A DNA stretch of 64,000 bases from an uncultured Candidatus Saccharibacteria bacterium (lineage in GTDB: Bacteria; Patescibacteriota; Saccharimonadia; Saccharimonadales; VXPC01): positions 39,198 through 103,197 of the forward strand of contig CAZHOS010000001.1 in assembly GCA_964534605.1 (NCBI GenBank), written 5' to 3'. The notes under the pieces were generated by a model. The model was not told the origin of the DNA. It worked only from the letters and a program-made list of their open reading frames with translations, and did no database searches. The first letter of the stretch is position 1. Each line of letters starts with the position of its first letter. This document shows positions 1 to 64,000 of this stretch, piece by piece. Position numbers and translations under genes: made by a program.

Positions 1-147
1 CCATAGCTTCGTATACAATGCGCTCGGCTGTTTGCTTTTTGCCGTCTAGCATAATCTTGTTAATAAGGCGCGAGACTAGTACGGACTCGTATTTACGGTC
101 TGGTTTGATATCGCGGATTAGTGATTTGGTCTTTTTTCGTGGCATGT
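1..147 (-). CDS. rpsG: 30S ribosomal protein S7, N-terminal part (gene runs off the window start)
   Basis: Reverse-complement translation from the ATG at 147 reads [48 protein letters not shown], a typical S7 N-terminus. Lies downstream of rpsL as in the str operon. Confidence 0.85.
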
Positions 148-448
148 TGTTCCTTTTCTAATAGCACATCAGCTTTAGAGAGTGGTCACTCCGTCTAATC
201 GCGTGGCAATTTCCCCAGAGTACCATTATGTACGCCTAAGTAAATTGTCCTTGTATTATATGTAGTGACCCTTGGCTAAAAGTCGTTGTTTATCTATTGT
301 TAATTATATGTGGATCATAGATCCATTTAGCTGAGTGTTGGTTTTTCTAGTTTCTAGAAGACAATTCTGGAGAGCTTTAGACTCCCACTGAAGTATCTAG
401 ATTAGATCCTAGCTAAAAGACTGCTTATCACAGCCCAATAGTCAAGAA

Positions 449-856
449 CTAAGCTTTTTTCGCGCCGTATTTGCTGCGTGAGCTCTTGCGGTCTTCTACG
501 CCCTGGAGGTCTAGGCGACCACGAACGATATGGTAGCGTACACCTGGTAGGTCTGGAACACGTCCGCCGCGGATCATAACAACAGCGTGCTCTTGCAGGT
601 TGTGACCTTCGCCTGGAATATACGCCCATACTTCGTGACCATTAGTTAGGCGTACACGAGCCACTTTACGTAGGGCCGAGTTAGGCTTCTTTGGAGTCTT
701 GGTTGTTACCTTGACGCAGACGCCTCGCTTGAACGGGGCAGGCTTCTCGTAGATACGTGTCTTAAGGGTGTTGTTGACCTGCTGTAGTGCAGGAGACTTA
801 CTCTTGGACTTTGTGCTCTTGCGAGGTTTACGGATTAGTTGATTTATTGTTGGCAT
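449..856 (-). CDS. rpsL: 30S ribosomal protein S12
   Basis: ORF 449..952 contains [14 protein letters not shown]...[18 protein letters not shown], the canonical S12 sequence. The start is placed at the internal Met (ATG at 856) where the S12 consensus begins. Confidence 0.9.
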
Positions 857-1119
857 GTATTCCTTGTTACTTGCGGAACGGTTCGTTTGGCGTCTACCAA
901 GTGTTTTGACTGCGGGATTTGCTTCGACGTACTTAGGAGTACGTCTCCGCAACTGTCCTGCTCAAGAACACTTGATATGCATCCAAACACTCCCATTCCT
1001 TATCTTCTTCAGAAAGCTCTTCGAATTACAGCTTACCAAGTGAAGGTTTGATATTTGAATCTTACAAATTTTAACAGATGTCGAGTGGTCCGTCAACGGT
1101 GGTGGCGGGGTCGCTGGTT

Positions 1120-4100
1120 CTAGGCTGCTTCTGCAGCAAACTCTTCTTCTAGAGCTTCTTCTGGCTCTGGGTCCGGGATTGCCCCTGTACCTACTGGGAT
1201 CTTGCGACCCAGAATGACGTTTTCTTTTAGACCCTTGAGGTGGTCGACCTTGCCGCTGGTTGCCGCAGCAATTAGCACACGTGTCGTGTCCTGGAAACTG
1301 GCTGCAGACAAGAAGCTGTCAGACCAAGTACTCACCTTGGTTATGCCAAGTAGTAGCTGAGTGAACTCGCAAGGTGTCTTGCCTTGTTCGACCAGCTGCC
1401 TGTTGACCTCCGTCGCTGCAACCTTGCTAACTACGTCGCCGTTAACAAAGTCCGTATCACCGACGTCTTCGATCTGAACTCGGCTAAACATCTGGCGGAT
1501 TATCAGCTCGAAATGCTTGTCAGAAACGTGCTTACCCTGCATAGCAAAGATACGGCTTACTTCGTTAAGGATGTAGCGCTGGGCAGCCTCGACACCATTA
1601 AGCGCCATTACTTCGCGCAGGTCGAGTGAACCACCTGTTAGACGATCGCCCTTCTTGACCTTGTCGCCGTCAGCCACGAGCAGCTGCTTGAATCCTGGGA
1701 TTTCGTAACGAGCGCTCTCTTCTGACTCTGGCGTGATATGAATAGCCGTCTTGCTAACCTCTGCAACGCCGGATTCTGGAGCGATCAGTGGGTCCTCACC
1801 GCCTTTATTGTCAGCGATGACGTCGCCCTTAACGACAGTTGTACCAGTGGCCACCTGTGCCTTGCGGCCTTCTAGTGGCAATTCGATGACGTTTGCGTCC
1901 CCACCGGTTACCTGAACGATGTAGAAGTTCCCGTCTTCCCAGATACGGACGTTACCATCGATCTTTGATAGGAAGGCGATACCTTTTGGACTGCGTGCTT
2001 CGAACAACTCTTCTACACGGTTTAGACCGCTCGATGTCTCGTCGCTAACGCTAGCCTGACCACCGGTGTGCTTACTGTCTAGTGACAGCTGAGTACCAGG
2101 CTCACCAATACTCTGAGCTGCGATTACACCAACTGGGTGCTTCTCGGCTACAAGCTGGCCGCTAGCTGGGTCGATACCATAGCTACGCTTTGGTATACCG
2201 TCTAAGTTAGGCGCTGATAGTAAGCTTAGGATCTTGACTACTTCGATAGACTCGTCGGCCTCGATTTGCTCGGCTATTTCGCGGGTTATTAGATCGCCAC
2301 GCTTGAGTAGTTTACCGACCTTTTCGGCTGTGTAGCGTCCTTCTAGACGACTTGCGTAGGTGATACCTACATACTGTGCATCCTTGCGGTACAGCGGGAA
2401 GCCTTGGTCTAACTCGTCGTCCTCGACAGTAAACACATCCTGAGACACGTCCACAAGCCTTCTAGTCAGATAACCAGAGTCAGCTGTACGCAGAGCGATG
2501 TCCACGAGCGTCTTACGTGCACCACGAGTGGAGACGAAATACTCTAGGGTTGGCAGACCATTTAGGAAGTTACTGTTAACTGGTAGCTCGATTGCGTTAC
2601 CAGAAGTGTCAGCCAAAACACCGACAGATGCTGTAACTTGCTTGACCTGACCGACGTTACCACGCGCACCAGATGTGACAGCGACAGACATAGCTGTATC
2701 AGTGTCCTTGAACTGAGCAGACACGAGCTCTTGAATCTTGCTGTTAACCTCAAACCATGTCTCGACGGTTAGACGGTAGCGTTCGTCGTCGGTGATGAAG
2801 CCTTGCTCGTACTGATCAGAGATCTTGGCAGACTTTGATTCCCCTCCTTCTAGAAGCGTATCGACGCCTTCGATCTTAGGGAAGTCACCCATACCCATAC
2901 TTAGGCCAGACTGTGTTGCGTACTCGAACGATAGGTCTTTTAGGTCGTCGGCGATACGAGCAGTCTCGTCGGCGCCGTACTTTTCGTAGACAAGTGACAT
3001 GACTTTTTGGATCTGCTTCTTGGTCATAGCGTCGTTTTGGTACGGGAAGTCATCTGGGAACAGCTCGTTAAAGAGCATGCGTCCGATGGTTGTCTCGCGT
3101 AGCTCGCCGCGGAAACGTGCCTTAATCGGTGTTTGCAATTTGATAGCGTCCGACTCGTAAGCAAACATGGCTTCGTTAAGGCTACCGAAAGCTTTAAGCA
3201 CCTTGTCGGCCTCTAACTTGCTGTAAGTCATGTAGTAGGCACCGAGAACGATGTCTTGCTCGAGGTGGAGTATCGGCGTACCGTCTGCAGGTAGCAGTAG
3301 GTTACGGCTTGCGACCATCAGTTCGCGGGCTTCTTTTTGTGCCTTTTCTGACAGTGGAAGGTGAACAGCCATTTGGTCACCATCGAAGTCGGCGTTAAAG
3401 CCTTTACATACGAGTGGGTGCAACTGGATGGCTTTACCCTCGATAAGACGTGGTTTGAAGGCCTGCACTGAAAGCCTGTGAAGACTCGGTGCACGGTTTA
3501 GTAGGACGTACTTGCCCTCGATACTCTCGTCTAGTGCGTCCCAGACCTCTACCTCACCAGCTTCGATCATACGGGTTGCGCTGCGGATGTTGTGGGCTTG
3601 TTCTTTTTCGATCAAGCGGCCAATAACAAATGGCTTAAACAGCTCTAGAGCCATCATCTTTGGCAGGCCACATTCGTCCATACGAAGTGTTGGGCCAGAT
3701 ACAATTACCGAACGACCAGAGTAGTCAACACGCTTACCAAGTAGGTTCTGACGGAAACGCCCTTGCTTACCCTTGAGCATGTCGGCCAAGCTCTTTAGCT
3801 TACGTCGTTGTCCGTTGCTGCTAACAGCACGGCCACTACGCGAGGCATTGTTGTCGATCAGAGCATCTACGGCTTCTTGAAGCATGCGCTTCTCGTTGCG
3901 ACGGATAACTTCTGGGGCCTTGAGGTCGTTGAGCTTCTTGAGGCGGTTGTTACGGTTGATGACGCGGCGGTAAAGGTCGTTAAGGTCGCTGGTTGCAAAG
4001 CGTCCACCAGTTAGCTGTACCATCGGACGTAGGTCGGGTGGGATCACTGGCAAGATTGTTAAACACATGTCTTGTGGCTTGATGCCGGCTTTCTTCATGC

Positions 4101-4944
4101 CTTCTAGTGTACGTAGGCGCTTGAGGATCTTCTTTTTACGCTGACCCTTTGTTGTTTCGGCCTCTTTTTCGAGGTCCTTGATCAACTGGTCAGGATCGAT
4201 GCTCTCGAGCATAACTTTGATAGCGTCGCCACCCATGTCGACCTTGACAAGGTCTTGGTATTCGTCTGGTAAGTCTCGATATTCTGTCTCGCTGATGAGG
4301 GCGTGAAGACTAAGGCTCTTAAGCTGTATCTTTTTGGTGTCGTACTCTTCGGCTAGCTCGTCTAGCTCCTTCGTCTGTGACTCGGCGATCTCGGTTGCGT
4401 TAGCACCTTCTTCTTGGGCTAGCTTCTCGTGACGGACCTTGACGGCTGCCTGAGCAGCTTCGTGCTCGGCATCGTTGTCGGTCAGCATCTTATCGCGAGC
4501 TTCTTCGTCGACTTCCAGTATTAGGTAGCTTGCAAAGTAAACTACTCGCTCCAAGCTCTTGACAGTCATGTTGGTAATCTGACCGATAGTGCTTGGCACC
4601 CCACGTAGGAACCAGATGTGTGTTACTGGTGCCGCAAGTGTGATGTGGGCCATGCGTTCGCGGCGAACGATTGACTTGGTGACTATCTCGCCGTTCTTGT
4701 CGACAGCTGCTTCGCGGGAGCGAATACCCTTGAACTTAGCGTCGTGTGGGTTGAGGTCTTTGGTTGGGCCAAAGATACGCTCGCAGAAAAGACCGTCTTT
4801 TTCTGGCTTCTGGGTGCGGTAGTTGATTGTTTCTGGTTTTAGGACTTCTCCGTGTGACCATTCGGCTATGTCGGCATTGCTAGCAATGCTTAGTTTGACT
4901 GCGTCGAAGTCTGAAAAGTTTGTTCCGCCTTGTACGTTCTTCAT
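1120..4944 (-). CDS. rpoC: DNA-directed RNA polymerase subunit beta'
   Basis: 1274 aa with NADFDGDQMAVHLPLS catalytic motif and zinc-binding N-terminus. A strong GGAGG SD lies inside the rpoB 3' end, 2 bp after the rpoB stop. Confidence 0.97.
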   Translation of the reverse strand: MKNVQGGTNFSDFDAVKLSIASNADIAEWSHGEVLKPETINYRTQKPEKDGLFCERIFGPTKDLNPHDAKFKGIRSREAAVDKNGEIVTKSIVRRERMAHITLAAPVTHIWFLRGVPSTIGQITNMTVKSLERVVYFASYLILEVDEEARDKMLTDNDAEHEAAQAAVKVRHEKLAQEEGANATEIAESQTKELDELAEEYDTKKIQLKSLSLHALISETEYRDLPDEYQDLVKVDMGGDAIKVMLESIDPDQLIKDLEKEAETTKGQRKKKILKRLRTLEGMKKAGIKPQDMCLTILPVIPPDLRPMVQLTGGRFATSDLNDLYRRVINRNNRLKKLNDLKAPEVIRRNEKRMLQEAVDALIDNNASRSGRAVSSNGQRRKLKSLADMLKGKQGRFRQNLLGKRVDYSGRSVIVSGPTLRMDECGLPKMMALELFKPFVIGRLIEKEQAHNIRSATRMIEAGEVEVWDALDESIEGKYVLLNRAPSLHRLSVQAFKPRLIEGKAIQLHPLVCKGFNADFDGDQMAVHLPLSEKAQKEARELMVASRNLLLPADGTPILHLEQDIVLGAYYMTYSKLEADKVLKAFGSLNEAMFAYESDAIKLQTPIKARFRGELRETTIGRMLFNELFPDDFPYQNDAMTKKQIQKVMSLVYEKYGADETARIADDLKDLSFEYATQSGLSMGMGDFPKIEGVDTLLEGGESKSAKISDQYEQGFITDDERYRLTVETWFEVNSKIQELVSAQFKDTDTAMSVAVTSGARGNVGQVKQVTASVGVLADTSGNAIELPVNSNFLNGLPTLEYFVSTRGARKTLVDIALRTADSGYLTRRLVDVSQDVFTVEDDELDQGFPLYRKDAQYVGITYASRLEGRYTAEKVGKLLKRGDLITREIAEQIEADESIEVVKILSLLSAPNLDGIPKRSYGIDPASGQLVAEKHPVGVIAAQSIGEPGTQLSLDSKHTGGQASVSDETSSGLNRVEELFEARSPKGIAFLSKIDGNVRIWEDGNFYIVQVTGGDANVIELPLEGRKAQVATGTTVVKGDVIADNKGGEDPLIAPESGVAEVSKTAIHITPESEESARYEIPGFKQLLVADGDKVKKGDRLTGGSLDLREVMALNGVEAAQRYILNEVSRIFAMQGKHVSDKHFELIIRQMFSRVQIEDVGDTDFVNGDVVSKVAATEVNRQLVEQGKTPCEFTQLLLGITKVSTWSDSFLSAASFQDTTRVLIAAATSGKVDHLKGLKENVILGRKIPVGTGAIPDPEPEEALEEEFAAEAA

Positions 4945-4946
4945 GT

Positions 4947-7900
4947 TTAAGCCTCCCCTTCTTTCTCTACGGTGTCGTCAGCGTCTTCTGAGTTGTCCGC
5001 AATTAATTCTTCTTTCTCTACTGCATCGTCTGAGGTATCTTCTGCGAACTCGCTAGCAACGTCGTCTTCTGTTGGTGGTTGTCCGTTGTCGTCAGCAGGT
5101 ACCTGAACAGCTGGGTCTACAGTCGTCTTGCTTTTGACGGTTTCTTCGAGTAGTACTTCAGCGTCTACGGTTGTGTTCGTCTCGGCGTCAATCAAGTCTA
5201 CCTTAAGTGCAAGGCCTTGGAGTTCTTTCACTAGAACGTTAAAGCTCTCTGGTACCTTCGGACTAATGATGTCAGTCTGCTTAATGATCGACTCGTAGGC
5301 CTTAGCGCGTCCAAAGACGTCGTCGGACTTGAGCGTCAACATCTCTTGTAGTGTACTGGCAGCGCCGTAGGCTTCGAGTGCCCAGACTTCCATCTCTCCG
5401 AACCTTTGACCACCATTTTGCGCCTTACCACCAAGTGGTTGCTGGGTGACCATTGTGTATGGTCCTGTAGAACGGGCGTGGATCTTGTCGTTAGCCATGT
5501 GGTTAAGCTTGAAGACGTACATAAGCCCTAGTGTGGTGCGCTCCTTGAACGGTTCGCCTGTACGTCCGTCGAATAGCTGTTGCTTACCGTCATCTGGCAG
5601 ACCTGCTTCCTTAAGTAGCTCGGCTACCTTGTCGTTAGCAACACCGTCGAATGGCGCTGATGTAACCTTGAGGCCCAGTGCTTCTGCAGCCATACCAAGG
5701 TGAGCCTCGAAGAGCTGACCAATGTTCATACGCGATGGAACACCTAGCGGGTTAAGTAGCATGTCGACAGGACGGCCGTCTTCTGTATATGGCATGTCTT
5801 CTGCTGGTAACACACGGGCGATAACACCCTTGTTACCATGACGACCGGCTAGCTTGTCTCCAACCTGAATTTTACGTGTCTGGGCAACAAATACTTGGAT
5901 CTGCTTGAGAACACCGGCCTTCAATGTGTGGCCGTTCTCTTTACTAAAGACGCGTACACCAACAACCTTACCGTGCTTGGCGTTAGGCATACGGCGAGAG
6001 GTGTCACGAACGTCCTTGGCTTTTTCGCCAAAGATGGCGCGCAGCAGTCGCTCTTCGCTAGACAACTCTTGTTCACCCTTCGGGGTGATCTTACCAACCA
6101 AGATGTCACCAGGGTTCACCTCGGCACCGATCCTAACAACACCTTCGTCGTCTAGGTGGCGCAGGGCTTCCTCTGATACGTTAGGTATGTCGCGGGTGAT
6201 TAGCTCGGGACCAAGCTTGGTCTCGCGGACTTCGATCATGTAGTCGGTGATGTTGATGCTTGTAAAGGTATCTTCTTTAACGAGTCGGTCGCTAACAATG
6301 ATGGCATCTTCGAAGTTGTAACCGCTCCAAGGCATAAGTGCCACAAGAACGTCTTTACCGAGTGCTAGTTCGCCGTCGTCAATTGACGTACCCTCTAGAA
6401 TTACGTCGCCGGCCTTGAGTTTTTGACCGCTAGAAACCATGACACGCTGTGTCATTGCAGTACCGTTGTTACTTAGCTGGAATAGTGACGGCTTGTAGTG
6501 GGCGGTACGGCCTTTGTACTTGACGACTACTTCCTCGGCAGTTGCTTTGGTGACTTCACCATCTGCGTCTGCGTATACAATGCGTCCAGAGTTACGAGCG
6601 ATGACTTCCTCTAGTCCGGTGCCGACAACTGGTGCCTCTGGCTTGATTAGAGGGATGGCCTGCTTGGCCTGGTTAGAGCCTACAAGGCTACGAAGAACGT
6701 AGTCTTTTTCGATGAACGGGATAAGCCCGGCGCTCGAGCCAATAATCTGCTTCTTGCTGGAGTCCATGTGGGTGATTTCTTCGGCATCGTACTCACCAGC
6801 TACACCAGCTTTACGACCACGGATACGTGCATCAACAAGGAAACCGTCGTCATCAGTTTGCGTACCTGCACCTGCAATGGTAGCTGCTTGTTCTTCGTCA
6901 GAGTCTAGGTATACAGCCTTCTTGTTAAGGCGTGGCTTAACAGGCCAGGTAGCCTGATCCTTTGCCTTTTCTAGCTTCTTGGCGTCTGCTGCAGTAATAG
7001 TCTTGCCAGCCTTGACCACTACTTTACCGTCAACCTCTAGATCGACTGTAGCTATCTCGCCAATTGCATCTTTAGCGGTGACGTTGCTCTTGACTGGATA
7101 GTAAGGAGTCTCTAGGAAGCCGTACTCGTTAACACGGGCATGCATAGCCATGTTTAACACCAACCCGATGTTTGGACCCTCTGGGGTCTCGACAGGACAG
7201 ATACGTCCGTAGTGGGTTGTGTGGGCGTCACGTACTTCGAAGCCTGCGCGTTCGCGGCTAAGTCCACCTGGGCCCATAGAGCTAAGGCGTCGTTTGTGGG
7301 CAAGCTCGGATAGTGGGTTTACTTGGTCCATAAACTGACTAAGCTGCGAGCTAGCAAAGAACTCGCGAACCGCAGCTACAACTGGGCGGGCGTTGATAAG
7401 CTGGCCGGGTGTGACGGTCTCGATCTCACTCATGGACATGCGGTCTTTTGTGTTGCGCTCCATACGTAGCAAACCAACACGGAACTGGCGCTGTACAAGC
7501 TCGCCTACTAGCTTGACACGGCGGTTACTGAGGCTGTCGATGTCATCGGCGGCTTCTTGGGTGTTATTAAGACGGATAACCTCGGCAACGATGGCAACCA
7601 AGTCCTCGATACGGAGGACACGGTTCTCGGCAGTGTTAGGTACATCTAGGTCGAGACGCTTGTTGACCTTGTAGCGTCCCACACGTGAGAAGTCGAACTT
7701 CTTGTAGCTAAAGAACATGCTTTCTAGCAGTGTGCGTGCGTTATCGATAGTGGCTAAGTCGCCAGGGCGTAGTCGGCGGTAGACTTCGATAAGGGCTTCG
7801 TTAGCACCACGAGCAGTGTCTTTCTCTAGGGTGGCGTCAATATAGTTATGTTCGCCTTGGTCTACGTGCTTGAAGGCGTCTTTCATGGCAGCGTCTGTCA

Positions 7901-8501
7901 TGCCTAGGGAGCGGAGAAAGGTAGTGATGGCTACTTTTCGGCGTCTATCGATCTTGACGAAGATTGCACCGTTATTGGCGGTCTCGATCTCTAGCCACGC
8001 ACCTCGTCCAGGTATAACCTTGGCGCCGTAGTTATTCTTGCGACCTGCATTAGCGCTGGTGAAGTAAACGCCAGGGCTACGTACAAGCTGGCTAACAACG
8101 ACACGCTCGGCGCCGTTAACGACAAATGTACCGCGCGATGTCATCCATGGGTAATCGCCCATGTAGATCTCTTGGTCTTTGACCTCGCCTGTAACTTTGT
8201 TGGTAAGCTCTACAACTGCCTTAAGCGATACTTCGTAGCTGGTGTTGTTCTCTCTGGCGTCATGCTCTGTGAGCTTTGGCTCTTCGAAGAAATAGCTCTT
8301 GAAGCGAAGGCTTAGCTTCTCGCCAGTGTAATCGTCGATTTCTCCTAGTTCTGCAAACAGCTCGCCTAGACCCTCCTCGATAAACCACTGGAACGATACG
8401 TTCTGGTGGGCTATCAGGTTTTCTAGATCTATGTCTGTGTTGTCTGAGAACGACTTTCTTTTAATATTAGCTTTGGCTTTTACGACTTTTGTGTCGGGCA
8501 T
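4947..8501 (-). CDS. rpoB: DNA-directed RNA polymerase subunit beta, with an acidic C-terminal tail
   Basis: ORF 4947..8606 carries rpoB motifs throughout. Start placed at the ATG at 8501 (MPDTKVVKAKANIKRKSF...) preceded by GGGAG. The C-terminus ends in a D/E-rich tail of about 50 aa. Confidence 0.93.
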   Translation of the reverse strand: MPDTKVVKAKANIKRKSFSDNTDIDLENLIAHQNVSFQWFIEEGLGELFAELGEIDDYTGEKLSLRFKSYFFEEPKLTEHDARENNTSYEVSLKAVVELTNKVTGEVKDQEIYMGDYPWMTSRGTFVVNGAERVVVSQLVRSPGVYFTSANAGRKNNYGAKVIPGRGAWLEIETANNGAIFVKIDRRRKVAITTFLRSLGMTDAAMKDAFKHVDQGEHNYIDATLEKDTARGANEALIEVYRRLRPGDLATIDNARTLLESMFFSYKKFDFSRVGRYKVNKRLDLDVPNTAENRVLRIEDLVAIVAEVIRLNNTQEAADDIDSLSNRRVKLVGELVQRQFRVGLLRMERNTKDRMSMSEIETVTPGQLINARPVVAAVREFFASSQLSQFMDQVNPLSELAHKRRLSSMGPGGLSRERAGFEVRDAHTTHYGRICPVETPEGPNIGLVLNMAMHARVNEYGFLETPYYPVKSNVTAKDAIGEIATVDLEVDGKVVVKAGKTITAADAKKLEKAKDQATWPVKPRLNKKAVYLDSDEEQAATIAGAGTQTDDDGFLVDARIRGRKAGVAGEYDAEEITHMDSSKKQIIGSSAGLIPFIEKDYVLRSLVGSNQAKQAIPLIKPEAPVVGTGLEEVIARNSGRIVYADADGEVTKATAEEVVVKYKGRTAHYKPSLFQLSNNGTAMTQRVMVSSGQKLKAGDVILEGTSIDDGELALGKDVLVALMPWSGYNFEDAIIVSDRLVKEDTFTSINITDYMIEVRETKLGPELITRDIPNVSEEALRHLDDEGVVRIGAEVNPGDILVGKITPKGEQELSSEERLLRAIFGEKAKDVRDTSRRMPNAKHGKVVGVRVFSKENGHTLKAGVLKQIQVFVAQTRKIQVGDKLAGRHGNKGVIARVLPAEDMPYTEDGRPVDMLLNPLGVPSRMNIGQLFEAHLGMAAEALGLKVTSAPFDGVANDKVAELLKEAGLPDDGKQQLFDGRTGEPFKERTTLGLMYVFKLNHMANDKIHARSTGPYTMVTQQPLGGKAQNGGQRFGEMEVWALEAYGAASTLQEMLTLKSDDVFGRAKAYESIIKQTDIISPKVPESFNVLVKELQGLALKVDLIDAETNTTVDAEVLLEETVKSKTTVDPAVQVPADDNGQPPTEDDVASEFAEDTSDDAVEKEELIADNSEDADDTVEKEGEA

Positions 8502-8792
8502 AAACAAAGGACTCCCTACCTGATAAAGGCTTAAAAATGATGAATGTGAGCGACGAAGGCGGCTCGCTTTTTTATAAATGTTGTTGTTTTTGACGCCGAA
8601 GTTCACCTGGTAGGTTTGCTTCCAACTGTTTTAGGCACAGAGGGAAACAGCCCATGCAATACTACTTCTTAAACACTAGTCTGAGCGTAGACTACAAACT
8701 TGTCAAGAATATATGTTGTGTTATTTACAAACTAGCACTATACCTTTTTTTGTGTGAGAATGCATTATCGAAGCAAGAAAGGCTCTATTTAT

Positions 8793-9716
8793 ATGAACAA
8801 GAACCTATCAATCATCATCTTACTGGCGTCTGCAGTTATAGCCGGGATTGTATTCTCAGCAAATAGAGGCACTCTTAGCGACTCTGACCTACTGCAGGCA
8901 GCAGTCGAGAATAAGTTCTCTCTAACTACTCAGACCATCGAGTACGAAGGCGGCCTAGAAGTCGATGTCGACTACAGCGATGTGTCAAATGTCCTGGCCA
9001 TCGGTACGCTATCGACAAGTGACGGCCAAGCTTATGCAGAATATATAGATGCTAGCGATAACAGAATTTACGTGCGTCTATTGCCGGCTGCCGTAGGAGC
9101 CGACCTGACACAAGAGGTCGGGATAGACTTTACCGACTTGCCAGCAGACGTCATAGATAGATGGGTATACATAAATGATAGCGATCTAGAGCAAGAGTCA
9201 GGCAGTCTGCTGTTCGACACATTCTTTGACTCATCTGTCCCAATAGAGTCTATCGAAGAGTTAAGCGCTACGACACGCGGGGTGTTCCTAGCACTGGGTG
9301 CTAGTTTACAGGGTATATCTACCGTTCACGGCGAAGTACCAGAAGGTAACTTCACAGATGACCAGGCAGATGAACTACTAGATGCATACAACGACCTAGG
9401 CCTCTATACGGTACTTAGTGAAGGCGAGCAGCTAGAGCAAGACGGTCGCAATCTGCGTCGCCTAGAACTAGAGCTCAACACCCAAGCTGCGTCCGAGCTT
9501 AACGCGCTTGTCGAGGGATTCACCGGCCAAGAGTCTAGCTTTGCAAACTTCCTAGGGGCTAACTCTGACTTTACGATCACCATAGACGAAGATACACAAA
9601 GGTTCTTTGAATACTTTGGTGCAGATGGGGTAACCCAGTTGCGTACCGACACGGCCCACGGCTTTGACTACTCAGAAGAGCTGCCTACTGACGCAACCGA
9701 TATACGGGAGCTTTAG
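8793..9716 (+). CDS. hypothetical exported or membrane-anchored acidic protein
   Basis: ORF 8754..9716; the internal Met at 8793 starts MNKNLSIIILLASAVIAGIVFSANRG (signal peptide or TM anchor). The rest is D/E-rich with no recognisable domain. Confidence 0.5.
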   Translation: MNKNLSIIILLASAVIAGIVFSANRGTLSDSDLLQAAVENKFSLTTQTIEYEGGLEVDVDYSDVSNVLAIGTLSTSDGQAYAEYIDASDNRIYVRLLPAAVGADLTQEVGIDFTDLPADVIDRWVYINDSDLEQESGSLLFDTFFDSSVPIESIEELSATTRGVFLALGASLQGISTVHGEVPEGNFTDDQADELLDAYNDLGLYTVLSEGEQLEQDGRNLRRLELELNTQAASELNALVEGFTGQESSFANFLGANSDFTITIDEDTQRFFEYFGADGVTQLRTDTAHGFDYSEELPTDATDIREL

Positions 9717-9819
9717 GGGTTTATCAAAGAAGACACCTGCATGTAATTTTAGTAGCGGCCTATATTGTCAATAAAGGTAAAGGCCGCTTGTCTGGCTGCT
9801 ATCCCCGAAAAAGACTGGG

Positions 9820-10434
9820 TTAGCGCTTTGATATGACTTGGTCGACGATCCCGTAGTCTTTGGCTTCTTTGGCGTTCATGAAGTTGTCGCGGTCCCAGTC
9901 TTTTTGAATCTGGGCGACGGTCTTGCCGGTATGGTTTGCCATAATCTGCGCGAGCGCATGACGGTTCTTGACCATTTCTTCTAAACTGATCTCCATATCG
10001 GTAATTTTACCTTCGGTGCCTGCGCTAGGTTGGTGGATCATCACCTTGGCGCTAGGCAAAATGTGACGCTTGCCCTTGGCCCCTGCTGCTAGCAATACCG
10101 ATCCCATGCTCATTGCCATGCCCATGCCAAATGTCTGTACGTCGGGCTTGATAAACTGCATAGTGTCATAAATAGCCATACCGGCGTGCACAGAGCCTCC
10201 TGGGCTGTTGATATAAAAGTATATATCTTTGTCGGGGTCTGCTTGCTCTAGAAAGAGCATCTGAGCGACTATAGAGTTCGCGCTGTGCATATTAACATCT
10301 GTACCCAAGAATATAATGCGGTCTTTAAGTAGGCGCGAATAAATGTCGTAAGCACGCTCGAAGTTACCTTCTTTTTCTACCACTGTCGGTATAAGTATAG
10401 AGTTGTTTGGGGGTGTATGGTTGCTGTCTTTCAT
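9820..10434 (-). CDS. clpP: ATP-dependent Clp protease proteolytic subunit
   Basis: 204 aa; GMAMSMGS (active Ser), MIHQP (His) and the IFLG core of ClpP. Conserved tig-clpP adjacency. Confidence 0.9.
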
Positions 10435-10507
10435 ACCAAGATATTAGCACAAAAATTAGCACTCGACAATATAGAGTGCCAACCTTTGTTAATTGGATGT
10501 ATTTATC

Positions 10508-11791
10508 TTAGCTAGTTGCTGAATCTACGAGTTTGCGGAGAGATTTGTCTGTCAGGAGCCTAGCAGTTATGTCCTGTTTACCACGCGGAGTCTTAAGCTG
10601 CTCCTGCATCTTTGGGTCATTTGCGAATTGTTGGCGGTACTGGCTGGTTGCTGCCTCTATCTCTGCGTCTGAGGCCTTGATCCCCTCTGCACGAGCAAAC
10701 TCTGATAGTACGATGCCACCTTTTAGTCTATCGACTGCGCCGGGGCGTAGGTCTTTGACATGGTCGTCGGTGGTTTTGCCCTCGGCCTTAAGCCAATCTT
10801 CGTAAGTCTGGCCTCTCTGGGCAAGATTACGCTGGTGGTCGTGTTGCATGCGGTGGATCTGCTGGTTGATGAGCCCTTCTGGTAGCTCAATTTCGGATCC
10901 GTTAACGAGCTCTTCCATGATCGAGCTTTCGAGTTCCATACGAGCACGCTGCTCCTTCTCGCGGGTGATATTTTTGACTACATCGGCCTCTAGCTCTTTG
11001 ACTGTCTTGTACGGGCCGACTTTAGCTGCAAATGCATCGTCTACATCTGGGATGACAACTTCTTGGACTTTGTTAACCGTGACAGTAAAGGTAACTTTCT
11101 TGTTGGCCATAGCCGCAACGCCGTAGTCTTTGGGGAATGTCAGAGTAAACTCTTTGTTATCGCCCGCACTCATGCCGATCATTTCGTCCTCGAAGCCCGG
11201 TATAAATGTGTTCGTACCGATAGCGAGGGGGTAATCCTTGCCAGCAGCGCCCTGTATCGCTTCGCCTTTGGCATCTTTGCCGTCAAAATCTATCCAAACT
11301 TGGTCACCATCCTTGGCGGCACGCTTGACGTCTGACTTCTCGGACAAATCCATTTGTATGCGCTTGTAGACGGTATCTATGTCTTTTTTGTCTACTTTAA
11401 CGGCTGTATTCTTGCGCTTTACTTTGGTGTAGTCTGCTAGCTTTACCTCACCCAGATGATCGATAGTGACGTCCATCTCGACGGCACTAAATGGCACAAA
11501 CTTAGTTACTGCTACATTCGGTGCAATAGAAGGGCTAAGCTTGTGCTCGTTGACAGCTTTTTCGACAAGCGGAGGTACGGCGGCGTTCAAAAACGTATCG
11601 TTTAGCTTGGCTTGATCGGCATGTTTCTCTACTTCTGTAGCTGGTACGTTGCCTTCGCGGAATCCAGGTATCTTAAGGTCTTTACCGACTTCCTTAAGGG
11701 CGGCCTGTTTGTAGTCCGACAGATCTTTATCGTCGGCAACGATGGTTAGCTTGGTTTGCGTACTGGATAGTTTTTCGATGGATGTATTCAT
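10508..11791 (-). CDS. tig: trigger factor
   Basis: The N-terminus MNTSIEKLSSTQTKLTIVADDKDL...GFREGNVP matches the trigger factor ribosome-binding domain, with FKBP-like and C-terminal domains following. The start could instead be the GTG at 11809. Confidence 0.85.
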   Translation of the reverse strand: MNTSIEKLSSTQTKLTIVADDKDLSDYKQAALKEVGKDLKIPGFREGNVPATEVEKHADQAKLNDTFLNAAVPPLVEKAVNEHKLSPSIAPNVAVTKFVPFSAVEMDVTIDHLGEVKLADYTKVKRKNTAVKVDKKDIDTVYKRIQMDLSEKSDVKRAAKDGDQVWIDFDGKDAKGEAIQGAAGKDYPLAIGTNTFIPGFEDEMIGMSAGDNKEFTLTFPKDYGVAAMANKKVTFTVTVNKVQEVVIPDVDDAFAAKVGPYKTVKELEADVVKNITREKEQRARMELESSIMEELVNGSEIELPEGLINQQIHRMQHDHQRNLAQRGQTYEDWLKAEGKTTDDHVKDLRPGAVDRLKGGIVLSEFARAEGIKASDAEIEAATSQYRQQFANDPKMQEQLKTPRGKQDITARLLTDKSLRKLVDSATS

Positions 11792-11846
11792 AGACCAAGA
11801 CTTTACCACGGCTGGCTAAGTTTATCCATAGAAGATACTAGACGCG

Positions 11847-13148
11847 CTACGAGGAAACTGCGTCTAGGATGGCGTCTGGCGCTACCCTCTGTTTCTGCTG
11901 AGTATCAAGGTTTAGAAGCTCATAACTATCCTCGCGTAGCTCGTCCTCCCCGACAAACAGCACATGCCGTGCGCCTGCCTTTGCGGCAGCATCTATCTGC
12001 TTAGATATCTTACGTCCACTGGTATCTACAGCGACCTTTAGGCCATATATGCGTAGCTGCATGAATAGCTGCTGGGCTTGCTCGTAGACATCGCCCGCCA
12101 ACACAACGTATATATCCGTGGGGTTAGGAAGGTCAGACAGCAGATCATGAGTGCGCAGGAAGTCAACAATAGTCACGTCGCCCTTACCGAATCCTGCCGT
12201 CGGTACAGGATCAGCACCAAGTGCTCCAACGAGACCATCGTAGCGACCGCCACCAAATAGCGAGCGATTATTGTCTGGGCTCGTATCAAATACCTCAAAC
12301 ACAATCCCGGTGTAGTAAGCAAATCCTCTGACTATTGACGCGTCGAATCTAACGTTTTCTAGGCCGCTAGACTCAACCATCTGACTAAACTCCAAAAGAT
12401 CACGGTATCCTTTTGTCTGCAAGACATCTGCGTAAGCCTTTAAGTCGCTCGTATCCAGGAGTTGTATTAACTTTTGGTCTAGCCCGTTCTTTATGTTTTC
12501 TGTGCTTAGTATGTCTTTTAGCGCCTTAGCTGCGTCATCGGCAGATTTATACTTTTTGTATCTGTCTATGTACCCAAAAATATCATTAACTAGCGTCTCG
12601 TCTACACCCAAGTAGTCCAGGAGGTCTTCCATAAATGCCCGGCTGCCATAGCGCACTTCATACATATCTCTCGAAGCACCAAAACCCTCCATTATCTGCG
12701 AGGCAATCATCACCAGCTCGTGCTCAGCCTCCATACCCTCTACGCCAAATATGTCGACATTCAGCTGCCAGTGCTCTCGCAAGCGGCCCTTCTGAGGGCG
12801 CTCGTAACGCCATAGATTCGGTATGCTAAATAGACGTAGTGGGTAGGCTAATTCTTGGCGCTTGGCGGCAACCATGCGGCTCACGCTCGGGGTCATCTCG
12901 GGCCGTACGGCTACTTCCCTGCCTCCTCTGTCTGTAAAGCTGTAGACTTGCTCGTTAACTATCTCGCTAGATTCTTGGTTCTTTAAGCGGTAAAGATCTA
13001 GCGACTCAATCATCGGTGCATCGTATTCTTGGTAGCCAAAGCTTGCGCAAGCGCTGCGCCAAACTCCAAAGATATAATCCTGCAGTCGCTTGTCCTCGGG
13101 ATAGAAATCCCGAGTTCCTTTGTATGGTTGTATGCTTACTTTACCCAT
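11847..13148 (-). CDS. hisS: histidine--tRNA ligase
   Basis: MGKVSIQPYKGTRDFYPEDKR... class II aaRS motifs typical of HisRS; 433 aa. Confidence 0.9.
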   Translation of the reverse strand: MGKVSIQPYKGTRDFYPEDKRLQDYIFGVWRSACASFGYQEYDAPMIESLDLYRLKNQESSEIVNEQVYSFTDRGGREVAVRPEMTPSVSRMVAAKRQELAYPLRLFSIPNLWRYERPQKGRLREHWQLNVDIFGVEGMEAEHELVMIASQIMEGFGASRDMYEVRYGSRAFMEDLLDYLGVDETLVNDIFGYIDRYKKYKSADDAAKALKDILSTENIKNGLDQKLIQLLDTSDLKAYADVLQTKGYRDLLEFSQMVESSGLENVRFDASIVRGFAYYTGIVFEVFDTSPDNNRSLFGGGRYDGLVGALGADPVPTAGFGKGDVTIVDFLRTHDLLSDLPNPTDIYVVLAGDVYEQAQQLFMQLRIYGLKVAVDTSGRKISKQIDAAAKAGARHVLFVGEDELREDSYELLNLDTQQKQRVAPDAILDAVSS

Positions 13149-13235
13149 TTTGTAATCCCTTTTCTTTTAGTTTATCAGCTTTGGCCTTTTTATATTGTTC
13201 GTAAAACATTTTTTGCTCCGTATTCATTATCTATA

Positions 13236-13262
13236 AAAATCAAAAACGCCGAAGGGCCGGCG
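13236..13262 (-). terminator. rho-independent terminator downstream of the flavoprotein gene
   Basis: Minus strand reads AACGCCG-GCCCTT-CGGCGTT followed by TTTTTGATTTTTAT. Confidence 0.5.
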
Positions 13263-13365
13263 TTTTTAAAGGATAGTCACATCACAAAACTAACGCAGGC
13301 GGGCCTCCGGCGATATATGTAGATGCAAATTTGAATAATTCATAGGGTTAAGTATATCACGCTGT

Positions 13366-14586
13366 TTAGTTTCTTGCGGCATTGATACCGGCTATATAGC
13401 CTGTTGTCCAGCATAGCTGGAGCGAGTAGCCACCGGATGGTCTGTTGATATTAAGAAGGTCGCCTGTAACGTAAAGGTTGGTGATTTCCTTAGACCTCAT
13501 AGTTTTCGTGTCCAGATTCTCTAGGGCTAAGCCACCGTCTGCAACTACGGCTTTGTCAAACCCCATCAGGCTATCGACCTGAGCAGTTGCGCCACACAAC
13601 ACATCGACAATTTTGCTACGCAATACCTTACTGAGCTCGCTGCAGTTCTTAGCCTCGATCTCTTGTTTGCCAATAATCTGCGTAATGATTGGGCTTAGAC
13701 CGCCAGGCAAGAGCTCTTTGAGAACATTTTTGAGCATTTTTGCACGGTTAGATTCTAGCGCTTGGACTACTTTTTTGTCGACATCCTCCCTGTCTAGCTC
13801 AGGATAAAAATTAATTGCAACATGGACATCGCTAGACTCCAGTAGCTCCGCCACCCGGTAAGCATTATTGAGCACCAGTGGACCAGATACGCCGTAATGA
13901 GTAAAGAGCAGCCTCCCACGCTGTTTGAACTTCTTTTTGTTGCCTGCGCATAAAGACAGCTCCACCTCCGCAGATTTGCCCGCCACCGACGCAGGCCAGC
14001 TGTCTTTTAGCTTTAGTGGGGTAATACTGGGACTTGGCTCATCTACTGTATGCCCAAGCTCACGCAACCACTTAAATCCGTCACCCGTAGATCCGGTGTC
14101 CGGGCGGGATGTGCCACCGGTTGCCAGTATGTAGCTGTGGCCATGCACATCACCTTTCGATGTGCAGATACTGCTAATCGAACCCTGCTCTGTTTGAATG
14201 GACTCGACACGCACATCTGTAAGCACCTCTACTTTGCTGTGTGTCATGTCTTGTTCGAGCACCCTCAGAACATCCAAAGCTTTATTAGTAGTCGGAAATG
14301 CACGTTTACGATCCTCGATCTTTGTAGCTAGGCCACGAGAATTAAAATAATCTGCCGACTCTTGCATGCCAAACTGAGTGAATGCCGAGTAAAGGAACTT
14401 CTCTGACTTGCCGTAATTTTTGAGTAGCGTGCGCATGTCTTCCTCGGCATTGTAGACATTGCAACGGCCGCCGCCTGTTATGCGTAGCTTTTCGCCGAGG
14501 CGCTTGTTTTTTTCTAATAACAACACACTCGCCCCGCGGCTCGCAGCTGTAGCTGCGGCCATCATGCCACTCGCGCCACCACCCAC
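13366..14586 (-). CDS. HI0933/YhiN-family FAD-dependent oxidoreductase (aminoacetone-oxidase-like flavoprotein); N-terminus possibly frameshifted
   Basis: (M)GGGASGMMAAATAASRGASVLLLEKNKRLGEKLRITGGGRCNV is the HI0933 family signature. The ORF starts at a GTG directly on the GxGxxG motif, and an upstream ATG-ATG-TAG run in another frame reads DVVVV (see findings). Confidence 0.7.
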   Translation of the reverse strand: MGGGASGMMAAATAASRGASVLLLEKNKRLGEKLRITGGGRCNVYNAEEDMRTLLKNYGKSEKFLYSAFTQFGMQESADYFNSRGLATKIEDRKRAFPTTNKALDVLRVLEQDMTHSKVEVLTDVRVESIQTEQGSISSICTSKGDVHGHSYILATGGTSRPDTGSTGDGFKWLRELGHTVDEPSPSITPLKLKDSWPASVAGKSAEVELSLCAGNKKKFKQRGRLLFTHYGVSGPLVLNNAYRVAELLESSDVHVAINFYPELDREDVDKKVVQALESNRAKMLKNVLKELLPGGLSPIITQIIGKQEIEAKNCSELSKVLRSKIVDVLCGATAQVDSLMGFDKAVVADGGLALENLDTKTMRSKEITNLYVTGDLLNINRPSGGYSLQLCWTTGYIAGINAARN

Positions 14587-14673
14587 ACCACAACTACATC
14601 ATACTTATTCACCGCTATAGTCTACATCAATCAAATAGTACAATGTAGGAATATAGCGGAGCTATAATTTTTA

Positions 14674-15090
14674 CTAAAAATCATACTTTGAGTGGCATAC
14701 TGCGTGCCTCGGTATATCCTCACACTCTAAGCTAAAAGTTAATAGATATGAAGTTAAGGTGATTAACAGTAGGCTTGGTAAAAAATAGAGTCCTATCTTC
14801 CAAAATTTGTCTACCTTAAAACGCCCTAGATAAATTATTTTTGTAATAAGCAGACCAAGAAAGAATGGAATAAAATAAACCAGTGCAACTATAAAGTATT
14901 CAACCGTAAATATGTATGGGTCGCGTAGATACGTACTTACATCAGTCTCTATAATCGATGCACACTGCCTATCGAACTCAAAGCAGTAAGGTTCTGGAAG
15001 CAGCAACCAAAATGTTCCAGTAGCAAAGAATAGACAAAATATAAAAGCAATAACGTATTGCTTGAAAGTAAAGGTTTTGAATATCCCCAT
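14674..15090 (-). CDS. hypothetical small membrane protein encoded in an AT-rich segment
   Basis: 138 aa, very hydrophobic, with Phe/Ile/Tyr/Lys-rich codon usage and much lower GC than the flanking genes. Sits next to the tRNA-Leu locus. Confidence 0.45.
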   Translation of the reverse strand: MGIFKTFTFKQYVIAFIFCLFFATGTFWLLLPEPYCFEFDRQCASIIETDVSTYLRDPYIFTVEYFIVALVYFIPFFLGLLITKIIYLGRFKVDKFWKIGLYFLPSLLLITLTSYLLTFSLECEDIPRHAVCHSKYDF

Positions 15091-15131
15091 TAGCTGCTAA
15101 GTATAGCATCTGGACATACTTAACCGATAAA

Positions 15132-15163
15132 ACCAAAATAAAGAGTCCCAAATGGGACTCTTT
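15132..15163. terminator. palindromic hairpin flanked by A/T runs (bidirectional terminator-like)
   Basis: AAAATAAAGAGTCCC-AAAT-GGGACTCTTTATTTT: perfect 10-bp stem with A-run and T-run flanks, immediately 3' of the tRNA fragment. Confidence 0.5.
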
Positions 15164-15167
15164 ATTT

Positions 15168-15288
15168 TGGTGCCGTGGAAAGGACTTGCCCACGTCCCGC
15201 GGGCCCGAAACTTCGTCTTTGCAAACAAGTTTGCAAGAGAAGGTTTCCTTGCGATATGCCACTGGCATATCTCACCTTCACGCATTAT
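15168..15288 (-). other. partial duplicate of the tRNA-Leu 3' third (variable-arm end, T-arm, acceptor 3' strand, CCA) interrupted by an 85-nt structured insert
   Basis: Minus strand reads AATGCGTGAAGGT-[GAGATATGCCAGTGGCATATCGCAAGGAAACCTTCTCTTGCAAACTTGTTTGCAAAGACGAAGTTTCGGGCCCGCGGGACGTGGG]-CAAGTCCTTTCCACGGCACCA. Outside the insert it is identical to the 3' part of tRNA-Leu at 15348..15432. No 5' half (acceptor 5', D-arm, anticodon arm) is present. Confidence 0.6.
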
Positions 15289-15317
15289 GGCTCGGTTCAA
15301 CCCCTTTCCTAGTCAAA

Positions 15318-15347
15318 ATAAAAAGCCCCATATGGGGCTATTTATTT
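15318..15347 (-). terminator. rho-independent terminator immediately 3' of tRNA-Leu
   Basis: Minus strand AAATAAATAGCCCCATATGGGGCTTTTTATTTTG; GCCCCA-TAT-GGGGC stem followed by a T-run. Confidence 0.5.
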
Positions 15348-15432
15348 TGGTGCCGTGGAAAGGACTTGAACCTTCACGCATTGCTGCACTAGTTCCTAAG
15401 ACTAGCGTGTCTACCAATTCCACCACCACGGC
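15348..15432 (-). tRNA. tRNA-Leu (anticodon UAG), CCA encoded
   Basis: Minus strand GCCGTGGTGGTGGAATTGGTAGACACGCTAGTCTTAGGAACTAGTGCAGCAATGCGTGAAGGTTCAAGTCCTTTCCACGGCACCA (85 nt). Has 7-bp acceptor stem GCCGTGG/CCACGGC, D-stem GTG/CAC and anticodon stem CTAGT/ACTAG. Anticodon loop CUUAGGA gives anticodon UAG; long variable arm; T-loop TTCAAGT. Confidence 0.9.
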
Positions 15433-15453
15433 ATGTTAGTGTTGGACCGCACT

Positions 15454-15482
15454 ATTCTACTACCGTTTAACTTGTCTCGCAA
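15454..15482 (-). promoter_or_regulatory. sigma70-like promoter for tRNA-Leu
   Basis: Minus strand TTGCGA - 17 nt - TAGAAT, ending about 20 nt upstream of the tRNA 5' end. Confidence 0.5.
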
Positions 15483-15866
15483 CTATACTATGTAGGCAAT
15501 GTATGCCACAGCCGATGTTAGCACCACACCCCAGGCAGTATCGAGTGCCACCATCTGCCAGGGCCAACCTTTAATGACGGCTTTATTTGTAAATTCATAC
15601 GTTCCATAGGCGAATAGACCTAACAGTGCCCCGCGCCTAGCGACCTCCGACGCTTGGCCTTCGACGTCTAACCCTAGTTGGGACAAATATACGACCAAGG
15701 TAACGTAGCCAACGTAGAATATCAGTGCGGCCAGACCGTCTGGCTTTTTAGCAACAAGCTGAGGGGCATACTTGACCAAAGTTGGCTTGATAACAAACGC
15801 TATTACCGGCAGGTCGATCGCTGCCATCGCTACCCCTCCAATAATTACACTAATTATATAATCCAT
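15483..15866 (-). CDS. small integral membrane protein (about 4 TM), uncharacterised family
   Basis: 127 aa, hydrophobic segments throughout, WPWQ motif. No enzymatic motif recognised. Confidence 0.5.
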   Translation of the reverse strand: MDYIISVIIGGVAMAAIDLPVIAFVIKPTLVKYAPQLVAKKPDGLAALIFYVGYVTLVVYLSQLGLDVEGQASEVARRGALLGLFAYGTYEFTNKAVIKGWPWQMVALDTAWGVVLTSAVAYIAYIV

Positions 15867-15907
15867 ATGCTTTCTATCATACCATCATTCTTGTATAATT
15901 CGATGTA

Positions 15908-16585
15908 ATGAAATTGCTTAAAAGTACAATTCCTGAAGTTAAAGTACATAAAACTAGCGATCTATGTGAGCTAGATGGGTTCGCATCTTTGCACGCTTAT
16001 GGACATATCGGTCTTTCAGGTTTTATTGAAGCTACAGACATACCCCCGCTCAATTATTTCCAGGGCCTATACTGGCAAGACGTCTCCGGAATATTTACCG
16101 GAATATCTAGCGCAAGAGCTAGATCTATAAGCGTTCAGGAATCGAGAAACGCATCTAATGCACAGCTCCACGCTCTTGCGGCTAAGGTTCACGGCTTCGT
16201 TAGATCCATGCTTGAAGCTGCAGATTCGCCTTCTGCGAACTACATGGTAAATCGACCCTTACCTATACCCAACAAACTAGAGGCAGGCGGCTATGTCGAG
16301 CCTCATGCTGATGGAATAAGCTGTCATGTATATGTTGCTAGTCTTGCTCTTCATGGAATTGGATTACCTGCAATCAGGCTTGGTGTTGATCAAAATGCCG
16401 AAAACTGGGATGAATACGAAAACGAGATGACATACCAGCAGGATCCTGGAGATCTGATGATCTATGCTTGCGACATCAGAGACGCTTCAAATGTACAAGC
16501 AACTCTAAACCACCATGAGGTAAAATTGCCCGACAATAGCCTCGGTAGGCATACACTGGTAGTTGCTGGCGCTTGTACTAGCTAG
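15908..16585 (+). CDS. hypothetical protein with 2OG-Fe(II)-oxygenase-like HxD...H...RxT motif arrangement
   Basis: 225 aa. EPHADG, then about 70 aa later NHHEV, then RHT 11 residues after that, resembling the HxD/Hx10RxS facial triad of PhyH/2OG dioxygenases. The TATAAT box lies only 8 nt upstream of the ATG, so the mRNA may be leaderless. Confidence 0.4.
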   Translation: MKLLKSTIPEVKVHKTSDLCELDGFASLHAYGHIGLSGFIEATDIPPLNYFQGLYWQDVSGIFTGISSARARSISVQESRNASNAQLHALAAKVHGFVRSMLEAADSPSANYMVNRPLPIPNKLEAGGYVEPHADGISCHVYVASLALHGIGLPAIRLGVDQNAENWDEYENEMTYQQDPGDLMIYACDIRDASNVQATLNHHEVKLPDNSLGRHTLVVAGACTS

Positions 16586-17105
16586 CCTTGAGGATGCTAA
16601 TTGTCGCACGGGCGTAGGATCTTTGAGTGACAAGCCTGAGGCCATCTAGTTCTTCTGTGCGGTAATCCTTGGGGTGGCTAATCACCATCAGTCCACCAGG
16701 TGCAAGCATGCTGGCTAGTGCCCGCAGATGTAGGGGGTTCAGGTCCTGGTACGGCGGATCTGCAAAGATGAGATCAAAAGTGTAATCTACGTTCTTGGCC
16801 CAAGTAACAACGTTGGCTCGTGTGGCGCGGACGCTCTGTTTCAGACCTAGGTCCTCTATATTCTCGGTGATTGTTTTGTAGGCTTTTTTGTCCATATCGA
16901 CGGCATAGACGCTGGCGGCCCCACGACTAACTGCCTCAAAACCCAACGCTCCACTCCCGGCATAGGCATCCAGCACACTCAGGCCTTCTATGGGGCCCAG
17001 CATATTAAATAGGGCCCCCCTGGCACGCTCGCTCATTGGGTGCGTCCTATTGCCTGATGGGGCTTTAAAGATTCGGCCTTTGTGCTTTCCTGCAATCACT
17101 CTCAT
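16578..17105 (-). CDS. rsmD: 16S rRNA (guanine966-N2)-methyltransferase RsmD
   Basis: MRVIAGKHKGRIFKAPSGNRTHPMSERARGALFNML...DAYAGSGALGFEAVSRGA...FADPPY: RsmD signature including the DPPY motif. Start placed at the ATG at 17105. Confidence 0.8.
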   Translation of the reverse strand: MRVIAGKHKGRIFKAPSGNRTHPMSERARGALFNMLGPIEGLSVLDAYAGSGALGFEAVSRGAASVYAVDMDKKAYKTITENIEDLGLKQSVRATRANVVTWAKNVDYTFDLIFADPPYQDLNPLHLRALASMLAPGGLMVISHPKDYRTEELDGLRLVTQRSYARATISILKAS

Positions 17106-17194
17106 AGCTCTATTGTACCCCCTGCAGCGACACCGCACCATGTTTCTGTTCTTCTGCAGAACAAATAGTCTTAACGTTGTAAGATTTCCTGCTG

Positions 17195-19228
17195 CTAGTT
17201 AAGAGAGCTTACTTTTTGGGTTTTAATAACACTCTTTTGTAACTCGGGGTAGTCTTTTAGCTTTAATTTGCTACCAATAAACGCATCGGCCATCGCCCGA
17301 GCGACTGCAACCTGCTTTGCATCGGATATATTAGCCACGCGCAGATCCAGCGATCCGCTCTGACGCGTACCATAGATCGCACCAGGTCCACGCAGCTCTA
17401 AATCGAGCTCACTCAGCTTGAAGCCATCTTCCACTTGCTCTATATACCTCAGTCGTTTAGCCGGGGCTTGGTTATCTGCAAGCATCAACAAGCACGTACC
17501 CGCTGTGGTTCCACGTCCGACCCGGCCGCGCAACTGATGCAGTTGCGCTAACCCGAACCTATGCGGCGAGAGTATAGCTATTGTATGGGAGTTAACGACA
17601 TTCACACCGACCTCGATCACCGTTGTCGAGACCAATACATGGATCTTGCCGGACAGAAAGTCAGCCATAACTAACTCCTTCTGCTCGGCCTTAAGCTTAC
17701 CGTGCATTAGGCCTATAGAAGCGTCGGGATACTTGCGCTGCAAGTCACTATATATCTGCTCAGCGGGGTCCCCTACTTCTTCGCTATCAATACTGGGGCA
17801 CACAATATAGACCTGATTACTTTCGTCGGCATTGCTTATAAGACTTTTAAGTTTATTAGCTCTATGGGAAAGGCTGACAAGTTCTGTGCGGATAGATTTT
17901 TTGCCAGGTGGCTTCTCGCTAAGGATAGATATGTCTAGTTCGCCGTAGAGGATAAGCCCTAGTGTGCGGGGTATGGGTGTTGCAGTCATAGTAAGTATAT
18001 GGGGCATTAGCTTGGCTTTGCCTTGCAAGCTCTTGCGCTGCTCGACTCCAAAGCGGTGTTGCTCGTCGATTATAGCTAGTTGAACATTCTTGTAATCGAC
18101 CCCTTTCTGGAAGACAGCGTGCGTGCCTATTATTATCCGTGCATCGCCGCTAGCGACCCGCTGTAGTACGGCTTTTTTGTCAGGGGCTTTTTGTGATCCC
18201 GTCAGTACCGTTATTTGACTCGCTAAGCTGGTGCCGCCGAGTAGCTCCTGGAATGACTCGTAATGCTGCTTAGCTAACAAGTCTGTCGGTGCCATAACTA
18301 CTACCTGTCCGCCGTGACTAGCGACGTTCGCTGCCACCATCGCGGCGATAACTGTCTTGCCGGATCCTACATCTCCCTCTACCAGCCTGTTAAGAGGCCT
18401 GTCAGCTTCTTGCATATCCTTAAGTATTTGCCAGGCTATCGCCCGCTGTTGATCCGTAAGTGTGTAGGGCAGATCTTTAGATATAGACACCAGCAGGTCT
18501 TCGTTAACGGTGATTTTAGGCGAGCGCAGGACAGAATATTTCTGGCGCAATAACTGGCTAGACAGACTAAGTTCGAACAGCTCACGCACACCCAGCTCGA
18601 ACCGGGCCTCCTGAACATCTTCAGTTCTGGCTGGGAAGTGTAGCTTGTTAAGCGTCGTGCTAAGGCTAGGCAAGCCTACATCCGCCAATAACTGTGCTGG
18701 TAGCCTCTCTGGTATGTCGTCTATGCATGACTTTACACCGCTAATGGCTTTTCTGATCCGTAGGCTGCTAAGCCCCTTAGTTTCTGGATAAACTGGCAGT
18801 ACCCGTGCTGTATTAATCTGAAAGTCACTAACTAGCTCGATAGTTGGGTTAATAAGCGACAAATGCTTGCCACTAAAGTCGTATTGCCCTGACAAATAGT
18901 ACTCGGCGCCCTTTTTGATGCTCTGGGCTCGGTAAGGTTGGTTAAACCAGACGATGCCAATAGCCCCGCTATCGTCGGTCGCTTTACCTTGGGTGATGTG
19001 CATGCCGCGGGCTTTGCCGTAGCGTGGTGCGCTGGTAGATATCTTGGCCTTCAGCGTTACAGGACCTGGTTCAACGTCGGCTATCTGCTGCACTTTAGAA
19101 TAGTCCTCGTACCGACGAGGGTAATGATCCAGTAAGTCCCCGATCGTCTCTATGCCTAAACGATTAAACAGTAAGCTCACCTTAGGCCCAATGCCGGCCA
19201 CCATGTCTATTTTGTCTGACAAGCGCAT
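17195..19228 (-). CDS. recG: ATP-dependent DNA helicase RecG
   Basis: 677 aa with wedge domain, helicase motifs (DVGSGKT Walker A, DEQHRFG) and a C-terminal RecG domain. Confidence 0.9.
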   Translation of the reverse strand: MRLSDKIDMVAGIGPKVSLLFNRLGIETIGDLLDHYPRRYEDYSKVQQIADVEPGPVTLKAKISTSAPRYGKARGMHITQGKATDDSGAIGIVWFNQPYRAQSIKKGAEYYLSGQYDFSGKHLSLINPTIELVSDFQINTARVLPVYPETKGLSSLRIRKAISGVKSCIDDIPERLPAQLLADVGLPSLSTTLNKLHFPARTEDVQEARFELGVRELFELSLSSQLLRQKYSVLRSPKITVNEDLLVSISKDLPYTLTDQQRAIAWQILKDMQEADRPLNRLVEGDVGSGKTVIAAMVAANVASHGGQVVVMAPTDLLAKQHYESFQELLGGTSLASQITVLTGSQKAPDKKAVLQRVASGDARIIIGTHAVFQKGVDYKNVQLAIIDEQHRFGVEQRKSLQGKAKLMPHILTMTATPIPRTLGLILYGELDISILSEKPPGKKSIRTELVSLSHRANKLKSLISNADESNQVYIVCPSIDSEEVGDPAEQIYSDLQRKYPDASIGLMHGKLKAEQKELVMADFLSGKIHVLVSTTVIEVGVNVVNSHTIAILSPHRFGLAQLHQLRGRVGRGTTAGTCLLMLADNQAPAKRLRYIEQVEDGFKLSELDLELRGPGAIYGTRQSGSLDLRVANISDAKQVAVARAMADAFIGSKLKLKDYPELQKSVIKTQKVSSLN

Positions 19229-19285
19229 AGCTATAGTCTACATGAGTGGTTTACACTCTGCGCCCCTAGCCTGTATCATCTGTTT

Positions 19286-20251
19286 ATGGTTAATCCAAAA
19301 CTTCTGCACCCCCTCCAGAGCGAGGCCTGGCAACCTATCTACCCAAACACACACCGCCTGATCGCGGCCGGCACACCGACGAATATTCGTCTCGTCTCGC
19401 CCGCATACTCCAAAATGCCCTACGCTATTATCACCCGTCCCGGTAATAGGAGCTGGGACACAGATGGCTGGCTGCAAGACATAACCCTCGCAGTAAGCGA
19501 GCTAGGTGTCAGCCACCTTGTTATCGAGCCAGATGGGCGTTATTTGCCTGCAGGACGCACACTAGAAGGGTTCATAGTCTCTAGCGCGCCAGGCTTAACA
19601 AGTCGCTACAGCGCCGTTCTAGATCTAAGCCCAAGCGAAGAAGAGCTCCTAGCTAGCTGTAGTAAATCGCATCGACAAAATATCCGCAAAGCAATCAAAA
19701 ATGGATTACAGTTCGAAATCTTTACAGAAGGGACGGCTGGAATAGAACGTTTTGTGGCTATTGTCGAGTCTATGTCCACTAGCAAGAGCTTCGTGCAGTA
19801 CTCTAGTGCTCATATAGAGAATGTATGGCAAGCAATGTCCGATGCTAGTAGCGCCTATATCGTTATTGGTACATACGAAGGGCAAGACGTCGGAGGCTAC
19901 ATGGTGGTCCATAACGGCCAAGAGGCCTATCAACTCTATGGAGGTCGCACCCAGGCTGGACGCGACAACCGCCTGGCGCAAGCAATAGGTTTCGAGGCTC
20001 TACTGCAAGCAAAACGTCTGGGGATTAGACACTACGACATGTGGGGTATAGGTAGATTCGACAGCGGGGGCCCGGATAAAGACGACGAGAAGTACGGAAT
20101 AGGCAAGTTCAAGCTAGCATACGGGTCGATACCATACGACCATGGCCCCAATCTAGAGCATATCTTTGACCAAAAAGCATACGACCGCGCTAAACTAACT
20201 GCAAAATTATCGCAAAAGAAACTAACAATCAAGAAGAAGTTATCACGCTAA
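19286..20251 (+). CDS. FemAB-family peptidoglycan interpeptide-bridge aminoacyltransferase (GNAT fold)
   Basis: 321 aa. The C-terminal region YQLYGGRTQAGRDNRLAQAIGFEALLQAKRLGIRHYDMWGIG matches the FemAB/FemX core. Lies immediately upstream of a class A PBP. Confidence 0.6.
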   Translation: MVNPKLLHPLQSEAWQPIYPNTHRLIAAGTPTNIRLVSPAYSKMPYAIITRPGNRSWDTDGWLQDITLAVSELGVSHLVIEPDGRYLPAGRTLEGFIVSSAPGLTSRYSAVLDLSPSEEELLASCSKSHRQNIRKAIKNGLQFEIFTEGTAGIERFVAIVESMSTSKSFVQYSSAHIENVWQAMSDASSAYIVIGTYEGQDVGGYMVVHNGQEAYQLYGGRTQAGRDNRLAQAIGFEALLQAKRLGIRHYDMWGIGRFDSGGPDKDDEKYGIGKFKLAYGSIPYDHGPNLEHIFDQKAYDRAKLTAKLSQKKLTIKKKLSR

Positions 20252-20334
20252 TGCTTGGCAGCTATTTTTCAGATTAAGACCAGCTTTGTTATTGTGGTTA
20301 TTTTGATATAATAAGCTCTATATTTGGAGATCAA

Positions 20335-23256
20335 ATGAAGAAGACCAAGAAGAAAATTTCTCACACAGCGAAGAAAGTACGTAAGCCTGTAAAAAAGGCT
20401 CGTAAGGTTGCGTCCAATGCTAAGGTCAAGCGCAAAGTAAAAAAACAAGCGCGCACCCAAAAACAGGCCGAGTATCTGAGCACCCTACCGAAAGGTAGGT
20501 TTAAGCGAATGCTATGGCGCCTGCACCCCAAACGCGTAGCTCGTTACTGGTTTAGTCGCCGTGGTTTGATTATGGGCCTTAGGCTGGCTGGTGTAGGACT
20601 TTTTGTTGGATTAGCCTTCTTGTTCGGACTATTTGCCTTTTACCGCAAGGATCTACCTACAGATATTGCTCAGTTGCAAGCCTGTGTTCAAGGCCAAACA
20701 ACAGAATACTATGACAGTACTGGCGAGACTCTGCTGTGGGCCAGTCAAGGCGACGTTGATTGTACGCCAGTAGACCTTGCTCAGATTAACGATACGCTCG
20801 TACAAGCGGTTCTAGCCGTCGAGGATCAAAAATTTTTTGAACACAGTGGTTTTGACTGGCGTGGTGTTCTGCGAGCGGGGATTAACAACGTTACTGGAGG
20901 CCGCCAACAAGGTGGATCGACTATTACTCAGCAATACGTAAAAAACGCGATCTTGCAAAATAACGAAAAACTTTACTCTAGAAAGATTAAAGAATTAATA
21001 CTCTCTGTCGAGTTGTCGAGATCCTTCTCTAAAGAAGAAGTCCTAAACGCCTACTTAAATGTAGCCTCATTCGGCTCGGTCTACGACGGAATAGAGGCTG
21101 CCAGCCGAGGTTATTTCGAGAAGCCTGCAGCCGACCTAACACTAGACGAGTCAGCCTTACTAGCAGCAGCCATCCCTGCCCCAACCTTTTACTGGAATAG
21201 CCCAGAAGACCACGTAGTGCGCCAACAATTTGTATTGCGGTCTATGCTTGATCAAGGCCGTATAACGCAAGCAGAATTTGACGCAGCTATGGATGTAGAC
21301 ACATTGGCCAAGGTCGTAGATAGTCGCAACCAGTACGAAGGAATCATCGCCCCGCACTTTGTACTAGAAGCAGAGCAGCGTCTAGTAGATGAGTTTGGCG
21401 AGGGCATCCACCGGCTCGGGCTCCAAGTCATAACGACCATAGATCTAGAAGCCCAAGAACTAGCCGAGCAATCTATCGAGGACGCTATCCCAAGTATCGA
21501 GGCCCGTGGCTTTGACAACGGCGCAGCTGTGGCTGTCGACACCGAAACAGGCAAAGTGATCGCACTCGTAGGATCGCGCGACTTTGACTTCCCTGGCTAT
21601 GGCCAAAGCAATGTCGTTGCCCAGCAGCGAGACCCAGGCTCGGCATTCAAGATATTCGACTATGCGTCTGTTATCGAGAACACTACCGATTACGGTGCTG
21701 GTAGTATCTTCTATGACTACAAGACAGAGTTGGCGCGTGATTGGGAGCCAAAGAACTATAATGGCCTCCACAACGGTCCTGTCACTGCCCGGTTCTCTCT
21801 TGGTCAATCCTTTAACATCCCAGCCATTAAGGCTATGTACATAGCAGGTATAGAGGAAACCCACTTGTTAGCCCGCGAAGCTGGCCTACGCACACCGGTA
21901 GTTTGTGGACAAAGCGGAGTCTGTGGTCTTGCTACCGCCTTTGGATCAGGAGCCGAGCTTCGTCTAGACGAACTTACAAACTCCTACGCAACGTTTAGCC
22001 GCGAAGGTACATATCAACCCCTTACCTACATAGACCAGGTTATTGATGCGGACGGCGAAGTAATCAAAAAATGGGAGGCAGCACCCGAAGACGTTATTGA
22101 CCCTCAGACTGCCTACATCCTGACCAACATACTAACTGATGACTCTGTCCGCTTTGCACGCAACACGTTCACCGTGCCGGGTGTAACTACAGCTGTAAAG
22201 ACAGGTACAGATGACGGGTTCAAAAACAACACTGTATTAGGCTATAGCAAGTCTGTCGCCTTTGGAGCCTGGTTTGGTCACCACGACATTACTAGAAGCT
22301 TTAGTGAGTCCAATACTACACCTGTGCGTGCGGCTATATTCCGCTCGTTCATGAGCGCTTACCACAAGGACCTGCCAGAATCTGCCAAGAACAATTGGCA
22401 AGAGCCTGAGGGTATCAAGAGAGTCCAGATAGATCCTATCACCGGGTTCCAAGTAGCCTCTGGTGGGCGTGTAGACATTTACCCATCATGGTATGTCCCC
22501 AAGACCCAAGACACCCAGGAAGAAGTCGAGATCGACTCAGTCAGTGGAGGCCTAGCAACCGAATGTACGCCAGAGCGTGCCATCCAGATTGTTACCGGCG
22601 GCAACATCAATGCCGAACTGCCAGAGGATGACCCTTACTTTAACGAATGGAACGGCCCAGTCTTAGCAGCCCTCGGTAACGTGGCTGGCGGAGCTGTACC
22701 AACAGAAGATGACGACCTCCACGACTGCGGTGATAACCGACCGAGCGTAAGCTTTGTCAGCGTACCGGCTCTCTGTGATCAGACCTGTGCTATTACAGTT
22801 GACCTACAAAGAGGTACGCATGCTCTAGAGACAGTCAACTTTAGTGTCGACGGGCAAATACTACCCGGCGGATCTATTAGTACCGGAGATGGTGGTGGTC
22901 AGATAGTATTTAACTTCGAGCCAGACTTTAGCGGATCAAAGGCCCTAAATGTGGAGGTGGTTGACTCTGCCCTCTATGACGCAAGCATAAACAGGACTAT
23001 TGTGTTCGAGCAGACCGTACCAGTAGCGCTCGAGGACATAACAGTCGGTAGTGGATTTATAAATGTTAGCTGGAATCGTCCAGAGAACGGCCTCGAGCTC
23101 GACTTTGGCGGGGCATGCGACGGAGAAGCTAACGCAGTCCTACCAGGCGGCAGTGCAAGTACGATCATCGATACAGAGGATTTTCCGACTGGCAGCTGCA
23201 ATGCAACACTGATCAATAACGGCGCTGGTGTTAACACTATCAGTTTCGACCTATAA
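20335..23256 (+). CDS. class A penicillin-binding protein (transglycosylase plus transpeptidase) with Lys-rich N-terminal tail and long C-terminal extension
   Basis: GT51 motifs EDQKFFEHSGFDWRG, GGSTITQQYVKN and RKIKE are followed by a transpeptidase domain. A K/R-rich cytoplasmic tail of about 70 aa precedes the TM segment. About 250 extra C-terminal residues follow. GGAG SD 7 nt upstream. Confidence 0.9.
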   Translation: MKKTKKKISHTAKKVRKPVKKARKVASNAKVKRKVKKQARTQKQAEYLSTLPKGRFKRMLWRLHPKRVARYWFSRRGLIMGLRLAGVGLFVGLAFLFGLFAFYRKDLPTDIAQLQACVQGQTTEYYDSTGETLLWASQGDVDCTPVDLAQINDTLVQAVLAVEDQKFFEHSGFDWRGVLRAGINNVTGGRQQGGSTITQQYVKNAILQNNEKLYSRKIKELILSVELSRSFSKEEVLNAYLNVASFGSVYDGIEAASRGYFEKPAADLTLDESALLAAAIPAPTFYWNSPEDHVVRQQFVLRSMLDQGRITQAEFDAAMDVDTLAKVVDSRNQYEGIIAPHFVLEAEQRLVDEFGEGIHRLGLQVITTIDLEAQELAEQSIEDAIPSIEARGFDNGAAVAVDTETGKVIALVGSRDFDFPGYGQSNVVAQQRDPGSAFKIFDYASVIENTTDYGAGSIFYDYKTELARDWEPKNYNGLHNGPVTARFSLGQSFNIPAIKAMYIAGIEETHLLAREAGLRTPVVCGQSGVCGLATAFGSGAELRLDELTNSYATFSREGTYQPLTYIDQVIDADGEVIKKWEAAPEDVIDPQTAYILTNILTDDSVRFARNTFTVPGVTTAVKTGTDDGFKNNTVLGYSKSVAFGAWFGHHDITRSFSESNTTPVRAAIFRSFMSAYHKDLPESAKNNWQEPEGIKRVQIDPITGFQVASGGRVDIYPSWYVPKTQDTQEEVEIDSVSGGLATECTPERAIQIVTGGNINAELPEDDPYFNEWNGPVLAALGNVAGGAVPTEDDDLHDCGDNRPSVSFVSVPALCDQTCAITVDLQRGTHALETVNFSVDGQILPGGSISTGDGGGQIVFNFEPDFSGSKALNVEVVDSALYDASINRTIVFEQTVPVALEDITVGSGFINVSWNRPENGLELDFGGACDGEANAVLPGGSASTIIDTEDFPTGSCNATLINNGAGVNTISFDL

Positions 23257-23268
23257 GAGTAGTTAGTA

Positions 23269-24234
23269 GTGATAAGAAGACTATCCGGCGGCTTTGCAAT
23301 AGGGCTCGTTATGGGGCTGGCTATATTTGCCTTCCTTAACCCCTATTCGTTCCCGGACTGGTGGACACTACGGTCGTACACGCCGTCTGCAGAAATAGAG
23401 GCGTTAGCCAAAAACAGCTTCTTTACGAGCGAAGCCGAGCGCCTATTCTATGTGCACGATCCAAAGCTGCAATCATCCGAGGAATTTATGTCTAACTGCC
23501 CTGTCGAGGAGACTGTCGTGTTAGGTTGCTACGACGGTAGAGGCATCTATATATTCGAGGTAGAAGAAGAGCAGCTAGATGGCATAGAGGAAGTAACGGC
23601 AGCTCATGAAATGCTGCATGCAGCCTACGCCAGATTAAGCAACAGCGACCAACAAGAGGTTGTCGAGTGGTTAAATATCACATTCGACCAGGTATCTGAC
23701 CAGCGCATCAGAGACGTTGTGGCGACCTACGAGTCACAGGGACAAGACGTTATCGATAACGAACTCCACTCTATCCTTGCAACAGAGCTAGAAGAGTTGC
23801 CAGAATTCCTAGAAGACTACTATTCGCAGTATTTTACAGATAGATCGCAGGTCGTTGCCCTCAGCCAGCAATATGAGGCAGTGTTTACGGCCCTTAAAGA
23901 TCAGGTAGACAACCTAGATATGCAGTTATCAGATCTATCGGCCAGCATCCGCCTACTGGAAGCTTCACTAGAGACACAGGGCGATACTATCAATACCGAG
24001 CGTGAGCGTATCAGTACGCTGCTAGACAACGATGATATCCCAGCCTACAACCAGGCGATTCCAGGCTTTAACCAATCTATCGACGCCTACAACCAGGACT
24101 TCGCACAACTAGAAGTCTTGATCGCAGAGTTTAACGACCTCGTCAAACAGCGCAACAGTATTGCAACCGAGCAAAATAATCTTGTCGAGAGCATTGATAG
24201 TAACTTTAGCCAGCAAGAAGGCTCTGGTGGCTAA
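23269..24234 (+). CDS. membrane-anchored protein with HExxH zinc-metallopeptidase-like motif and C-terminal coiled coil
   Basis: N-terminal TM (FAIGLVMGLAIFAFL), then AAHEMLHAAY, then a Q/E/L-rich heptad-like C-terminal half. The 3' end overlaps the radA start region. Confidence 0.5.
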   Translation: MIRRLSGGFAIGLVMGLAIFAFLNPYSFPDWWTLRSYTPSAEIEALAKNSFFTSEAERLFYVHDPKLQSSEEFMSNCPVEETVVLGCYDGRGIYIFEVEEEQLDGIEEVTAAHEMLHAAYARLSNSDQQEVVEWLNITFDQVSDQRIRDVVATYESQGQDVIDNELHSILATELEELPEFLEDYYSQYFTDRSQVVALSQQYEAVFTALKDQVDNLDMQLSDLSASIRLLEASLETQGDTINTERERISTLLDNDDIPAYNQAIPGFNQSIDAYNQDFAQLEVLIAEFNDLVKQRNSIATEQNNLVESIDSNFSQQEGSGG

Positions 24235-25555
24235 ATCTACCGCCAGCTACCTATGCAGCTCGTGTGGGGCCAAGAGCAATCAATGGAGCGGTAAATGCTT
24301 CGAGTGTGGAGATTGGGGCAGCCTAGAGGCTGACCAAGCAGCAACGCTGAATGTTAGTGCCGGTTCCGGTAAACAAGTAAGCGGTAAAAAGATCCAAGCC
24401 TCCCCTATTAGCAAAAAGACAAAGGGTATCGATAGCCACCGCTTAAGCACTGGCACCAAAGAAGTTGACCAAGTACTAGGGGGAGGCGTTGTGCAGGGCT
24501 CTGTTGTACTGCTAGCAGGACAGCCAGGAGCAGGTAAAAGCACTTTGCTGCTGCAAGTAGCTGCATATCTGGGCAAAAGCAGCAAAACAATCTATATTAG
24601 CGGCGAGGAGTCAGAGCGCCAGGTAAGCTCCCGCGCCAATCGTCTCAAGCTAGGTGCCACAGACCTGCAGTTGGCTAGCAACAATTCAGCCGACGACATC
24701 GCCGCTACTATCGCCAGCGGTGATTATGACGCCGTTATTGTTGACTCTATACAAACCATCAATACTAGCAGCTCTAGCGGTGTACAGGGTGGTGTATCGC
24801 AGATAGTCAACTCCACCCATATGCTAATCAATGCTGCCAAGCAAAGTGACACGGCTCTAATCCTCGTTGGTCACGTCACCAAAGAAGGCAACATCGCCGG
24901 CCCCAAGCTGCTCGAGCACCTTGTCGATGTTGTGCTACAGCTAGAGGGTGATAAGTTTGTAGGGTTCAAGCTGCTGCGAGGGCGCAAGAACCGCTACGGC
25001 TCTGTCGACGAAGTAGCCGTTATGGAAATGGGAGAGCTAGGCATGCATCCTGTCGATAACCCTTCGGCCGCTTTGCTAGAGGAGCGTCAACTAACAGACG
25101 GCTCGGTAATATTTGCGGCCATGGAGGGTACCAAGCCACTACTTGTAGAGATCCAGGCGCTCACTAACAAATCAGCCTTCGGTTACCCCAAACGCACAGC
25201 TGTGGGCTTTAGCCAAAATCGACTCAACTTGATAATCGCAATACTCGAGAAACGCACCAAACTATCGCTAAGTGACATAGACATCTATATATCAGTTAGC
25301 GGCGGCCTAACTATTACAGAGCCTGCAGCAGACCTAGCCGTAGCCATGGCCATCGCTAGCAGCGCCAAAGGGCTGGCGCTACCCAAAGACGCCGCCGTCT
25401 ACGGCGAAGTTGGCCTGGGCGGCGAGATCCGCCGAGTAATTTTTGCCGACAAGCGGGCGAAAGAAGCTAAGAAGGTCGGCTTCAAGACCGTGATTGGCCC
25501 AGCTAGTACCAAAAAACTAGATTTAAAGTCACTCCTTAATACTTACCTAAAGTAG
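24227..25555 (+). CDS. radA: DNA repair protein RadA (Sms)
   Basis: C4 zinc finger CSSCGAKSNQWSGKCFECGDWGS, Walker A GQPGAGKSTLLLQ, KNRYG signature and a Lon-like C-terminal domain. Start placed at GTG 24227 (VAKSTASYLC...) with AAGAAGG SD 6 nt upstream. The ORF is also open from the ATG at 24161. Confidence 0.88.
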   Translation: MAKSTASYLCSSCGAKSNQWSGKCFECGDWGSLEADQAATLNVSAGSGKQVSGKKIQASPISKKTKGIDSHRLSTGTKEVDQVLGGGVVQGSVVLLAGQPGAGKSTLLLQVAAYLGKSSKTIYISGEESERQVSSRANRLKLGATDLQLASNNSADDIAATIASGDYDAVIVDSIQTINTSSSSGVQGGVSQIVNSTHMLINAAKQSDTALILVGHVTKEGNIAGPKLLEHLVDVVLQLEGDKFVGFKLLRGRKNRYGSVDEVAVMEMGELGMHPVDNPSAALLEERQLTDGSVIFAAMEGTKPLLVEIQALTNKSAFGYPKRTAVGFSQNRLNLIIAILEKRTKLSLSDIDIYISVSGGLTITEPAADLAVAMAIASSAKGLALPKDAAVYGEVGLGGEIRRVIFADKRAKEAKKVGFKTVIGPASTKKLDLKSLLNTYLK

Positions 25556-25603
25556 GTTCATGCCTCCTTTTTATGCGGTCAATGGCACAGCCTTTATATA
25601 ACC

Positions 25604-25860
25604 CTTCCAATACTTTTTCTCAAAAAGTATCACAAGAACACCCCAGCGGTAATCAGAAGACAGACTAGCAAAAACCTTTACCTACAATCAGCAGCCTGCG
25701 GGACTCCCTCTGGTCGGTCTGAGTTAGCTAAAAGCCAACAACCAGACTGATCCTCGCCTGAATGACTGCAGGCAAGAGTTTTAGGCTAATCTGTTCTGAT
25801 TAATGCTGGGAATAGAGGTAAAGCCAGCTCGCTGGCTTTAGAGTTAGTGATTGCGGCTAC
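25604..25860 (+). repeat. copy 1 of a roughly 260-nt conserved intergenic element (candidate structured RNA)
   Basis: Shares extended similarity with 37731..37990 (+) and 46320..46665 (-). Contains palindrome ATACTTTTT-CTC-AAAAAGTAT, block CACCCCAGCGGTAATCA, block CAATCAGCAGCCTGCGGGACTCCCTCTGGTCGGTCTGAG, and hairpin AAGCCAGC-TCG-GCTGGCTT. Begins 49 nt after the radA stop. Confidence 0.6.
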
Positions 25861-25902
25861 GCCGCTCTGCTCGTTACACACCTTTAGTCTGCTGATACAT
25901 TT

Positions 25903-25931
25903 TTGACATTATTTGTCTTTTCTGGTAAAAT
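25903..25931 (+). promoter_or_regulatory. sigma70-like promoter for ORF 26084
   Basis: TTGACA - 17 nt - TAAAAT, followed by a roughly 145-nt hairpin-rich leader. Confidence 0.5.
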
Positions 25932-26083
25932 AATTTTATCAACTTTAGGTTGAGTACATCACATTTTTGCTGATTTTAAGGCAGGATTAGAGCTCATTTT
26001 AAGTGGACTGTAATCCTGTCTTAAAAAGACAGTGGGCAAATCGCCCTTCTGATGTAAATCAGAGTTAGGGCAAGGAGCCCATT

Positions 26084-26479
26084 ATGAAGACTGAGATATA
26101 TGTATCTCGGAAATTGTCCGGTGACTTGAAGTCTAGGACCGGCCGAGAATTAGCGGCGCATATTGAGTTCATGCACTCCGTGTGTGCTGCACTCCCAAGT
26201 CTGCTTGAAAAAGCTGGCGTACCGTATGACACGGACGATGGCTACTCGGTAGAGTGGCCAGCATGGCCAGTGGTTCGTGTTGGTCCGATTATCGCTGGGA
26301 TTCACGTTGAAGACGGTGAACCCGTCATTGACGTGCAGCACAAAGATCTGGCCTTGCCTTTCAGCGATGAACAGCTCGCAGTCCATACGCTCGGAAGGTT
26401 AGAGCTAGGCAGTGCTCAGTTGAGCACTCTAGAGCTAGGAGTCAACGCTATGGTTGGTCGAGCCTCCTCTCTGCAATAG
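26084..26479 (+). CDS. hypothetical protein
   Basis: 131 aa, GGAG-type SD (CAAGGAGCCCATTATG). No recognisable motif. Confidence 0.45.
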   Translation: MKTEIYVSRKLSGDLKSRTGRELAAHIEFMHSVCAALPSLLEKAGVPYDTDDGYSVEWPAWPVVRVGPIIAGIHVEDGEPVIDVQHKDLALPFSDEQLAVHTLGRLELGSAQLSTLELGVNAMVGRASSLQ

Positions 26480-26620
26480 CGAACGTGATGTAGGGGCCCC
26501 TTCGGGGGTCTCTTTGTCTTTTGGGCTACCAAAAAACTAGCGACTTCGCTACCGGCCTTCTTAACGCCGATAATTTATCTCATGATGCCTAAGCTCTACT
26601 AGCCTACTAAATGGACTGAA

Positions 26621-29095
26621 CTACTCGACAATAGATTCCACTGTGGGGGTTTTGTCTTTTAGGCTCAGATCTACGACGCTGCCCTCTTCTATTTCACCTG
26701 ATAGTAAGCTCTCAGCAATGCGATCCTCTAGCTCTTCTTGGATGAGGCGGCGGAGTGGGCGGACGCCGTTCTTGGCGTCGTAACCGGTACTCACGAGCCA
26801 TTTTTTAAGCTGCGTACTGGTCTTCATGCCCAGCTTGCGGTTAAGCAGTCTGCGCGCCAGATCGTCTAGTTGAATGTTAACAATCTTGCCGACATCTTTG
26901 CGCGACAGCGCACGGAAGACAATCGTTTTGTCCAACCTGTTTAACAGCTCTGGCTTCATGAAGGATTTTAGCTCGTCGCGAACTTTGCGCTCGTTCTCGC
27001 GGTGTAATTTGTCAACTTGCTTTTGATCTGTGTCGCTCTTGGCAGAAAAGCCCAAGGAGACTTCTTTTTGTAGCTCTTTAGCGCCTAGGTTACTAGTTAG
27101 GATAACTATCGTATTGCTAAAGTTAACAGTGCGACCCTTGGCGTCAGTTAGCACTCCGTCCTCTAACAGCTGCAGCAGCATATTAAATACATCTGGGTGA
27201 GCCTTCTCGACCTCGTCAAACAGTACCAGGCTGTAGGGTTGGCGCCGGATCTTTTCGGTCAACTGGCCACTCTCGTCGTAGCCTACGTAGCCGGCTGGGG
27301 CGCCCAGCAGACGCGAAACAGTGTGCCTCTCGCCAAACTCTGACATATCTATCTTTATTAAAGCGTCGTCGTTGCCGTAAAACTCTTTGGCTAGCGAGCG
27401 GGCAAGCTCTGTCTTACCAACGCCTGTTGGCCCCAAAAAGAGGAAGCTGCCTATCGGGCGCTTGGCATCGGATATGCCGCTGCGGCTACGTCTAATAGCA
27501 CGCGACACAGCCTCGACAGCTTCTTGTTGCCCAATAATATGCTTGCCCAGACGCTTTTCGAGGCTTAGCAGAGCCTTGGCCTCGGACTTGACGACCTGCA
27601 TAACTGGCACGCCTGTCCAAATAGATATAACCTTGGCAACCTCCTCGGAATCTAGCTTTAGCTTTTGTTTGACACCGCCTTGTTTGCGGAGGTCTGCCTG
27701 AGTACTTTCTAACTGGGCGATCTTCTGTTTGTAGGCAGCAGCTTTCTCGTAGTCTTCGTCCTCGACAGCGTCGTCCATACGCACTTTTAGCATCTGAATA
27801 TCCTTTAGCACAGCTCGCGCCTTGGGGTCTACTTTACCCTTGCTAACTCGCAGATGGGCACAAGCTTCGTCTAGTAGGTCTATGGCCTTGTCAGGCATAA
27901 ATCGGTCATTAATGTAGCGATCGGCTAGATTTACGGTGTCCTGTAATACTTCGTCATCAATACTTAGGCCATGGAAATCCTCGTATTTGTGCTTTAGTCC
28001 GCGCAGTACTGCTAGCGTCTCTTGCTTGGTTGTCTCTGGCACTATTATCGGCTGGAAACGGCGCTCGAGTGCCGCGTCTTTCTCGATATGTTTGCCGTAC
28101 TCGTCGGTGGTGGTGGCGCCGATAACCTGGATCTTACCACGCGCCAATGCAGGCTTGAGGATATTACCAGCATCTATTGCTCCCTCAGCAGCACCAGCGC
28201 CCACTATCAGGTGTAGCTCGTCTATAAATACTATGGTGTCTTTGCTATCACTAAGCTCGCTCATGACTTTCTTGAGGCGATCCTCGAACTCACCACGGTA
28301 TTTGGTGCCAGCAATCATGCCAGGTAGGTCTAACATAACAATCCGCTTCTCCAGCAAGCTGTCAGGCACATCGTCGTTGACAATACGCTGGGCAAGTCCC
28401 TCGACTATAGCTGTTTTACCTACACCAGGTTCACCGATGAGGACTGGGTTGTTCTTGCTACGGCGATTAAGGATGGTCACCATGCGCTTGACCTGTACGT
28501 CACGCCCAACAACTGGGTCTAGCTTACCCTGCTTGGCCATATCGGTCAGATCGGTGCCAAAGTAATCTAGGGCAGACTTGCCTTTCTTGGACGTCTTGGA
28601 CTTCCCAATACGGGCAGACGAACCGTCGAGACCTTGTTTGCCGAGCAAGCTCTCCATAGCGAGATGCAGCTTGTGCAGGTCGACATTCATGTCGCGTAAC
28701 AACACCGTTGCTCGGGCGTTCTTTTGGGCCAGGATACTATAGAGAATGTGCTCGGTGCCACACATGTCTTGGTTAAATTCCTGGGCAACGTCCCAGCTCA
28801 TACGCAAGGTCAGCTTGGCTGTTTCGGACAGACCTTTACTCTGGGCATTGAGCACCATTGTCTTAGGGGCTAAATTAAGGGCTAGCCGGGCGCGGTCATA
28901 ACTAATCCCAGCATCGCTAAGCATCTTGGCACCAAGGGAAGGCTGCTGGCGTAGTACACCCAATAAAATATGCTCGGTACCTACGTATGCTGCGCCTAGC
29001 TCTGCAGATATAACGTCTGCATGCTTGAGACTCTTGAGCGCATTGTCGCTAAAGTTGGTTAAGAATTCTTCGAATCCGGAGTTATCTGATGCCAT
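26621..29095 (-). CDS. clpC: ATP-dependent Clp protease ATP-binding subunit ClpC (class III AAA+ chaperone)
   Basis: 824 aa: Clp-N repeats, two AAA+ modules (GEPGVGKT and GPTGVGKT Walker A) and a UVR-like linker ([19 protein letters not shown]). Length fits ClpC rather than ClpB. Confidence 0.9.
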
Positions 29096-29237
29096 ATGTA
29101 CTGATATACCCTATATTAAGTACCTTAATATTACCTGAATCTGGCACTCTATGCAAGCGAGTGCCAAACAGCGAAGTTTTTAAGTTAAAAGTAGTGAAGT
29201 AGCACTTTTATTTTTTTACAAAATAATGTTCGCTAGA

Positions 29238-29405
29238 CTAGTCTTGCGGTGGATTGTTCTTCAGTGTCTCTAAAAGGCTGTTTTCAAGGTCTTCTTTTTT
29301 CTTGAGCTTTACAGGCTGCACCTTTTTGTATGGTTTGCTGGGGCGTCTTTTACGATCGTTAAAATTACGGCGGGATCGTCCGTTGTTATTCCTTTGCTGG
29401 TTCAT
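29238..29405 (-). CDS. small Arg/Lys-rich protein whose C-terminus duplicates the NusA tail (low confidence)
   Basis: ATG at 29405 with AAGGAGG SD 6 nt upstream, located inside the last codons of nusA. Product MNQQRNNNGRSRRNFNDRKRRPSKPYKKVQPVKLKKKEDLENSLLETLKNNPPQD. The stretch KLKKKEDLENSLLETL parallels the NusA C-terminus KLKKKEELESSLLDTL, and the DNA is about 75% identical by eye. Confidence 0.35.
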   Translation of the reverse strand: MNQQRNNNGRSRRNFNDRKRRPSKPYKKVQPVKLKKKEDLENSLLETLKNNPPQD

Positions 29406-30558
29406 CGGCGGCCTCCTTGGCTTCCTTTGGTGCATCTGCGGCTTCTTCTAGAGTATCTAATAGGCTGCTCTCGAGTTCTTCTTTCTTTTTGAGCTTGGTT
29501 GGCTTGGCTTTGGGTACTTCGGCCTCGTCTACGATGTCTATCTCGTAGCCTGTTAGACGGCCAGCAAGACGAACATTCTGTCCGGCTCTACCGATAGCGA
29601 TACTTAGCTGGTCATTGGCAACTACTACGCGGGCACGCTTTTCTTTCTCGTCTAGGGTTACGCTAAGAATCTCTGTTGGGCTAAGAGCGTTGGTGATGTA
29701 CTCTTTGGTATCTTCTGCCCAAACAATGATGTCGATCTTTTCTTGTTCGCCGATCTCGGAGTTTACGGACTGGACACGGACACCGTGACCACCAACAAAT
29801 GTGCCAACGGGGTCTACGTTAGGAACGTTGCTAGCAACAGCTAGCTTGGTGCGCACACCGGGTTCGCGGGCCATCTCTTTAATCTCCACTGCGCCGCTCT
29901 CCATCTCTGGAACTTCTGATGCAAATAGTAGACTCATAAACTCTGTGCTACCTCGACTAAGGATAAGCTGTGGACCACGGAAGCCTTTCTCGACATCCTT
30001 AAGCAGGACCTTAAGGCGCTGGCCAGGATGGTAGCGCTCGCCTTGGATCTGTTCGCTGGCGGGCATAATGCCTTGTGCACGACCTAGCTCGAACCGGACG
30101 ATACGAGCCTCGACGCGGGTCACGATGGCGTTAACAATACTGCCTATCTTGCCCTCGTACTCTTCCATAACGATCTCTCGCTCGGCCTCGCGTAGACGCT
30201 GCAGTATTACTTGCTTAGCTGTCTGGGCCGCGACACGACCAAAAGTTTCGGCCTTGTGATGCGCCTCTAGAACATCGCCGACTACGGCGTCTTTTTTGCG
30301 CTTCTGGGCTTGCTCGACGGTTAGCTGACTGGCCTCTTCTTCGACTTCTTCGACGACTTCGTGCATAACGTAGACATCTACTTCGCCGGTGTTTATGTTA
30401 ATTGTACTGCGGACATTCTGGTCGCGCTCGCCGTAGTCGCGGCGCCAGGCAGCGGCCAAAGCCTGCTCAACTGCCTCTTGAACGATCTCTTCTGGGAGGT
30501 TTTTTTCCTCGGCTAGCGTCTTGAGCGCTAGAACCATCTGTTTTACATCTAAGTTCAT
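29386..30558 (-). CDS. nusA: transcription termination/antitermination factor NusA
   Basis: 390 aa with N-terminal domain, S1 and KH domains, and a K/E-rich C-terminal tail. Confidence 0.9.
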   Translation of the reverse strand: MNLDVKQMVLALKTLAEEKNLPEEIVQEAVEQALAAAWRRDYGERDQNVRSTININTGEVDVYVMHEVVEEVEEEASQLTVEQAQKRKKDAVVGDVLEAHHKAETFGRVAAQTAKQVILQRLREAEREIVMEEYEGKIGSIVNAIVTRVEARIVRFELGRAQGIMPASEQIQGERYHPGQRLKVLLKDVEKGFRGPQLILSRGSTEFMSLLFASEVPEMESGAVEIKEMAREPGVRTKLAVASNVPNVDPVGTFVGGHGVRVQSVNSEIGEQEKIDIIVWAEDTKEYITNALSPTEILSVTLDEKEKRARVVVANDQLSIAIGRAGQNVRLAGRLTGYEIDIVDEAEVPKAKPTKLKKKEELESSLLDTLEEAADAPKEAKEAADEPAKE

Positions 30559-30584
30559 GTATTACTCCTGTTGTCTTAGGTCAC

Positions 30585-30612
30585 CTATAAAAAATTCCGA
30601 CCTGCAGGCCGG
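30585..30612 (-). terminator. rho-independent terminator after the M3 peptidase gene
   Basis: Minus strand CCGGCC-TGCA-GGTCGG followed by AATTTTTTAT. Confidence 0.55.
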
Positions 30613-30650
30613 ATGTGATGGATACATAATAGCACTAAACTATATGACTA

Positions 30651-32684
30651 TCAAGTCTTCAGAGCAAGGCCATCACGCAAAAGTAATGCGTTTTGGTTAG
30701 AGTCGCGCCCCAAGAAATCACGCACAAGTACATCTGGATCGTACTCGTCGCCACGTGCCAAAACCTTGTCTCTGTACTGGGCACCGATGCTTGGGTCAAG
30801 CACTTCAGGTGCATTGGCGAATCTAGTATACATATCTGCTTCTATTGATTCTGCCCACTTGTAAGAGTAGTAGCCAGCTGCATACCCCCCAGCAAATATG
30901 TGACCAAATACATGTATTAACTGTGAGTCGGAAGGTTCTTTGGCCGGGCTAATGTCTGTACTTACTTTTTGATAAAAGTCTGTGACTGTGATGTCTGTAG
31001 TGTGGAGCTCTCGATGTAGTCGTAGGTCTGCCTCACTTAGAATAGATTGCCTTATAGTGCCGCTACATACTCTAAAATTACGCGCCTGCTTTAGCTTAGC
31101 AATAAGGTCTTTAGGTATTGGGTCGCCTGTGGCATGATGCTTGCCCATCATCGCTAGGACTTCGTCCTCCCAAACAAAATTCTCCATAATCTGTGATGGA
31201 GCCTCTACAAAGTCCCACTTGGTGGCCATCATGCTTTGCTCTTTTAGCTCTGTAGAGCTGAATGCTAGATGCATAAAATGACCAAACTCGTGCCAGATCG
31301 TCTCAACGTCGCGCATATTAAGTAGCGCCGGGCTAGACTTCGTAGGCTTGGGCATATTGCCGCAGACTAATCCCTGGTGGGGCTGGTCATAATTCCCACC
31401 TGCACGGTTAGCAACATAGAGCTGATTCATCCAGGCGCCTGGCTTTTTGCCCGGGCGTGCAAACCAGTCACACCATACGACAGCAATATGTCGCTCTTTA
31501 ACGTCAAAGATGTCGTAAACTTTGACATCATGATGCCATTTTTGCTGAACTTTATTCTCTTTAAAGCTGACCCCGTATAGCTTGCTAAGCGCCTCAAACA
31601 TGCCTGAGAGCACCTGGTTGATAGGTAGGTAGGGCTTTACATCGTCTTCTTCTACATCAAAAAGGCTTTTTTTGAACAAGTTTGCATAGTAAGCACCACT
31701 TGAGAAGACCTCGTAGCTAGGTACCGTCGCCTGATCATCCTGCTCATACTCCTGGATGAACCGTTCAAGGTCTGCGTATTCTTTGGCAGCCCCCTCCTGA
31801 TAAAGCTTGCGCATATCCTGTATGAATTGCAAGGCAATATCACCAGTTTTGGCCATTTTATTGGCAGTATTTAGATCGGCATAGTCCTTGAACCCAAGCT
31901 TTATAGCTAGCTGATGGCGTAGTTTGAGGATCTCTGATGCTATAGGCTCATTCACGCCATCGTTCCGCTCATTTACCATTTTTGAGTATGCGTCACGTGT
32001 TGTTTTTATATTAGCCTTAGACAGTACTTCAATCGATAAAGGCTGATTAAAGACAAGTGCATAACCCTTACGTCCGTCATCTTTTGCCTGTTTAGCAGCA
32101 TCCTTGATGATGTCTTTTGTAAGTCCGTCTAGGTCTTCAACGTTCTCAAGATACAGCCTTGCATCATCGTTCTTTTTGGTAACATTCTGTGAGTAAATTG
32201 TACTGAGTTCCGACAAACGTTGATTAATCTTTTTTATCTCATCTCGATCTACCTGAGGCAAAAGTATGCCACCTCGTTCGTAACTTTCTAATAAATCTTT
32301 TAGGTACCTTTTTTGGGCTGCAGTGTGATTTTCTTTATTTTGGGTGGCAACAGCCTGCAACATGTCGTAGATTCTCTTATCCGCACTCAGTTCGGTGTAA
32401 AATTCGGATATTAACTTAGTACACTCGAGGTCTACACTACTCCATGGCTCGCCCAACACACTCTCTAGGTGCGAAACTACACCGTACACGTACCCTGCTT
32501 CGTCCGACATGTCACTATGAGCTTGCACTGTATTTGCGTAATCTCTGTCTTGCTTAGCAATACTTAATATCGCTTCTAGGCGCTCCTTGGCCTCTGCGAT
32601 ATGTGCTTTTAGGGCTGGTACGGCGTCTTCTGGCTTATACTCGTCGAAGCAAAACTGGTTAATCGGTCGCTGAAAACTATTCAT
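30651..32684 (-). CDS. M3A-family zinc metallo-oligopeptidase (oligopeptidase A / peptidyl-dipeptidase Dcp-like)
   Basis: HEFGHFMH zinc site and about 680 aa of M3 fold. Start placed at the ATG at 32684 (MNSFQRPINQ...). The longer ORF to 32831 adds an unlikely N-terminus. Confidence 0.8.
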   Translation of the reverse strand: MNSFQRPINQFCFDEYKPEDAVPALKAHIAEAKERLEAILSIAKQDRDYANTVQAHSDMSDEAGYVYGVVSHLESVLGEPWSSVDLECTKLISEFYTELSADKRIYDMLQAVATQNKENHTAAQKRYLKDLLESYERGGILLPQVDRDEIKKINQRLSELSTIYSQNVTKKNDDARLYLENVEDLDGLTKDIIKDAAKQAKDDGRKGYALVFNQPLSIEVLSKANIKTTRDAYSKMVNERNDGVNEPIASEILKLRHQLAIKLGFKDYADLNTANKMAKTGDIALQFIQDMRKLYQEGAAKEYADLERFIQEYEQDDQATVPSYEVFSSGAYYANLFKKSLFDVEEDDVKPYLPINQVLSGMFEALSKLYGVSFKENKVQQKWHHDVKVYDIFDVKERHIAVVWCDWFARPGKKPGAWMNQLYVANRAGGNYDQPHQGLVCGNMPKPTKSSPALLNMRDVETIWHEFGHFMHLAFSSTELKEQSMMATKWDFVEAPSQIMENFVWEDEVLAMMGKHHATGDPIPKDLIAKLKQARNFRVCSGTIRQSILSEADLRLHRELHTTDITVTDFYQKVSTDISPAKEPSDSQLIHVFGHIFAGGYAAGYYSYKWAESIEADMYTRFANAPEVLDPSIGAQYRDKVLARGDEYDPDVLVRDFLGRDSNQNALLLRDGLALKT

Positions 32685-32824
32685 AAATATCAAACCAGTA
32701 TACAGGATAGATACACGCAATAACATTTTTTGATTGTGGACAAATTCTAGACACCAGACAGGACTTAATCCGTGCCTAAAAACAGGTAACCAATAATCAT
32801 ATAGCCCTACGCTACAAAGGTGGA

Positions 32825-32848
32825 AACCCACCGATTTCTCGGTGGGTT
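32825..32848 (-). terminator. hairpin 3' of membrane-protein paralog 1 (conserved between the paralog units)
   Basis: AACCCACCG-ATTTCTC-GGTGGGTT. The same CCGATTTCTCGG core occurs after the paralog at 41184..41205. Confidence 0.4.
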
Positions 32849-32870
32849 CTTCTCACATTTCCCTGGGTGC

Positions 32871-33293
32871 TCAAAGTCTTTGGTACAAATTTCCTTCAGA
32901 AACATGAAACTCATAAAGGCTGTCGACGTCTGAAGACTTCACTAAAAACCTAGAGACTACCCCTTCAATAGTGAACTCTGCACTAGAACTCTTTGCACTT
33001 GCAGTTGTCTGGGCATACAGCAATATTGCTGGTTGTACGTAGGACTTGTAGTACCAAGTCTGTAAACCCCAGAAAAAGATAGAAAGACTTACAGCTCCTG
33101 TAATCCCAAAGCCGAAGAAGTTGTAGCTTAGTTCTTGGCTCTTGATAACAAGCTCCAAGAGCACCATTAACAAAAACGCAGGAATGGAAGCAGTCGCAAA
33201 GAACATTGCAACCCAAAAGAAAGAGTGAGTCTTGTTCTTGCTCAGATAGCTTGCTCGAGCCTGTTGTGGTGTGAGGTGCTTCGTGTTATTCAT
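32871..33293 (-). CDS. small 2-TM membrane protein, paralog 1 (MNNTKHLTPQQ...)
   Basis: 140 aa, AGGAGGTC SD 5 nt upstream. N-terminus, RBS, 5'UTR and -10 box resemble those of ORF 41230..41646. Confidence 0.55.
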   Translation of the reverse strand: MNNTKHLTPQQARASYLSKNKTHSFFWVAMFFATASIPAFLLMVLLELVIKSQELSYNFFGFGITGAVSLSIFFWGLQTWYYKSYVQPAILLYAQTTASAKSSSAEFTIEGVVSRFLVKSSDVDSLYEFHVSEGNLYQRL

Positions 33294-33372
33294 TGCTTGG
33301 ACCTCCTGGGTCGTAGACGTATAGAACTAACGAATCAATATATATTATAGAAGATTTTTACACAAATTACAA

Positions 33373-33705
33373 CTAGATTTCTAGGATTTGTATTTGGGCC
33401 TTGCTGTCGACGCTGGCGGCCATGAGGCGATAGTCGCCAGCCCATTTTTGCTCGGACACCCAAATTTCTGCTGCGTAGGCCATTTGCTTGAGCTTGCGTG
33501 GGCCAATGCAGTCAAACCCATCTCCAAAGTTGCGTGATCCTCGATATTTTACTTCTGTCATGTAAGCACAGCCGTCCTTTGTGCTGACTATATCTATTTC
33601 GCACCGTCTGGTGCGCCAGTTTTTAGCGATAACTTTATGCCCTCTTGACTGTAGTTCGCGGACGACTAAGCCTTCTGCCTCTTGACCTACCGACGTAGTG
33701 CTCAT
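33373..33705 (-). CDS. yraN: YraN/UPF0102-family endonuclease (PD-(D/E)xK fold)
   Basis: 110 aa; GQEAEGLVVRELQSRGHKVIAKNWR...EIDIVSTKDG...EVKYR is typical of YraN. ATGA-overlapped with rnhB, the conserved pairing. Confidence 0.8.
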   Translation of the reverse strand: MSTTSVGQEAEGLVVRELQSRGHKVIAKNWRTRRCEIDIVSTKDGCAYMTEVKYRGSRNFGDGFDCIGPRKLKQMAYAAEIWVSEQKWAGDYRLMAASVDSKAQIQILEI

Positions 33706-34274
33706 ACCTTTAGCCTCTTTGCGCCGTCTGCTACCGGCTTGTAGCTATACCTATGGATATTCTTAAGCGGACCATACAACCGCAAAGCTTCCCGGTGTGC
33801 GGCTGTACCGTAGCCTTTGTGCGACCCCAGCTGATAGTCAGGATAGTCAGTGTCTAAGCCATGCATATACCTATCGCGCGTCACCTTAGCAACGATGCTC
33901 GCAGCCATGACTCCTTGATACCTGGCATCTGCCTTGACTACTGCCACTGCACGCGGGTCATCAATATACAGCAGTGAGCCGTCGATAATAATACTGTCCA
34001 CATCCTGGCTATTCACCTCATCTAAGGCAGTCTGCATTGTGTGTTTCTGGGCCCATGTAAGACCATGCTCATCAATTTGCTGGGCAGACGCCGTCCCCAC
34101 GCCGACTTCTGCAAAGTCCATAATCTGATCGTATAGTTCGTCTCGCTTAGCCGGTGTGAGCTGTTTAGAATCGTTGAGCGCTGGTATAGGACGCTTGAGG
34201 ATAACTGCGGCAGAAATCAGAGGACCTGCCCAGGCACCCCGCCCTGCCTCATCAATACCTACGATTCTTTTCAT
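33702..34274 (-). CDS. rnhB: ribonuclease HII
   Basis: MKRIVGIDEAGRGAWAGPLISAAVIL... DEAGRG active-site motif; 190 aa. Confidence 0.9.
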   Translation of the reverse strand: MKRIVGIDEAGRGAWAGPLISAAVILKRPIPALNDSKQLTPAKRDELYDQIMDFAEVGVGTASAQQIDEHGLTWAQKHTMQTALDEVNSQDVDSIIIDGSLLYIDDPRAVAVVKADARYQGVMAASIVAKVTRDRYMHGLDTDYPDYQLGSHKGYGTAAHREALRLYGPLKNIHRYSYKPVADGAKRLKV

Positions 34275-34331
34275 GCTTCAAGTATATAGAAAACACCCCG
34301 ACATTGCGGGGTGTTTTCTATATACTGGCTA

Positions 34332-34859
34332 CTACTTGTCTTCTTTTTTGGCTTCTGGTTTTGGTACTTCGGCGGGTTTTTCTTCAGCTTTAGGTGTCTC
34401 TTTTGCTGGAGCTTCTGACTTCTCCTCTGTAGGTTTGTCGGATTCTTCTTTTGGAGCTTCTGGCTCTTCTGCAGGAGCTTCCTCGACAGTGTTTACTTCG
34501 TCGCGGTCAAAGTCGACGGCGGCTAGACGAGTTGCCTTACCAGTAAGCTCACGGATGTAGCTAAGGTAGTTACGGCGGACATTGCTACGCTTAACGATCT
34601 CTACCTTGACAATGCTCGGACTGTGCATCATGTAGCCGCGCTCGACAGCTACACCGCTGGCGATCTTGCGCACAGTAATGCGGTAAGTAAGGGAGTTCTT
34701 GCGATCTACGCGGATAACAAGGCCTTCAAAGACTTGGACACGCTCTTTGTTGCCCTCTTTGATCTTTTGGTGCACACGAACTGTGTCACCACTCTGTACA
34801 CGCACCACTGAGTGCTTAGCGTACTTGGCCTCGACTTGCTTAATTAGATCTAAACTCAT
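34332..34859 (-). CDS. rplS: 50S ribosomal protein L19 with K/E/P-rich C-terminal extension
   Basis: The core region GDTVRVHQKIKEGNKERVQVFEGLVI...RKIASGVAVERGYMMHSPSIVKVEIVKR matches L19. About 55 extra C-terminal residues are rich in E, K, P and A. Confidence 0.9.
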   Translation of the reverse strand: MSLDLIKQVEAKYAKHSVVRVQSGDTVRVHQKIKEGNKERVQVFEGLVIRVDRKNSLTYRITVRKIASGVAVERGYMMHSPSIVKVEIVKRSNVRRNYLSYIRELTGKATRLAAVDFDRDEVNTVEEAPAEEPEAPKEESDKPTEEKSEAPAKETPKAEEKPAEVPKPEAKKEDK

Positions 34860-34929
34860 AACCAAAAAACTTTAACAGATACGGACCGAAGTTGCAATAC
34901 TTTTAGGGCAAGAGGGCTTCGAACTAGTG

Positions 34930-35547
34930 TTAGGGTCTGTGTATATATTCTGAATGCAGAGACAGGCTGCTTAAAATATCGTCTACCCTTCCGCTGTCGT
35001 CAAGAACTGCCTGCAGGACCGGGCGGGCACCTGCAGATTCGCTGCTGTGCACCCTATCGAGGCCCTCTTCGTATAATTCTGCGAGCCGATCGTTATCTAA
35101 ACCAGGCTCGCCAATAGTTATACGAGCAAGAGGTACCGAGCAATGATGACCCTTTTTGCCCTTGAATACTTTAGATTCACATATGCCATCTACGACCCTG
35201 TGTCTTGTTGCATCTGGATACGTATCTGCATATATCGTCGATACATCGTTTTGGTCCTTCCGAGAAAAGCCCATCACATAGCAAGCGAGCACGCCTGGAC
35301 CATGTCCTCTTGTGTAGCTTGGCGACAGGCCATCAGGGAGATCTATGACGTGTCCACTACGCCAAAAGCTATTTAGGAAAAGTTTGCTGAAGTTATGGCT
35401 ATTTTGATTGGCACTCCGGATCACCTGTAGTGCTTCTTGCCATCTGCCTAATTCGAAATCAGAACGTTGAATAATATCCATACAAATCATTGTAGCTCTT
35501 GTGTAAAACATAAGAAAGCATGAGCATGCCCTCCCAGCTATTGTCAT
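34930..35547 (-). CDS. hypothetical protein translationally coupled to the PilB-like ATPase
   Basis: 205 aa, ATG 4 nt after the PilB stop. No domain recognised and no TM segments. Confidence 0.4.
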   Translation of the reverse strand: MTIAGRACSCFLMFYTRATMICMDIIQRSDFELGRWQEALQVIRSANQNSHNFSKLFLNSFWRSGHVIDLPDGLSPSYTRGHGPGVLACYVMGFSRKDQNDVSTIYADTYPDATRHRVVDGICESKVFKGKKGHHCSVPLARITIGEPGLDNDRLAELYEEGLDRVHSSESAGARPVLQAVLDDSGRVDDILSSLSLHSEYIHRP

Positions 35548-35550
35548 CTG

Positions 35551-37146
35551 CTAGCGAACTACTCTATATATCTCTTCGATAGTCGTCTCGCCAGCTAGGG
35601 CGCGCAAGATGCCGTCTTGCAGCATAGTCGTCATACTAGACTTAACTACTTCGTCTATGCGGTCCGACGATACTTTTTTGCCTTTTTGTTGCAGCAGTTC
35701 TTTGAGCTCGCTGGTCATGACCATTAGCTCTCGTATGGCTACTTGACCACTAAAGCCAAAGGGATTCTCCTCCGACGCCCCCGGACTGTAGAGGGTGATA
35801 TTACTGAGGTCTGGCCGCTGGACATACTCTGGCAGCGAATCTACGACGTCGATTATCTGTTGCCGTAGCATATTGTCAGGCTGATAAGGCTGTTTGGTAG
35901 AGTCATCTAGCTTGCGGATAAGGCGTTGAGCTTGCACGAGCCTAATTGCACTTATAAACAACGGGTTCTCGTCCGTCGCGTCTAGTATGCGCGTCATAGC
36001 CGCACTGGCCGAGCTGGCATGATAAGTACTAAGAACCAGATGGCCAGTCAGCGCTGCCTGCAGTGCGGTGCGAGCTGTCTCGGTGTCGCGGATCTCGCCG
36101 ATCATTATGGTGTCTGGGTCCAGTCGTAGTACCGCACGAAGGTTCTCGTCAAAAGACGAGCCTTCCTGAGTATTAACCGGTATCTGCGTGATGCCTTCTA
36201 CCTGGTACTCTACTGGATCCTCGAGCGTAATAATCTTGTTGGTTGGGCTGCGCAGCTCGTTAATAATGCTGTACAGTGTGGTGCTTTTGCCAGACCCTGT
36301 TGGCCCAACTATTAGTACCAAGCCAGATGGATGCTGGACGATATCGCCTATGATCCCCTGCTGATAATCGCTAAGACCTAGTTTGTCCAGGTGTAGCATG
36401 TCCGGGTCAAAGTTAAATAGCCTCAGCACTGCATCCATACCGTGTACGGTAGGTACGGTCTCGACGCGTAAGTTTACCTCTATTTCTGAGCTGTCTTCTA
36501 GCTGGAAGGACCTGTTGATCTGTCCCGTTTGGGGGTCGGCCGAGCTAGTCGACACATTGGCTGCACTAGCCAGTGCGCCTGTTAGCATGCGGTAGCGCTC
36601 TTTGCTAAGCCGGGCGATTGGGTGCAGTACACCATGCACGCGCAGGCGGATGCCGACGTCGTCATCTGCGTTTTCTAGATGTATATCACTGGCTTTTAGG
36701 CGGAAGGCCTGTTTGACAATATATGCCAGCATATCGTCGGCCTTCACCTTGTCCAGAGTCTCGCTGATATGCTCTATCCCATGCTCGCTGGAAGCGTCAT
36801 TAAGCTCGATATCGGAATACACAACCTTTTCTGGTGGGTCGTATAGCAGCATGTACTCTTTGTAAGACACGTCGGATATCAGGACAAACTGCACACGTCG
36901 GTCGTTAAACTTTGTCCGCAGACTGTCCCGAATCTTGGGCGAGGTATTGGTTGTGATGCCAAATGTAATACCGTCTTCGCTAGATACGATTGGGATGACC
37001 CGCTGATCATACATCTCTTGCTTACCTAGCAGGTCTGGATAAAGCGGTTTTTGCTGTAAGGTGCGGGTGTCTAGGTAGCGCAAACCGAGTAGCTGCGAGC
37101 GCTGCAACGTATTCGCCTCCTCTATTGCCCTTTGGTCTTGTGCCAC
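35551..37146 (-). CDS. type IV pilus / type II secretion assembly ATPase (PilB/GspE family)
   Basis: GSPII_E N-terminal domain, Walker A LIVGPTGSGKSTTL, Asp/His boxes, about 530 aa. Start placed at GTG 37146 (VAQDQRAIEE...) with AGGTGGG SD. The longer ORF to 37305 overlaps the divergent SpoU gene. Confidence 0.85.
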   Translation of the reverse strand: MAQDQRAIEEANTLQRSQLLGLRYLDTRTLQQKPLYPDLLGKQEMYDQRVIPIVSSEDGITFGITTNTSPKIRDSLRTKFNDRRVQFVLISDVSYKEYMLLYDPPEKVVYSDIELNDASSEHGIEHISETLDKVKADDMLAYIVKQAFRLKASDIHLENADDDVGIRLRVHGVLHPIARLSKERYRMLTGALASAANVSTSSADPQTGQINRSFQLEDSSEIEVNLRVETVPTVHGMDAVLRLFNFDPDMLHLDKLGLSDYQQGIIGDIVQHPSGLVLIVGPTGSGKSTTLYSIINELRSPTNKIITLEDPVEYQVEGITQIPVNTQEGSSFDENLRAVLRLDPDTIMIGEIRDTETARTALQAALTGHLVLSTYHASSASAAMTRILDATDENPLFISAIRLVQAQRLIRKLDDSTKQPYQPDNMLRQQIIDVVDSLPEYVQRPDLSNITLYSPGASEENPFGFSGQVAIRELMVMTSELKELLQQKGKKVSSDRIDEVVKSSMTTMLQDGILRALAGETTIEEIYRVVR

Positions 37147-37195
37147 CTGCCCACCTATTTTTTTATATATTCTTGTGTAATAGTATAGCCTAAAT

Positions 37196-37681
37196 ATGTC
37201 AAAAATTACATTGGTTCTGGACAATCTACGTAGCTGCCAAAACGTTGGCTCTATTCTGCGCACATGCGATGGGCTGGGTGTAAGCAGCGTGGTATGTATT
37301 GGCACCAGCCCTTACCCTAGAGTAAAAGACGACGAGCGTCTGCCGCACATGGCAGACCGCCAGACTAAGCAAATCGCCAAATCATCTTTGGGTGCAGAAA
37401 CGACCGTTAAGGTTCTTTACTACCCAAGCATAGATGATTATCTAGCTGCCTACCATAACGTAAACCGAGTAGCCCTAGAGCAGACCGATAGCAGCGTGGG
37501 GTTAAGCAGCTACAAGCTAACCGCAGATATACATTTAGTCGTAGGCAACGAAGTAAATGGCGTAAGCAAAAAGCTATTAGATGAATCCGCTCATTACGTA
37601 GAGATATCCATGCAGGGCAAAAAAGAATCACTCAACGTTGCTGTCGCTACAGGTATCGCTTTACATCAATTGTTGCTTTAA
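37196..37681 (+). CDS. SpoU/TrmH-family RNA 2'-O-methyltransferase
   Basis: 161 aa; LDNLRSCQNVGSILRTCDGLGV ... GNEVNGVS ... ESLNVAVATGIALHQL are the SPOUT methyltransferase motifs. Confidence 0.8.
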   Translation: MSKITLVLDNLRSCQNVGSILRTCDGLGVSSVVCIGTSPYPRVKDDERLPHMADRQTKQIAKSSLGAETTVKVLYYPSIDDYLAAYHNVNRVALEQTDSSVGLSSYKLTADIHLVVGNEVNGVSKKLLDESAHYVEISMQGKKESLNVAVATGIALHQLLL

Positions 37682-37730
37682 TTTTTTATTTATAATAGCA
37701 GACATTAATCAAAGGCTTCCGAAGTACCCT

Positions 37731-37990
37731 CCTTCAATACTTTTTCTCAAAAAGTATTCCAAAAACACCCCAGCGGTAATCAAAAAACAAACTAGCAAAA
37801 ACCCTACAGAAACAATCAGCAGCCTGCGGGACTCCCTCTGGTCGGTCTGAGAGGCAGCTAGAGCATGCCTCAACCAGACTAATCCTCACCTGTCTGACTG
37901 TTCTGCAGGTTTTTAGACTAATCTGTTTTGATTAATGCTGGGAGGGGCAGAAAAGCCAGCAAGCTGGCTTTAAACTTAGTGATGGCGGCT
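37731..37990 (+). repeat. copy 2 of the roughly 260-nt conserved intergenic element
   Basis: Co-linear with 25604..25860 with the same blocks. Hairpin AAGCCAGC-AAG-GCTGGCTT has the same stem and a different loop. The hairpin after GGTCGGTCTGAG is replaced by GAGGCA-GCTAGAGCA-TGCCTC. Starts 50 nt after the SpoU stop. Confidence 0.6.
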
Positions 37991-38049
37991 TGGCCACTCC
38001 TATTGCTTCTTTCGTCTTTATTCTTACCTCTTTCTCTGGCGCAACGAGC

Positions 38050-38078
38050 TTGCCTTAGATGTATATTTGTTGTATAAT
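38050..38078 (+). promoter_or_regulatory. sigma70-like promoter for ORF 38126
   Basis: TTGCCT - 17 nt - TATAAT. Confidence 0.5.
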
Positions 38079-38125
38079 AATTATTGATCGCAAAAATTTT
38101 GTGATTGAACTACCGAAGGGACATC

Positions 38126-38479
38126 ATGAGCTTCACGATTGAAATTCTTGAGCAAAGCTATCTGATCGACGACGATGGGAATGTTAGTCAAACGCTTGAG
38201 GGGGACGATCTAGTCCGTAATCTTGCCAATGGCAGAGGGCATGATTACCTCCATAAAGAGAAGCAGTGCACTGGGCGGGCGCTGAACCAAAGATCAAACA
38301 TCGTTGGAGGCAGCAAAACACTCAGAAATGGCCAAGTAGAGGTCTACTCGATCGTCCATATTAGGGACAAGGTTATCTCGATGTCTGTGACCATACCGGC
38401 AGAGAGCACCCTTTCAGATATCGAGAGCATGCTTTTGCTGATTAAGCAGAGAAGCAGGGCAGCCATCGAAATGTGGTAG
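38126..38479 (+). CDS. hypothetical protein
   Basis: 117 aa from the ATG at 38126 (GAAGGGA SD). The table ORF begins at a TTG at 38105. No recognisable domain. Confidence 0.45.
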   Translation: MSFTIEILEQSYLIDDDGNVSQTLEGDDLVRNLANGRGHDYLHKEKQCTGRALNQRSNIVGGSKTLRNGQVEVYSIVHIRDKVISMSVTIPAESTLSDIESMLLLIKQRSRAAIEMW

Positions 38480-38490
38480 ATTGCAATGAA

Positions 38491-38514
38491 GGCCCGGCGC
38501 GAAAGCGCCGGGTC
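38491..38514 (+). terminator. GC-rich hairpin terminator after ORF 38126
   Basis: GGCCCGGCGC-GAAA-GCGCCGGGTC followed by an A/T-rich tract. Confidence 0.5.
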
Positions 38515-38769
38515 AATAATTTATAAGCTGGATTCAGCTATGCCATTAGACTTCGGGATTTTAGAGCGAACACAAATCATATTATGGTTAGACCGCTTGG
38601 CTTTGAGCTAGAATCGAATTTTGGTGCGGAAGCTTGGCGGTGGCTGTGCAAGTGGCACTGCCCCGACAAGAACCGTAAACCGAAATATCGTATTCTAGCC
38701 AAAGACAGAAAACCGGCCAGTGCAACTAGCTATGCTAGTTGGCAGGGCCGGCTTTCTGGGCCAAGTGGT

Positions 38770-39486
38770 TTAGCTGCGCTTTTTGGCTTTGCGCACATTA
38801 CCCTTATTACGTGAAGCAATCACTTCGTTACCACCAAGTACGTACCACATTGCACCAACTGCACCACCACCGATTATCCACCAGTACCATGGAGCTGTAT
38901 CGTCATCGACCTCTGCGTCTTCTATCTCTGTTTGGATAGAATCTATAACGGATAGTTCGTCGGAGTTGTCATCGGGCTGACTATCTGTATCGTCTCCGCC
39001 TACTAGCTCGGAGCTATCTACAAACTCTGGGGCCGTTACTGGACGTACATCGGCTAGATCTTCGTCGATAGGAGCAAATGCTTCCCAGCGAGCAAGAGCA
39101 TCTGCCGATAAGTCACCTGTCCCCGCAATTGCGTCGCTAAGAACACTAGTTGGGATTATAACTTCGTCACCTATGTCTAGCATAAATGCACCTAGCTCCT
39201 GAACTGCGCAGGTTTCGGCAGCAATGGTAGTAGCTGTGTCTAGCTGCACACCTTGTTCCTCAGCGACAAGCTGTAAGCTTCGGCGAACAAGTATGGTTAG
39301 GTTATCGCCAGCTTGAGCTTCGTAGACAAAGTCTTCGCTAGATACACCTGACACCTCCGTCGTTACTTCTGCTTCTTCGGCCTCCTGTGCGGCAACGTTG
39401 CCAGAATTAACTAAGCCAAAGGCAAAGATTGCAGTTAATAATATCCCGACCCTGAATATGTAGTTGTAACGAGCTGTTGCGCTCAT
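38770..39486 (-). CDS. hypothetical acidic exported protein with N-terminal signal/TM, C-terminal TM anchor and a possible LysM-like segment
   Basis: Start at ATG 39486 with GGAGGG SD. N-terminus MSATARYNYIFRVGILLTAIFAFGLVN; C-terminus WYWWIIGGGAVGAMWYVLGG plus a basic tail. The stretch VYEAQAGDNLTILVRRSL...DEVIIP is weakly LysM-like. Confidence 0.5.
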   Translation of the reverse strand: MSATARYNYIFRVGILLTAIFAFGLVNSGNVAAQEAEEAEVTTEVSGVSSEDFVYEAQAGDNLTILVRRSLQLVAEEQGVQLDTATTIAAETCAVQELGAFMLDIGDEVIIPTSVLSDAIAGTGDLSADALARWEAFAPIDEDLADVRPVTAPEFVDSSELVGGDDTDSQPDDNSDELSVIDSIQTEIEDAEVDDDTAPWYWWIIGGGAVGAMWYVLGGNEVIASRNKGNVRKAKKRS

Positions 39487-39674
39487 AGATAACCCTCCAG
39501 TTTTTTTCTCAACTGTTACTTTACTGTAATCGTGCCCTATCCTCAAGTTTATGTTATTTAAGCATAAGCGTTTTGACCACTGTTTATGTATGTTGCTGCT
39601 GCGTTGTGCAATTATCAACTTAGGTTGCTTAAGGCTTTAGGCCACTTATGTTTTTTGGTACAATCTAAGTAATC

Positions 39675-40628
39675 ATGAGCACAAACAAAACGCCTGCTGG
39701 GCACACCAAACATCGCTTTGGACACCTAATGATCACATTCGGTATGTTTATGTGGATAGCGCTATCCGTCGCAGTTAACTGGGCGCCAGGATCTGCACAA
39801 GCAGTCTCGATAGGGTCTGTACTAAGTCTGAGCAACTCCCAGCGAACAGCAAACGGCGTTGCAGCCCTAACAGCCAACAGTACGTTGAACGCTGCGGCAC
39901 AAGCAAAAGCCCAACATATGCTGAATAACGATTACTGGGCACACAATGCACCGGATGGGACAACATGGTTTAGCTTTATTGTTGCCCAAGGCTACAGCTA
40001 CCAGACAGCAGGCGAGAATCTAGCGCTAACATCGTCCCCCGGCGGCTCCGCATCCGACGTTGTTACCGGATGGATGAATAGTCCTGGCCATAGAGCAAAT
40101 TTGTTAAATAGCGCCTTCACAGAGGTTGGACACGGCGTAGTGTTTGCTCCAACAGGTGTGGGCGAGCACGAGTTCGCAAGCTACTTGGTAGTTGCTATGT
40201 ATGCCCTGCCTAACACCCCAACACCACCTCCGCCGCCACCAGAACCAGATCCGCCTGCACCCGATACCAATCCCGAACCAGAACCGGAGCCGGAGACAGA
40301 GCCTACCACCGCTCCTGCACCACCAACCTCTACCCCCATAGTCGAAGAACCCGAGGAACCAGAAGCAGAAGCAGAAGAGCCAGAGCAAATTGCCCAGAGC
40401 GAACCCATCCCAGAGAATCAGTCAGTCCCAGCAGATGATGAGATACCTACCACGCCAGTTGTACCTGTCGCCAGCGTCAACCCAACCACAGACAGACTGA
40501 TAGCACCAGAGTTGGCGATACTGCTTGCCACTGTTGCTGCGGGTATCATTGTTGCGGGTATTTACTTGGAGGTTCGGTGGGTTAAGAAGCATGGACACAT
40601 ACAACACATTCACTTCCCCCACCTCTAA
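39675..40628 (+). CDS. CAP/SCP/PR1-like (YkwD-type) extracellular domain protein with Pro/Glu-rich linker and C-terminal membrane anchor
   Basis: N-terminal signal/TM, then YWAHNAPDGTTWF...GENLAL...GWMNSPGHRANLLNSAFTEVGHGV (CAP domain motifs), a PPPPPEPDPPAPDTNPEPEPEPETEP linker and a C-terminal TM. Confidence 0.8.
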   Translation: MSTNKTPAGHTKHRFGHLMITFGMFMWIALSVAVNWAPGSAQAVSIGSVLSLSNSQRTANGVAALTANSTLNAAAQAKAQHMLNNDYWAHNAPDGTTWFSFIVAQGYSYQTAGENLALTSSPGGSASDVVTGWMNSPGHRANLLNSAFTEVGHGVVFAPTGVGEHEFASYLVVAMYALPNTPTPPPPPPEPDPPAPDTNPEPEPEPETEPTTAPAPPTSTPIVEEPEEPEAEAEEPEQIAQSEPIPENQSVPADDEIPTTPVVPVASVNPTTDRLIAPELAILLATVAAGIIVAGIYLEVRWVKKHGHIQHIHFPHL

Positions 40629-40741
40629 AACTCCCTGGCCCAGAGTCAGCACCTGCCAAAGAGTCAAACTCTTTGTACCGTGCTGACTCCGTCTTGGCAC
40701 ATCTTGGATATTTTTACTGTGGGGATTAAGGGAGGAGTAGC

Positions 40742-40936
40742 ATGTCTACACCAACCCTTAATTGTCCTCGTAAAAATTCCAAGCTGCACTCAAGCCAGGC
40801 AGTTTTAGCGCCTCAGTACCGTCGATTGAATAGAGGAGATGTATGCCCTGAAGTTTGCTTCAGGCTCAAAGCCAAGCACACTACAGGCAACGACTCGATA
40901 AAGCTGGTTGGATATTTTTATCTTTATGGCACGTAG
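40742..40936 (+). CDS. possible small Cys-containing basic protein (low confidence)
   Basis: 64-aa ORF preceded by a strong AAGGGAGGAG SD 4 nt upstream. Lies in a 550-bp intergenic region; no homology recognised. Confidence 0.2.
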   Translation: MSTPTLNCPRKNSKLHSSQAVLAPQYRRLNRGDVCPEVCFRLKAKHTTGNDSIKLVGYFYLYGT

Positions 40937-41171
40937 GACGCTTGGTGGTGAGTCGTACCACCTTCACTCTTCCGGTCAAGCCAGAGGCTTGACTCTTACG
41001 GAGTGCCATATGCACACCTTCCTTGCAGAACCGCCGGATAAAATTCAATTCTAACGCCTTGTCTGAAGTGTTTAGATAACCGACAGAATCTTCCACACTA
41101 GCACTCTTTGGCTGTTGCTCGAGCTGGTACTTAGAGGGTAGTTTTGGTCTTTGCTACCCCTGATACGTCTT

Positions 41172-41205
41172 CATAAAAGTAAAGACCGCCGATTTCTCGG
41201 CGGTC
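41172..41205 (-). terminator. rho-independent terminator after membrane-protein paralog 2
   Basis: Minus strand GACCGCCG-AGAAATC-GGCGGTC followed by TTTACTTTTAT. Shares the CCGATTTCTCGG core with the hairpin at 32825..32848. Confidence 0.45.
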
Positions 41206-41229
41206 TCATCACATGATCCCATTAGCCTG

Positions 41230-41646
41230 TCAAAGCTTAGTTGCGAAAAGGCCGCTCCTCAGAGAGCATTCGACTCTTCCATCCTCAGAAACAATCTTCT
41301 GCTGAGACATTATGGCTCTTTGCCAATGCCCCTTACCTGGCAGTGTGTACTCGGTCATTGCGTATTCATAGGCCAGACCGCAGTATTTCTCTTCTAGCCG
41401 TTTAAAGCTAGAGTAGAACAACCATATAGCCATGGAAAAGAGCAGTACCAACGTCCCCTTGAGGCTCAGGTCAAAGCTTGCCAGACCTAACTCAAAGGCA
41501 AATAGGACCTTTGATGAGGGCAAGAATAGGACGCTAGAGGCTAAGCAGGTAGCCCCAAAAATACCCAGGACAGTGAGATAGTTTGCCTTCTGCCGGTAGT
41601 CCCTGAGGCAGATCAATTCTGGTGTGATGTTCTTCGTGTTTTCCAT
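41230..41646 (-). CDS. small 2-TM membrane protein, paralog 2 (MENTKNITPEL...)
   Basis: Start at ATG 41646 with AAGGAGGT SD 5 nt upstream; 138 aa. The first 30 nt of CDS, the RBS, 5'UTR and -10 box resemble ORF 32871..33293. Confidence 0.55.
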   Translation of the reverse strand: MENTKNITPELICLRDYRQKANYLTVLGIFGATCLASSVLFLPSSKVLFAFELGLASFDLSLKGTLVLLFSMAIWLFYSSFKRLEEKYCGLAYEYAMTEYTLPGKGHWQRAIMSQQKIVSEDGRVECSLRSGLFATKL

Positions 41647-41753
41647 GGTGACCTCCTTGGGGTCTCGACAATAAGAAACGAACGAATAATATATTATATC
41701 ATTTTTCTGCAATAAAGATATACTTTCAGCTATTTTTAGTGTATAAAATAGGC

Positions 41754-42494
41754 ATGAGAGAGATAAAAGCACTCTATCGGAATACGCGCCTAGATAACTA
41801 TTTGGACACTAAAAACGCCATACGCTTAGGGCAACGATTCTTAGAGCTAACTAGACACGAGCCAGACATAATCTGTCTATAAGAAGTCGTAAGAGCAGAT
41901 GGAGAGATAGACCCCATTACAAAGATATCTGGCGACCTAGGCTACGATACATGCTACCAACTACAAACAGAAATGAGACAACGACCAGATGCACACCTAG
42001 GAATGCTAATGTTATCTAGGATCCCCTTTATAGATATGAATGTCTATAAGCTAGCTCATGCTGATGCTGATGAGGTAGGTGTATCTACGTACTTACAGGA
42101 AATGCACCTCGCAATAGATGGAGATAAGCTGACGGTTTCAAACAACCACTGGTGTCATATGTGGCCAGGGACAAAAGCTACCAGAACTGAGAACAAAACA
42201 AACTTTCGTAGACACCTTCTCAAAGGGCACACACCAGTTAGCTATGTTTTAGGAGGTGATCTAAATACGTGGCAAGGAGAACAGATAATTAGAAACCTGG
42301 GCAAAGTATACGACATGATAACAGGCAGCTTCATAAATCCAACCTACCGCTATAACGGAAAGCTACTGGCACCATTTCTGAATGTTGACTATGTTGGAGT
42401 GCCAAAAGCTGCGGACATAAGCATCACTGATTTTGTGCAGCTAGACAGAACCCCGTCAGACCACTGCCCTCTTCTAGCAACCATCGGCCTCTAA
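41754..42494 (+). pseudogene. endonuclease/exonuclease/phosphatase (EEP, DNase I-like) family gene interrupted by an in-frame TAA
   Basis: ATG 41754 encodes MREIKALYRNTRLDNYLDTKNAIRLGQRFLELTRHEPDIICL, then TAA at 41880-41882 exactly where the conserved Q of the EEP motif PDIICLQE belongs. The same frame then continues EVVRADGEID... into ORF 41973..42494, which carries GGDLNTW and SDHCPLLATI. Confidence 0.6.
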
Positions 42495-42553
42495 GCGATT
42501 GGGCCTAGTTCGACTTAATGCACTCTTTACAGCAGTTTAAAAATATATGAATA

Positions 42554-45500
42554 TCAATTCAGCTTGATAGATTCTTTACCCAGCAGCTCTGCCAAAGAGG
42601 CAATAAGATCTTGTTTGGGCTCAACCTTTTGTGGCAGGCGTAGGATTTGTTTGTCGGTATTGCCGCCCAGCACTAGGACTACCTCTGTGCCCCCGTGCGC
42701 TTCGTCTAGGATATTCTTGATACTAGCGAGTTTGGTAGAGTCGCTGGTATCCTGCATACGTATGTAGAGCCTCTCTGGCTTGGGCTCTTGGGGCTTTGGT
42801 TGCGGCTGAGCTGCAGGGGCTTTGCTATAGCGTGATCTACCGCCAGCCTTGCCCGGCTGTATGGTCTGCCTAGCACCGGACGGGGCAAAACTAGCTAGAT
42901 CGTCGTCCTCGATTATCTTGACCTTATTAACAATAATCTTTGGCTCGTCCATAAGCGTACCTAGCTGATCGCGGGCATTTACTTTGCCTTCTACTAGGAC
43001 CACCTTGTCCTGCTCCCAACAGTCGCTAGATTGCTTCATTGCACTTGGAAAGACTACGAGCTCGATGTCCTTGTCGACATCCTCGATACGCACAAATGCC
43101 ATAGGATCACCCTTTTTCGTTATAATTTGGCGCACTTCTTGTACAACTCCGCCAATAATTACGCTGGACTCGTCGTGGGCTGGCTCTATCGATTTAATAG
43201 GCACGGCCTTCTCTTCTAGGTAGTCCTTGTAGTCGCCTAGTGGATGGTCGGATAAGTAAAGCCCTAGTAGCTCTCTCTCCCATAGTAGCCTCTCTTTCTT
43301 ACTGGGCTCCTCCCCTTTTGTTAACGTTACCTGTAGCTTAACGGCGCTATCCTCTGTAGCGTTACCAAAGAGGTCTGTCTGCCCGCTGGCAGCTTCTTTA
43401 GCGATCTTTTGACCAACATGCAGAATATCGTCTAGCGAGTTAAGCAGTGTACCGCGGGTATCAAAAGCGTCAAAAGCTCCGGCGCGGATCAGACTCTCCC
43501 ATGCCTTGCGGTTAACGACACGGGCATTTACTCTCTCGACGAAGTCGTTGATGTCTTTAAACTCACCACCCTCGTCGCGGGCACGGATAATCTCGGCAAC
43601 AGGACCATGACCAACATTCTTGACGGCATCCATGCCGAACCTAATCTGCTCTTTCTTTTTGACAACGGCAAATTCGTGGAAAGACTCGTTAACATCTGGC
43701 GGCAACACCTTGATGTCACGCTGGTTGCACTCGGCAATCTCGATGGCTAGGCGATCGGTATTGCCTTGGTCACTGGTCATCAGGGCCGCCATAAAGGCAG
43801 CTGGGTAATGCGCTTTTAGATAGGCGGTTTGGTAGGCAATAAGTCCGTAGCAAACGGAGTGAGACTTGTTGAATGCGTAGTCGGCAAATCCCAGTAGATC
43901 TTGCCAGAACTTTTCCATGATTTCTTTGGGCACACCGGAATGCTCGACACCGCCCTCTATAAAGCGCTTTTCCATCTTTAACATCACTTCGCGAATCTTT
44001 TTACCAATAGCTTTACGTAGGGTGTCAGCCTCGCCACCGCTAAAGCCGCATACCTCTGTGCTAATAAGCATCACTTGCTCTTGGTAAACCAGTGTACCGT
44101 AGGTAGAGCTAAGGGCGCTTTCGAAGGCTGGATGCGGTACCTCTACTTTTGCTTTGCCGTTTTTGCGGTCAATAAATAGATCTACAAGACCAGCCGTTAG
44201 CGGACCTGGGCGATACAGAGCAGTCATGGCAGCTATGTCATCGAACTCAGTCGGTTTGAGCTTGCGTAGGTATTGCTTCATGCCGCCAGATTCTAGCTGG
44301 AAGATACCAGTTGTATCGCCGCGCTGCAGTAGTTCGTAAGTTTTCTTGTCATCCAAAGGCAAGGTATCGATATCTACCTCTTCGCCATAAACCTTCTTGA
44401 TAATACGCATAGTATTTTTGATAATCGTTAAGTTGGATAGGCCTAGAAAGTCCATCTTTAGCAGGCCTAGTTCCTCCACCGGATTCATCGAATACTGAGT
44501 AGCAACAACGCCCTTTTGAGCCATTTCAAGCGGCGTATACTTAACAATGTCATCAGGTGCTATCACTACACCAGCAGCATGAACACCGTGGCTACGTATG
44601 GTGCCCTCTAAACGCACCGCCATATCAAAGACACGTTTAGAATTAGCGTTGTTCTCGTATTCTTCGCGAAGCTCGTTGTTGTCCTCTAGGCTGACTTTAA
44701 GCGGGATGTGTCGCCCCTGTACAGGCGGTGGTATCATCTTGGCTAAACGATCTGCCTCGGCGTAGGGCACCTCTAGCACGCGTGATACATCGCGTACGGC
44801 ATTGCGGGCAGCCATTTTGCCGAAGGTCACAATGTTGGCTACGCGGTCAGCGCCGTATTTGTCGGTAACATATTGGATGACCTCATCGCGGCGGGTATCC
44901 TGAATATCCACGTCTATATCTGGCATGCTGATACGGTCTGGGTTCAGGAACCTTTCGAAGAGTAGATCGTACTTCATCGGATCTACTTCTGTAATGCGCA
45001 GAGAGTACGACACGATCGATCCGGCAGCCGATCCACGCCCTGGACCATAAACAATGCCCTGCTCTTTACCCCAAACGATAAAGTCCCAGACTATTAGGAA
45101 GTAGCCGTTAAAGCCCATCGAGTCTAGTACGCCTAGCTCGTACTCACACCTCTCTAGCAGATCCTTATCCACCAGCTTTTTGGCAGCGGCTACGTCGAGT
45201 TTCGTAGAGTCTTCTAGTGATATGTCTGTGTAGCGCCAGGCGAGACCTTGGTAAACTAACTCGTGCAAATAGGACTTTTCGTTGTAGCCTTTAGGGACCG
45301 GGAACTTCGGGATGAGTATCTTGCCCAGCTCTATGTCTACGTTGCATTTATCGGCGATTGCTCTGGTATTGGTGATTACCTCTGGTCTATCTTTCCAGCG
45401 CTCTATAACATCAAGAGGGTCAGATACATACAAATGCCAGCCCTTAAGGCTCATGCGCTTTTCTTCGCTAAGGAATGATCCTGTCTGTACACACAGCAAG

Positions 45501-46183
45501 ATCTCGTGAGCTTCTTCGTCCTCTTCGTTTAAGTAGTGCGCATCGGCTGTGACTACCATTGGGATATCGAGTTTATCGGCGATTTTTATGAGCTTATCGT
45601 TAAGGGCTTTCTGCCTGGGTTGGACATGACCGTGGTCTTGCAGTTCTATGTAGTAACGATCGCCAAACACTTTCTTGTACCAAGCAGCGACTTCCTCCGC
45701 CTTCTTGTCTTGCTCTTGCATTAACCATTCGCTAACCTCGCCACCCATACAGGCAGACAGAGCAATAATCCCCTCGTTGTACTTCTCGAGCAGGTCATGG
45801 TCTACCCTAGGTTTGTGGTAAAAACCGTCTAGGATAGCTGTAGTGCTAAGACGCATAAGGTTTTGGTAGCCTTTATTGTTCATGGCTAGCAGGATCAGGT
45901 GGAAGCGTCCGCGGTCTTTCTGAGGGTCCTTGTCTGTATGCTTGCGGCTAGCGACATATGTTTCCATGCCAATAATCGGCTTGATACCCTTATCTTTGGC
46001 GTCCTTATAGAACTCTATAGCGCCGCTGAGCGTACCGTGGTCGGTAATAGCCATGGCATCCATGCCTAGTGTTTTGGCACGGTCAACCATTTCTGGAATC
46101 TTTTGCAGGCCATCCAGCAAACTATAGTGCGTGTGGTTGTGCAGGTGCACAAAATCAGAAGCTTTAAGCTTTTTAGCGCCCAT
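42554..46183 (-). CDS. dnaE: DNA polymerase III subunit alpha
   Basis: 1209 aa: PHP domain HLHNHTHYSLLDG, polymerase core and an OB-fold C-terminus. A TATAAT box lies about 30 nt upstream. Confidence 0.95.
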   Translation of the reverse strand: MGAKKLKASDFVHLHNHTHYSLLDGLQKIPEMVDRAKTLGMDAMAITDHGTLSGAIEFYKDAKDKGIKPIIGMETYVASRKHTDKDPQKDRGRFHLILLAMNNKGYQNLMRLSTTAILDGFYHKPRVDHDLLEKYNEGIIALSACMGGEVSEWLMQEQDKKAEEVAAWYKKVFGDRYYIELQDHGHVQPRQKALNDKLIKIADKLDIPMVVTADAHYLNEEDEEAHEILLCVQTGSFLSEEKRMSLKGWHLYVSDPLDVIERWKDRPEVITNTRAIADKCNVDIELGKILIPKFPVPKGYNEKSYLHELVYQGLAWRYTDISLEDSTKLDVAAAKKLVDKDLLERCEYELGVLDSMGFNGYFLIVWDFIVWGKEQGIVYGPGRGSAAGSIVSYSLRITEVDPMKYDLLFERFLNPDRISMPDIDVDIQDTRRDEVIQYVTDKYGADRVANIVTFGKMAARNAVRDVSRVLEVPYAEADRLAKMIPPPVQGRHIPLKVSLEDNNELREEYENNANSKRVFDMAVRLEGTIRSHGVHAAGVVIAPDDIVKYTPLEMAQKGVVATQYSMNPVEELGLLKMDFLGLSNLTIIKNTMRIIKKVYGEEVDIDTLPLDDKKTYELLQRGDTTGIFQLESGGMKQYLRKLKPTEFDDIAAMTALYRPGPLTAGLVDLFIDRKNGKAKVEVPHPAFESALSSTYGTLVYQEQVMLISTEVCGFSGGEADTLRKAIGKKIREVMLKMEKRFIEGGVEHSGVPKEIMEKFWQDLLGFADYAFNKSHSVCYGLIAYQTAYLKAHYPAAFMAALMTSDQGNTDRLAIEIAECNQRDIKVLPPDVNESFHEFAVVKKKEQIRFGMDAVKNVGHGPVAEIIRARDEGGEFKDINDFVERVNARVVNRKAWESLIRAGAFDAFDTRGTLLNSLDDILHVGQKIAKEAASGQTDLFGNATEDSAVKLQVTLTKGEEPSKKERLLWERELLGLYLSDHPLGDYKDYLEEKAVPIKSIEPAHDESSVIIGGVVQEVRQIITKKGDPMAFVRIEDVDKDIELVVFPSAMKQSSDCWEQDKVVLVEGKVNARDQLGTLMDEPKIIVNKVKIIEDDDLASFAPSGARQTIQPGKAGGRSRYSKAPAAQPQPKPQEPKPERLYIRMQDTSDSTKLASIKNILDEAHGGTEVVLVLGGNTDKQILRLPQKVEPKQDLIASLAELLGKESIKLN

Positions 46184-46319
46184 TAATACGTTTTTTCCCT
46201 CAAATTACTATGCTTAATTATACGCTAGAAAGTAATGCTTCTGGTTGTAAAAACTACCCACCAGGGTGGTTTTTCTGTATACCTCAAACTCAAACAAAAC
46301 TTATTATCTTCAGTGGGGC

Positions 46320-46665
46320 TAGGATTAGTCTGTTTTCTGAGGACTAGTCTGGTAGATAGCTTTTAGCTATCTCAGACCGAACAACCACAGTGTTGGCTCC
46401 CTGACTTTAGGCTCAGAGTAGAAATAGCTAGGCAAGATGAGTGCTTGTCTGGCTTGTGTCTGAGTCCATGACATCAGACCAAGACAGCAAGTACTCACTG
46501 TTATCAGCTTATTTCTGGTCTGAGATCAAAGAGAGGGTGTTAATGCTGTGGTACTAGGAGTCCCTCAGGCTGCTGATTGTAGGCGAGAGTTTTTGCTAGT
46601 CTGTCTTTTGGTTACCGCTGGGGTGTTTTTGAGATACTTTTTGGGAAAAAGTATTGGAGGAGGTT
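46320..46665 (-). repeat. copy 3 (reverse orientation, with a roughly 150-170-nt internal insertion) of the conserved intergenic element
   Basis: Reverse complement reads CCTCCAATACTTTTTCCCAAAAAGTATCTCAAAAACACCCCAGCGGTAACCAAAAGACAGACTAGCAAAAAC...CAATCAGCAGCCTGAGGGACTCC-[insert]-GGTTGTTCGGTCTGAG-ATAGC-TAAAA-GCTAT-CTACCAGACTAGTCC. It lacks the 3' AAGCCAGC hairpin. Starts 46 nt after the stop of ORF 46711..47004 and ends about 80 nt before the dnaE ATG. Confidence 0.55.
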
Positions 46666-46710
46666 TATAAAGGCGAAGCCTTTGTTTCATGAAAATTACT
46701 TAAAGAAACA

Positions 46711-47004
46711 CTACCTGTTGGCGTCTATGGTGTTTTGGATTGTCTCTACTATACCCCCAAATATAGGCAGCTCACCAAATAATGATAATACCCATAGAAC
46801 TGCACCTAGAACGAAAGTTGCTCCTAGGGCAGATCCTAAACCAAAGAAGATTCCGCGCACAAAATTAACGCGGTATATGCGGTGGTGCGAGCTGTAGCCG
46901 CTCTCTATAATGGTCGTTATAGCTTTGGCGGCGTCTTCTTGCTGTTTTTTACGGATTTGGCGCGTGCTTTTTTTGTCTTCTTGCTTCCAGAAAGTCAGGC
47001 CCAT
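46711..47004 (-). CDS. small membrane protein (C-terminal TM pair), hypothetical
   Basis: Start at ATG 47004 (MGLTFWKQEDKK...), 97 aa, hydrophobic C-terminal half. Separated by 1 nt from the upstream small ORF. Confidence 0.45.
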   Translation of the reverse strand: MGLTFWKQEDKKSTRQIRKKQQEDAAKAITTIIESGYSSHHRIYRVNFVRGIFFGLGSALGATFVLGAVLWVLSLFGELPIFGGIVETIQNTIDANR

Positions 47005-47005
47005 A

Positions 47006-47248
47006 CTAACCCTTTTTACCAAATTGCTCTGCCGTTGCCTTGATAATCTTGGCGATGGCAGCGGTAGTAGTAAAGTTCTTGGCAAATTTACCCGCATTGG
47101 CAGCGTTATGGGCAATATGTTCTGCTTGCTCGGCAGCTGCTTTGACGCGCTTTAGTATCTGCCAAATAGTTATAGCAATAATGATGTCGAGTATGAGCAG
47201 CGTCGCCACTATAACTAGTAAGACTGTAACTAAAAGTGAATCATCCAT
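47006..47248 (-). CDS. small single-TM protein, hypothetical
   Basis: 80 aa, N-terminal TM (LLVTVLLVIVATLLILDIIIAITIW) then an amphipathic Ala/Lys-rich helix. Confidence 0.45.
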   Translation of the reverse strand: MDDSLLVTVLLVIVATLLILDIIIAITIWQILKRVKAAAEQAEHIAHNAANAGKFAKNFTTTAAIAKIIKATAEQFGKKG

Positions 47249-47274
47249 AAGAGTTATTATATAGCACCTGTCGT

Positions 47275-47817
47275 CTAGTCGCCAGTAAAGGCCTTGATTA
47301 ATTTTCTTTGTTTTCGCTTTTTATAAAAGGGTATTCTGTCGACATTACGCTCAAGTAAAGCGTAGCGAGCCATGAGTTTTTTGCGCGGAATATCTGTCGG
47401 GCTAAAACGCTCTAAGGGTGAGTAGCTGCCGATTGTACCTATGCCTTCTCCGTACACACCTATATCTACTAGAGCGCCGTTAGTTGATTGATATTGGTCA
47501 CTCGTTATATCAACAACTAAAGGTTTGCCGTCTTGCCTAGCATCCTGCACCTCTACCCAAACATGTTCTTCGTCTAAGTTATCTAGGCCTATGATTCCTT
47601 CTGTAAAATACGCATTGAAGCCATGGCTGCTCAACACCCTAGATAAGAAAACACTCGATACACCACACTGGCCCCTAGAAGGAGCGTCGTTAGGCTGCAG
47701 CTCGATGCCTTGGTAGGCAGTTTCACTGTTCCAAGCTAGCTCTAATACCTGTCGCACTGCGTAAGAGAGGGCATATAAGTTAGGTTCTACTCCTGGTAAA
47801 GACTCTTTATACGACAT
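47275..47817 (-). CDS. transglutaminase-like (papain-fold) cysteine-protease-domain protein
   Basis: 180 aa. RGQCGVSSVFLSRVLSSHGFNAY (Cys), EHVWVEV (His) and VVDIT (Asp) sit in the order and spacing of the TGase-like Cys-His-Asp core. Confidence 0.5.
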   Translation of the reverse strand: MSYKESLPGVEPNLYALSYAVRQVLELAWNSETAYQGIELQPNDAPSRGQCGVSSVFLSRVLSSHGFNAYFTEGIIGLDNLDEEHVWVEVQDARQDGKPLVVDITSDQYQSTNGALVDIGVYGEGIGTIGSYSPLERFSPTDIPRKKLMARYALLERNVDRIPFYKKRKQRKLIKAFTGD

Positions 47818-47866
47818 AATCTAACAATACAATCTTGTCTGCCATTTTGTAAATAGATAGAAAAAC

Positions 47867-47892
47867 AAAAAGAGCCCAAAAGGACTCTTTTC
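47867..47892 (-). terminator. rho-independent terminator after gatB
   Basis: Minus strand AAAGAGTCC-TTTT-GGGCTCTTT followed by TTGTTTTTCTATC. Confidence 0.5.
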
Positions 47893-47968
47893 TATCCGAA
47901 ATATCTAACAAAAGTTATCCAAGACGGGTCTACTTTTTGGACTTCTGAGTTCGTTCCTAGCTGTTCTC

Positions 47969-49423
47969 TTATGAGAGTTCTTTTTGGATGAGCTGATTAA
48001 CGACTTTAGGGTTAGCTTTGCCCCGTGAAGCCTTCATGATCTGTCCTACTAAGAAACCGGCGGCTTTGGGGTCTGCCTTGGCATCCTCGACTGCTTTGGG
48101 GTTATCGCTCATAACTTTTTGCACTAGTATAACCAGGTCGGCTTCATCTGACATTTGTAGCAGGTCTGCTTCTTCGGCTAGCTTTAGCGGGTCGGCATTG
48201 TTTTTGATGACTGGCTTTAGAATCTCTTTAGCGTTCGTGGAGCTTAATTGGTTGCCGTCCACCATTGCAGCTAGCTTGGTGAGGCCTGTTTCTGCAGCCT
48301 CTACATCTGTCCAATCTACTTCTTGCTCCCCTACCATGCGTAGTATCTCGCCAGTACACCAGTTGGCAATTGTCTTGGCAGTTGCTGCGTCGTGTTCGTC
48401 TACTATTCTGGCCATCATACGTGCGGCAAGTGGGTTGTCTATCAGAGTCTCTAGCCCAGAGCCTTTCAGGTCTATCTTGGACAATATGGTGCGCAGATGC
48501 GCTGGCGTATGTGGGGCTAACTTGGCGATATCATTAACTTGTTGACGGCTAATGCTAAGCGGCGGAATATCCGGATCGGGCATGTAGCGGTAGTCATGCG
48601 CATCTTCTTTACTGCGCTGCGAAAAGGTCTGGCCCTTGGCGTCATCCCAGCCACGGGTCTCTTGAGCTATTGTGTTGCCGGCCTCCAGCTCTTCTATCTG
48701 CCTAGAAATCTCGAATTCGACGGCGCGCTCGACGTTCTTGAAGCTATTGAGATTCTTGGTCTCTGTGCGCGTACCAAGCTTTGAAGAATCCTTGCTAACG
48801 CTGACATTGACGTCAAAGCGTATATTCCCATGGAAAAGATCACAGTCGCTGACACCGGCATAGAGCATGGCCAGATAAAGCTCGCGGCAGTAGGCTTTGG
48901 CTTCGATAGCGCTGTGCATGTCCGGCATACTAACAATCTCTAGCAGCGGGGTACCAGCGCGGTTGAGGTCTACAAGGCTATAGTCTGCCCCGTCCGGATG
49001 GCTGAGCTTACCTGCGTCTGCTTCTAGGTGTGCCCGTTCGATATTAATTCTAAGCGGTCCATCATCAGTTGGTATGTTTAACCAACCTTCGCCTACTATT
49101 GGTTGGTCGAACTGCGATATCTGATACCCTAGCGGTAAATCTGGGTAAAAGTAGTGCTTACGATCAAATCGAGTGATTTCTGCAATCTCGGCATTAATAG
49201 CCAGGCCAGCCAAGATTGCTTTATGCACAGCCTGCTCGTTTAGGACCGGCAATGTGCCCGGTAAGCCTACGCATAGTGGACCTATGAGAGTATTGGCTGC
49301 AGCATCTTTGGCATCGTTACCGATCGCTGTGAACAGCTTAGAGACGGTATTAAACTGTACGTGGCATTCAATCCCAATGGTGGGCGTGTAGCCGTCGACT
49401 TGGTATTTGGAGAGGCTAGACAC
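47969..49423 (-). CDS. gatB: Asp-tRNA(Asn)/Glu-tRNA(Gln) amidotransferase subunit B
   Basis: 484 aa, GatB fold with C-terminal YqeY-like domain. GTG start overlaps the upstream ORF stop (TAGTG). AGGAG SD. Confidence 0.9.
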   Translation of the reverse strand: MSSLSKYQVDGYTPTIGIECHVQFNTVSKLFTAIGNDAKDAAANTLIGPLCVGLPGTLPVLNEQAVHKAILAGLAINAEIAEITRFDRKHYFYPDLPLGYQISQFDQPIVGEGWLNIPTDDGPLRINIERAHLEADAGKLSHPDGADYSLVDLNRAGTPLLEIVSMPDMHSAIEAKAYCRELYLAMLYAGVSDCDLFHGNIRFDVNVSVSKDSSKLGTRTETKNLNSFKNVERAVEFEISRQIEELEAGNTIAQETRGWDDAKGQTFSQRSKEDAHDYRYMPDPDIPPLSISRQQVNDIAKLAPHTPAHLRTILSKIDLKGSGLETLIDNPLAARMMARIVDEHDAATAKTIANWCTGEILRMVGEQEVDWTDVEAAETGLTKLAAMVDGNQLSSTNAKEILKPVIKNNADPLKLAEEADLLQMSDEADLVILVQKVMSDNPKAVEDAKADPKAAGFLVGQIMKASRGKANPKVVNQLIQKELS

Positions 49424-49827
49424 TACAAGGCTCCTAAGTCTTTTAGGGCACGGTGGAAGGCACTGAGGGCTGCTTTGGCCTGCCTTTTGCTAACCTTTAC
49501 GTCAGATTCATGGGCGATCTTGTTGCGCAGCTTATGGGCCATCCAAACATGGTCTCGCTTGCTAAACACTTTTTTGGCGCTCACCATGCGCTCGCCCATA
49601 GTCGCCCCTTTGAACTTTGATTCTTTAAGGGCTTTGTCTACTAGTTTGTCAGCCTCTAGCACAGCTAAGCTAAGGGTATCGTCAGAATTTAGATAGGTTT
49701 GGACTTTGCGCCATCGCTCGCGGTAGACCTCTACCTTTAATTTACTGCTCTTGCGGCTAAATAGCGACACAAAGCTCAGTACAGCTATACCAAAAACTGC
49801 CACAGCGATAAGTAAGGTTATTGACAT
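49423..49827 (-). CDS. membrane-anchored protein with RNxxxHE (HEPN-like) motif, inserted in the gatCAB operon
   Basis: 134 aa with N-terminal TM MSITLLIAVAVFGIAVLSFVSLF, then a helical domain ending ...WMAHKLRNKIAHESD... GAGGAGG SD inside the gatA 3' end. The start overlaps gatA by 10 nt and the stop overlaps the gatB GTG. Confidence 0.5.
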   Translation of the reverse strand: MSITLLIAVAVFGIAVLSFVSLFSRKSSKLKVEVYRERWRKVQTYLNSDDTLSLAVLEADKLVDKALKESKFKGATMGERMVSAKKVFSKRDHVWMAHKLRNKIAHESDVKVSKRQAKAALSAFHRALKDLGAL

Positions 49828-51224
49828 AAATCCTCCTCTATTTGAGCGGCGGCCGACAGAACCAGGCCGTCCTTACGCTGCTCGCTAATAATCTGTAGGC
49901 CTACTGGCATCGTTTTAGATTTAAGTGGAATACTAATTGCCGGCATGCCTGTTAAGTTAGCACCAACTGTCATGATGTCTGTCTGATACATTTTGACCGG
50001 ATCGTCTACCCTGCCGCCTATGTCAAAAGCACTAGTTGGACTTGTTGGCCCGATCAAAATATCGACACCCTCTAGTGCTGTTTCGTACTCACGGATCAAG
50101 CGAGTACGTAGGCGCTGGGCTTTTTTGTAGTATGCATCGAAGTAACCAGAGCTCAACACGTATGTACCAATCATCAACCGTCGCTGGTTCTCGGGCATAA
50201 AACCTTTGCTGCGTGTGCCAAGATACGCTTGCTCTAAACTCCCGGCGGTTTCGTCAAGATTGCCGTAGCGGATTCCATCGTAACGGCTAAGGTTACTGCT
50301 AACTTCTGCCGGCACCAGCACGTAGTAGCACGGTAGCGACAAAGCACTACTAGGGATAGAAATCTCTGTAATCGTGTGGCCCGCGGCCTTTAGGACCTTA
50401 ATAGATGCGTCGAAAGCGTCCGCGACGTCTTTGTCTAGCCCCTGTGTGTATTCCTTTATAACGCCGATTTTGAGGTTTTTAGCATCAGTAATCTGGCAAA
50501 TTATCTGGGAAGAATCCAGCGTTGTACCGTCGAGTGGGTCTCTCCCCCTTAGAATCTCCATTAGATAGCTGGCATCAGTTGCGCTGCTACTGATTGGACC
50601 TATACAGTCGGTGCTGCTAGCCATGGCTACTACACCGTAACGAGATACTAATCCATATGTAGGCTTGTAGCCTACGACACCGCAAAAGCTGGCCGGCTGA
50701 CGAATAGACCCGCCTGTGTCCGAGCCTAGAGCAAAGGGTACGATACCAGCCGCCACTGCAGCCGCAGAGCCACCGCTACTCCCGCCGGGCACCTTGGTAG
50801 TGTTGTGAGGGTTCTTGGTAGGTCCATAAAAGCTGTTCTCGGTACTGCCGCCGTGAGCAAAGGCGTCCAAATTAACCTTGCCTATAAGGATGGCATCTTC
50901 ATCAAGAACCTTCTGTAGACTTGTGGCCGTAATTGGCGAGGAGAAGTTGCTGAGGATATCGGCTGCAGCTGTTGTCTTGCCATATGCATAGAGGAAGTTG
51001 TCCTTAGCCGCAAAAGGTACACCAGCCAACTTACCTAACTTGTCACCTTTAGCAACACGAGCATCAATGTTTTTGGCCTGTTCTAACGCCTGCTCTTTGA
51101 ATATTTCTAGAAAAATATTGAGCTCTATTGACTTTGCAGCCTTGTCTAACGCGTCTTGCACCAGAGCCACACTGCTAGTGTGACCTCCACGAACGTCGTC
51201 TGCTAGTTGCTTGATAGACTTCAT
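49818..51224 (-). CDS. gatA: Glu-tRNA(Gln) amidotransferase subunit A
   Basis: 468 aa; amidase signature GGSSGGSAAAVAAG. Start overlaps the gatC stop (TAATG). Confidence 0.9.
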   Translation of the reverse strand: MKSIKQLADDVRGGHTSSVALVQDALDKAAKSIELNIFLEIFKEQALEQAKNIDARVAKGDKLGKLAGVPFAAKDNFLYAYGKTTAAADILSNFSSPITATSLQKVLDEDAILIGKVNLDAFAHGGSTENSFYGPTKNPHNTTKVPGGSSGGSAAAVAAGIVPFALGSDTGGSIRQPASFCGVVGYKPTYGLVSRYGVVAMASSTDCIGPISSSATDASYLMEILRGRDPLDGTTLDSSQIICQITDAKNLKIGVIKEYTQGLDKDVADAFDASIKVLKAAGHTITEISIPSSALSLPCYYVLVPAEVSSNLSRYDGIRYGNLDETAGSLEQAYLGTRSKGFMPENQRRLMIGTYVLSSGYFDAYYKKAQRLRTRLIREYETALEGVDILIGPTSPTSAFDIGGRVDDPVKMYQTDIMTVGANLTGMPAISIPLKSKTMPVGLQIISEQRKDGLVLSAAAQIEEDLCQ

Positions 51225-51517
51225 TACCCCAAGACCCTCTTTACCTTGTACTGGTTGTTCTGGGAATCTTTGGCTAGCGCTACAAGATCTGCAGCTTCGG
51301 CAGCTTGCTGTGTAACTTCGTCTGGGCGCGCAACGTTAGTCAGGCCTGTTACTTGCTCTGTTGGTTCGTACTCGTCGACATCCGCTGCCTGCAGCTGGTC
51401 TATTAGCCCCATAATGGACTCCATCTCGCTGCGGAACGCATCGATCTGGTCATTGGTCAGTTGCAGTTTAGCAAGCGATGCTAGCTTTTTTACTTCTTCT
51501 GCTGTTATTTTTGTCAT
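51224..51517 (-). CDS. gatC: Glu-tRNA(Gln) amidotransferase subunit C
   Basis: 97 aa, MTKITAEEVKKLASLAKLQLTNDQIDAF... typical GatC. Confidence 0.85.
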   Translation of the reverse strand: MTKITAEEVKKLASLAKLQLTNDQIDAFRSEMESIMGLIDQLQAADVDEYEPTEQVTGLTNVARPDEVTQQAAEAADLVALAKDSQNNQYKVKRVLG

Positions 51518-51552
51518 ACTTATGTGTAATTATACACGTAACTGAGACTCTG

Positions 51553-53526
51553 CTAGTCAATTTTTGATCTTAATTGATCTATTTGGTCGCGAAGGTCGGC
51601 AGCTTTCTCGAACTCTAGGTTGGCAGCATGTAAGTGCATTTGGCTCTCTAGCTGCTTAATAAGCTTGGGTATCTCGTCTTCTGGAATGCTTTTAATGTCT
51701 TTTTGGAAAGCCTTGCGGGCTTTGTCGTCTTTGCTCTCGCCCTTTGGCATGGCACTCTCGATTGCGCGCTTAATGCTCTCTGGCGTTATACCGTTATCTT
51801 TGTTGTGTTGCTCCTGGATAGTGCGGCGGCGCTCGGTTTCGCCTATTGCGCGCTCCATGCTGCCGGTTATCTTGTCCGCATACATCAGCACACGGCCTTC
51901 CTGGTGACGGGCTGCACGGCCAATAGTTTGCACTAGCGCCTGTTCGCTACGCAGGAAACCCTCTTTGTCGGCGTCCAGGATAGCAACCAGACTTACCTCC
52001 GGCAGATCGAGACCCTCGCGGAGCAAGTTAATGCCAATAAGTACGTCGTACACACCTAGTCGCAGATCACGTAGGATATCACTACGCTCTAGCGTGTCGA
52101 CATCGCTGTGCAGATATTGGACTTTTATATCTAGCTCTTGCAGGTATTCGCTAAGATCCTCTGACATACGCTTGGTAAGTGTCGTAACCAATACGCGCTG
52201 GCCATTATCTATAGTGGTGCGGATCTCGGCAATCAGATCGTCTATCTGGCCGTCTATTGGACGAACCTCGATCTTGGGATCCAGCAGTCCAGTTGGGCGG
52301 ATAATCTGCTGGGCCGGTTCGGGACTGCGCTGGAGCTCGTAGTCAGCTGGCGTAGCCGAGACGTATACAACCTGGTTTACGTGCTTTTGAAATTCGTCAA
52401 AATTAAGCGGACGGTTATCCAAGGCGCTTGGCAAGCGGAAGCCATGGTCGACAAGCACCTGTTTACGTGCTCTGTCGCCGTTATACATACCGCGCAGCTG
52501 CGGTATGGTCATGTGGCTCTCGTCGATAAACATTAAGAAGTCGTCTGGGAAGTAATCTATCAGCGTGGCAGGCTGCTCGCCCTCCTCGCGGTTGGTAAGG
52601 TAGCGCGAGTAATTCTCGATGCCCTTCACGAAGCCTGTCTCTTGCAGCATTTCTAGGTCGAAGTTTGTGCGCTGCGTAAGGCGCTGCGACTCCAGGATCA
52701 TATTCTGGGCTTCGAACCACTGAGATCTGTGGGCTAGCTCGTTTTCTATCATGGGGATAGCCGCCTTGAGCTTGTCGTAAGGCGTTACGTAGTGTGATCC
52801 TGGAAAAATAGTTAGATCATCTAGCTTGGCCTCGATCTCGCCGGTAAGTGGATTGATGCGCACAATACGCTCGATCTCGTAGCCGAAGAACTCTATACGG
52901 TAGGCGACCTCCTCACTGGCCGGGTAAACATCGACGACGTCGCCCTTTACGCGGAAGACTCCACGGGCAAAGTCAATGTCGTTACGTTGATACTGAATAT
53001 CTGTTAGGTGGCGGATAAATTTGTCGCGTATTTTGCGCTCGCCTACCTTTAGCTTAATGCTAAGCCCTTCGTAGTCCTCGACCGAACCTATACCGTAAAT
53101 ACAACTTACGCTGGCAACTATCAGCACGTCTTTGCGGGATAACAATGCGTCGGTGGCAGCGTGGCGTAGGCGCTGGATCTCTTCGTTAATGTCGCTGTCT
53201 TTTTCGATATATGTATCCGACCTGGCGACATAGGCCTCTGGTTGGTAATAGTCAAAGTAGCTAACAAAGTAGTGCACAGCGTTGTTTGGGAAGAAAGCTT
53301 TAAACTCGTTATACAGTTGGGCCGCCAATGTCTTGTTATGTACCAGCACCAGCGTGGGTTTCTGCACCTGTTGCACGACGTTGGCGATCGAAAATGTCTT
53401 ACCTGTGCCAGTTGCACCTAACAGTACCTGCTCTTTTAGGCCGTTATTGATACCATGCACCATCTGCTTAATGGCCGATGGCTGATCACCTGCAGGCTTA
53501 TAGCCACTTGTTAACTCGAACTTCAT
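51553..53526 (-). CDS. uvrB: excinuclease ABC subunit B
   Basis: 657 aa with helicase motifs, beta-hairpin region and the C-terminal UvrC-interaction coiled coil ([22 protein letters not shown]). Confidence 0.95.
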
Positions 53527-53562
53527 AAGACTATTCTAACAGCCTTTGTATGCTCGGAGGTG

Positions 53563-54192
53563 TTAACCAGATCTCTTGGTAGTTTGTTGGGCGCCGCAGA
53601 CGAGGCTCTGGAAGGCTTCGTCGTGCTTGCGTAGTTCTTCGTCGCTGACATCCTTGTACTCTTCATCGCAGAGTGCGATAACTTTACGGACCAGCTCTAC
53701 TGGGTCGTTGTCGAATACGACGCGCGTGCCGCTAGGCTCGTCCAGCTTTTCTAGGAGTTCTGGCACTAAGTCGGCTGTACCGCCAGAGCCCAGGAGGATA
53801 CCGCAAGGTTTGCGGGCCTCTAGCGCCGTCGTGAACTCGTGCAAGCTACCGAAGCGTCCGCCGATAGTAATAACCGCGTCACTGCTTTGCACCAGGTACA
53901 CATCGCGGCCAACGTAAGCCATGCCGGTGTAGTTAATATAATCAAACACGTCAGTCGGCAAGCGGTACTTGCGCACATGTTCGCGCAAGCTAGATGCAGG
54001 GCTAAAGCCAATACTCTGCCCACCAGCATCTACTGCACCTCGTGCACCAAAGAACGGTAGGCCGACGGTTGCGCCGGTAGTAGTTACATGCCCTGCCTTA
54101 GCGATCTCCTGCCCGATTATATAGGCTTCTGAGCAAGATCGATCAACGCTCGCGCCGCTAGCTGCACCGCTAATACAAATACTATATTTCAT
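53563..54192 (-). CDS. LOG/TIGR00725-like Rossmann-fold protein (SLOG superfamily)
   Basis: 209 aa; ISGAASGAS...TTGATVGLPFFGARGA...ITIGGRFGSLHEF resembles the LOG-family PGGxGTxxE core. Start overlaps the stop of the pilin-like gene (TAATG). Confidence 0.55.
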   Translation of the reverse strand: MKYSICISGAASGASVDRSCSEAYIIGQEIAKAGHVTTTGATVGLPFFGARGAVDAGGQSIGFSPASSLREHVRKYRLPTDVFDYINYTGMAYVGRDVYLVQSSDAVITIGGRFGSLHEFTTALEARKPCGILLGSGGTADLVPELLEKLDEPSGTRVVFDNDPVELVRKVIALCDEEYKDVSDEELRKHDEAFQSLVCGAQQTTKRSG

Positions 54193-54896
54193 TAAATCAA
54201 CTCCATCGTAAACAACATTTCTTCTGCAAGCATCCTCCTACTTTCGTCCACAACAGTTCCGTCGGGAAGTTGTTTTGACAAAAATGCTCGTGACTCCTGG
54301 CCACTATCGTGGCTAACGATAAATAGGAAATGAGGGTAATCAAAGCCTTCAGGAGGTTGATCTAGGTCATCTCCTGTAGTGCTAAAGACTCTTACGTTAG
54401 TTCCGTTGGCTCCAGCGCTAATCAAGTCGACCTCTACATAACCTTCTAGCTCTTCTATCGTAGGTCGAAGCCCTTCATCCTTACCGGGCTCATGCATAAT
54501 AAACTCAAAGAACCCCCCTATACCCCCAGGACCTTCAACCACCTGAGCTGCAACACCTTCTTCATACACCAAAGGCGTGTCATCACCACATAGACTGGAT
54601 GCCAGAGTTCCCGTACTTTCTGTGTGGCATAAAGTCCACCCATCTGGGATTCTTACACTATAAAAATCATTCTCATGCAAAAGCCACGTATCAGTTATTC
54701 TTGCTAATGCAGCCTCTCCCTCCTGGTTTGATGAACTTTCGCCTACTTGACTAGATGCTGCTGTAGGATTTTGCTCTGTCTGACTATCGTCTGATCGATT
54801 TATTGCCAAAAAACCTAAAATAGAAATGATAGCAATCAGGCCAACTACAAATACCAGTTCAACCGTACTGAAGCCTTTTTTGTTTATTGATACCAT
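54192..54896 (-). CDS. type IV pilin-like / pseudopilin protein (class III signal peptide)
   Basis: N-terminus MVSINKKG-FSTVELVFVVGLIAIISILGF is a prepilin leader followed by a hydrophobic helix. About 190-aa C-terminal domain with a Cys pair. Confidence 0.65.
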   Translation of the reverse strand: MVSINKKGFSTVELVFVVGLIAIISILGFLAINRSDDSQTEQNPTAASSQVGESSSNQEGEAALARITDTWLLHENDFYSVRIPDGWTLCHTESTGTLASSLCGDDTPLVYEEGVAAQVVEGPGGIGGFFEFIMHEPGKDEGLRPTIEELEGYVEVDLISAGANGTNVRVFSTTGDDLDQPPEGFDYPHFLFIVSHDSGQESRAFLSKQLPDGTVVDESRRMLAEEMLFTMELI

Positions 54897-54911
54897 TTAC
54901 TGTGTTTTCCT

Positions 54912-56150
54912 TTAATCCTTAGTCAGTTTTTCTGGAGCTATGAGGTCGTTATCTAATTGCTTGAGGATCTGGTCCTCTAGAATATCTTGGCCCATGTAGC
55001 GCATAAAGACTTCGTTCCAGAGTGCCTCGCGGAAATGGTAGATCTCGCGCTTGGAATACGGCGTTTTATTCGTAAAGCTAGCAGCAACGTCCATCATATT
55101 AAGTACAACTGGGCGCTTGCCATGCATTACTCCGACATAATCCATGTCTTCCCAAAATTTTAGCTCTGGAGCTATTTGGTAAAGCACGCTTTCGGCGTGG
55201 CGCCAATGCAGGTCCTCTGGTTGGACGTGTGGCTGGAAGACTTCAGGATGATACTCATTCTCTAGCTTGCCGAAATAGCGCTGTATAACTCGCCAGTGGA
55301 CTTTATTGCCAGCCATAATTGCAGCGTCTGAGGGATCGGCAAGCAGTGTGTTTACAAATATCTCGCCAAAGTTTGGCTTGACCTGCTGCATTTTAAAGAA
55401 TGTGCTGTAGAGGCGTACTTCGTTAAGGTAATGGAAGAGGAGTGATAGCGCCCACAGCGTAATGCCTGGCAGGTGGTCTTTCTTGACTGGCAGCATAATA
55501 ATGCAGCCCATCTCTTTGCTATGGGTGATGTTGTGCTTCTTTTTCTTGACGAAACCTTCGGCCATGTCTGCCCAACGATCGGGCATAACAACAATTTCGA
55601 TCTTACGCGTTTCGAAGTCCGAGGGCTTAAGAGTCTTGTACTTCTCATTAAAAGCGTCTAGCCAGTCGCCGCCTTCGGAAAAGCGTAATGCACCAAATAG
55701 CTCAAAGATGTTCTCTTTCTTAAGCATACTGTCAACACTGCGGTAACCAAGCAACTTCATCATGCTCGGTGGTGGAGTATCGCGCAGGAACTTCTTGGCA
55801 ACGCTCTTCTTCATAACCCAACAGTCACGCGGTACGTCGACGGCCTCTTCTGCGGCCTTGATCTTTGGTATTAGCTGGCTTACGGTGTCCTTGTGTGTGC
55901 CGCCGATGGTCTTAAGCAATATATCGTTATGCTCGCTAATCTTGGCAATTAGAGCCTCGTAGAGCTCCTTGCCAGTCGTGTCGTCTGGATCGAGGCCCAG
56001 CTCTTCGAGCTTCATGCGCACTTTGCCCATTATCTCAGCTGTTAGTCGTACATCTACACTGGGGTTACCACTCGTTTTTTCTAGCTGCCTAAGGCTGATA
56101 GAAAATAGTGGTTCTTCTGCAGCCAGCAGATCTGATATAAGTTTACTCAT
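54912..56150 (-). CDS. hypothetical cytoplasmic protein (412 aa), first gene of the pilin-like/LOG-like operon
   Basis: No TM segments and no motif recognised. Lies 15 nt upstream of the pilin-like gene and 38 nt downstream of pfkB. Confidence 0.45.
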   Translation of the reverse strand: MSKLISDLLAAEEPLFSISLRQLEKTSGNPSVDVRLTAEIMGKVRMKLEELGLDPDDTTGKELYEALIAKISEHNDILLKTIGGTHKDTVSQLIPKIKAAEEAVDVPRDCWVMKKSVAKKFLRDTPPPSMMKLLGYRSVDSMLKKENIFELFGALRFSEGGDWLDAFNEKYKTLKPSDFETRKIEIVVMPDRWADMAEGFVKKKKHNITHSKEMGCIIMLPVKKDHLPGITLWALSLLFHYLNEVRLYSTFFKMQQVKPNFGEIFVNTLLADPSDAAIMAGNKVHWRVIQRYFGKLENEYHPEVFQPHVQPEDLHWRHAESVLYQIAPELKFWEDMDYVGVMHGKRPVVLNMMDVAASFTNKTPYSKREIYHFREALWNEVFMRYMGQDILEDQILKQLDNDLIAPEKLTKD

Positions 56151-56187
56151 TAAATAAAGTTTACCATAAGCGCTTAGAAATTTTGGC

Positions 56188-57153
56188 TTAAATATCGGAT
56201 ATTTCTATCGGCATGTCATGGAGCTCGGCATCTGCTTGCAGAATACCTGGCTTGGCGCCAATATGACCAACGACGCTCGTACTATTTGCACTAGCAAATG
56301 TTATGCACTCGGGGATAGATTTGCCTTGGGCGAACATAGCCGTAAATCCGCTACCAAAGGCATCGCCAGCGCCGGTTCTGTCCACTACTGGAACGTCTTC
56401 GTACATGCCTGCTACATATAGTTTTTGCCCGTCGCACACCGCCACACCGTTGGGGCCGTCACTAACTATAGCTACAACGTTGGCGTCCTTAGCGGCATTT
56501 ATTGCTAGTTCTTCCTTAGTCTTGCCGTCGAACAACAAGGCCGTCTCTTCCTTATTAAGCGCTAGCAGGTCTACCTTGTCGATTAGCGGCCGCAGCTTTT
56601 TGGTGTCCTGCAAGTCTAGTGTGCCTGGGTTGAAGGCCATGCAGATCTCTTGCTGGGCAGCATGCTCGATGACCTTGCTGGTTAGATCGAACGTGCCGAT
56701 GGATGACAGGTAAAGCCAGTCGCAGTCTAGGTGCGTGAAGAAATCTGGATGGCCCATATCTGCCTCTGTCTCGCCCTTTACTCGCAAGATCGTTCGCTCT
56801 CCGTTCGGTGCTAGCAGGATGACAGAGTAGCCAGTGCGCAGGCTCTTCATTACGGATGTATAAGTCGTGTCGATGTGCTCGCGCGCGAAAAGATCCATAA
56901 CGGCCAAGCCGACTGGATCATCACCAACAGCACCTACAAAGCTGCTATGCAGCCCTTGCCGGGCAAAAGTTACAGAAGCGTTACTGGCGTTACCGCCCGT
57001 GCTGAAGGTTGCGCCCTCTAGATAAAGCTTGTCGCCTAGGTGCAGCTCTATAAAATGATCACCATGCTCGTTAACTGGGGTTAGGATGTCGCCCTCAAGA
57101 AACACGTCTTGTGTAGCGGCACCTACTGATAGGATATGTATGTCTTTGTTCAT
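56188..57153 (-). CDS. PfkB-family carbohydrate/nucleoside kinase (ribokinase-like)
   Basis: 321 aa; GG motif region, GATFSTGGNASNAS, and C-terminal DRTGAGDAFGSGF anion-hole/catalytic Asp motif. Confidence 0.85.
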   Translation of the reverse strand: MNKDIHILSVGAATQDVFLEGDILTPVNEHGDHFIELHLGDKLYLEGATFSTGGNASNASVTFARQGLHSSFVGAVGDDPVGLAVMDLFAREHIDTTYTSVMKSLRTGYSVILLAPNGERTILRVKGETEADMGHPDFFTHLDCDWLYLSSIGTFDLTSKVIEHAAQQEICMAFNPGTLDLQDTKKLRPLIDKVDLLALNKEETALLFDGKTKEELAINAAKDANVVAIVSDGPNGVAVCDGQKLYVAGMYEDVPVVDRTGAGDAFGSGFTAMFAQGKSIPECITFASANSTSVVGHIGAKPGILQADAELHDMPIEISDI

Positions 57154-57197
57154 GCCTAAATAATAAAGCTTATGGCATGTCTGTACAAACTAAATCC

Positions 57198-57233
57198 ACC
57201 AGTCAAATTTCACGATCGTGAAATTTGACTGGT
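57198..57233. promoter_or_regulatory. 36-bp perfect palindrome overlapping the 3' end of the regulator gene, 45 bp upstream of the pfkB start
   Basis: ACCAGTCAAATTTCACGATCGTGAAATTTGACTGGT; its 32-bp core is identical to the palindrome at 57751..57782. Confidence 0.6.
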
Positions 57234-57746
57234 ATTGAATCCTTCTATCTCTTCGGCTCTGACGTATACAATGTCACCCTTCCCGCCGTAAGCATCAACC
57301 AGAGATCTAAATTGCTGCAGGCACTCGTACTTATGTGCCCACACACTTTTTTGCAGCTGGATCATGCCTAGTAGTTTTATTTGCCGTCGAACTGCATCAC
57401 GCAGAGGTCTATTATCTTCCGGTATATCGAACATCATGATTCTCCATTTACCGTCCCATACGTCCGGCTTGGTGATGGCCTGCAGTTTAAGCTTGGCGAG
57501 TTTACGGAGTCCTTTTTTTGTTATTTCATACGACTCGTCATTTTTCTTACTTATATACCCAGACCTGTACGCACTGTCGAACTTACTATTAAGTTTAGAT
57601 CTGCTGTAGCCAACACTTGCATTTGAGTTAAACAGCCCGTCTATTAAGCTGCGACGCTTCGACTTGTCATCACTTAATTTTGATCTGACATTATCTAGTA
57701 GCTGGAGTAAGACTAACTCTCCTGTTCGTGAACTCATGAGATTCAT
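57210..57746 (-). CDS. putative transcriptional regulator with PaaX-C-like C-terminal domain
   Basis: 178 aa from ATG 57746 (MNLMSSRTGELVLLQLLDN...). C-terminal WDGKWRIMMFDIPEDNRPLRDAVRRQIKLLGMIQLQKSVW resembles the PaaX C-terminal domain pattern. N-terminal region is wHTH-like. Its last 6 codons and stop lie inside the 3' palindrome, and the 5' palindrome abuts the start codon. Confidence 0.45.
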   Translation of the reverse strand: MNLMSSRTGELVLLQLLDNVRSKLSDDKSKRRSLIDGLFNSNASVGYSRSKLNSKFDSAYRSGYISKKNDESYEITKKGLRKLAKLKLQAITKPDVWDGKWRIMMFDIPEDNRPLRDAVRRQIKLLGMIQLQKSVWAHKYECLQQFRSLVDAYGGKGDIVYVRAEEIEGFNTSQISRS

Positions 57747-57786
57747 TTTACAGTCAAATTTCACGATCGTGAAATTTGACTGTAAA
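57747..57786. promoter_or_regulatory. 40-bp perfect palindrome abutting the regulator start codon
   Basis: TTTACAGTCAAATTTCACGATCGTGAAATTTGACTGTAAA; shares the 32-bp core with 57198..57233 but has different palindromic extensions. Confidence 0.6.
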
Positions 57787-57888
57787 TATTGGTTTTGAAG
57801 ATTTTTTTGTTCTGTTTCTGATGCATATTATGTCTGAATAGTTGTATTTTTTGCAAAATTCTTGGCATAAGCTTTATCGTTTGTTACA

Positions 57889-58395
57889 GTGAGATTAATG
57901 TCACAAAAATATAAAAATAAAGAATACCCACCTTTCAAGGCAACTATTATTGGTGCACCCGGCCAAGAACCCTTTAAAGGAAGTGAGCTGTTAGCCGCGG
58001 CAATGACCGTAGAGGGTCTAGGCATTACTCTGAGTAAACGCATGGCTAAAGTAGCCAAAGACATCGGAGGGGTTTCTTTGAGTGACGAGAGAGCATTTTT
58101 TACGATAGGACTTGGCGAAGGTGTCTCTGTTGGGGTGTTTGACGATGACTACATGGGATTAGGATGGACCGAGGTGAGCACTATGCCAGCAAGATTAAAT
58201 ATTATGTGTGAGAGATCCTATGCACATCTTTGCTGCGTGCCTACTGGCGACAACAACAGGATTACTCCTGGCAATAATGTCGGGACCCTAAAATTAATCA
58301 CTAGCGCAGTCAGGCTGCTGAGGAATAACCCAGACTACGAAGACAGGATAGATCCTAAAGAACTACTCCCATCTGTTGCTGATCGTATAGGTTAA
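57889..58395 (+). CDS. hypothetical protein
   Basis: 168 aa, no recognisable motif. Plus-strand gene between the regulator and the aldolase. Confidence 0.4.
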   Translation: MRLMSQKYKNKEYPPFKATIIGAPGQEPFKGSELLAAAMTVEGLGITLSKRMAKVAKDIGGVSLSDERAFFTIGLGEGVSVGVFDDDYMGLGWTEVSTMPARLNIMCERSYAHLCCVPTGDNNRITPGNNVGTLKLITSAVRLLRNNPDYEDRIDPKELLPSVADRIG

Positions 58396-58403
58396 AATAA
58401 ATA

Positions 58404-59342
58404 TTAGACGTTTGCTTTGCCAGTTGAGTTGTAGCTCTTTAGCTTGTCCTCTACGACTGCCTGCACAGCATCCATAACTTCACCCATTAGTTTCATAACA
58501 GCAAATTGATCTGGGTTCTCTTTTAGTTGACGCTCGAGAGTAGTACGGAATGCCTTCCGCATATCGCTATTAATATTAATTTTTGTTACGCCTATCTGAA
58601 TTGCGTCCTCAAAAAAGTGTCCGGGCGTACCAGATCCGCCGTGCAGACTAATGTTAACGTCCTTGGGCAATGCTCTGCGCACTTGTTCTAGCAACTTTAG
58701 GTCCAAGACCTTGGGTACTGGGTAGCTGCCGTGTAGGTTGCCGACTGCAGCCGCGAACGTATCAATGCCTGTGGCTTTCGTAAAGTCCTTGCTACCCTTT
58801 GGTGTGCTGAATGTCTTTTTTATTTCGTCGTAGTCAAAAGCTTCTTTGTGGACATTGCTGGATCCACCAAAATAGTGTGGCTCGCTCTCGACAAGCGCAC
58901 CGGATATGACGGTAGCATAGTCTACCACCTCTTTAGTTGCAGCGACTATCTCTTTGTCGGTAATAGAGCCTGGATCGTCTTTGTGGGCCTGGGATATATC
59001 TATATGGATAAATTCATAGCCATGGTCGATAGCGGTCTTCGCAGCCTCGACAGTCGGACTGTGATCGAGATTGATATACACCTCGATCCCGTATTCTTTT
59101 TTGTAATTATCGACCATGTCACGGACATTCTCGAGGCCCAAGGCTTGAGCTTCGCCGTTGCTGATCTCTACCATGACAGGCGCTTGGAACTTCTGGGCTG
59201 CCTTACAAATTGCAATTAAGGTTTCCTGGTTGTCTATATTAAATGCCCCAACGGCGAACTTCTCGCCGCGTGCGCGCTCCATTAATTTACGGGCTGCTTG
59301 GCAGTTTTCTCGAATTTGCGTAAGTGTTAACGACATGCTCAC
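58404..59342 (-). CDS. fba: class II fructose-bisphosphate (or tagatose-bisphosphate) aldolase
   Basis: 312 aa; ...NLDHS..., LHGGSGTPGHFFEDAIQIGVTKININSD - zinc-dependent class II aldolase signatures. Confidence 0.85.
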   Translation of the reverse strand: MSMSLTLTQIRENCQAARKLMERARGEKFAVGAFNIDNQETLIAICKAAQKFQAPVMVEISNGEAQALGLENVRDMVDNYKKEYGIEVYINLDHSPTVEAAKTAIDHGYEFIHIDISQAHKDDPGSITDKEIVAATKEVVDYATVISGALVESEPHYFGGSSNVHKEAFDYDEIKKTFSTPKGSKDFTKATGIDTFAAAVGNLHGSYPVPKVLDLKLLEQVRRALPKDVNISLHGGSGTPGHFFEDAIQIGVTKININSDMRKAFRTTLERQLKENPDQFAVMKLMGEVMDAVQAVVEDKLKSYNSTGKANV

Positions 59343-59398
59343 ATTATCTCATATAAACCCTGTAGGCAACAAACTTCTTACAGTTTTTACTATGCGCA

Positions 59399-59926
59399 GT
59401 GCATGGTATATTGATCGGTAATATGCCAGGTGTAACTAGCGGAGTAATCGATAAAATACCAGACAACTGGGATCTTGCGGCTTTTAGCGCGGAGGAGCCC
59501 TTTAGATACAGCGCTCTCTTTAGCGGGTTCAGTCTAGGCCTAGAGCTATCACATGAGTATACCTACAACACCCATCTAACAGTACCAACTTACTTGCAAA
59601 CAGATAGCTTAAAAAATAGATCAAACGGCCTTCTAGGTAAAGGTAAGGGTTTCTTCCCTGTCATAACACAAGAGTTCGATCCGGCGGTATTTCCACCTAC
59701 ATACATGAGATTCATGATACTTAATCACTCCTACAACCCTTACGTGGGTATGCATGGGCAGATGCCGCCTACCGACAATGTTCTACCCGGTACAGGCACC
59801 AAAGGCTTTACTATTGTACCGTACACAGACATAGGGAAGTTCCAGGCTGAACTAGTCGATACCTACCGTCATGCGGCTAGAGGTATACTGGATGTTCTTC
59901 TGGAGTTCTACGCCGAGGGTAACTAA
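59399..59926 (+). CDS. hypothetical protein
   Basis: 175 aa, Pro/Tyr-rich, no motif recognised. Overlaps the transketolase stop by 4 nt on the opposite strand. Confidence 0.35.
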   Translation: MHGILIGNMPGVTSGVIDKIPDNWDLAAFSAEEPFRYSALFSGFSLGLELSHEYTYNTHLTVPTYLQTDSLKNRSNGLLGKGKGFFPVITQEFDPAVFPPTYMRFMILNHSYNPYVGMHGQMPPTDNVLPGTGTKGFTIVPYTDIGKFQAELVDTYRHAARGILDVLLEFYAEGN

Positions 59927-60909
59927 GCCTTATTGGCTTGGATTAGGACTTCGTGGATAGCTGCCTTGATATGGGTACTCGTTAATCCATAACACTTCAT
60001 GAGCTCGTCAGGGGTTCCACTCTGGCCAAACTTATCTCGTACCCCAACACGCTTTAGTGGCACGGGGTGATGCTCGCTGACCAACTCGGCAATCGCTCCG
60101 CCCAGCCCTCCTGTTATCTGATGTTCCTCGGCCGTTACAACACAGCCTGTCTTCTGGATGCTCGTCAAGATAGTCGCTGCATCTAGCGGCTTGATAGTTG
60201 GGCAGTGGATAACCTCGACATCAACACCGTCTACAAATAGTTCGTGCGCTGCCTTAAGGGCGTGATAGGTCATGGTGCCAGTAGATACAATTGTGACGTC
60301 TGCGCCGCTAGCATAAACGTAAGCCTTGCCAATTTGAAAGGGTGTCTTGGTGGTTGTCACTGTCGGCACAGATTCGCGCGCCAAGCGGATATAGGCCGGG
60401 TTGACCTTGTCCTCGGCCAGCGCCAACGTTGCTTTGCGGGCTTCTTCGTAATCTGCCGGAGCAATAACCAGCATATGGGGGATAGCACGCATGATTGCAA
60501 TGTCCTCGAGCATCTGGTGTGTAGCACCGTCTGGGCCAACGCTAATGCCAGCGTGTGCACCGACGACTCGGACCGGTACTTCGTTAAGGGCGGCTGTTGT
60601 CCTGATCTGCTCCCAGTTACGACCCGGATTAAAGGCGGCGTAACTAGCTGCAAAAGGTATCAGACCCTGGCTAGCCATACCCGAAGCAACTGTCACGAGG
60701 TTTTGCTCGGCTATACCGACCTCAAAGAACCTGTCTGGGAAGGCGTCCGCGAAGAAGTTCATATTGGTCGATTCTGTTAAATCAGCACAGAGCCCAACAA
60801 CACAGTCGTCACGCTCGCCGGCCTCGCGCAGACCGATGCCAAAACCTTCGCGGATCTTTTTGTTCTCTACATCTTTATCTATATCTACTAAATAATAAGG
60901 CTTGGACAT
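59923..60909 (-). CDS. transketolase, C-terminal (pyrimidine-binding plus C-terminal domain) subunit
   Basis: 328 aa; matches the C-terminal half of transketolase (...GPDGATHQMLEDIAIMRAIPHMLV...). Split-gene arrangement with the adjacent N-terminal subunit. Confidence 0.9.
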   Translation of the reverse strand: MSKPYYLVDIDKDVENKKIREGFGIGLREAGERDDCVVGLCADLTESTNMNFFADAFPDRFFEVGIAEQNLVTVASGMASQGLIPFAASYAAFNPGRNWEQIRTTAALNEVPVRVVGAHAGISVGPDGATHQMLEDIAIMRAIPHMLVIAPADYEEARKATLALAEDKVNPAYIRLARESVPTVTTTKTPFQIGKAYVYASGADVTIVSTGTMTYHALKAAHELFVDGVDVEVIHCPTIKPLDAATILTSIQKTGCVVTAEEHQITGGLGGAIAELVSEHHPVPLKRVGVRDKFGQSGTPDELMKCYGLTSTHIKAAIHEVLIQANKA

Positions 60910-61787
60910 TACTGATGCTCCCCTGTTATCTTGCCGCCAAGTGTGCGCAGCTGATGCAAAGCCTCTTTGGCTTCTTTGTGATTAGGCGGTTTACCGTGCC
61001 AATGGAAGTCGTATTCCATAAAGTCTACACCCTTGCCTGCAACAGTATGGGCGATGATCATAACCGGTTTTTCTAGTATGGCTCTGCCTTGAGCACAAGC
61101 ATCGATGACAGATTCGATATTATTGCCATCAATCTCGATCACATGCCAGCCGAAGGCCTCCCATTTAGCGCTAAGATCCTCTAGCGGCATGACATCCTCG
61201 GTGGCGCCGTCGATCTGGATGTTGTTGCGGTCGATTATGCCTATAACATTATTGAGGCGATAGCGGTTGGCGTACATTGCCGCTTCCCAAATATTTCCTT
61301 CGTTAAGCTCGCCGTCACCCATAACGACATAGATCCAACGATGTTTGATGCTCTGCATCTTCCAGGCATTTGCGATACCACATGCCTGGCTAAGTCCGCA
61401 GCCAAGCGGACCGCTGGTGCTCTCCATGCCGGGTAGCTTTGTGCGCTCTGGGTGTCCCTGCAGCCTTGTGCCGAACTTGCGTAGAGTCTTTAGCTCCTTC
61501 TTGCTAAAATAACCGGCTTCCGCCATGGTGGCGTAGCGTACTGGCACGGTATGGCCGGCACTGAGGATTAAAACGTCGCGCTTGTCCCAGTCTGGATCGT
61601 CTGGGTCGTGCTTCATGACATCGAAGTATAGCGCTGTAAATATATCGGCCAATCCCAGCGGGCCAGCACTGTGACCACTACCGGCCTCTTCCAGCATACT
61701 AACGATGTCTTTACGAATATTATTTGCTGTACGCTGCAACTGCGTTATGCTGCGCTTCTTTTGTGTATAGTTCTTAACTTTTCCCAT
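60909..61787 (-). CDS. transketolase, N-terminal (thiamine-diphosphate-binding) subunit
   Basis: 292 aa; SAGHTVPVRYATMAEAG..., GDGELNEGNIWEA TPP-binding motif. Start/stop overlap with the C-terminal subunit gene. Confidence 0.9.
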   Translation of the reverse strand: MGKVKNYTQKKRSITQLQRTANNIRKDIVSMLEEAGSGHSAGPLGLADIFTALYFDVMKHDPDDPDWDKRDVLILSAGHTVPVRYATMAEAGYFSKKELKTLRKFGTRLQGHPERTKLPGMESTSGPLGCGLSQACGIANAWKMQSIKHRWIYVVMGDGELNEGNIWEAAMYANRYRLNNVIGIIDRNNIQIDGATEDVMPLEDLSAKWEAFGWHVIEIDGNNIESVIDACAQGRAILEKPVMIIAHTVAGKGVDFMEYDFHWHGKPPNHKEAKEALHQLRTLGGKITGEHQ

Positions 61788-61798
61788 CTTGCTTGTGA

Positions 61799-62425
61799 TT
61801 ATAGCAAAGAGCTGAGGTATTCATAAGCTTTTTGTGGATCATCTGCCCCGCGTATAGCACTACCTGCAAATATTACGTCTATCCCAGCCTCTGCTAGTTG
61901 ACTCACGTTATCTGCGTTGGCCCCGCCGTCCCAGCCAATCTCGACATTAGGGTGTTGCTGGCGCAGCTGATTAGCCTTTGCTAGCTGAGTGAGGTCTGCC
62001 ACGCCACCGTCATGGCCAAGGTGGCCCCCAAATACGAGTACATGCAGGGCCTTATCCAACAAGTACTCTACGTCTGGCACCTGGGTGTCTGGCAGCAATG
62101 CAATACCCGGTCTTATGCCTGCCGCGCCTATTGCAGACAGCATGGCACGTATATTTCCCTGCGCCTCGGCATGCAGAACAATGGTATTCGGGCGTAGGGC
62201 TATTAAGGAATCCAAATACTCAGCAGGATTACCGTACATGGCATGTATGTCTGCTTCCAACCCCTCTGGCCACCAGACTTGATCTGGGGCAATAGACGAT
62301 ACGCCGGCAAAATCTTCTTCCATAAGGTCTATATGCACACGGCTAGTGAATCCCTTTATGCTGTCCATGCCTTGATCGTAGCTCTCTCGGTTGCGTGCTA
62401 AAACTGTTGGTACGATAATACTCAT
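61799..62425 (-). CDS. rpe: ribulose-phosphate 3-epimerase family protein
   Basis: 208 aa TIM-barrel with HIDLMEEDF(A) and FGGHLGHDGG...GWDGGANADNV...AGSAI patterns matching Rpe and the allulose-6-P epimerase family. Confidence 0.7.
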   Translation of the reverse strand: MSIIVPTVLARNRESYDQGMDSIKGFTSRVHIDLMEEDFAGVSSIAPDQVWWPEGLEADIHAMYGNPAEYLDSLIALRPNTIVLHAEAQGNIRAMLSAIGAAGIRPGIALLPDTQVPDVEYLLDKALHVLVFGGHLGHDGGVADLTQLAKANQLRQQHPNVEIGWDGGANADNVSQLAEAGIDVIFAGSAIRGADDPQKAYEYLSSLL

Positions 62426-62474
62426 GCAACAATAGTACCAAGAACGTTCGTCTTATAGTAGAATAAACACAAGC

Positions 62475-62993
62475 ATGGACAGAAAAGAAATAAAACCAAT
62501 AGAGCCAGACTCACCAGCAGCAGAAACTGGAGCCAAAGATGCTGCCCAGAAAACACCAAAAAAAGAAACCCCCAATACAAGCAACCACGCCTTTAAGAGC
62601 GACGACGAGCGTAGTGAATTTGTAAAGCAGCTAATCGCCAGCAAGCAGTACTTCGTGAACATCCGCCAAAAGAAGTACAAACGCAGCGCCCTTGCCTCCA
62701 AGAAGCCACATAAAAAGAAAGCAGTAAAGCCTAAAGAGAGCAATGATCCAAATGCTGCTTCAAGATCAAAAATCGACTCCAGTACTCAAACTACGGGCGA
62801 TCTAGAAAAAGATGCTCAGCGACAAAAAATAATGCTTATCGCGGCTACAGTTATTTTTGCAGCAACTTATTTATTGATCGACGCCGGCGTACTGGATGTC
62901 GGCTTTGATGTGCCAATAGATATTATCCCCAATAGTGAGCCTGAAATTCCACTACTTGATGCAGAAGACGCACTAGAACCAGAGGCAATATAG
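62475..62993 (+). CDS. hypothetical Lys-rich protein with C-terminal TM segment, coupled to a pilin gene
   Basis: 172 aa; K/E/P-rich N-terminal 110 aa, TM IMLIAATVIFAATYLLI. Stop 1 nt before the pilin ATG. Confidence 0.45.
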   Translation: MDRKEIKPIEPDSPAAETGAKDAAQKTPKKETPNTSNHAFKSDDERSEFVKQLIASKQYFVNIRQKKYKRSALASKKPHKKKAVKPKESNDPNAASRSKIDSSTQTTGDLEKDAQRQKIMLIAATVIFAATYLLIDAGVLDVGFDVPIDIIPNSEPEIPLLDAEDALEPEAI

Positions 62994-62994
62994 T

Positions 62995-63573
62995 ATGTTA
63001 AGACTCAAGAATAATAACCAAGCCTTTACTCTTATCGAAATGCTCATAGTTATAGCAATCATAGGCCTCCTATCGAGTATTGTGCTATCTACAGCACGAG
63101 GAGCGCAAAATAAGGCAGCAGCCTCACGCATACTATCTGCTTTTCAGATTGTAGAAAAAGGACTACTGGCCTATGCTATAGAAACAGGCCAGAATGAGTG
63201 GTGGCAAGATGAGTATTTTAGGTCTTTTGGCCACTCTACAAACGTTAATATCAAAATTGAAGAAATACTAGAGAACCTTCCTGAAGTTGAGGCCTTCATC
63301 CCAGAGCCACCCACAAAACCACTGGACAATAGGCCAATCTACTATGATGCAGACATTGCATCTGCGACTGGCGATTGCGGCAGTGTTGGGTTAGGCGTTA
63401 ACTTAATCTACTACACATCCAAGATAGATCTTGTTCAAGAAGTTGATAAAACTCACGATAACGAAGACGGTCCGAACTGCGGCACTATACGTTATTGGCT
63501 GCAGTCTAATGGCACAGACTACGGCGTATTATTCAGAATTGCTAACGATACTGAAGAGCTCAGTCCGATATAG
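62995..63573 (+). CDS. type IV pilin (prepilin with class III leader)
   Basis: MLRLKNNNQA-FTLIEMLIVIAIIGLLSSIVL is a canonical N-terminal methylation/helix segment. 192 aa. Confidence 0.7.
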   Translation: MLRLKNNNQAFTLIEMLIVIAIIGLLSSIVLSTARGAQNKAAASRILSAFQIVEKGLLAYAIETGQNEWWQDEYFRSFGHSTNVNIKIEEILENLPEVEAFIPEPPTKPLDNRPIYYDADIASATGDCGSVGLGVNLIYYTSKIDLVQEVDKTHDNEDGPNCGTIRYWLQSNGTDYGVLFRIANDTEELSPI

Positions 63574-63709
63574 CATAGGCGGCTTTTTGACTATATGTAA
63601 AGATTGTATATAGTCTGCATGAAATTACGGGATATCTTAAGGTGAATTTATCGTTTAAATTACTGAAATAGATTGGCAATGGAATTATATCTAGTAAAAA
63701 TGTAATCAA

Positions 63710-64000
63710 TTACGATAATTCATCTAGCTGCCGTAGCCTCCGAAGTCTTCTTGGGGCACGCTCGAACGGTGTGTTAAGCCAAGTCTCTACGATGTCGTAG
63801 ACTTTGACGGGATCGTCTTCTAGCTCGAAGGCCGGCAGCGCCAAAATGTTAGCATCGTCGTCGTTGCGGGCCAACCGGGCCTGTTCTTTGTCCTGCAACA
63901 CTACCGCCCGCATACCTTTATATCTATTGGCGGCAATCGCCATACCCTGTCCACTACCGCAGATAAGGATGCCCCGGGACTCATCGCCGTGCTCTATCAT
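63710..64000 (-). CDS. rpiB: ribose-5-phosphate isomerase B, C-terminal part (gene runs off the window end)
   Basis: GILICGSGQGMAIAANRYKGMRAVV...ANILALPAFEL... matches the RpiB/LacAB core. The N-terminus lies beyond position 64000. Confidence 0.8.
   Translation of the reverse strand: MIEHGDESRGILICGSGQGMAIAANRYKGMRAVVLQDKEQARLARNDDDANILALPAFELEDDPVKVYDIVETWLNTPFERAPRRLRRLRQLDELS

Follow-up and report, generated by a model that had tools for sequence, protein, structure and literature searches.

Two copies of a perfect palindrome enclose a small gene

Across the 64-kb stretch of DNA analysed here (the window), only two perfect palindromes have arms of at least 10 nt, and one small gene lies between them (Table 1). 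Both contain the same 32-nt palindromic core (CAGTCAAATTTCACGATCGTGAAATTTGACTG; 57200-57231 and 57751-57782), with 0 mismatches between the copies and a distance of 519 bp from one to the other. Flanking bases that differ between the two lengthen the perfect symmetry to 36 nt downstream and to 40 nt upstream of the gene. An earlier sequence-only reading of this locus had claimed the identical cores and their different extensions, and both claims hold. It had also seen no third copy, and none is found in the window at up to 3 mismatches; a shuffled-window control for the core gave 0 matches in 100 shuffles. The 14-nt half-site (up to 2 mismatches) has a single additional match in the window, at 31513, outside any palindrome. 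The window contains no CRISPR-like array, and its tandem repeats are two short two-copy repeats only.

The palindrome-gene-palindrome unit (hereafter the cassette) measures 589 nt. Its upstream palindrome directly adjoins the first possible start codon, which had been described as abutted or overlapped. The downstream palindrome encodes the final seven codons of the gene and its stop, a TGA (57210-57212) just 3' of the dyad, and is separated from the pfkB ATG (57153) by 44 nt; the stop codon and the position ahead of the kinase gene had been read correctly, and the counts given with them, six codons and 45 bp, had not. Genes annotated around the cassette encode an aldolase, a transketolase, a ribulose-phosphate epimerase and the PfkB kinase.

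Table 1. Features at the cassette locus, with positions in the window
Feature	Positions	Strand	Remarks
Gene for a 178-aa protein	57210..57746	-	ATG 57746; 175 aa if the start is the second, in-frame ATG (57737)
Upstream 40-nt perfect palindrome TTTACAGTCAAATTTCACGATCGTGAAATTTGACTGTAAA	57747..57786	.	Proposed operator for autoregulation; directly next to ATG 57746
Downstream 36-nt perfect palindrome ACCAGTCAAATTTCACGATCGTGAAATTTGACTGGT	57198..57233	.	Closes the cassette at its 3' side; second binding site probable (predicted)
Promoter-like site	57745..57773	-	TTCACG (57773-57768), 17 nt, TAAAAT (57750-57745); consensus scan, 9/12 match
DNA without counterpart at the orthologous locus of relatives	57185..57835	.	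Both palindromes and the gene; edges approximate, intergenic DNA diverged

A two-domain PaaX-type protein with Cas2 signature residues

Residues 96-171 of the encoded protein match Pfam PaaX_M (PF20803; 71.1 bits against a cutoff of 24, E 8e-20), the central Cas2-like domain, and the conserved motif (WDGKWRIMMFDIPE...LQKSVW) falls within it. The sequence-only reading had called this region PaaX-C-like; Pfam gives no match to the C-terminal effector domain PaaX_C (PF08223), and the protein terminates at the Cas2-like domain. At the N-terminus, Pfam profiles match a helix-turn-helix weakly (HTH_45, E 0.029), and the AlphaFold2 model (mean pLDDT 87.8) has helices at residues 3-25, 31-39 and 49-61 followed by a two-strand wing (65-75), the layout of a winged helix.

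Foldseek ranks E. coli PaaX (8A39) first among solved structures, followed by 3KFW and then by Cas2, many chains of which are matched with a probability of 0.9-1.0. E. coli PaaX is the best solved relative by sequence as well (E 6e-6); the family profile aligns with its winged helix in 8A39, and the winged-helix sequence matches that come after PaaX are the centromere binders AspA and TubR. The cas2 profile scores 20.5 bits, slightly under its cutoff of 24.5, and some family members pass the Pfam Cas2 threshold (L030, 24.9 bits against 23.8). By profile and by model, the protein is a minimal two-domain PaaX-type protein, a winged helix plus PaaX_M, that is predicted to bind DNA, and the PaaX-like assignment first proposed for this gene is upheld. 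No HUH/Y1 or other known transposase domain was found in Pfam, NCBIfam, PADLOC or PHROGs, where PaaX_M, the weak helix-turn-helix and weak Cas2 were the only matches. A defence or phage annotation was set aside, with PADLOC returning weak Cas2 matches only and PHROGs nothing useful.

PaaX, the phenylacetyl-CoA-responsive repressor of E. coli and Pseudomonas (PDB 8A39; PF07848, PF20803, PF08223), has the same order of an N-terminal winged helix and a Cas2-like domain. Unlike PaaX, which has 316 aa, the cassette protein (178 aa) carries no C-terminal effector domain, scores far under the threshold of the PaaX equivalog TIGR02277 (30.5 bits, cutoff 264.55) and has no paa (phenylacetate catabolic) genes among the annotated genes around it. 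It also keeps the Cas2 signature FDIPE plus QKSVW. Asp107 and Ser134 are invariant in 225/225 family members and Gln132 is present in 223/225, whereas E. coli PaaX has lost both the Cas2-type Asp and the Q-x-S-V motif. With Cas2 the protein shares a ferredoxin-like fold, the Asp at the end of beta-1 and the Q-x-S-V-F/W motif; in contrast to Cas2, its domain is fused to a winged helix, and its two palindromes enclose a gene instead of forming a repeat-spacer array. In Cas1-Cas2 complexes, the Cas2 dimer lies along duplex DNA. The invariant Asp and the Q-x-S-V motif may signify an activity other than dimerisation.

Gene-specific palindromes recur across the candidate phyla radiation

The family comprises 7,044 clusters at 50% identity and is essentially restricted to candidate-phyla-radiation (CPR) bacteria, the Patescibacteria. 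Throughout it, protein and palindrome are inherited together, each gene with a palindrome of its own, and the same architecture recurs with different palindromes. A set of 75 relatives was collected by protein pattern alone, blind to palindromes. Beside the gene, 54 of them carry a palindrome of 20 bp or more, and 28 carry palindromes on both flanks; palindromes occur at 1.65 per kb near family genes versus 0.034 per kb elsewhere. They are perfect, loop-free and 30-64 bp long, and relatives that consist of the Cas2 domain only have shorter ones (22-30 bp). The centre is CGRYCG or CTATAG, and the arms around it are particular to each family gene; a 33%-identical relative, for example, has a different palindrome with the same CGATCG centre, twice upstream and once downstream. 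The class of the centre tracks protein relatedness (the nearest neighbour belongs to the same class in 51/66 cases, against 29% by chance), and some genomes hold several palindrome types together with paralogues. No neighbouring gene recurs beside family members in 82 loci.

The long perfect palindrome is very probably the binding site of the protein encoded beside it. The half-site is bipartite, with an invariant centre, tolerant AT-rich positions 5-9 and specific, G-containing positions 13-19, a pattern that would fit contacts by a dimer. E. coli PaaX binds a 39-bp inverted repeat, TGATTC-N27-GAATCA (PMC9493321), a span like that of the 36-40-bp palindromes here; the cassette site differs in being palindromic throughout, in lying on both sides of the gene and in its CGRYCG centre. 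Relating domain identity to sub-site similarity, so as to match the Cas2-like domain with the inner core and the winged helix with the outer arms, gave weak, non-discriminating correlations (rho 0.02-0.16).

Two properties of the symmetry sit less easily with an operator. The perfect symmetry extends over 36-64 bp, more than a dimer with one winged helix per subunit usually constrains. When upstream and downstream copies are compared, differences in one arm are compensated in the other 25 times, with about 2 such cases expected, which bears out the suggestion from the sequence that the dyad symmetry itself is selected. Such two-arm changes are not predicted by simple protein recognition and point to intrastrand pairing at some stage.

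A lineage-specific insertion between aldolase and pfkB

In six related genomes the aldolase and pfkB genes are adjacent or nearly so and the cassette is absent (gene order at L131-L137; pfkB 65-85% identical; relatives of pfkB are labelled Saccharimonadales or Patescibacteria). Because these six relatives with conserved flanking gene order are without the cassette, the unit is a lineage-specific insertion and not a dedicated pfkB regulator. Similarity to one of these loci (L131) exists only outside roughly 57180 and 57840, and the best homologue of the cassette protein is 44% identical, against 85% for homologues of the flanking genes. No target-site duplication is visible and no direct repeats flank the palindromes, in intergenic DNA that is too diverged for exact boundaries. 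The gene and both palindromes are thus missing as a unit from the orthologous junction, and the mobile module that the sequence-only reading had offered as its alternative gains support. The insertion would have happened in this lineage alone, at a divergent promoter region with pfkB on one side and a small antisense ORF on the other.

The upstream copy and predicted autoregulation

The -35 element and spacer of the promoter-like site lie inside the 40-nt palindrome, with the dyad at about -28.5. Its -10 element ends 7 nt ahead of ATG 57737, which implies a leaderless transcript; a -10 placement of this leaderless type is found for 11/34 of the window genes that have an upstream gap. The geometry recurs in distant relatives. 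L015 and L016 have extended -10 elements at the same dyad offset (the dyad is at -29.5 in L015), and across the family -10-like hexamers starting 14-17 nt from the dyad are found on the gene side in 18/49 cases versus 7/49 on the far side. Since the upstream palindrome overlaps the promoter-like site, we propose negative autoregulation, with which this arrangement fits; an autoregulated repressor had been suggested before from the sequence. PaaX is itself autoregulated.

We favour, with a probability of roughly 0.55, an acquired, self-regulating DNA-binding cassette whose protein would bind its own palindromes and repress its own gene from the upstream copy. The 589-nt unit would be a self-contained accessory cassette encoding a minimal PaaX-type protein, a winged helix with a Cas2-fold dimerisation domain and no effector domain. 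The dimer would recognise the palindrome of roughly 36-40 bp at both ends of the gene and, when bound upstream, would cover the -35 element and the spacer, repressing transcription. The downstream copy on the stop codon would act as a second binding site and as a hairpin, closing the cassette. It may serve as a roadblock or loop partner, and it may insulate the pre-existing pfkB promoter.

The downstream copy, pfkB and RNA hairpins

The sequence-only reading had the operator also controlling the downstream kinase and pilin-like genes, so that the protein would be their dedicated repressor and the downstream palindrome the pfkB operator. This copy does lie closely ahead of pfkB on the same strand, and a candidate pfkB promoter-like site (57187-57160, consensus scan) starts 10 nt past it, but the dyad would then be at about -62, outside the polymerase footprint, in contrast to the -28.5 of the upstream copy. 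In the family the next gene past the downstream palindrome is convergent in 28/49 loci, so a general role as operator for the following gene is not supported, and the neighbours of family genes are not conserved. At this junction pfkB adjoined the aldolase gene, or nearly so, before the insertion, and a dedicated repressor of the kinase/pilin-like operon is therefore very unlikely.

Both copies could also form hairpins of 17-18 pairs (z-scores -4.5 to -5.9), the downstream one a 17-pair hairpin with a weak T-rich tail, and a terminator scan flags both, with weak tails (GATTTAGTTT and TATTGGTTTT). The downstream palindrome begins at most 3 nt from the stop codon in 20/54 family cases. Hairpins acting purely at the RNA level, insulating the gene as terminators or 5'/3' stabilisers and recognised by no protein, would agree with this folding, with the compensated changes and with the sense-strand mismatches of downstream copies, among which G-U-compatible ones are slightly in excess (29 vs 14, a weak bias). 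Yet T-runs are not enriched after downstream copies in the family (the 8 nt that follow contain 2.7 T on average, the 8 nt that precede 3.1 A), and in the genome WY3.bin152 separate canonical hairpin-plus-T-run terminators stand beside the palindromes; on these grounds the terminator reading was set aside as improbable. A hairpin loop would not need the self-complementary or R-Y constrained bases found at the centre (CGRYCG), and palindrome sequences are the same among the copies of one genome and specific to the protein encoded alongside. No Rfam family matched at threshold, the sub-threshold matches being to generic hairpins (miRNA precursor). We regard a purely RNA-level role as highly improbable.

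Solo palindromes in other genomes

Other CPR genomes have extra, solo palindromes beside unrelated housekeeping genes. Their sequence is uniform within one genome and changes from genome to genome (six copies lie on four contigs in WY3.bin152), and they occupy convergent, divergent and tandem spacers, often near terminators or between convergent genes. Neighbours include genes for SecA, TrpRS/TyrRS, SerRS, SpoU, DNA polymerase III delta', FtsX and TsaD, as well as ComF-like, UvrC, def/fmt and DsbA-like genes. A coherent regulon was rejected, as only SecA recurs beside them (3 loci). Exact-core copies number at most 6 per genome in the genome collection, counted in species representatives carrying the 18-mer, a set that does not include the genome of the window. 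Dispersed copies unlinked to the gene, named in the sequence-only reading as an argument against a dedicated operator, thus exist in other genomes and not within the window. Solo copies next to housekeeping genes in all types of spacer are unlike a normal regulon and argue against the operator reading.

Such copies raise the question of a selfish system akin to REP/RAYT (TnpA-REP) but built on a Cas2 fold, in which the protein would recognise mobile or copy-spreading elements in their hairpin or cruciform form and nick, mobilise or maintain them, the solos being their dispersed progeny. In both systems the palindromic element stands on either side of the gene, extra extragenic solos occur, often by terminators, and the sequences are genome-specific and uniform within a genome. 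The presence or absence of the cassette as a unit, the low identity of its best homologue compared with the flanking genes, the spread of solos through every type of intergenic spacer, by housekeeping genes and canonical terminators, the compensated arm changes and the invariant Cas2-type Asp107 all agree with this reading. Against it, the cassette protein is not an HUH/Y1 transposase and has no other known transposase domain, exact-core copies come in units and not in hundreds (two in the window), and family palindromes are perfect and without a loop. Target-site duplications are not visible, and mismatches tolerated in mid-arm (positions 5-9) fit a hairpin substrate poorly. The solos do not appear to be decayed cassettes; tblastn at 25 solo loci found no real gene remnants, two weak matches being a palindrome-encoded peptide and noise. 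Carriage by phages was likewise rejected, since no member of the family occurs in 2.9 million viral contigs, where the 16-mer matched only 7 times. We consider a REP/RAYT-like system unlikely. A broader version, in which thousands of CPR lineages carry a hitherto undescribed class of semi-autonomous cassettes, seems quite unlikely; their Asp-retaining Cas2-fold protein would read the perfect palindromes on its own flanks, might nick, copy or mobilise them, and would seed the solos around the chromosome.

Low-copy, dispersed, intergenic and orientation-independent sites are also a feature of chromosome-architecture systems, and the cassette might be an analogue of Tus-Ter, RTP-Ter, ParB-parS or AspA that arrests forks, segregates DNA or marks domain boundaries. 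Tus-TerB, RTP-Ter, AspA and TubR involve small dimeric winged-helix proteins with a palindrome at their own promoter and a few elsewhere, an arrangement that the cassette would share if its predicted binding holds, and AspA and TubR are the winged-helix matches next after PaaX. The tus gene adjoins its TerB site, much as the family gene adjoins its own sites. The cassette protein differs from all four in its Cas2-fold domain, and we know of none among them that is bracketed by its sites on both sides. Several palindrome types with paralogues in some genomes, and a cassette that close relatives can dispense with, run counter to an architectural role, to which we give a very slight chance indeed.

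Cas2-like genes have been reported in integron cassettes (PMC3710099). The attC sites of integrons are imperfect, have R/L boxes, lie at the 3' end only and form arrays by intI, whereas the sites here are perfect, identical and on both sides of the gene.

Implications for CPR genomes

In CPR bacteria, whose genomes are tiny, few regulators can be recognised and experimental genetics is almost absent. The comparative data pair each family protein with a probable DNA site and so offer a tractable entry to gene control in these organisms; the family would amount to a natural collection of repressor-operator pairs that are orthogonal and whose sites are very long and specific. The PaaX architecture is extended to a minimal two-domain form with Cas2 signature residues, which raises a testable question, that of direct DNA-sequence readout by a Cas2-fold dimer. 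If the REP/RAYT-like system on a Cas2 fold were true, sequence-specific nucleic-acid recognition would be assigned to a Cas2-family domain for the first time, and this could bear on the association of Cas2 with palindromic repeats. The gain of a cassette at a conserved glycolytic gene junction and the dispersed solos suggest a mode of small-element turnover in streamlined genomes, for which the searchable literature yielded no description.

A separate inverted repeat at the junction

A 20-nt inverted repeat (57158-57177 and 57863-57882) sits in two pre-existing promoters around the cassette. It was considered as a pair of cassette ends and rejected. Its core, ATAAGCTTTAT, shows only a marginal excess in the window (6 matches when 1 mismatch is allowed, 1.67 expected).

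Two palindromes bracket a gene for a PaaX-type protein

A gene encoding a 178-aa PaaX-type protein lies between two copies of the 32-nt palindrome CAGTCAAATTTCACGATCGTGAAATTTGACTG, which have no mismatches between them. Their flanks differ (TTTACAG...CTGTAAA versus ACCAG...CTGGT), yet both copies extend to perfectly symmetric sequences, the only perfect palindromes with arms of at least 10 nt in all 64,000 bases. The pair, already described in a sequence-only reading of this DNA, is real and far exceeds chance, with exact copies at both sites and none in 100 shuffles. That reading saw no third copy in the window, which also holds when up to three mismatches are allowed; a half-site search at up to two mismatches gave one additional, unrelated match. 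The upstream palindrome ends at the base directly before the first ATG. The final seven codons lie inside the downstream palindrome, with the TGA stop directly 3' of its dyad, and the ATG of a PfkB-family kinase gene follows 44 nt further on, on the same strand.

Features of the palindrome-gene-palindrome unit (cassette) and its surroundings, in window positions
Feature	Position	Strand	Description
Gene for 234-aa protein	54192-54896	minus	type IV pilin-like N-terminus
Gene for 412-aa protein	54912-56150	minus	no family hit
Repeat, pfkB side	57158-57177		20-nt inverted repeat
Predicted pfkB promoter	57187-57160	minus	consensus scan
Downstream palindrome	57198-57233		36 nt, perfect; 32-nt core (57200-57231) with its own flanks
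Enclosed gene	57210-57746	minus	ATG 57746; second in-frame ATG 57737
Promoter-like site	57773-57745	minus	TTCACG-17-TAAAAT, consensus scan
Upstream palindrome	57747-57786		40 nt, perfect; 32-nt core (57751-57782) with other flanks
Repeat, far side	57863-57882		20-nt inverted repeat
ORF	57898-58395	plus	165 aa

The protein combines a winged helix with a Cas2-like domain

Pfam places PaaX_M, the central Cas2-like domain of PaaX, at residues 96-171 (8e-20) and a weak winged-helix hit at residues 62-87, with no hit to PaaX_C. For this reason the earlier label "PaaX-C-like" is wrong in its choice of domain, although the regulator-like kind of protein it implied stands. With NCBIfam models the protein reaches 30.5 bits for PaaX, far under the cutoff of 264.55, and 20.5 bits for cas2, slightly under the cutoff of 24.5. 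The AlphaFold2 model (mean pLDDT 87.8) consists of three helices, a two-strand wing, a linker helix and a beta-alpha-beta-beta-alpha-beta domain, and the nearest solved structures are E. coli PaaX (8A39) and Rv0674 (3KFW), then numerous Cas2 chains. The family profile also ranks 8A39 first among solved structures (E 6e-6); next come AspA and TubR, winged helices that bind centromeres. D107 and S134 never vary across the 225 family members, and R116 and Q132 hardly do. In the alignment, FDIPE matches the Cas2 beta-1 Asp signature and QKSVW the Cas2 Q-x-S-V-F signature; both are absent from E. coli PaaX.

Palindromes accompany the gene across the family

Homologues are at most 44% identical to the window protein, those with a taxon name come from Patescibacteria (CPR), and at E up to 0.001 the family numbers 7,044 representative clusters. 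One relative (33% identical; locus L001, NCBI source Candidatus Gribaldobacteria) carries the palindrome CGTTTAATTCGTGCGATCGCACGAATTAAACG in two copies upstream and one downstream of its gene, with different arms and the same CGATCG centre.

We gathered 80 loci from metagenomes by protein pattern alone, without a palindrome criterion, yielding 75 non-redundant family genes, and counted palindromes of at least 20 bp centred on CGATCG, CGGCCG, CGACCG/CGGTCG or CTATAG in the upstream and downstream zones. Such a palindrome is present in at least one zone of 54 of the 75 genes (on both sides in 28), at a density of 1.65 per kb near family genes versus 0.034 per kb in the rest of these loci, and a stricter palindrome scan gave a ninefold excess near family genes. 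The linkage of palindrome and gene is robust across the family. Each gene has arms of its own, up to 32 nt long, as in the 64-bp perfect palindrome of locus L059, and the centre class is shared with the nearest protein neighbour in 51 of 66 cases versus 29% expected (permutation p = 0.0005). Since the centre class tracks protein relatedness and the arms are gene-specific, each protein travels with its own palindrome. This co-travel is our chief reason for reading the palindrome as the recognition site of its protein. The repressor-operator idea of the sequence-only reading holds for the protein-site pairing.

At another locus (L057), a canonical parS-like palindrome, TGTTTCACGTGAAACA, lies at 2946-2975, about 700 bp from the family gene; its half-site is similar to TTTCAC of the window palindrome.

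When half-sites are aligned from the dyad, the centre is invariant, positions 5-12 are AT-rich, and positions at about 13-19 are specific and contain G. Between upstream and downstream copies of the same gene, differences are rare or absent at positions 1-4, most frequent and asymmetric at 5-9, and few again at 10-18, where the sequence is conserved. This bipartite half-site suits a dimer that would contact the centre and a pair of outer boxes separated by about 30 bp. The span of the palindromes agrees with PaaX geometry, since the site bound by E. coli PaaX, TGATTC-N27-GAATCA, is an inverted repeat of 39 bp (PMC9493321). Three relatives with only the Cas2-like domain (107-109 aa; loci L015 and L016) have shorter flanking palindromes of 22-30 bp with a common inner core, AAATTTCACGATCGTGAAATTT. 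These three cases hint that the inner core could be read by the Cas2-like dimer with a basic N-terminal segment and the outer arms by the winged helices; a correlation test of this division between the domains gave no confirmation.

The upstream copy overlaps a predicted promoter

The -35 and spacer of the promoter-like site fall within the upstream palindrome, and its -10 ends 7 nt ahead of the second ATG, which predicts a leaderless mRNA with the dyad at about -28.5. The same leaderless-type layout appears in the consensus scan for both neighbours, pfkB and the 165-aa ORF. Of the 34 genes in the window whose upstream gap is at least 50 nt, 11 show a -10-like hexamer 5-9 nt ahead of the start codon (for example 57160-57153 and 57890-57898) and eight a Shine-Dalgarno-like motif, which suggests that leaderless mRNAs may be frequent in this genome. 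At L015 and L016 an extended -10 (TGnTAGAAT or TGnTAAGAT) directly follows the upstream palindrome, with the dyad at about -29.5. For 49 upstream palindromes, a -10-like hexamer starting 14-17 nt from the dyad is found 18 times on the gene side and seven times on the far side, and one subclass has TATAAT at the arm edge, with ATG 6-9 nt on. Protein bound to the upstream copy would occlude RNA polymerase, and we infer from the sequence negative autoregulation through this copy. The repressor-operator idea holds for the upstream copy; its proposed link to pfkB does not.

The 20-nt inverted repeat (85% complementary, with CATAAGCTTTAT in common) sits within the divergent leaderless-type promoter-like sites of pfkB and the ORF. 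Its core ATAAGCTTTAT has six window matches at up to one mismatch versus 1.67 expected; the repeat may have arisen by chance or may be a promoter or regulatory motif that the two sites share.

The downstream copy belongs to the cassette

Across the family, the downstream palindrome begins at most 3 nt from the stop codon in 20 of 54 cases (median gap about 12 nt), and the gene beyond it is on the opposite strand at 28 of 49 loci. The downstream copy is therefore part of the cassette and not in general an operator of the next gene. Control of pfkB by this copy, as earlier proposed, is disfavoured by these orientations and by its dyad, which would fall at about -62 of the predicted pfkB promoter. 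We take it to be a putative second binding site that closes the cassette and could act as a loop partner, roadblock or boundary. It folds into a 17-pair hairpin and was flagged as terminator-like, with a weak tail, in a scan of the window, and it may also contribute to 3'-end formation. Against such a role, T is not enriched past downstream copies across the family, and in one genome bin, WY3.bin152, separate canonical hairpin-plus-T-run terminators lie directly beside the cassette palindromes and beside solo copies, which have no adjoining family gene (L008 7540-7680, L033 1000-1050, L030 4460-4520).

The cassette interrupts the aldolase-pfkB junction

Homologues of the adjacent pfkB are 85, 81, 80, 78, 70, 68 and 65% identical, versus 44% for the best homologue of the regulator. 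Six pfkB relatives share the order ribulose-phosphate epimerase, transketolase N, transketolase C, a variable gene, aldolase and pfkB, with an aldolase-pfkB gap of 0-3 nt in four; none has a PaaX_M gene at this junction, and the sequences of the three closest (L131, L132 and L133) contain no palindrome there. The unit is an insertion, absent from orthologous loci, where pfkB stays beside or close to aldolase. This argues against a dedicated pfkB link and supports the alternative, also raised earlier, of a miniature module that ends in palindromes.

Similarity between the window and L131 ends at about 57180 on the pfkB side and returns from about 57840 on the other. L131 and L133 have a small antisense ORF between aldolase and pfkB. 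Pfam, NCBIfam, PADLOC and PHROGs give no hit for the window's 165-aa ORF, which has a weak homologue at the same position in L131 (E 6e-4) and none in four other relatives, and looks like a fast-evolving antisense ORF. Most economically, an antisense small ORF split the aldolase-pfkB operon, and the cassette was later inserted, in the window lineage only, into the divergent promoter region so created. The family was not found on viral contigs; natural transformation is a possible vehicle.

The gene for the 412-aa protein directly follows pfkB in the window and in L131-L133, with other genes between in three more distant relatives; its product is probably a conserved unknown partner of the kinase. 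The gene earlier called pilin-like encodes the 234-aa protein, whose N-terminus is hydrophobic (FSTVELVFVVGLIAIISI) and which has no Pfam hit.

Compensated changes preserve symmetry

In 32 genes, each with one upstream-downstream pair, 25 positions changed in both arms with pairing kept, versus about 2 expected if the arms mutate independently, alongside 76 uncompensated differences. The symmetric but unlike flanks of the two window copies are one example. One solo copy in WY3.bin152 carries a symmetric G-to-T/C-to-A change, and two copies in an Uhrbacteria genome are set apart by a symmetric C-to-T/G-to-A change. Because recognition of both copies by one protein leaves compensated changes unaccounted for, they point to intrastrand pairing also at work, as a cruciform, an ssDNA or RNA hairpin, or palindrome self-correction in repair. 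It is mainly for this symmetry that we keep rivals to the recognition-site reading open.

Dispersed copies and relation to known systems

An exact search with the 18-mer core ATTTCACGATCGTGAAAT, using one genome per species, found 44 loci versus about 9 by chance, mostly in Patescibacteria bins. These extend to perfect palindromes of 30-46 bp, with outer arms alike within a genome and unlike between genomes. In WY3.bin152 six copies are spread over four contigs, and two of these copies bracket its family gene. The family gene adjoins eleven of the loci. The others are solo copies: about 4 lie in spacers between convergent genes, about 4 between divergent genes and about 10 between tandem genes. 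Their neighbours include SecA, TrpRS/TyrRS, SerRS, SpoU, DNA polymerase III delta', FtsX, TsaD, UvrC and def/fmt, and do not form a coherent regulon. No gene remnants were found beside solo copies and no target duplications at palindromes. Such dispersed, unlinked copies, which the sequence-only reading held would argue against a dedicated operator, thus occur in other genomes, not in this window.

PaaX, with its winged helix, Cas2-like dimer, long inverted-repeat operator and autoregulation (the last inferred here), is the closest working model, although the cassette protein lacks an effector domain, falls short of the equivalog score and has no paa linkage. It shares the fold and signature residues of Cas2 but not a CRISPR context. 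A flanked gene with solo extragenic copies resembles REP/RAYT systems, but without an HUH protein or high copy number. We found no description of a palindrome-bracketed PaaX/Cas2-like arrangement in the full-text literature, whose coverage is incomplete, so that this is absence of evidence only. The arrangement is of moderate to high interest, being general in CPR bacteria and directly testable, and also for its unexplained symmetry signal and conserved Cas2-type acidic residue.

Two different 38-bp perfect palindromes with ACGATCGT centres, 86 bp apart, occur with the same flanks in L019 (3498-3621), L035 (3416-3539) and L049 (2949-3072), on contigs assigned to Saccharibacteria, Bdellovibrio and Alphaproteobacteria bins; this identity reflects either mis-binning or a shared element. 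At L040, a 44-bp perfect palindrome of this class (1142-1185) lies within a long ORF that continues past the contig end; there it falls in a linker-like region, behind an N-terminal helix-turn-helix-like segment. In the Uhrbacteria genome, solo palindromes at L026 (about 5805-5835) and L046 (about 6600-6630) have about 30 nt of extra common flank, TTTTTAATTGAAnTTnAGGAACAAAA, and thus at least some solo copies belong to a longer repeated unit.
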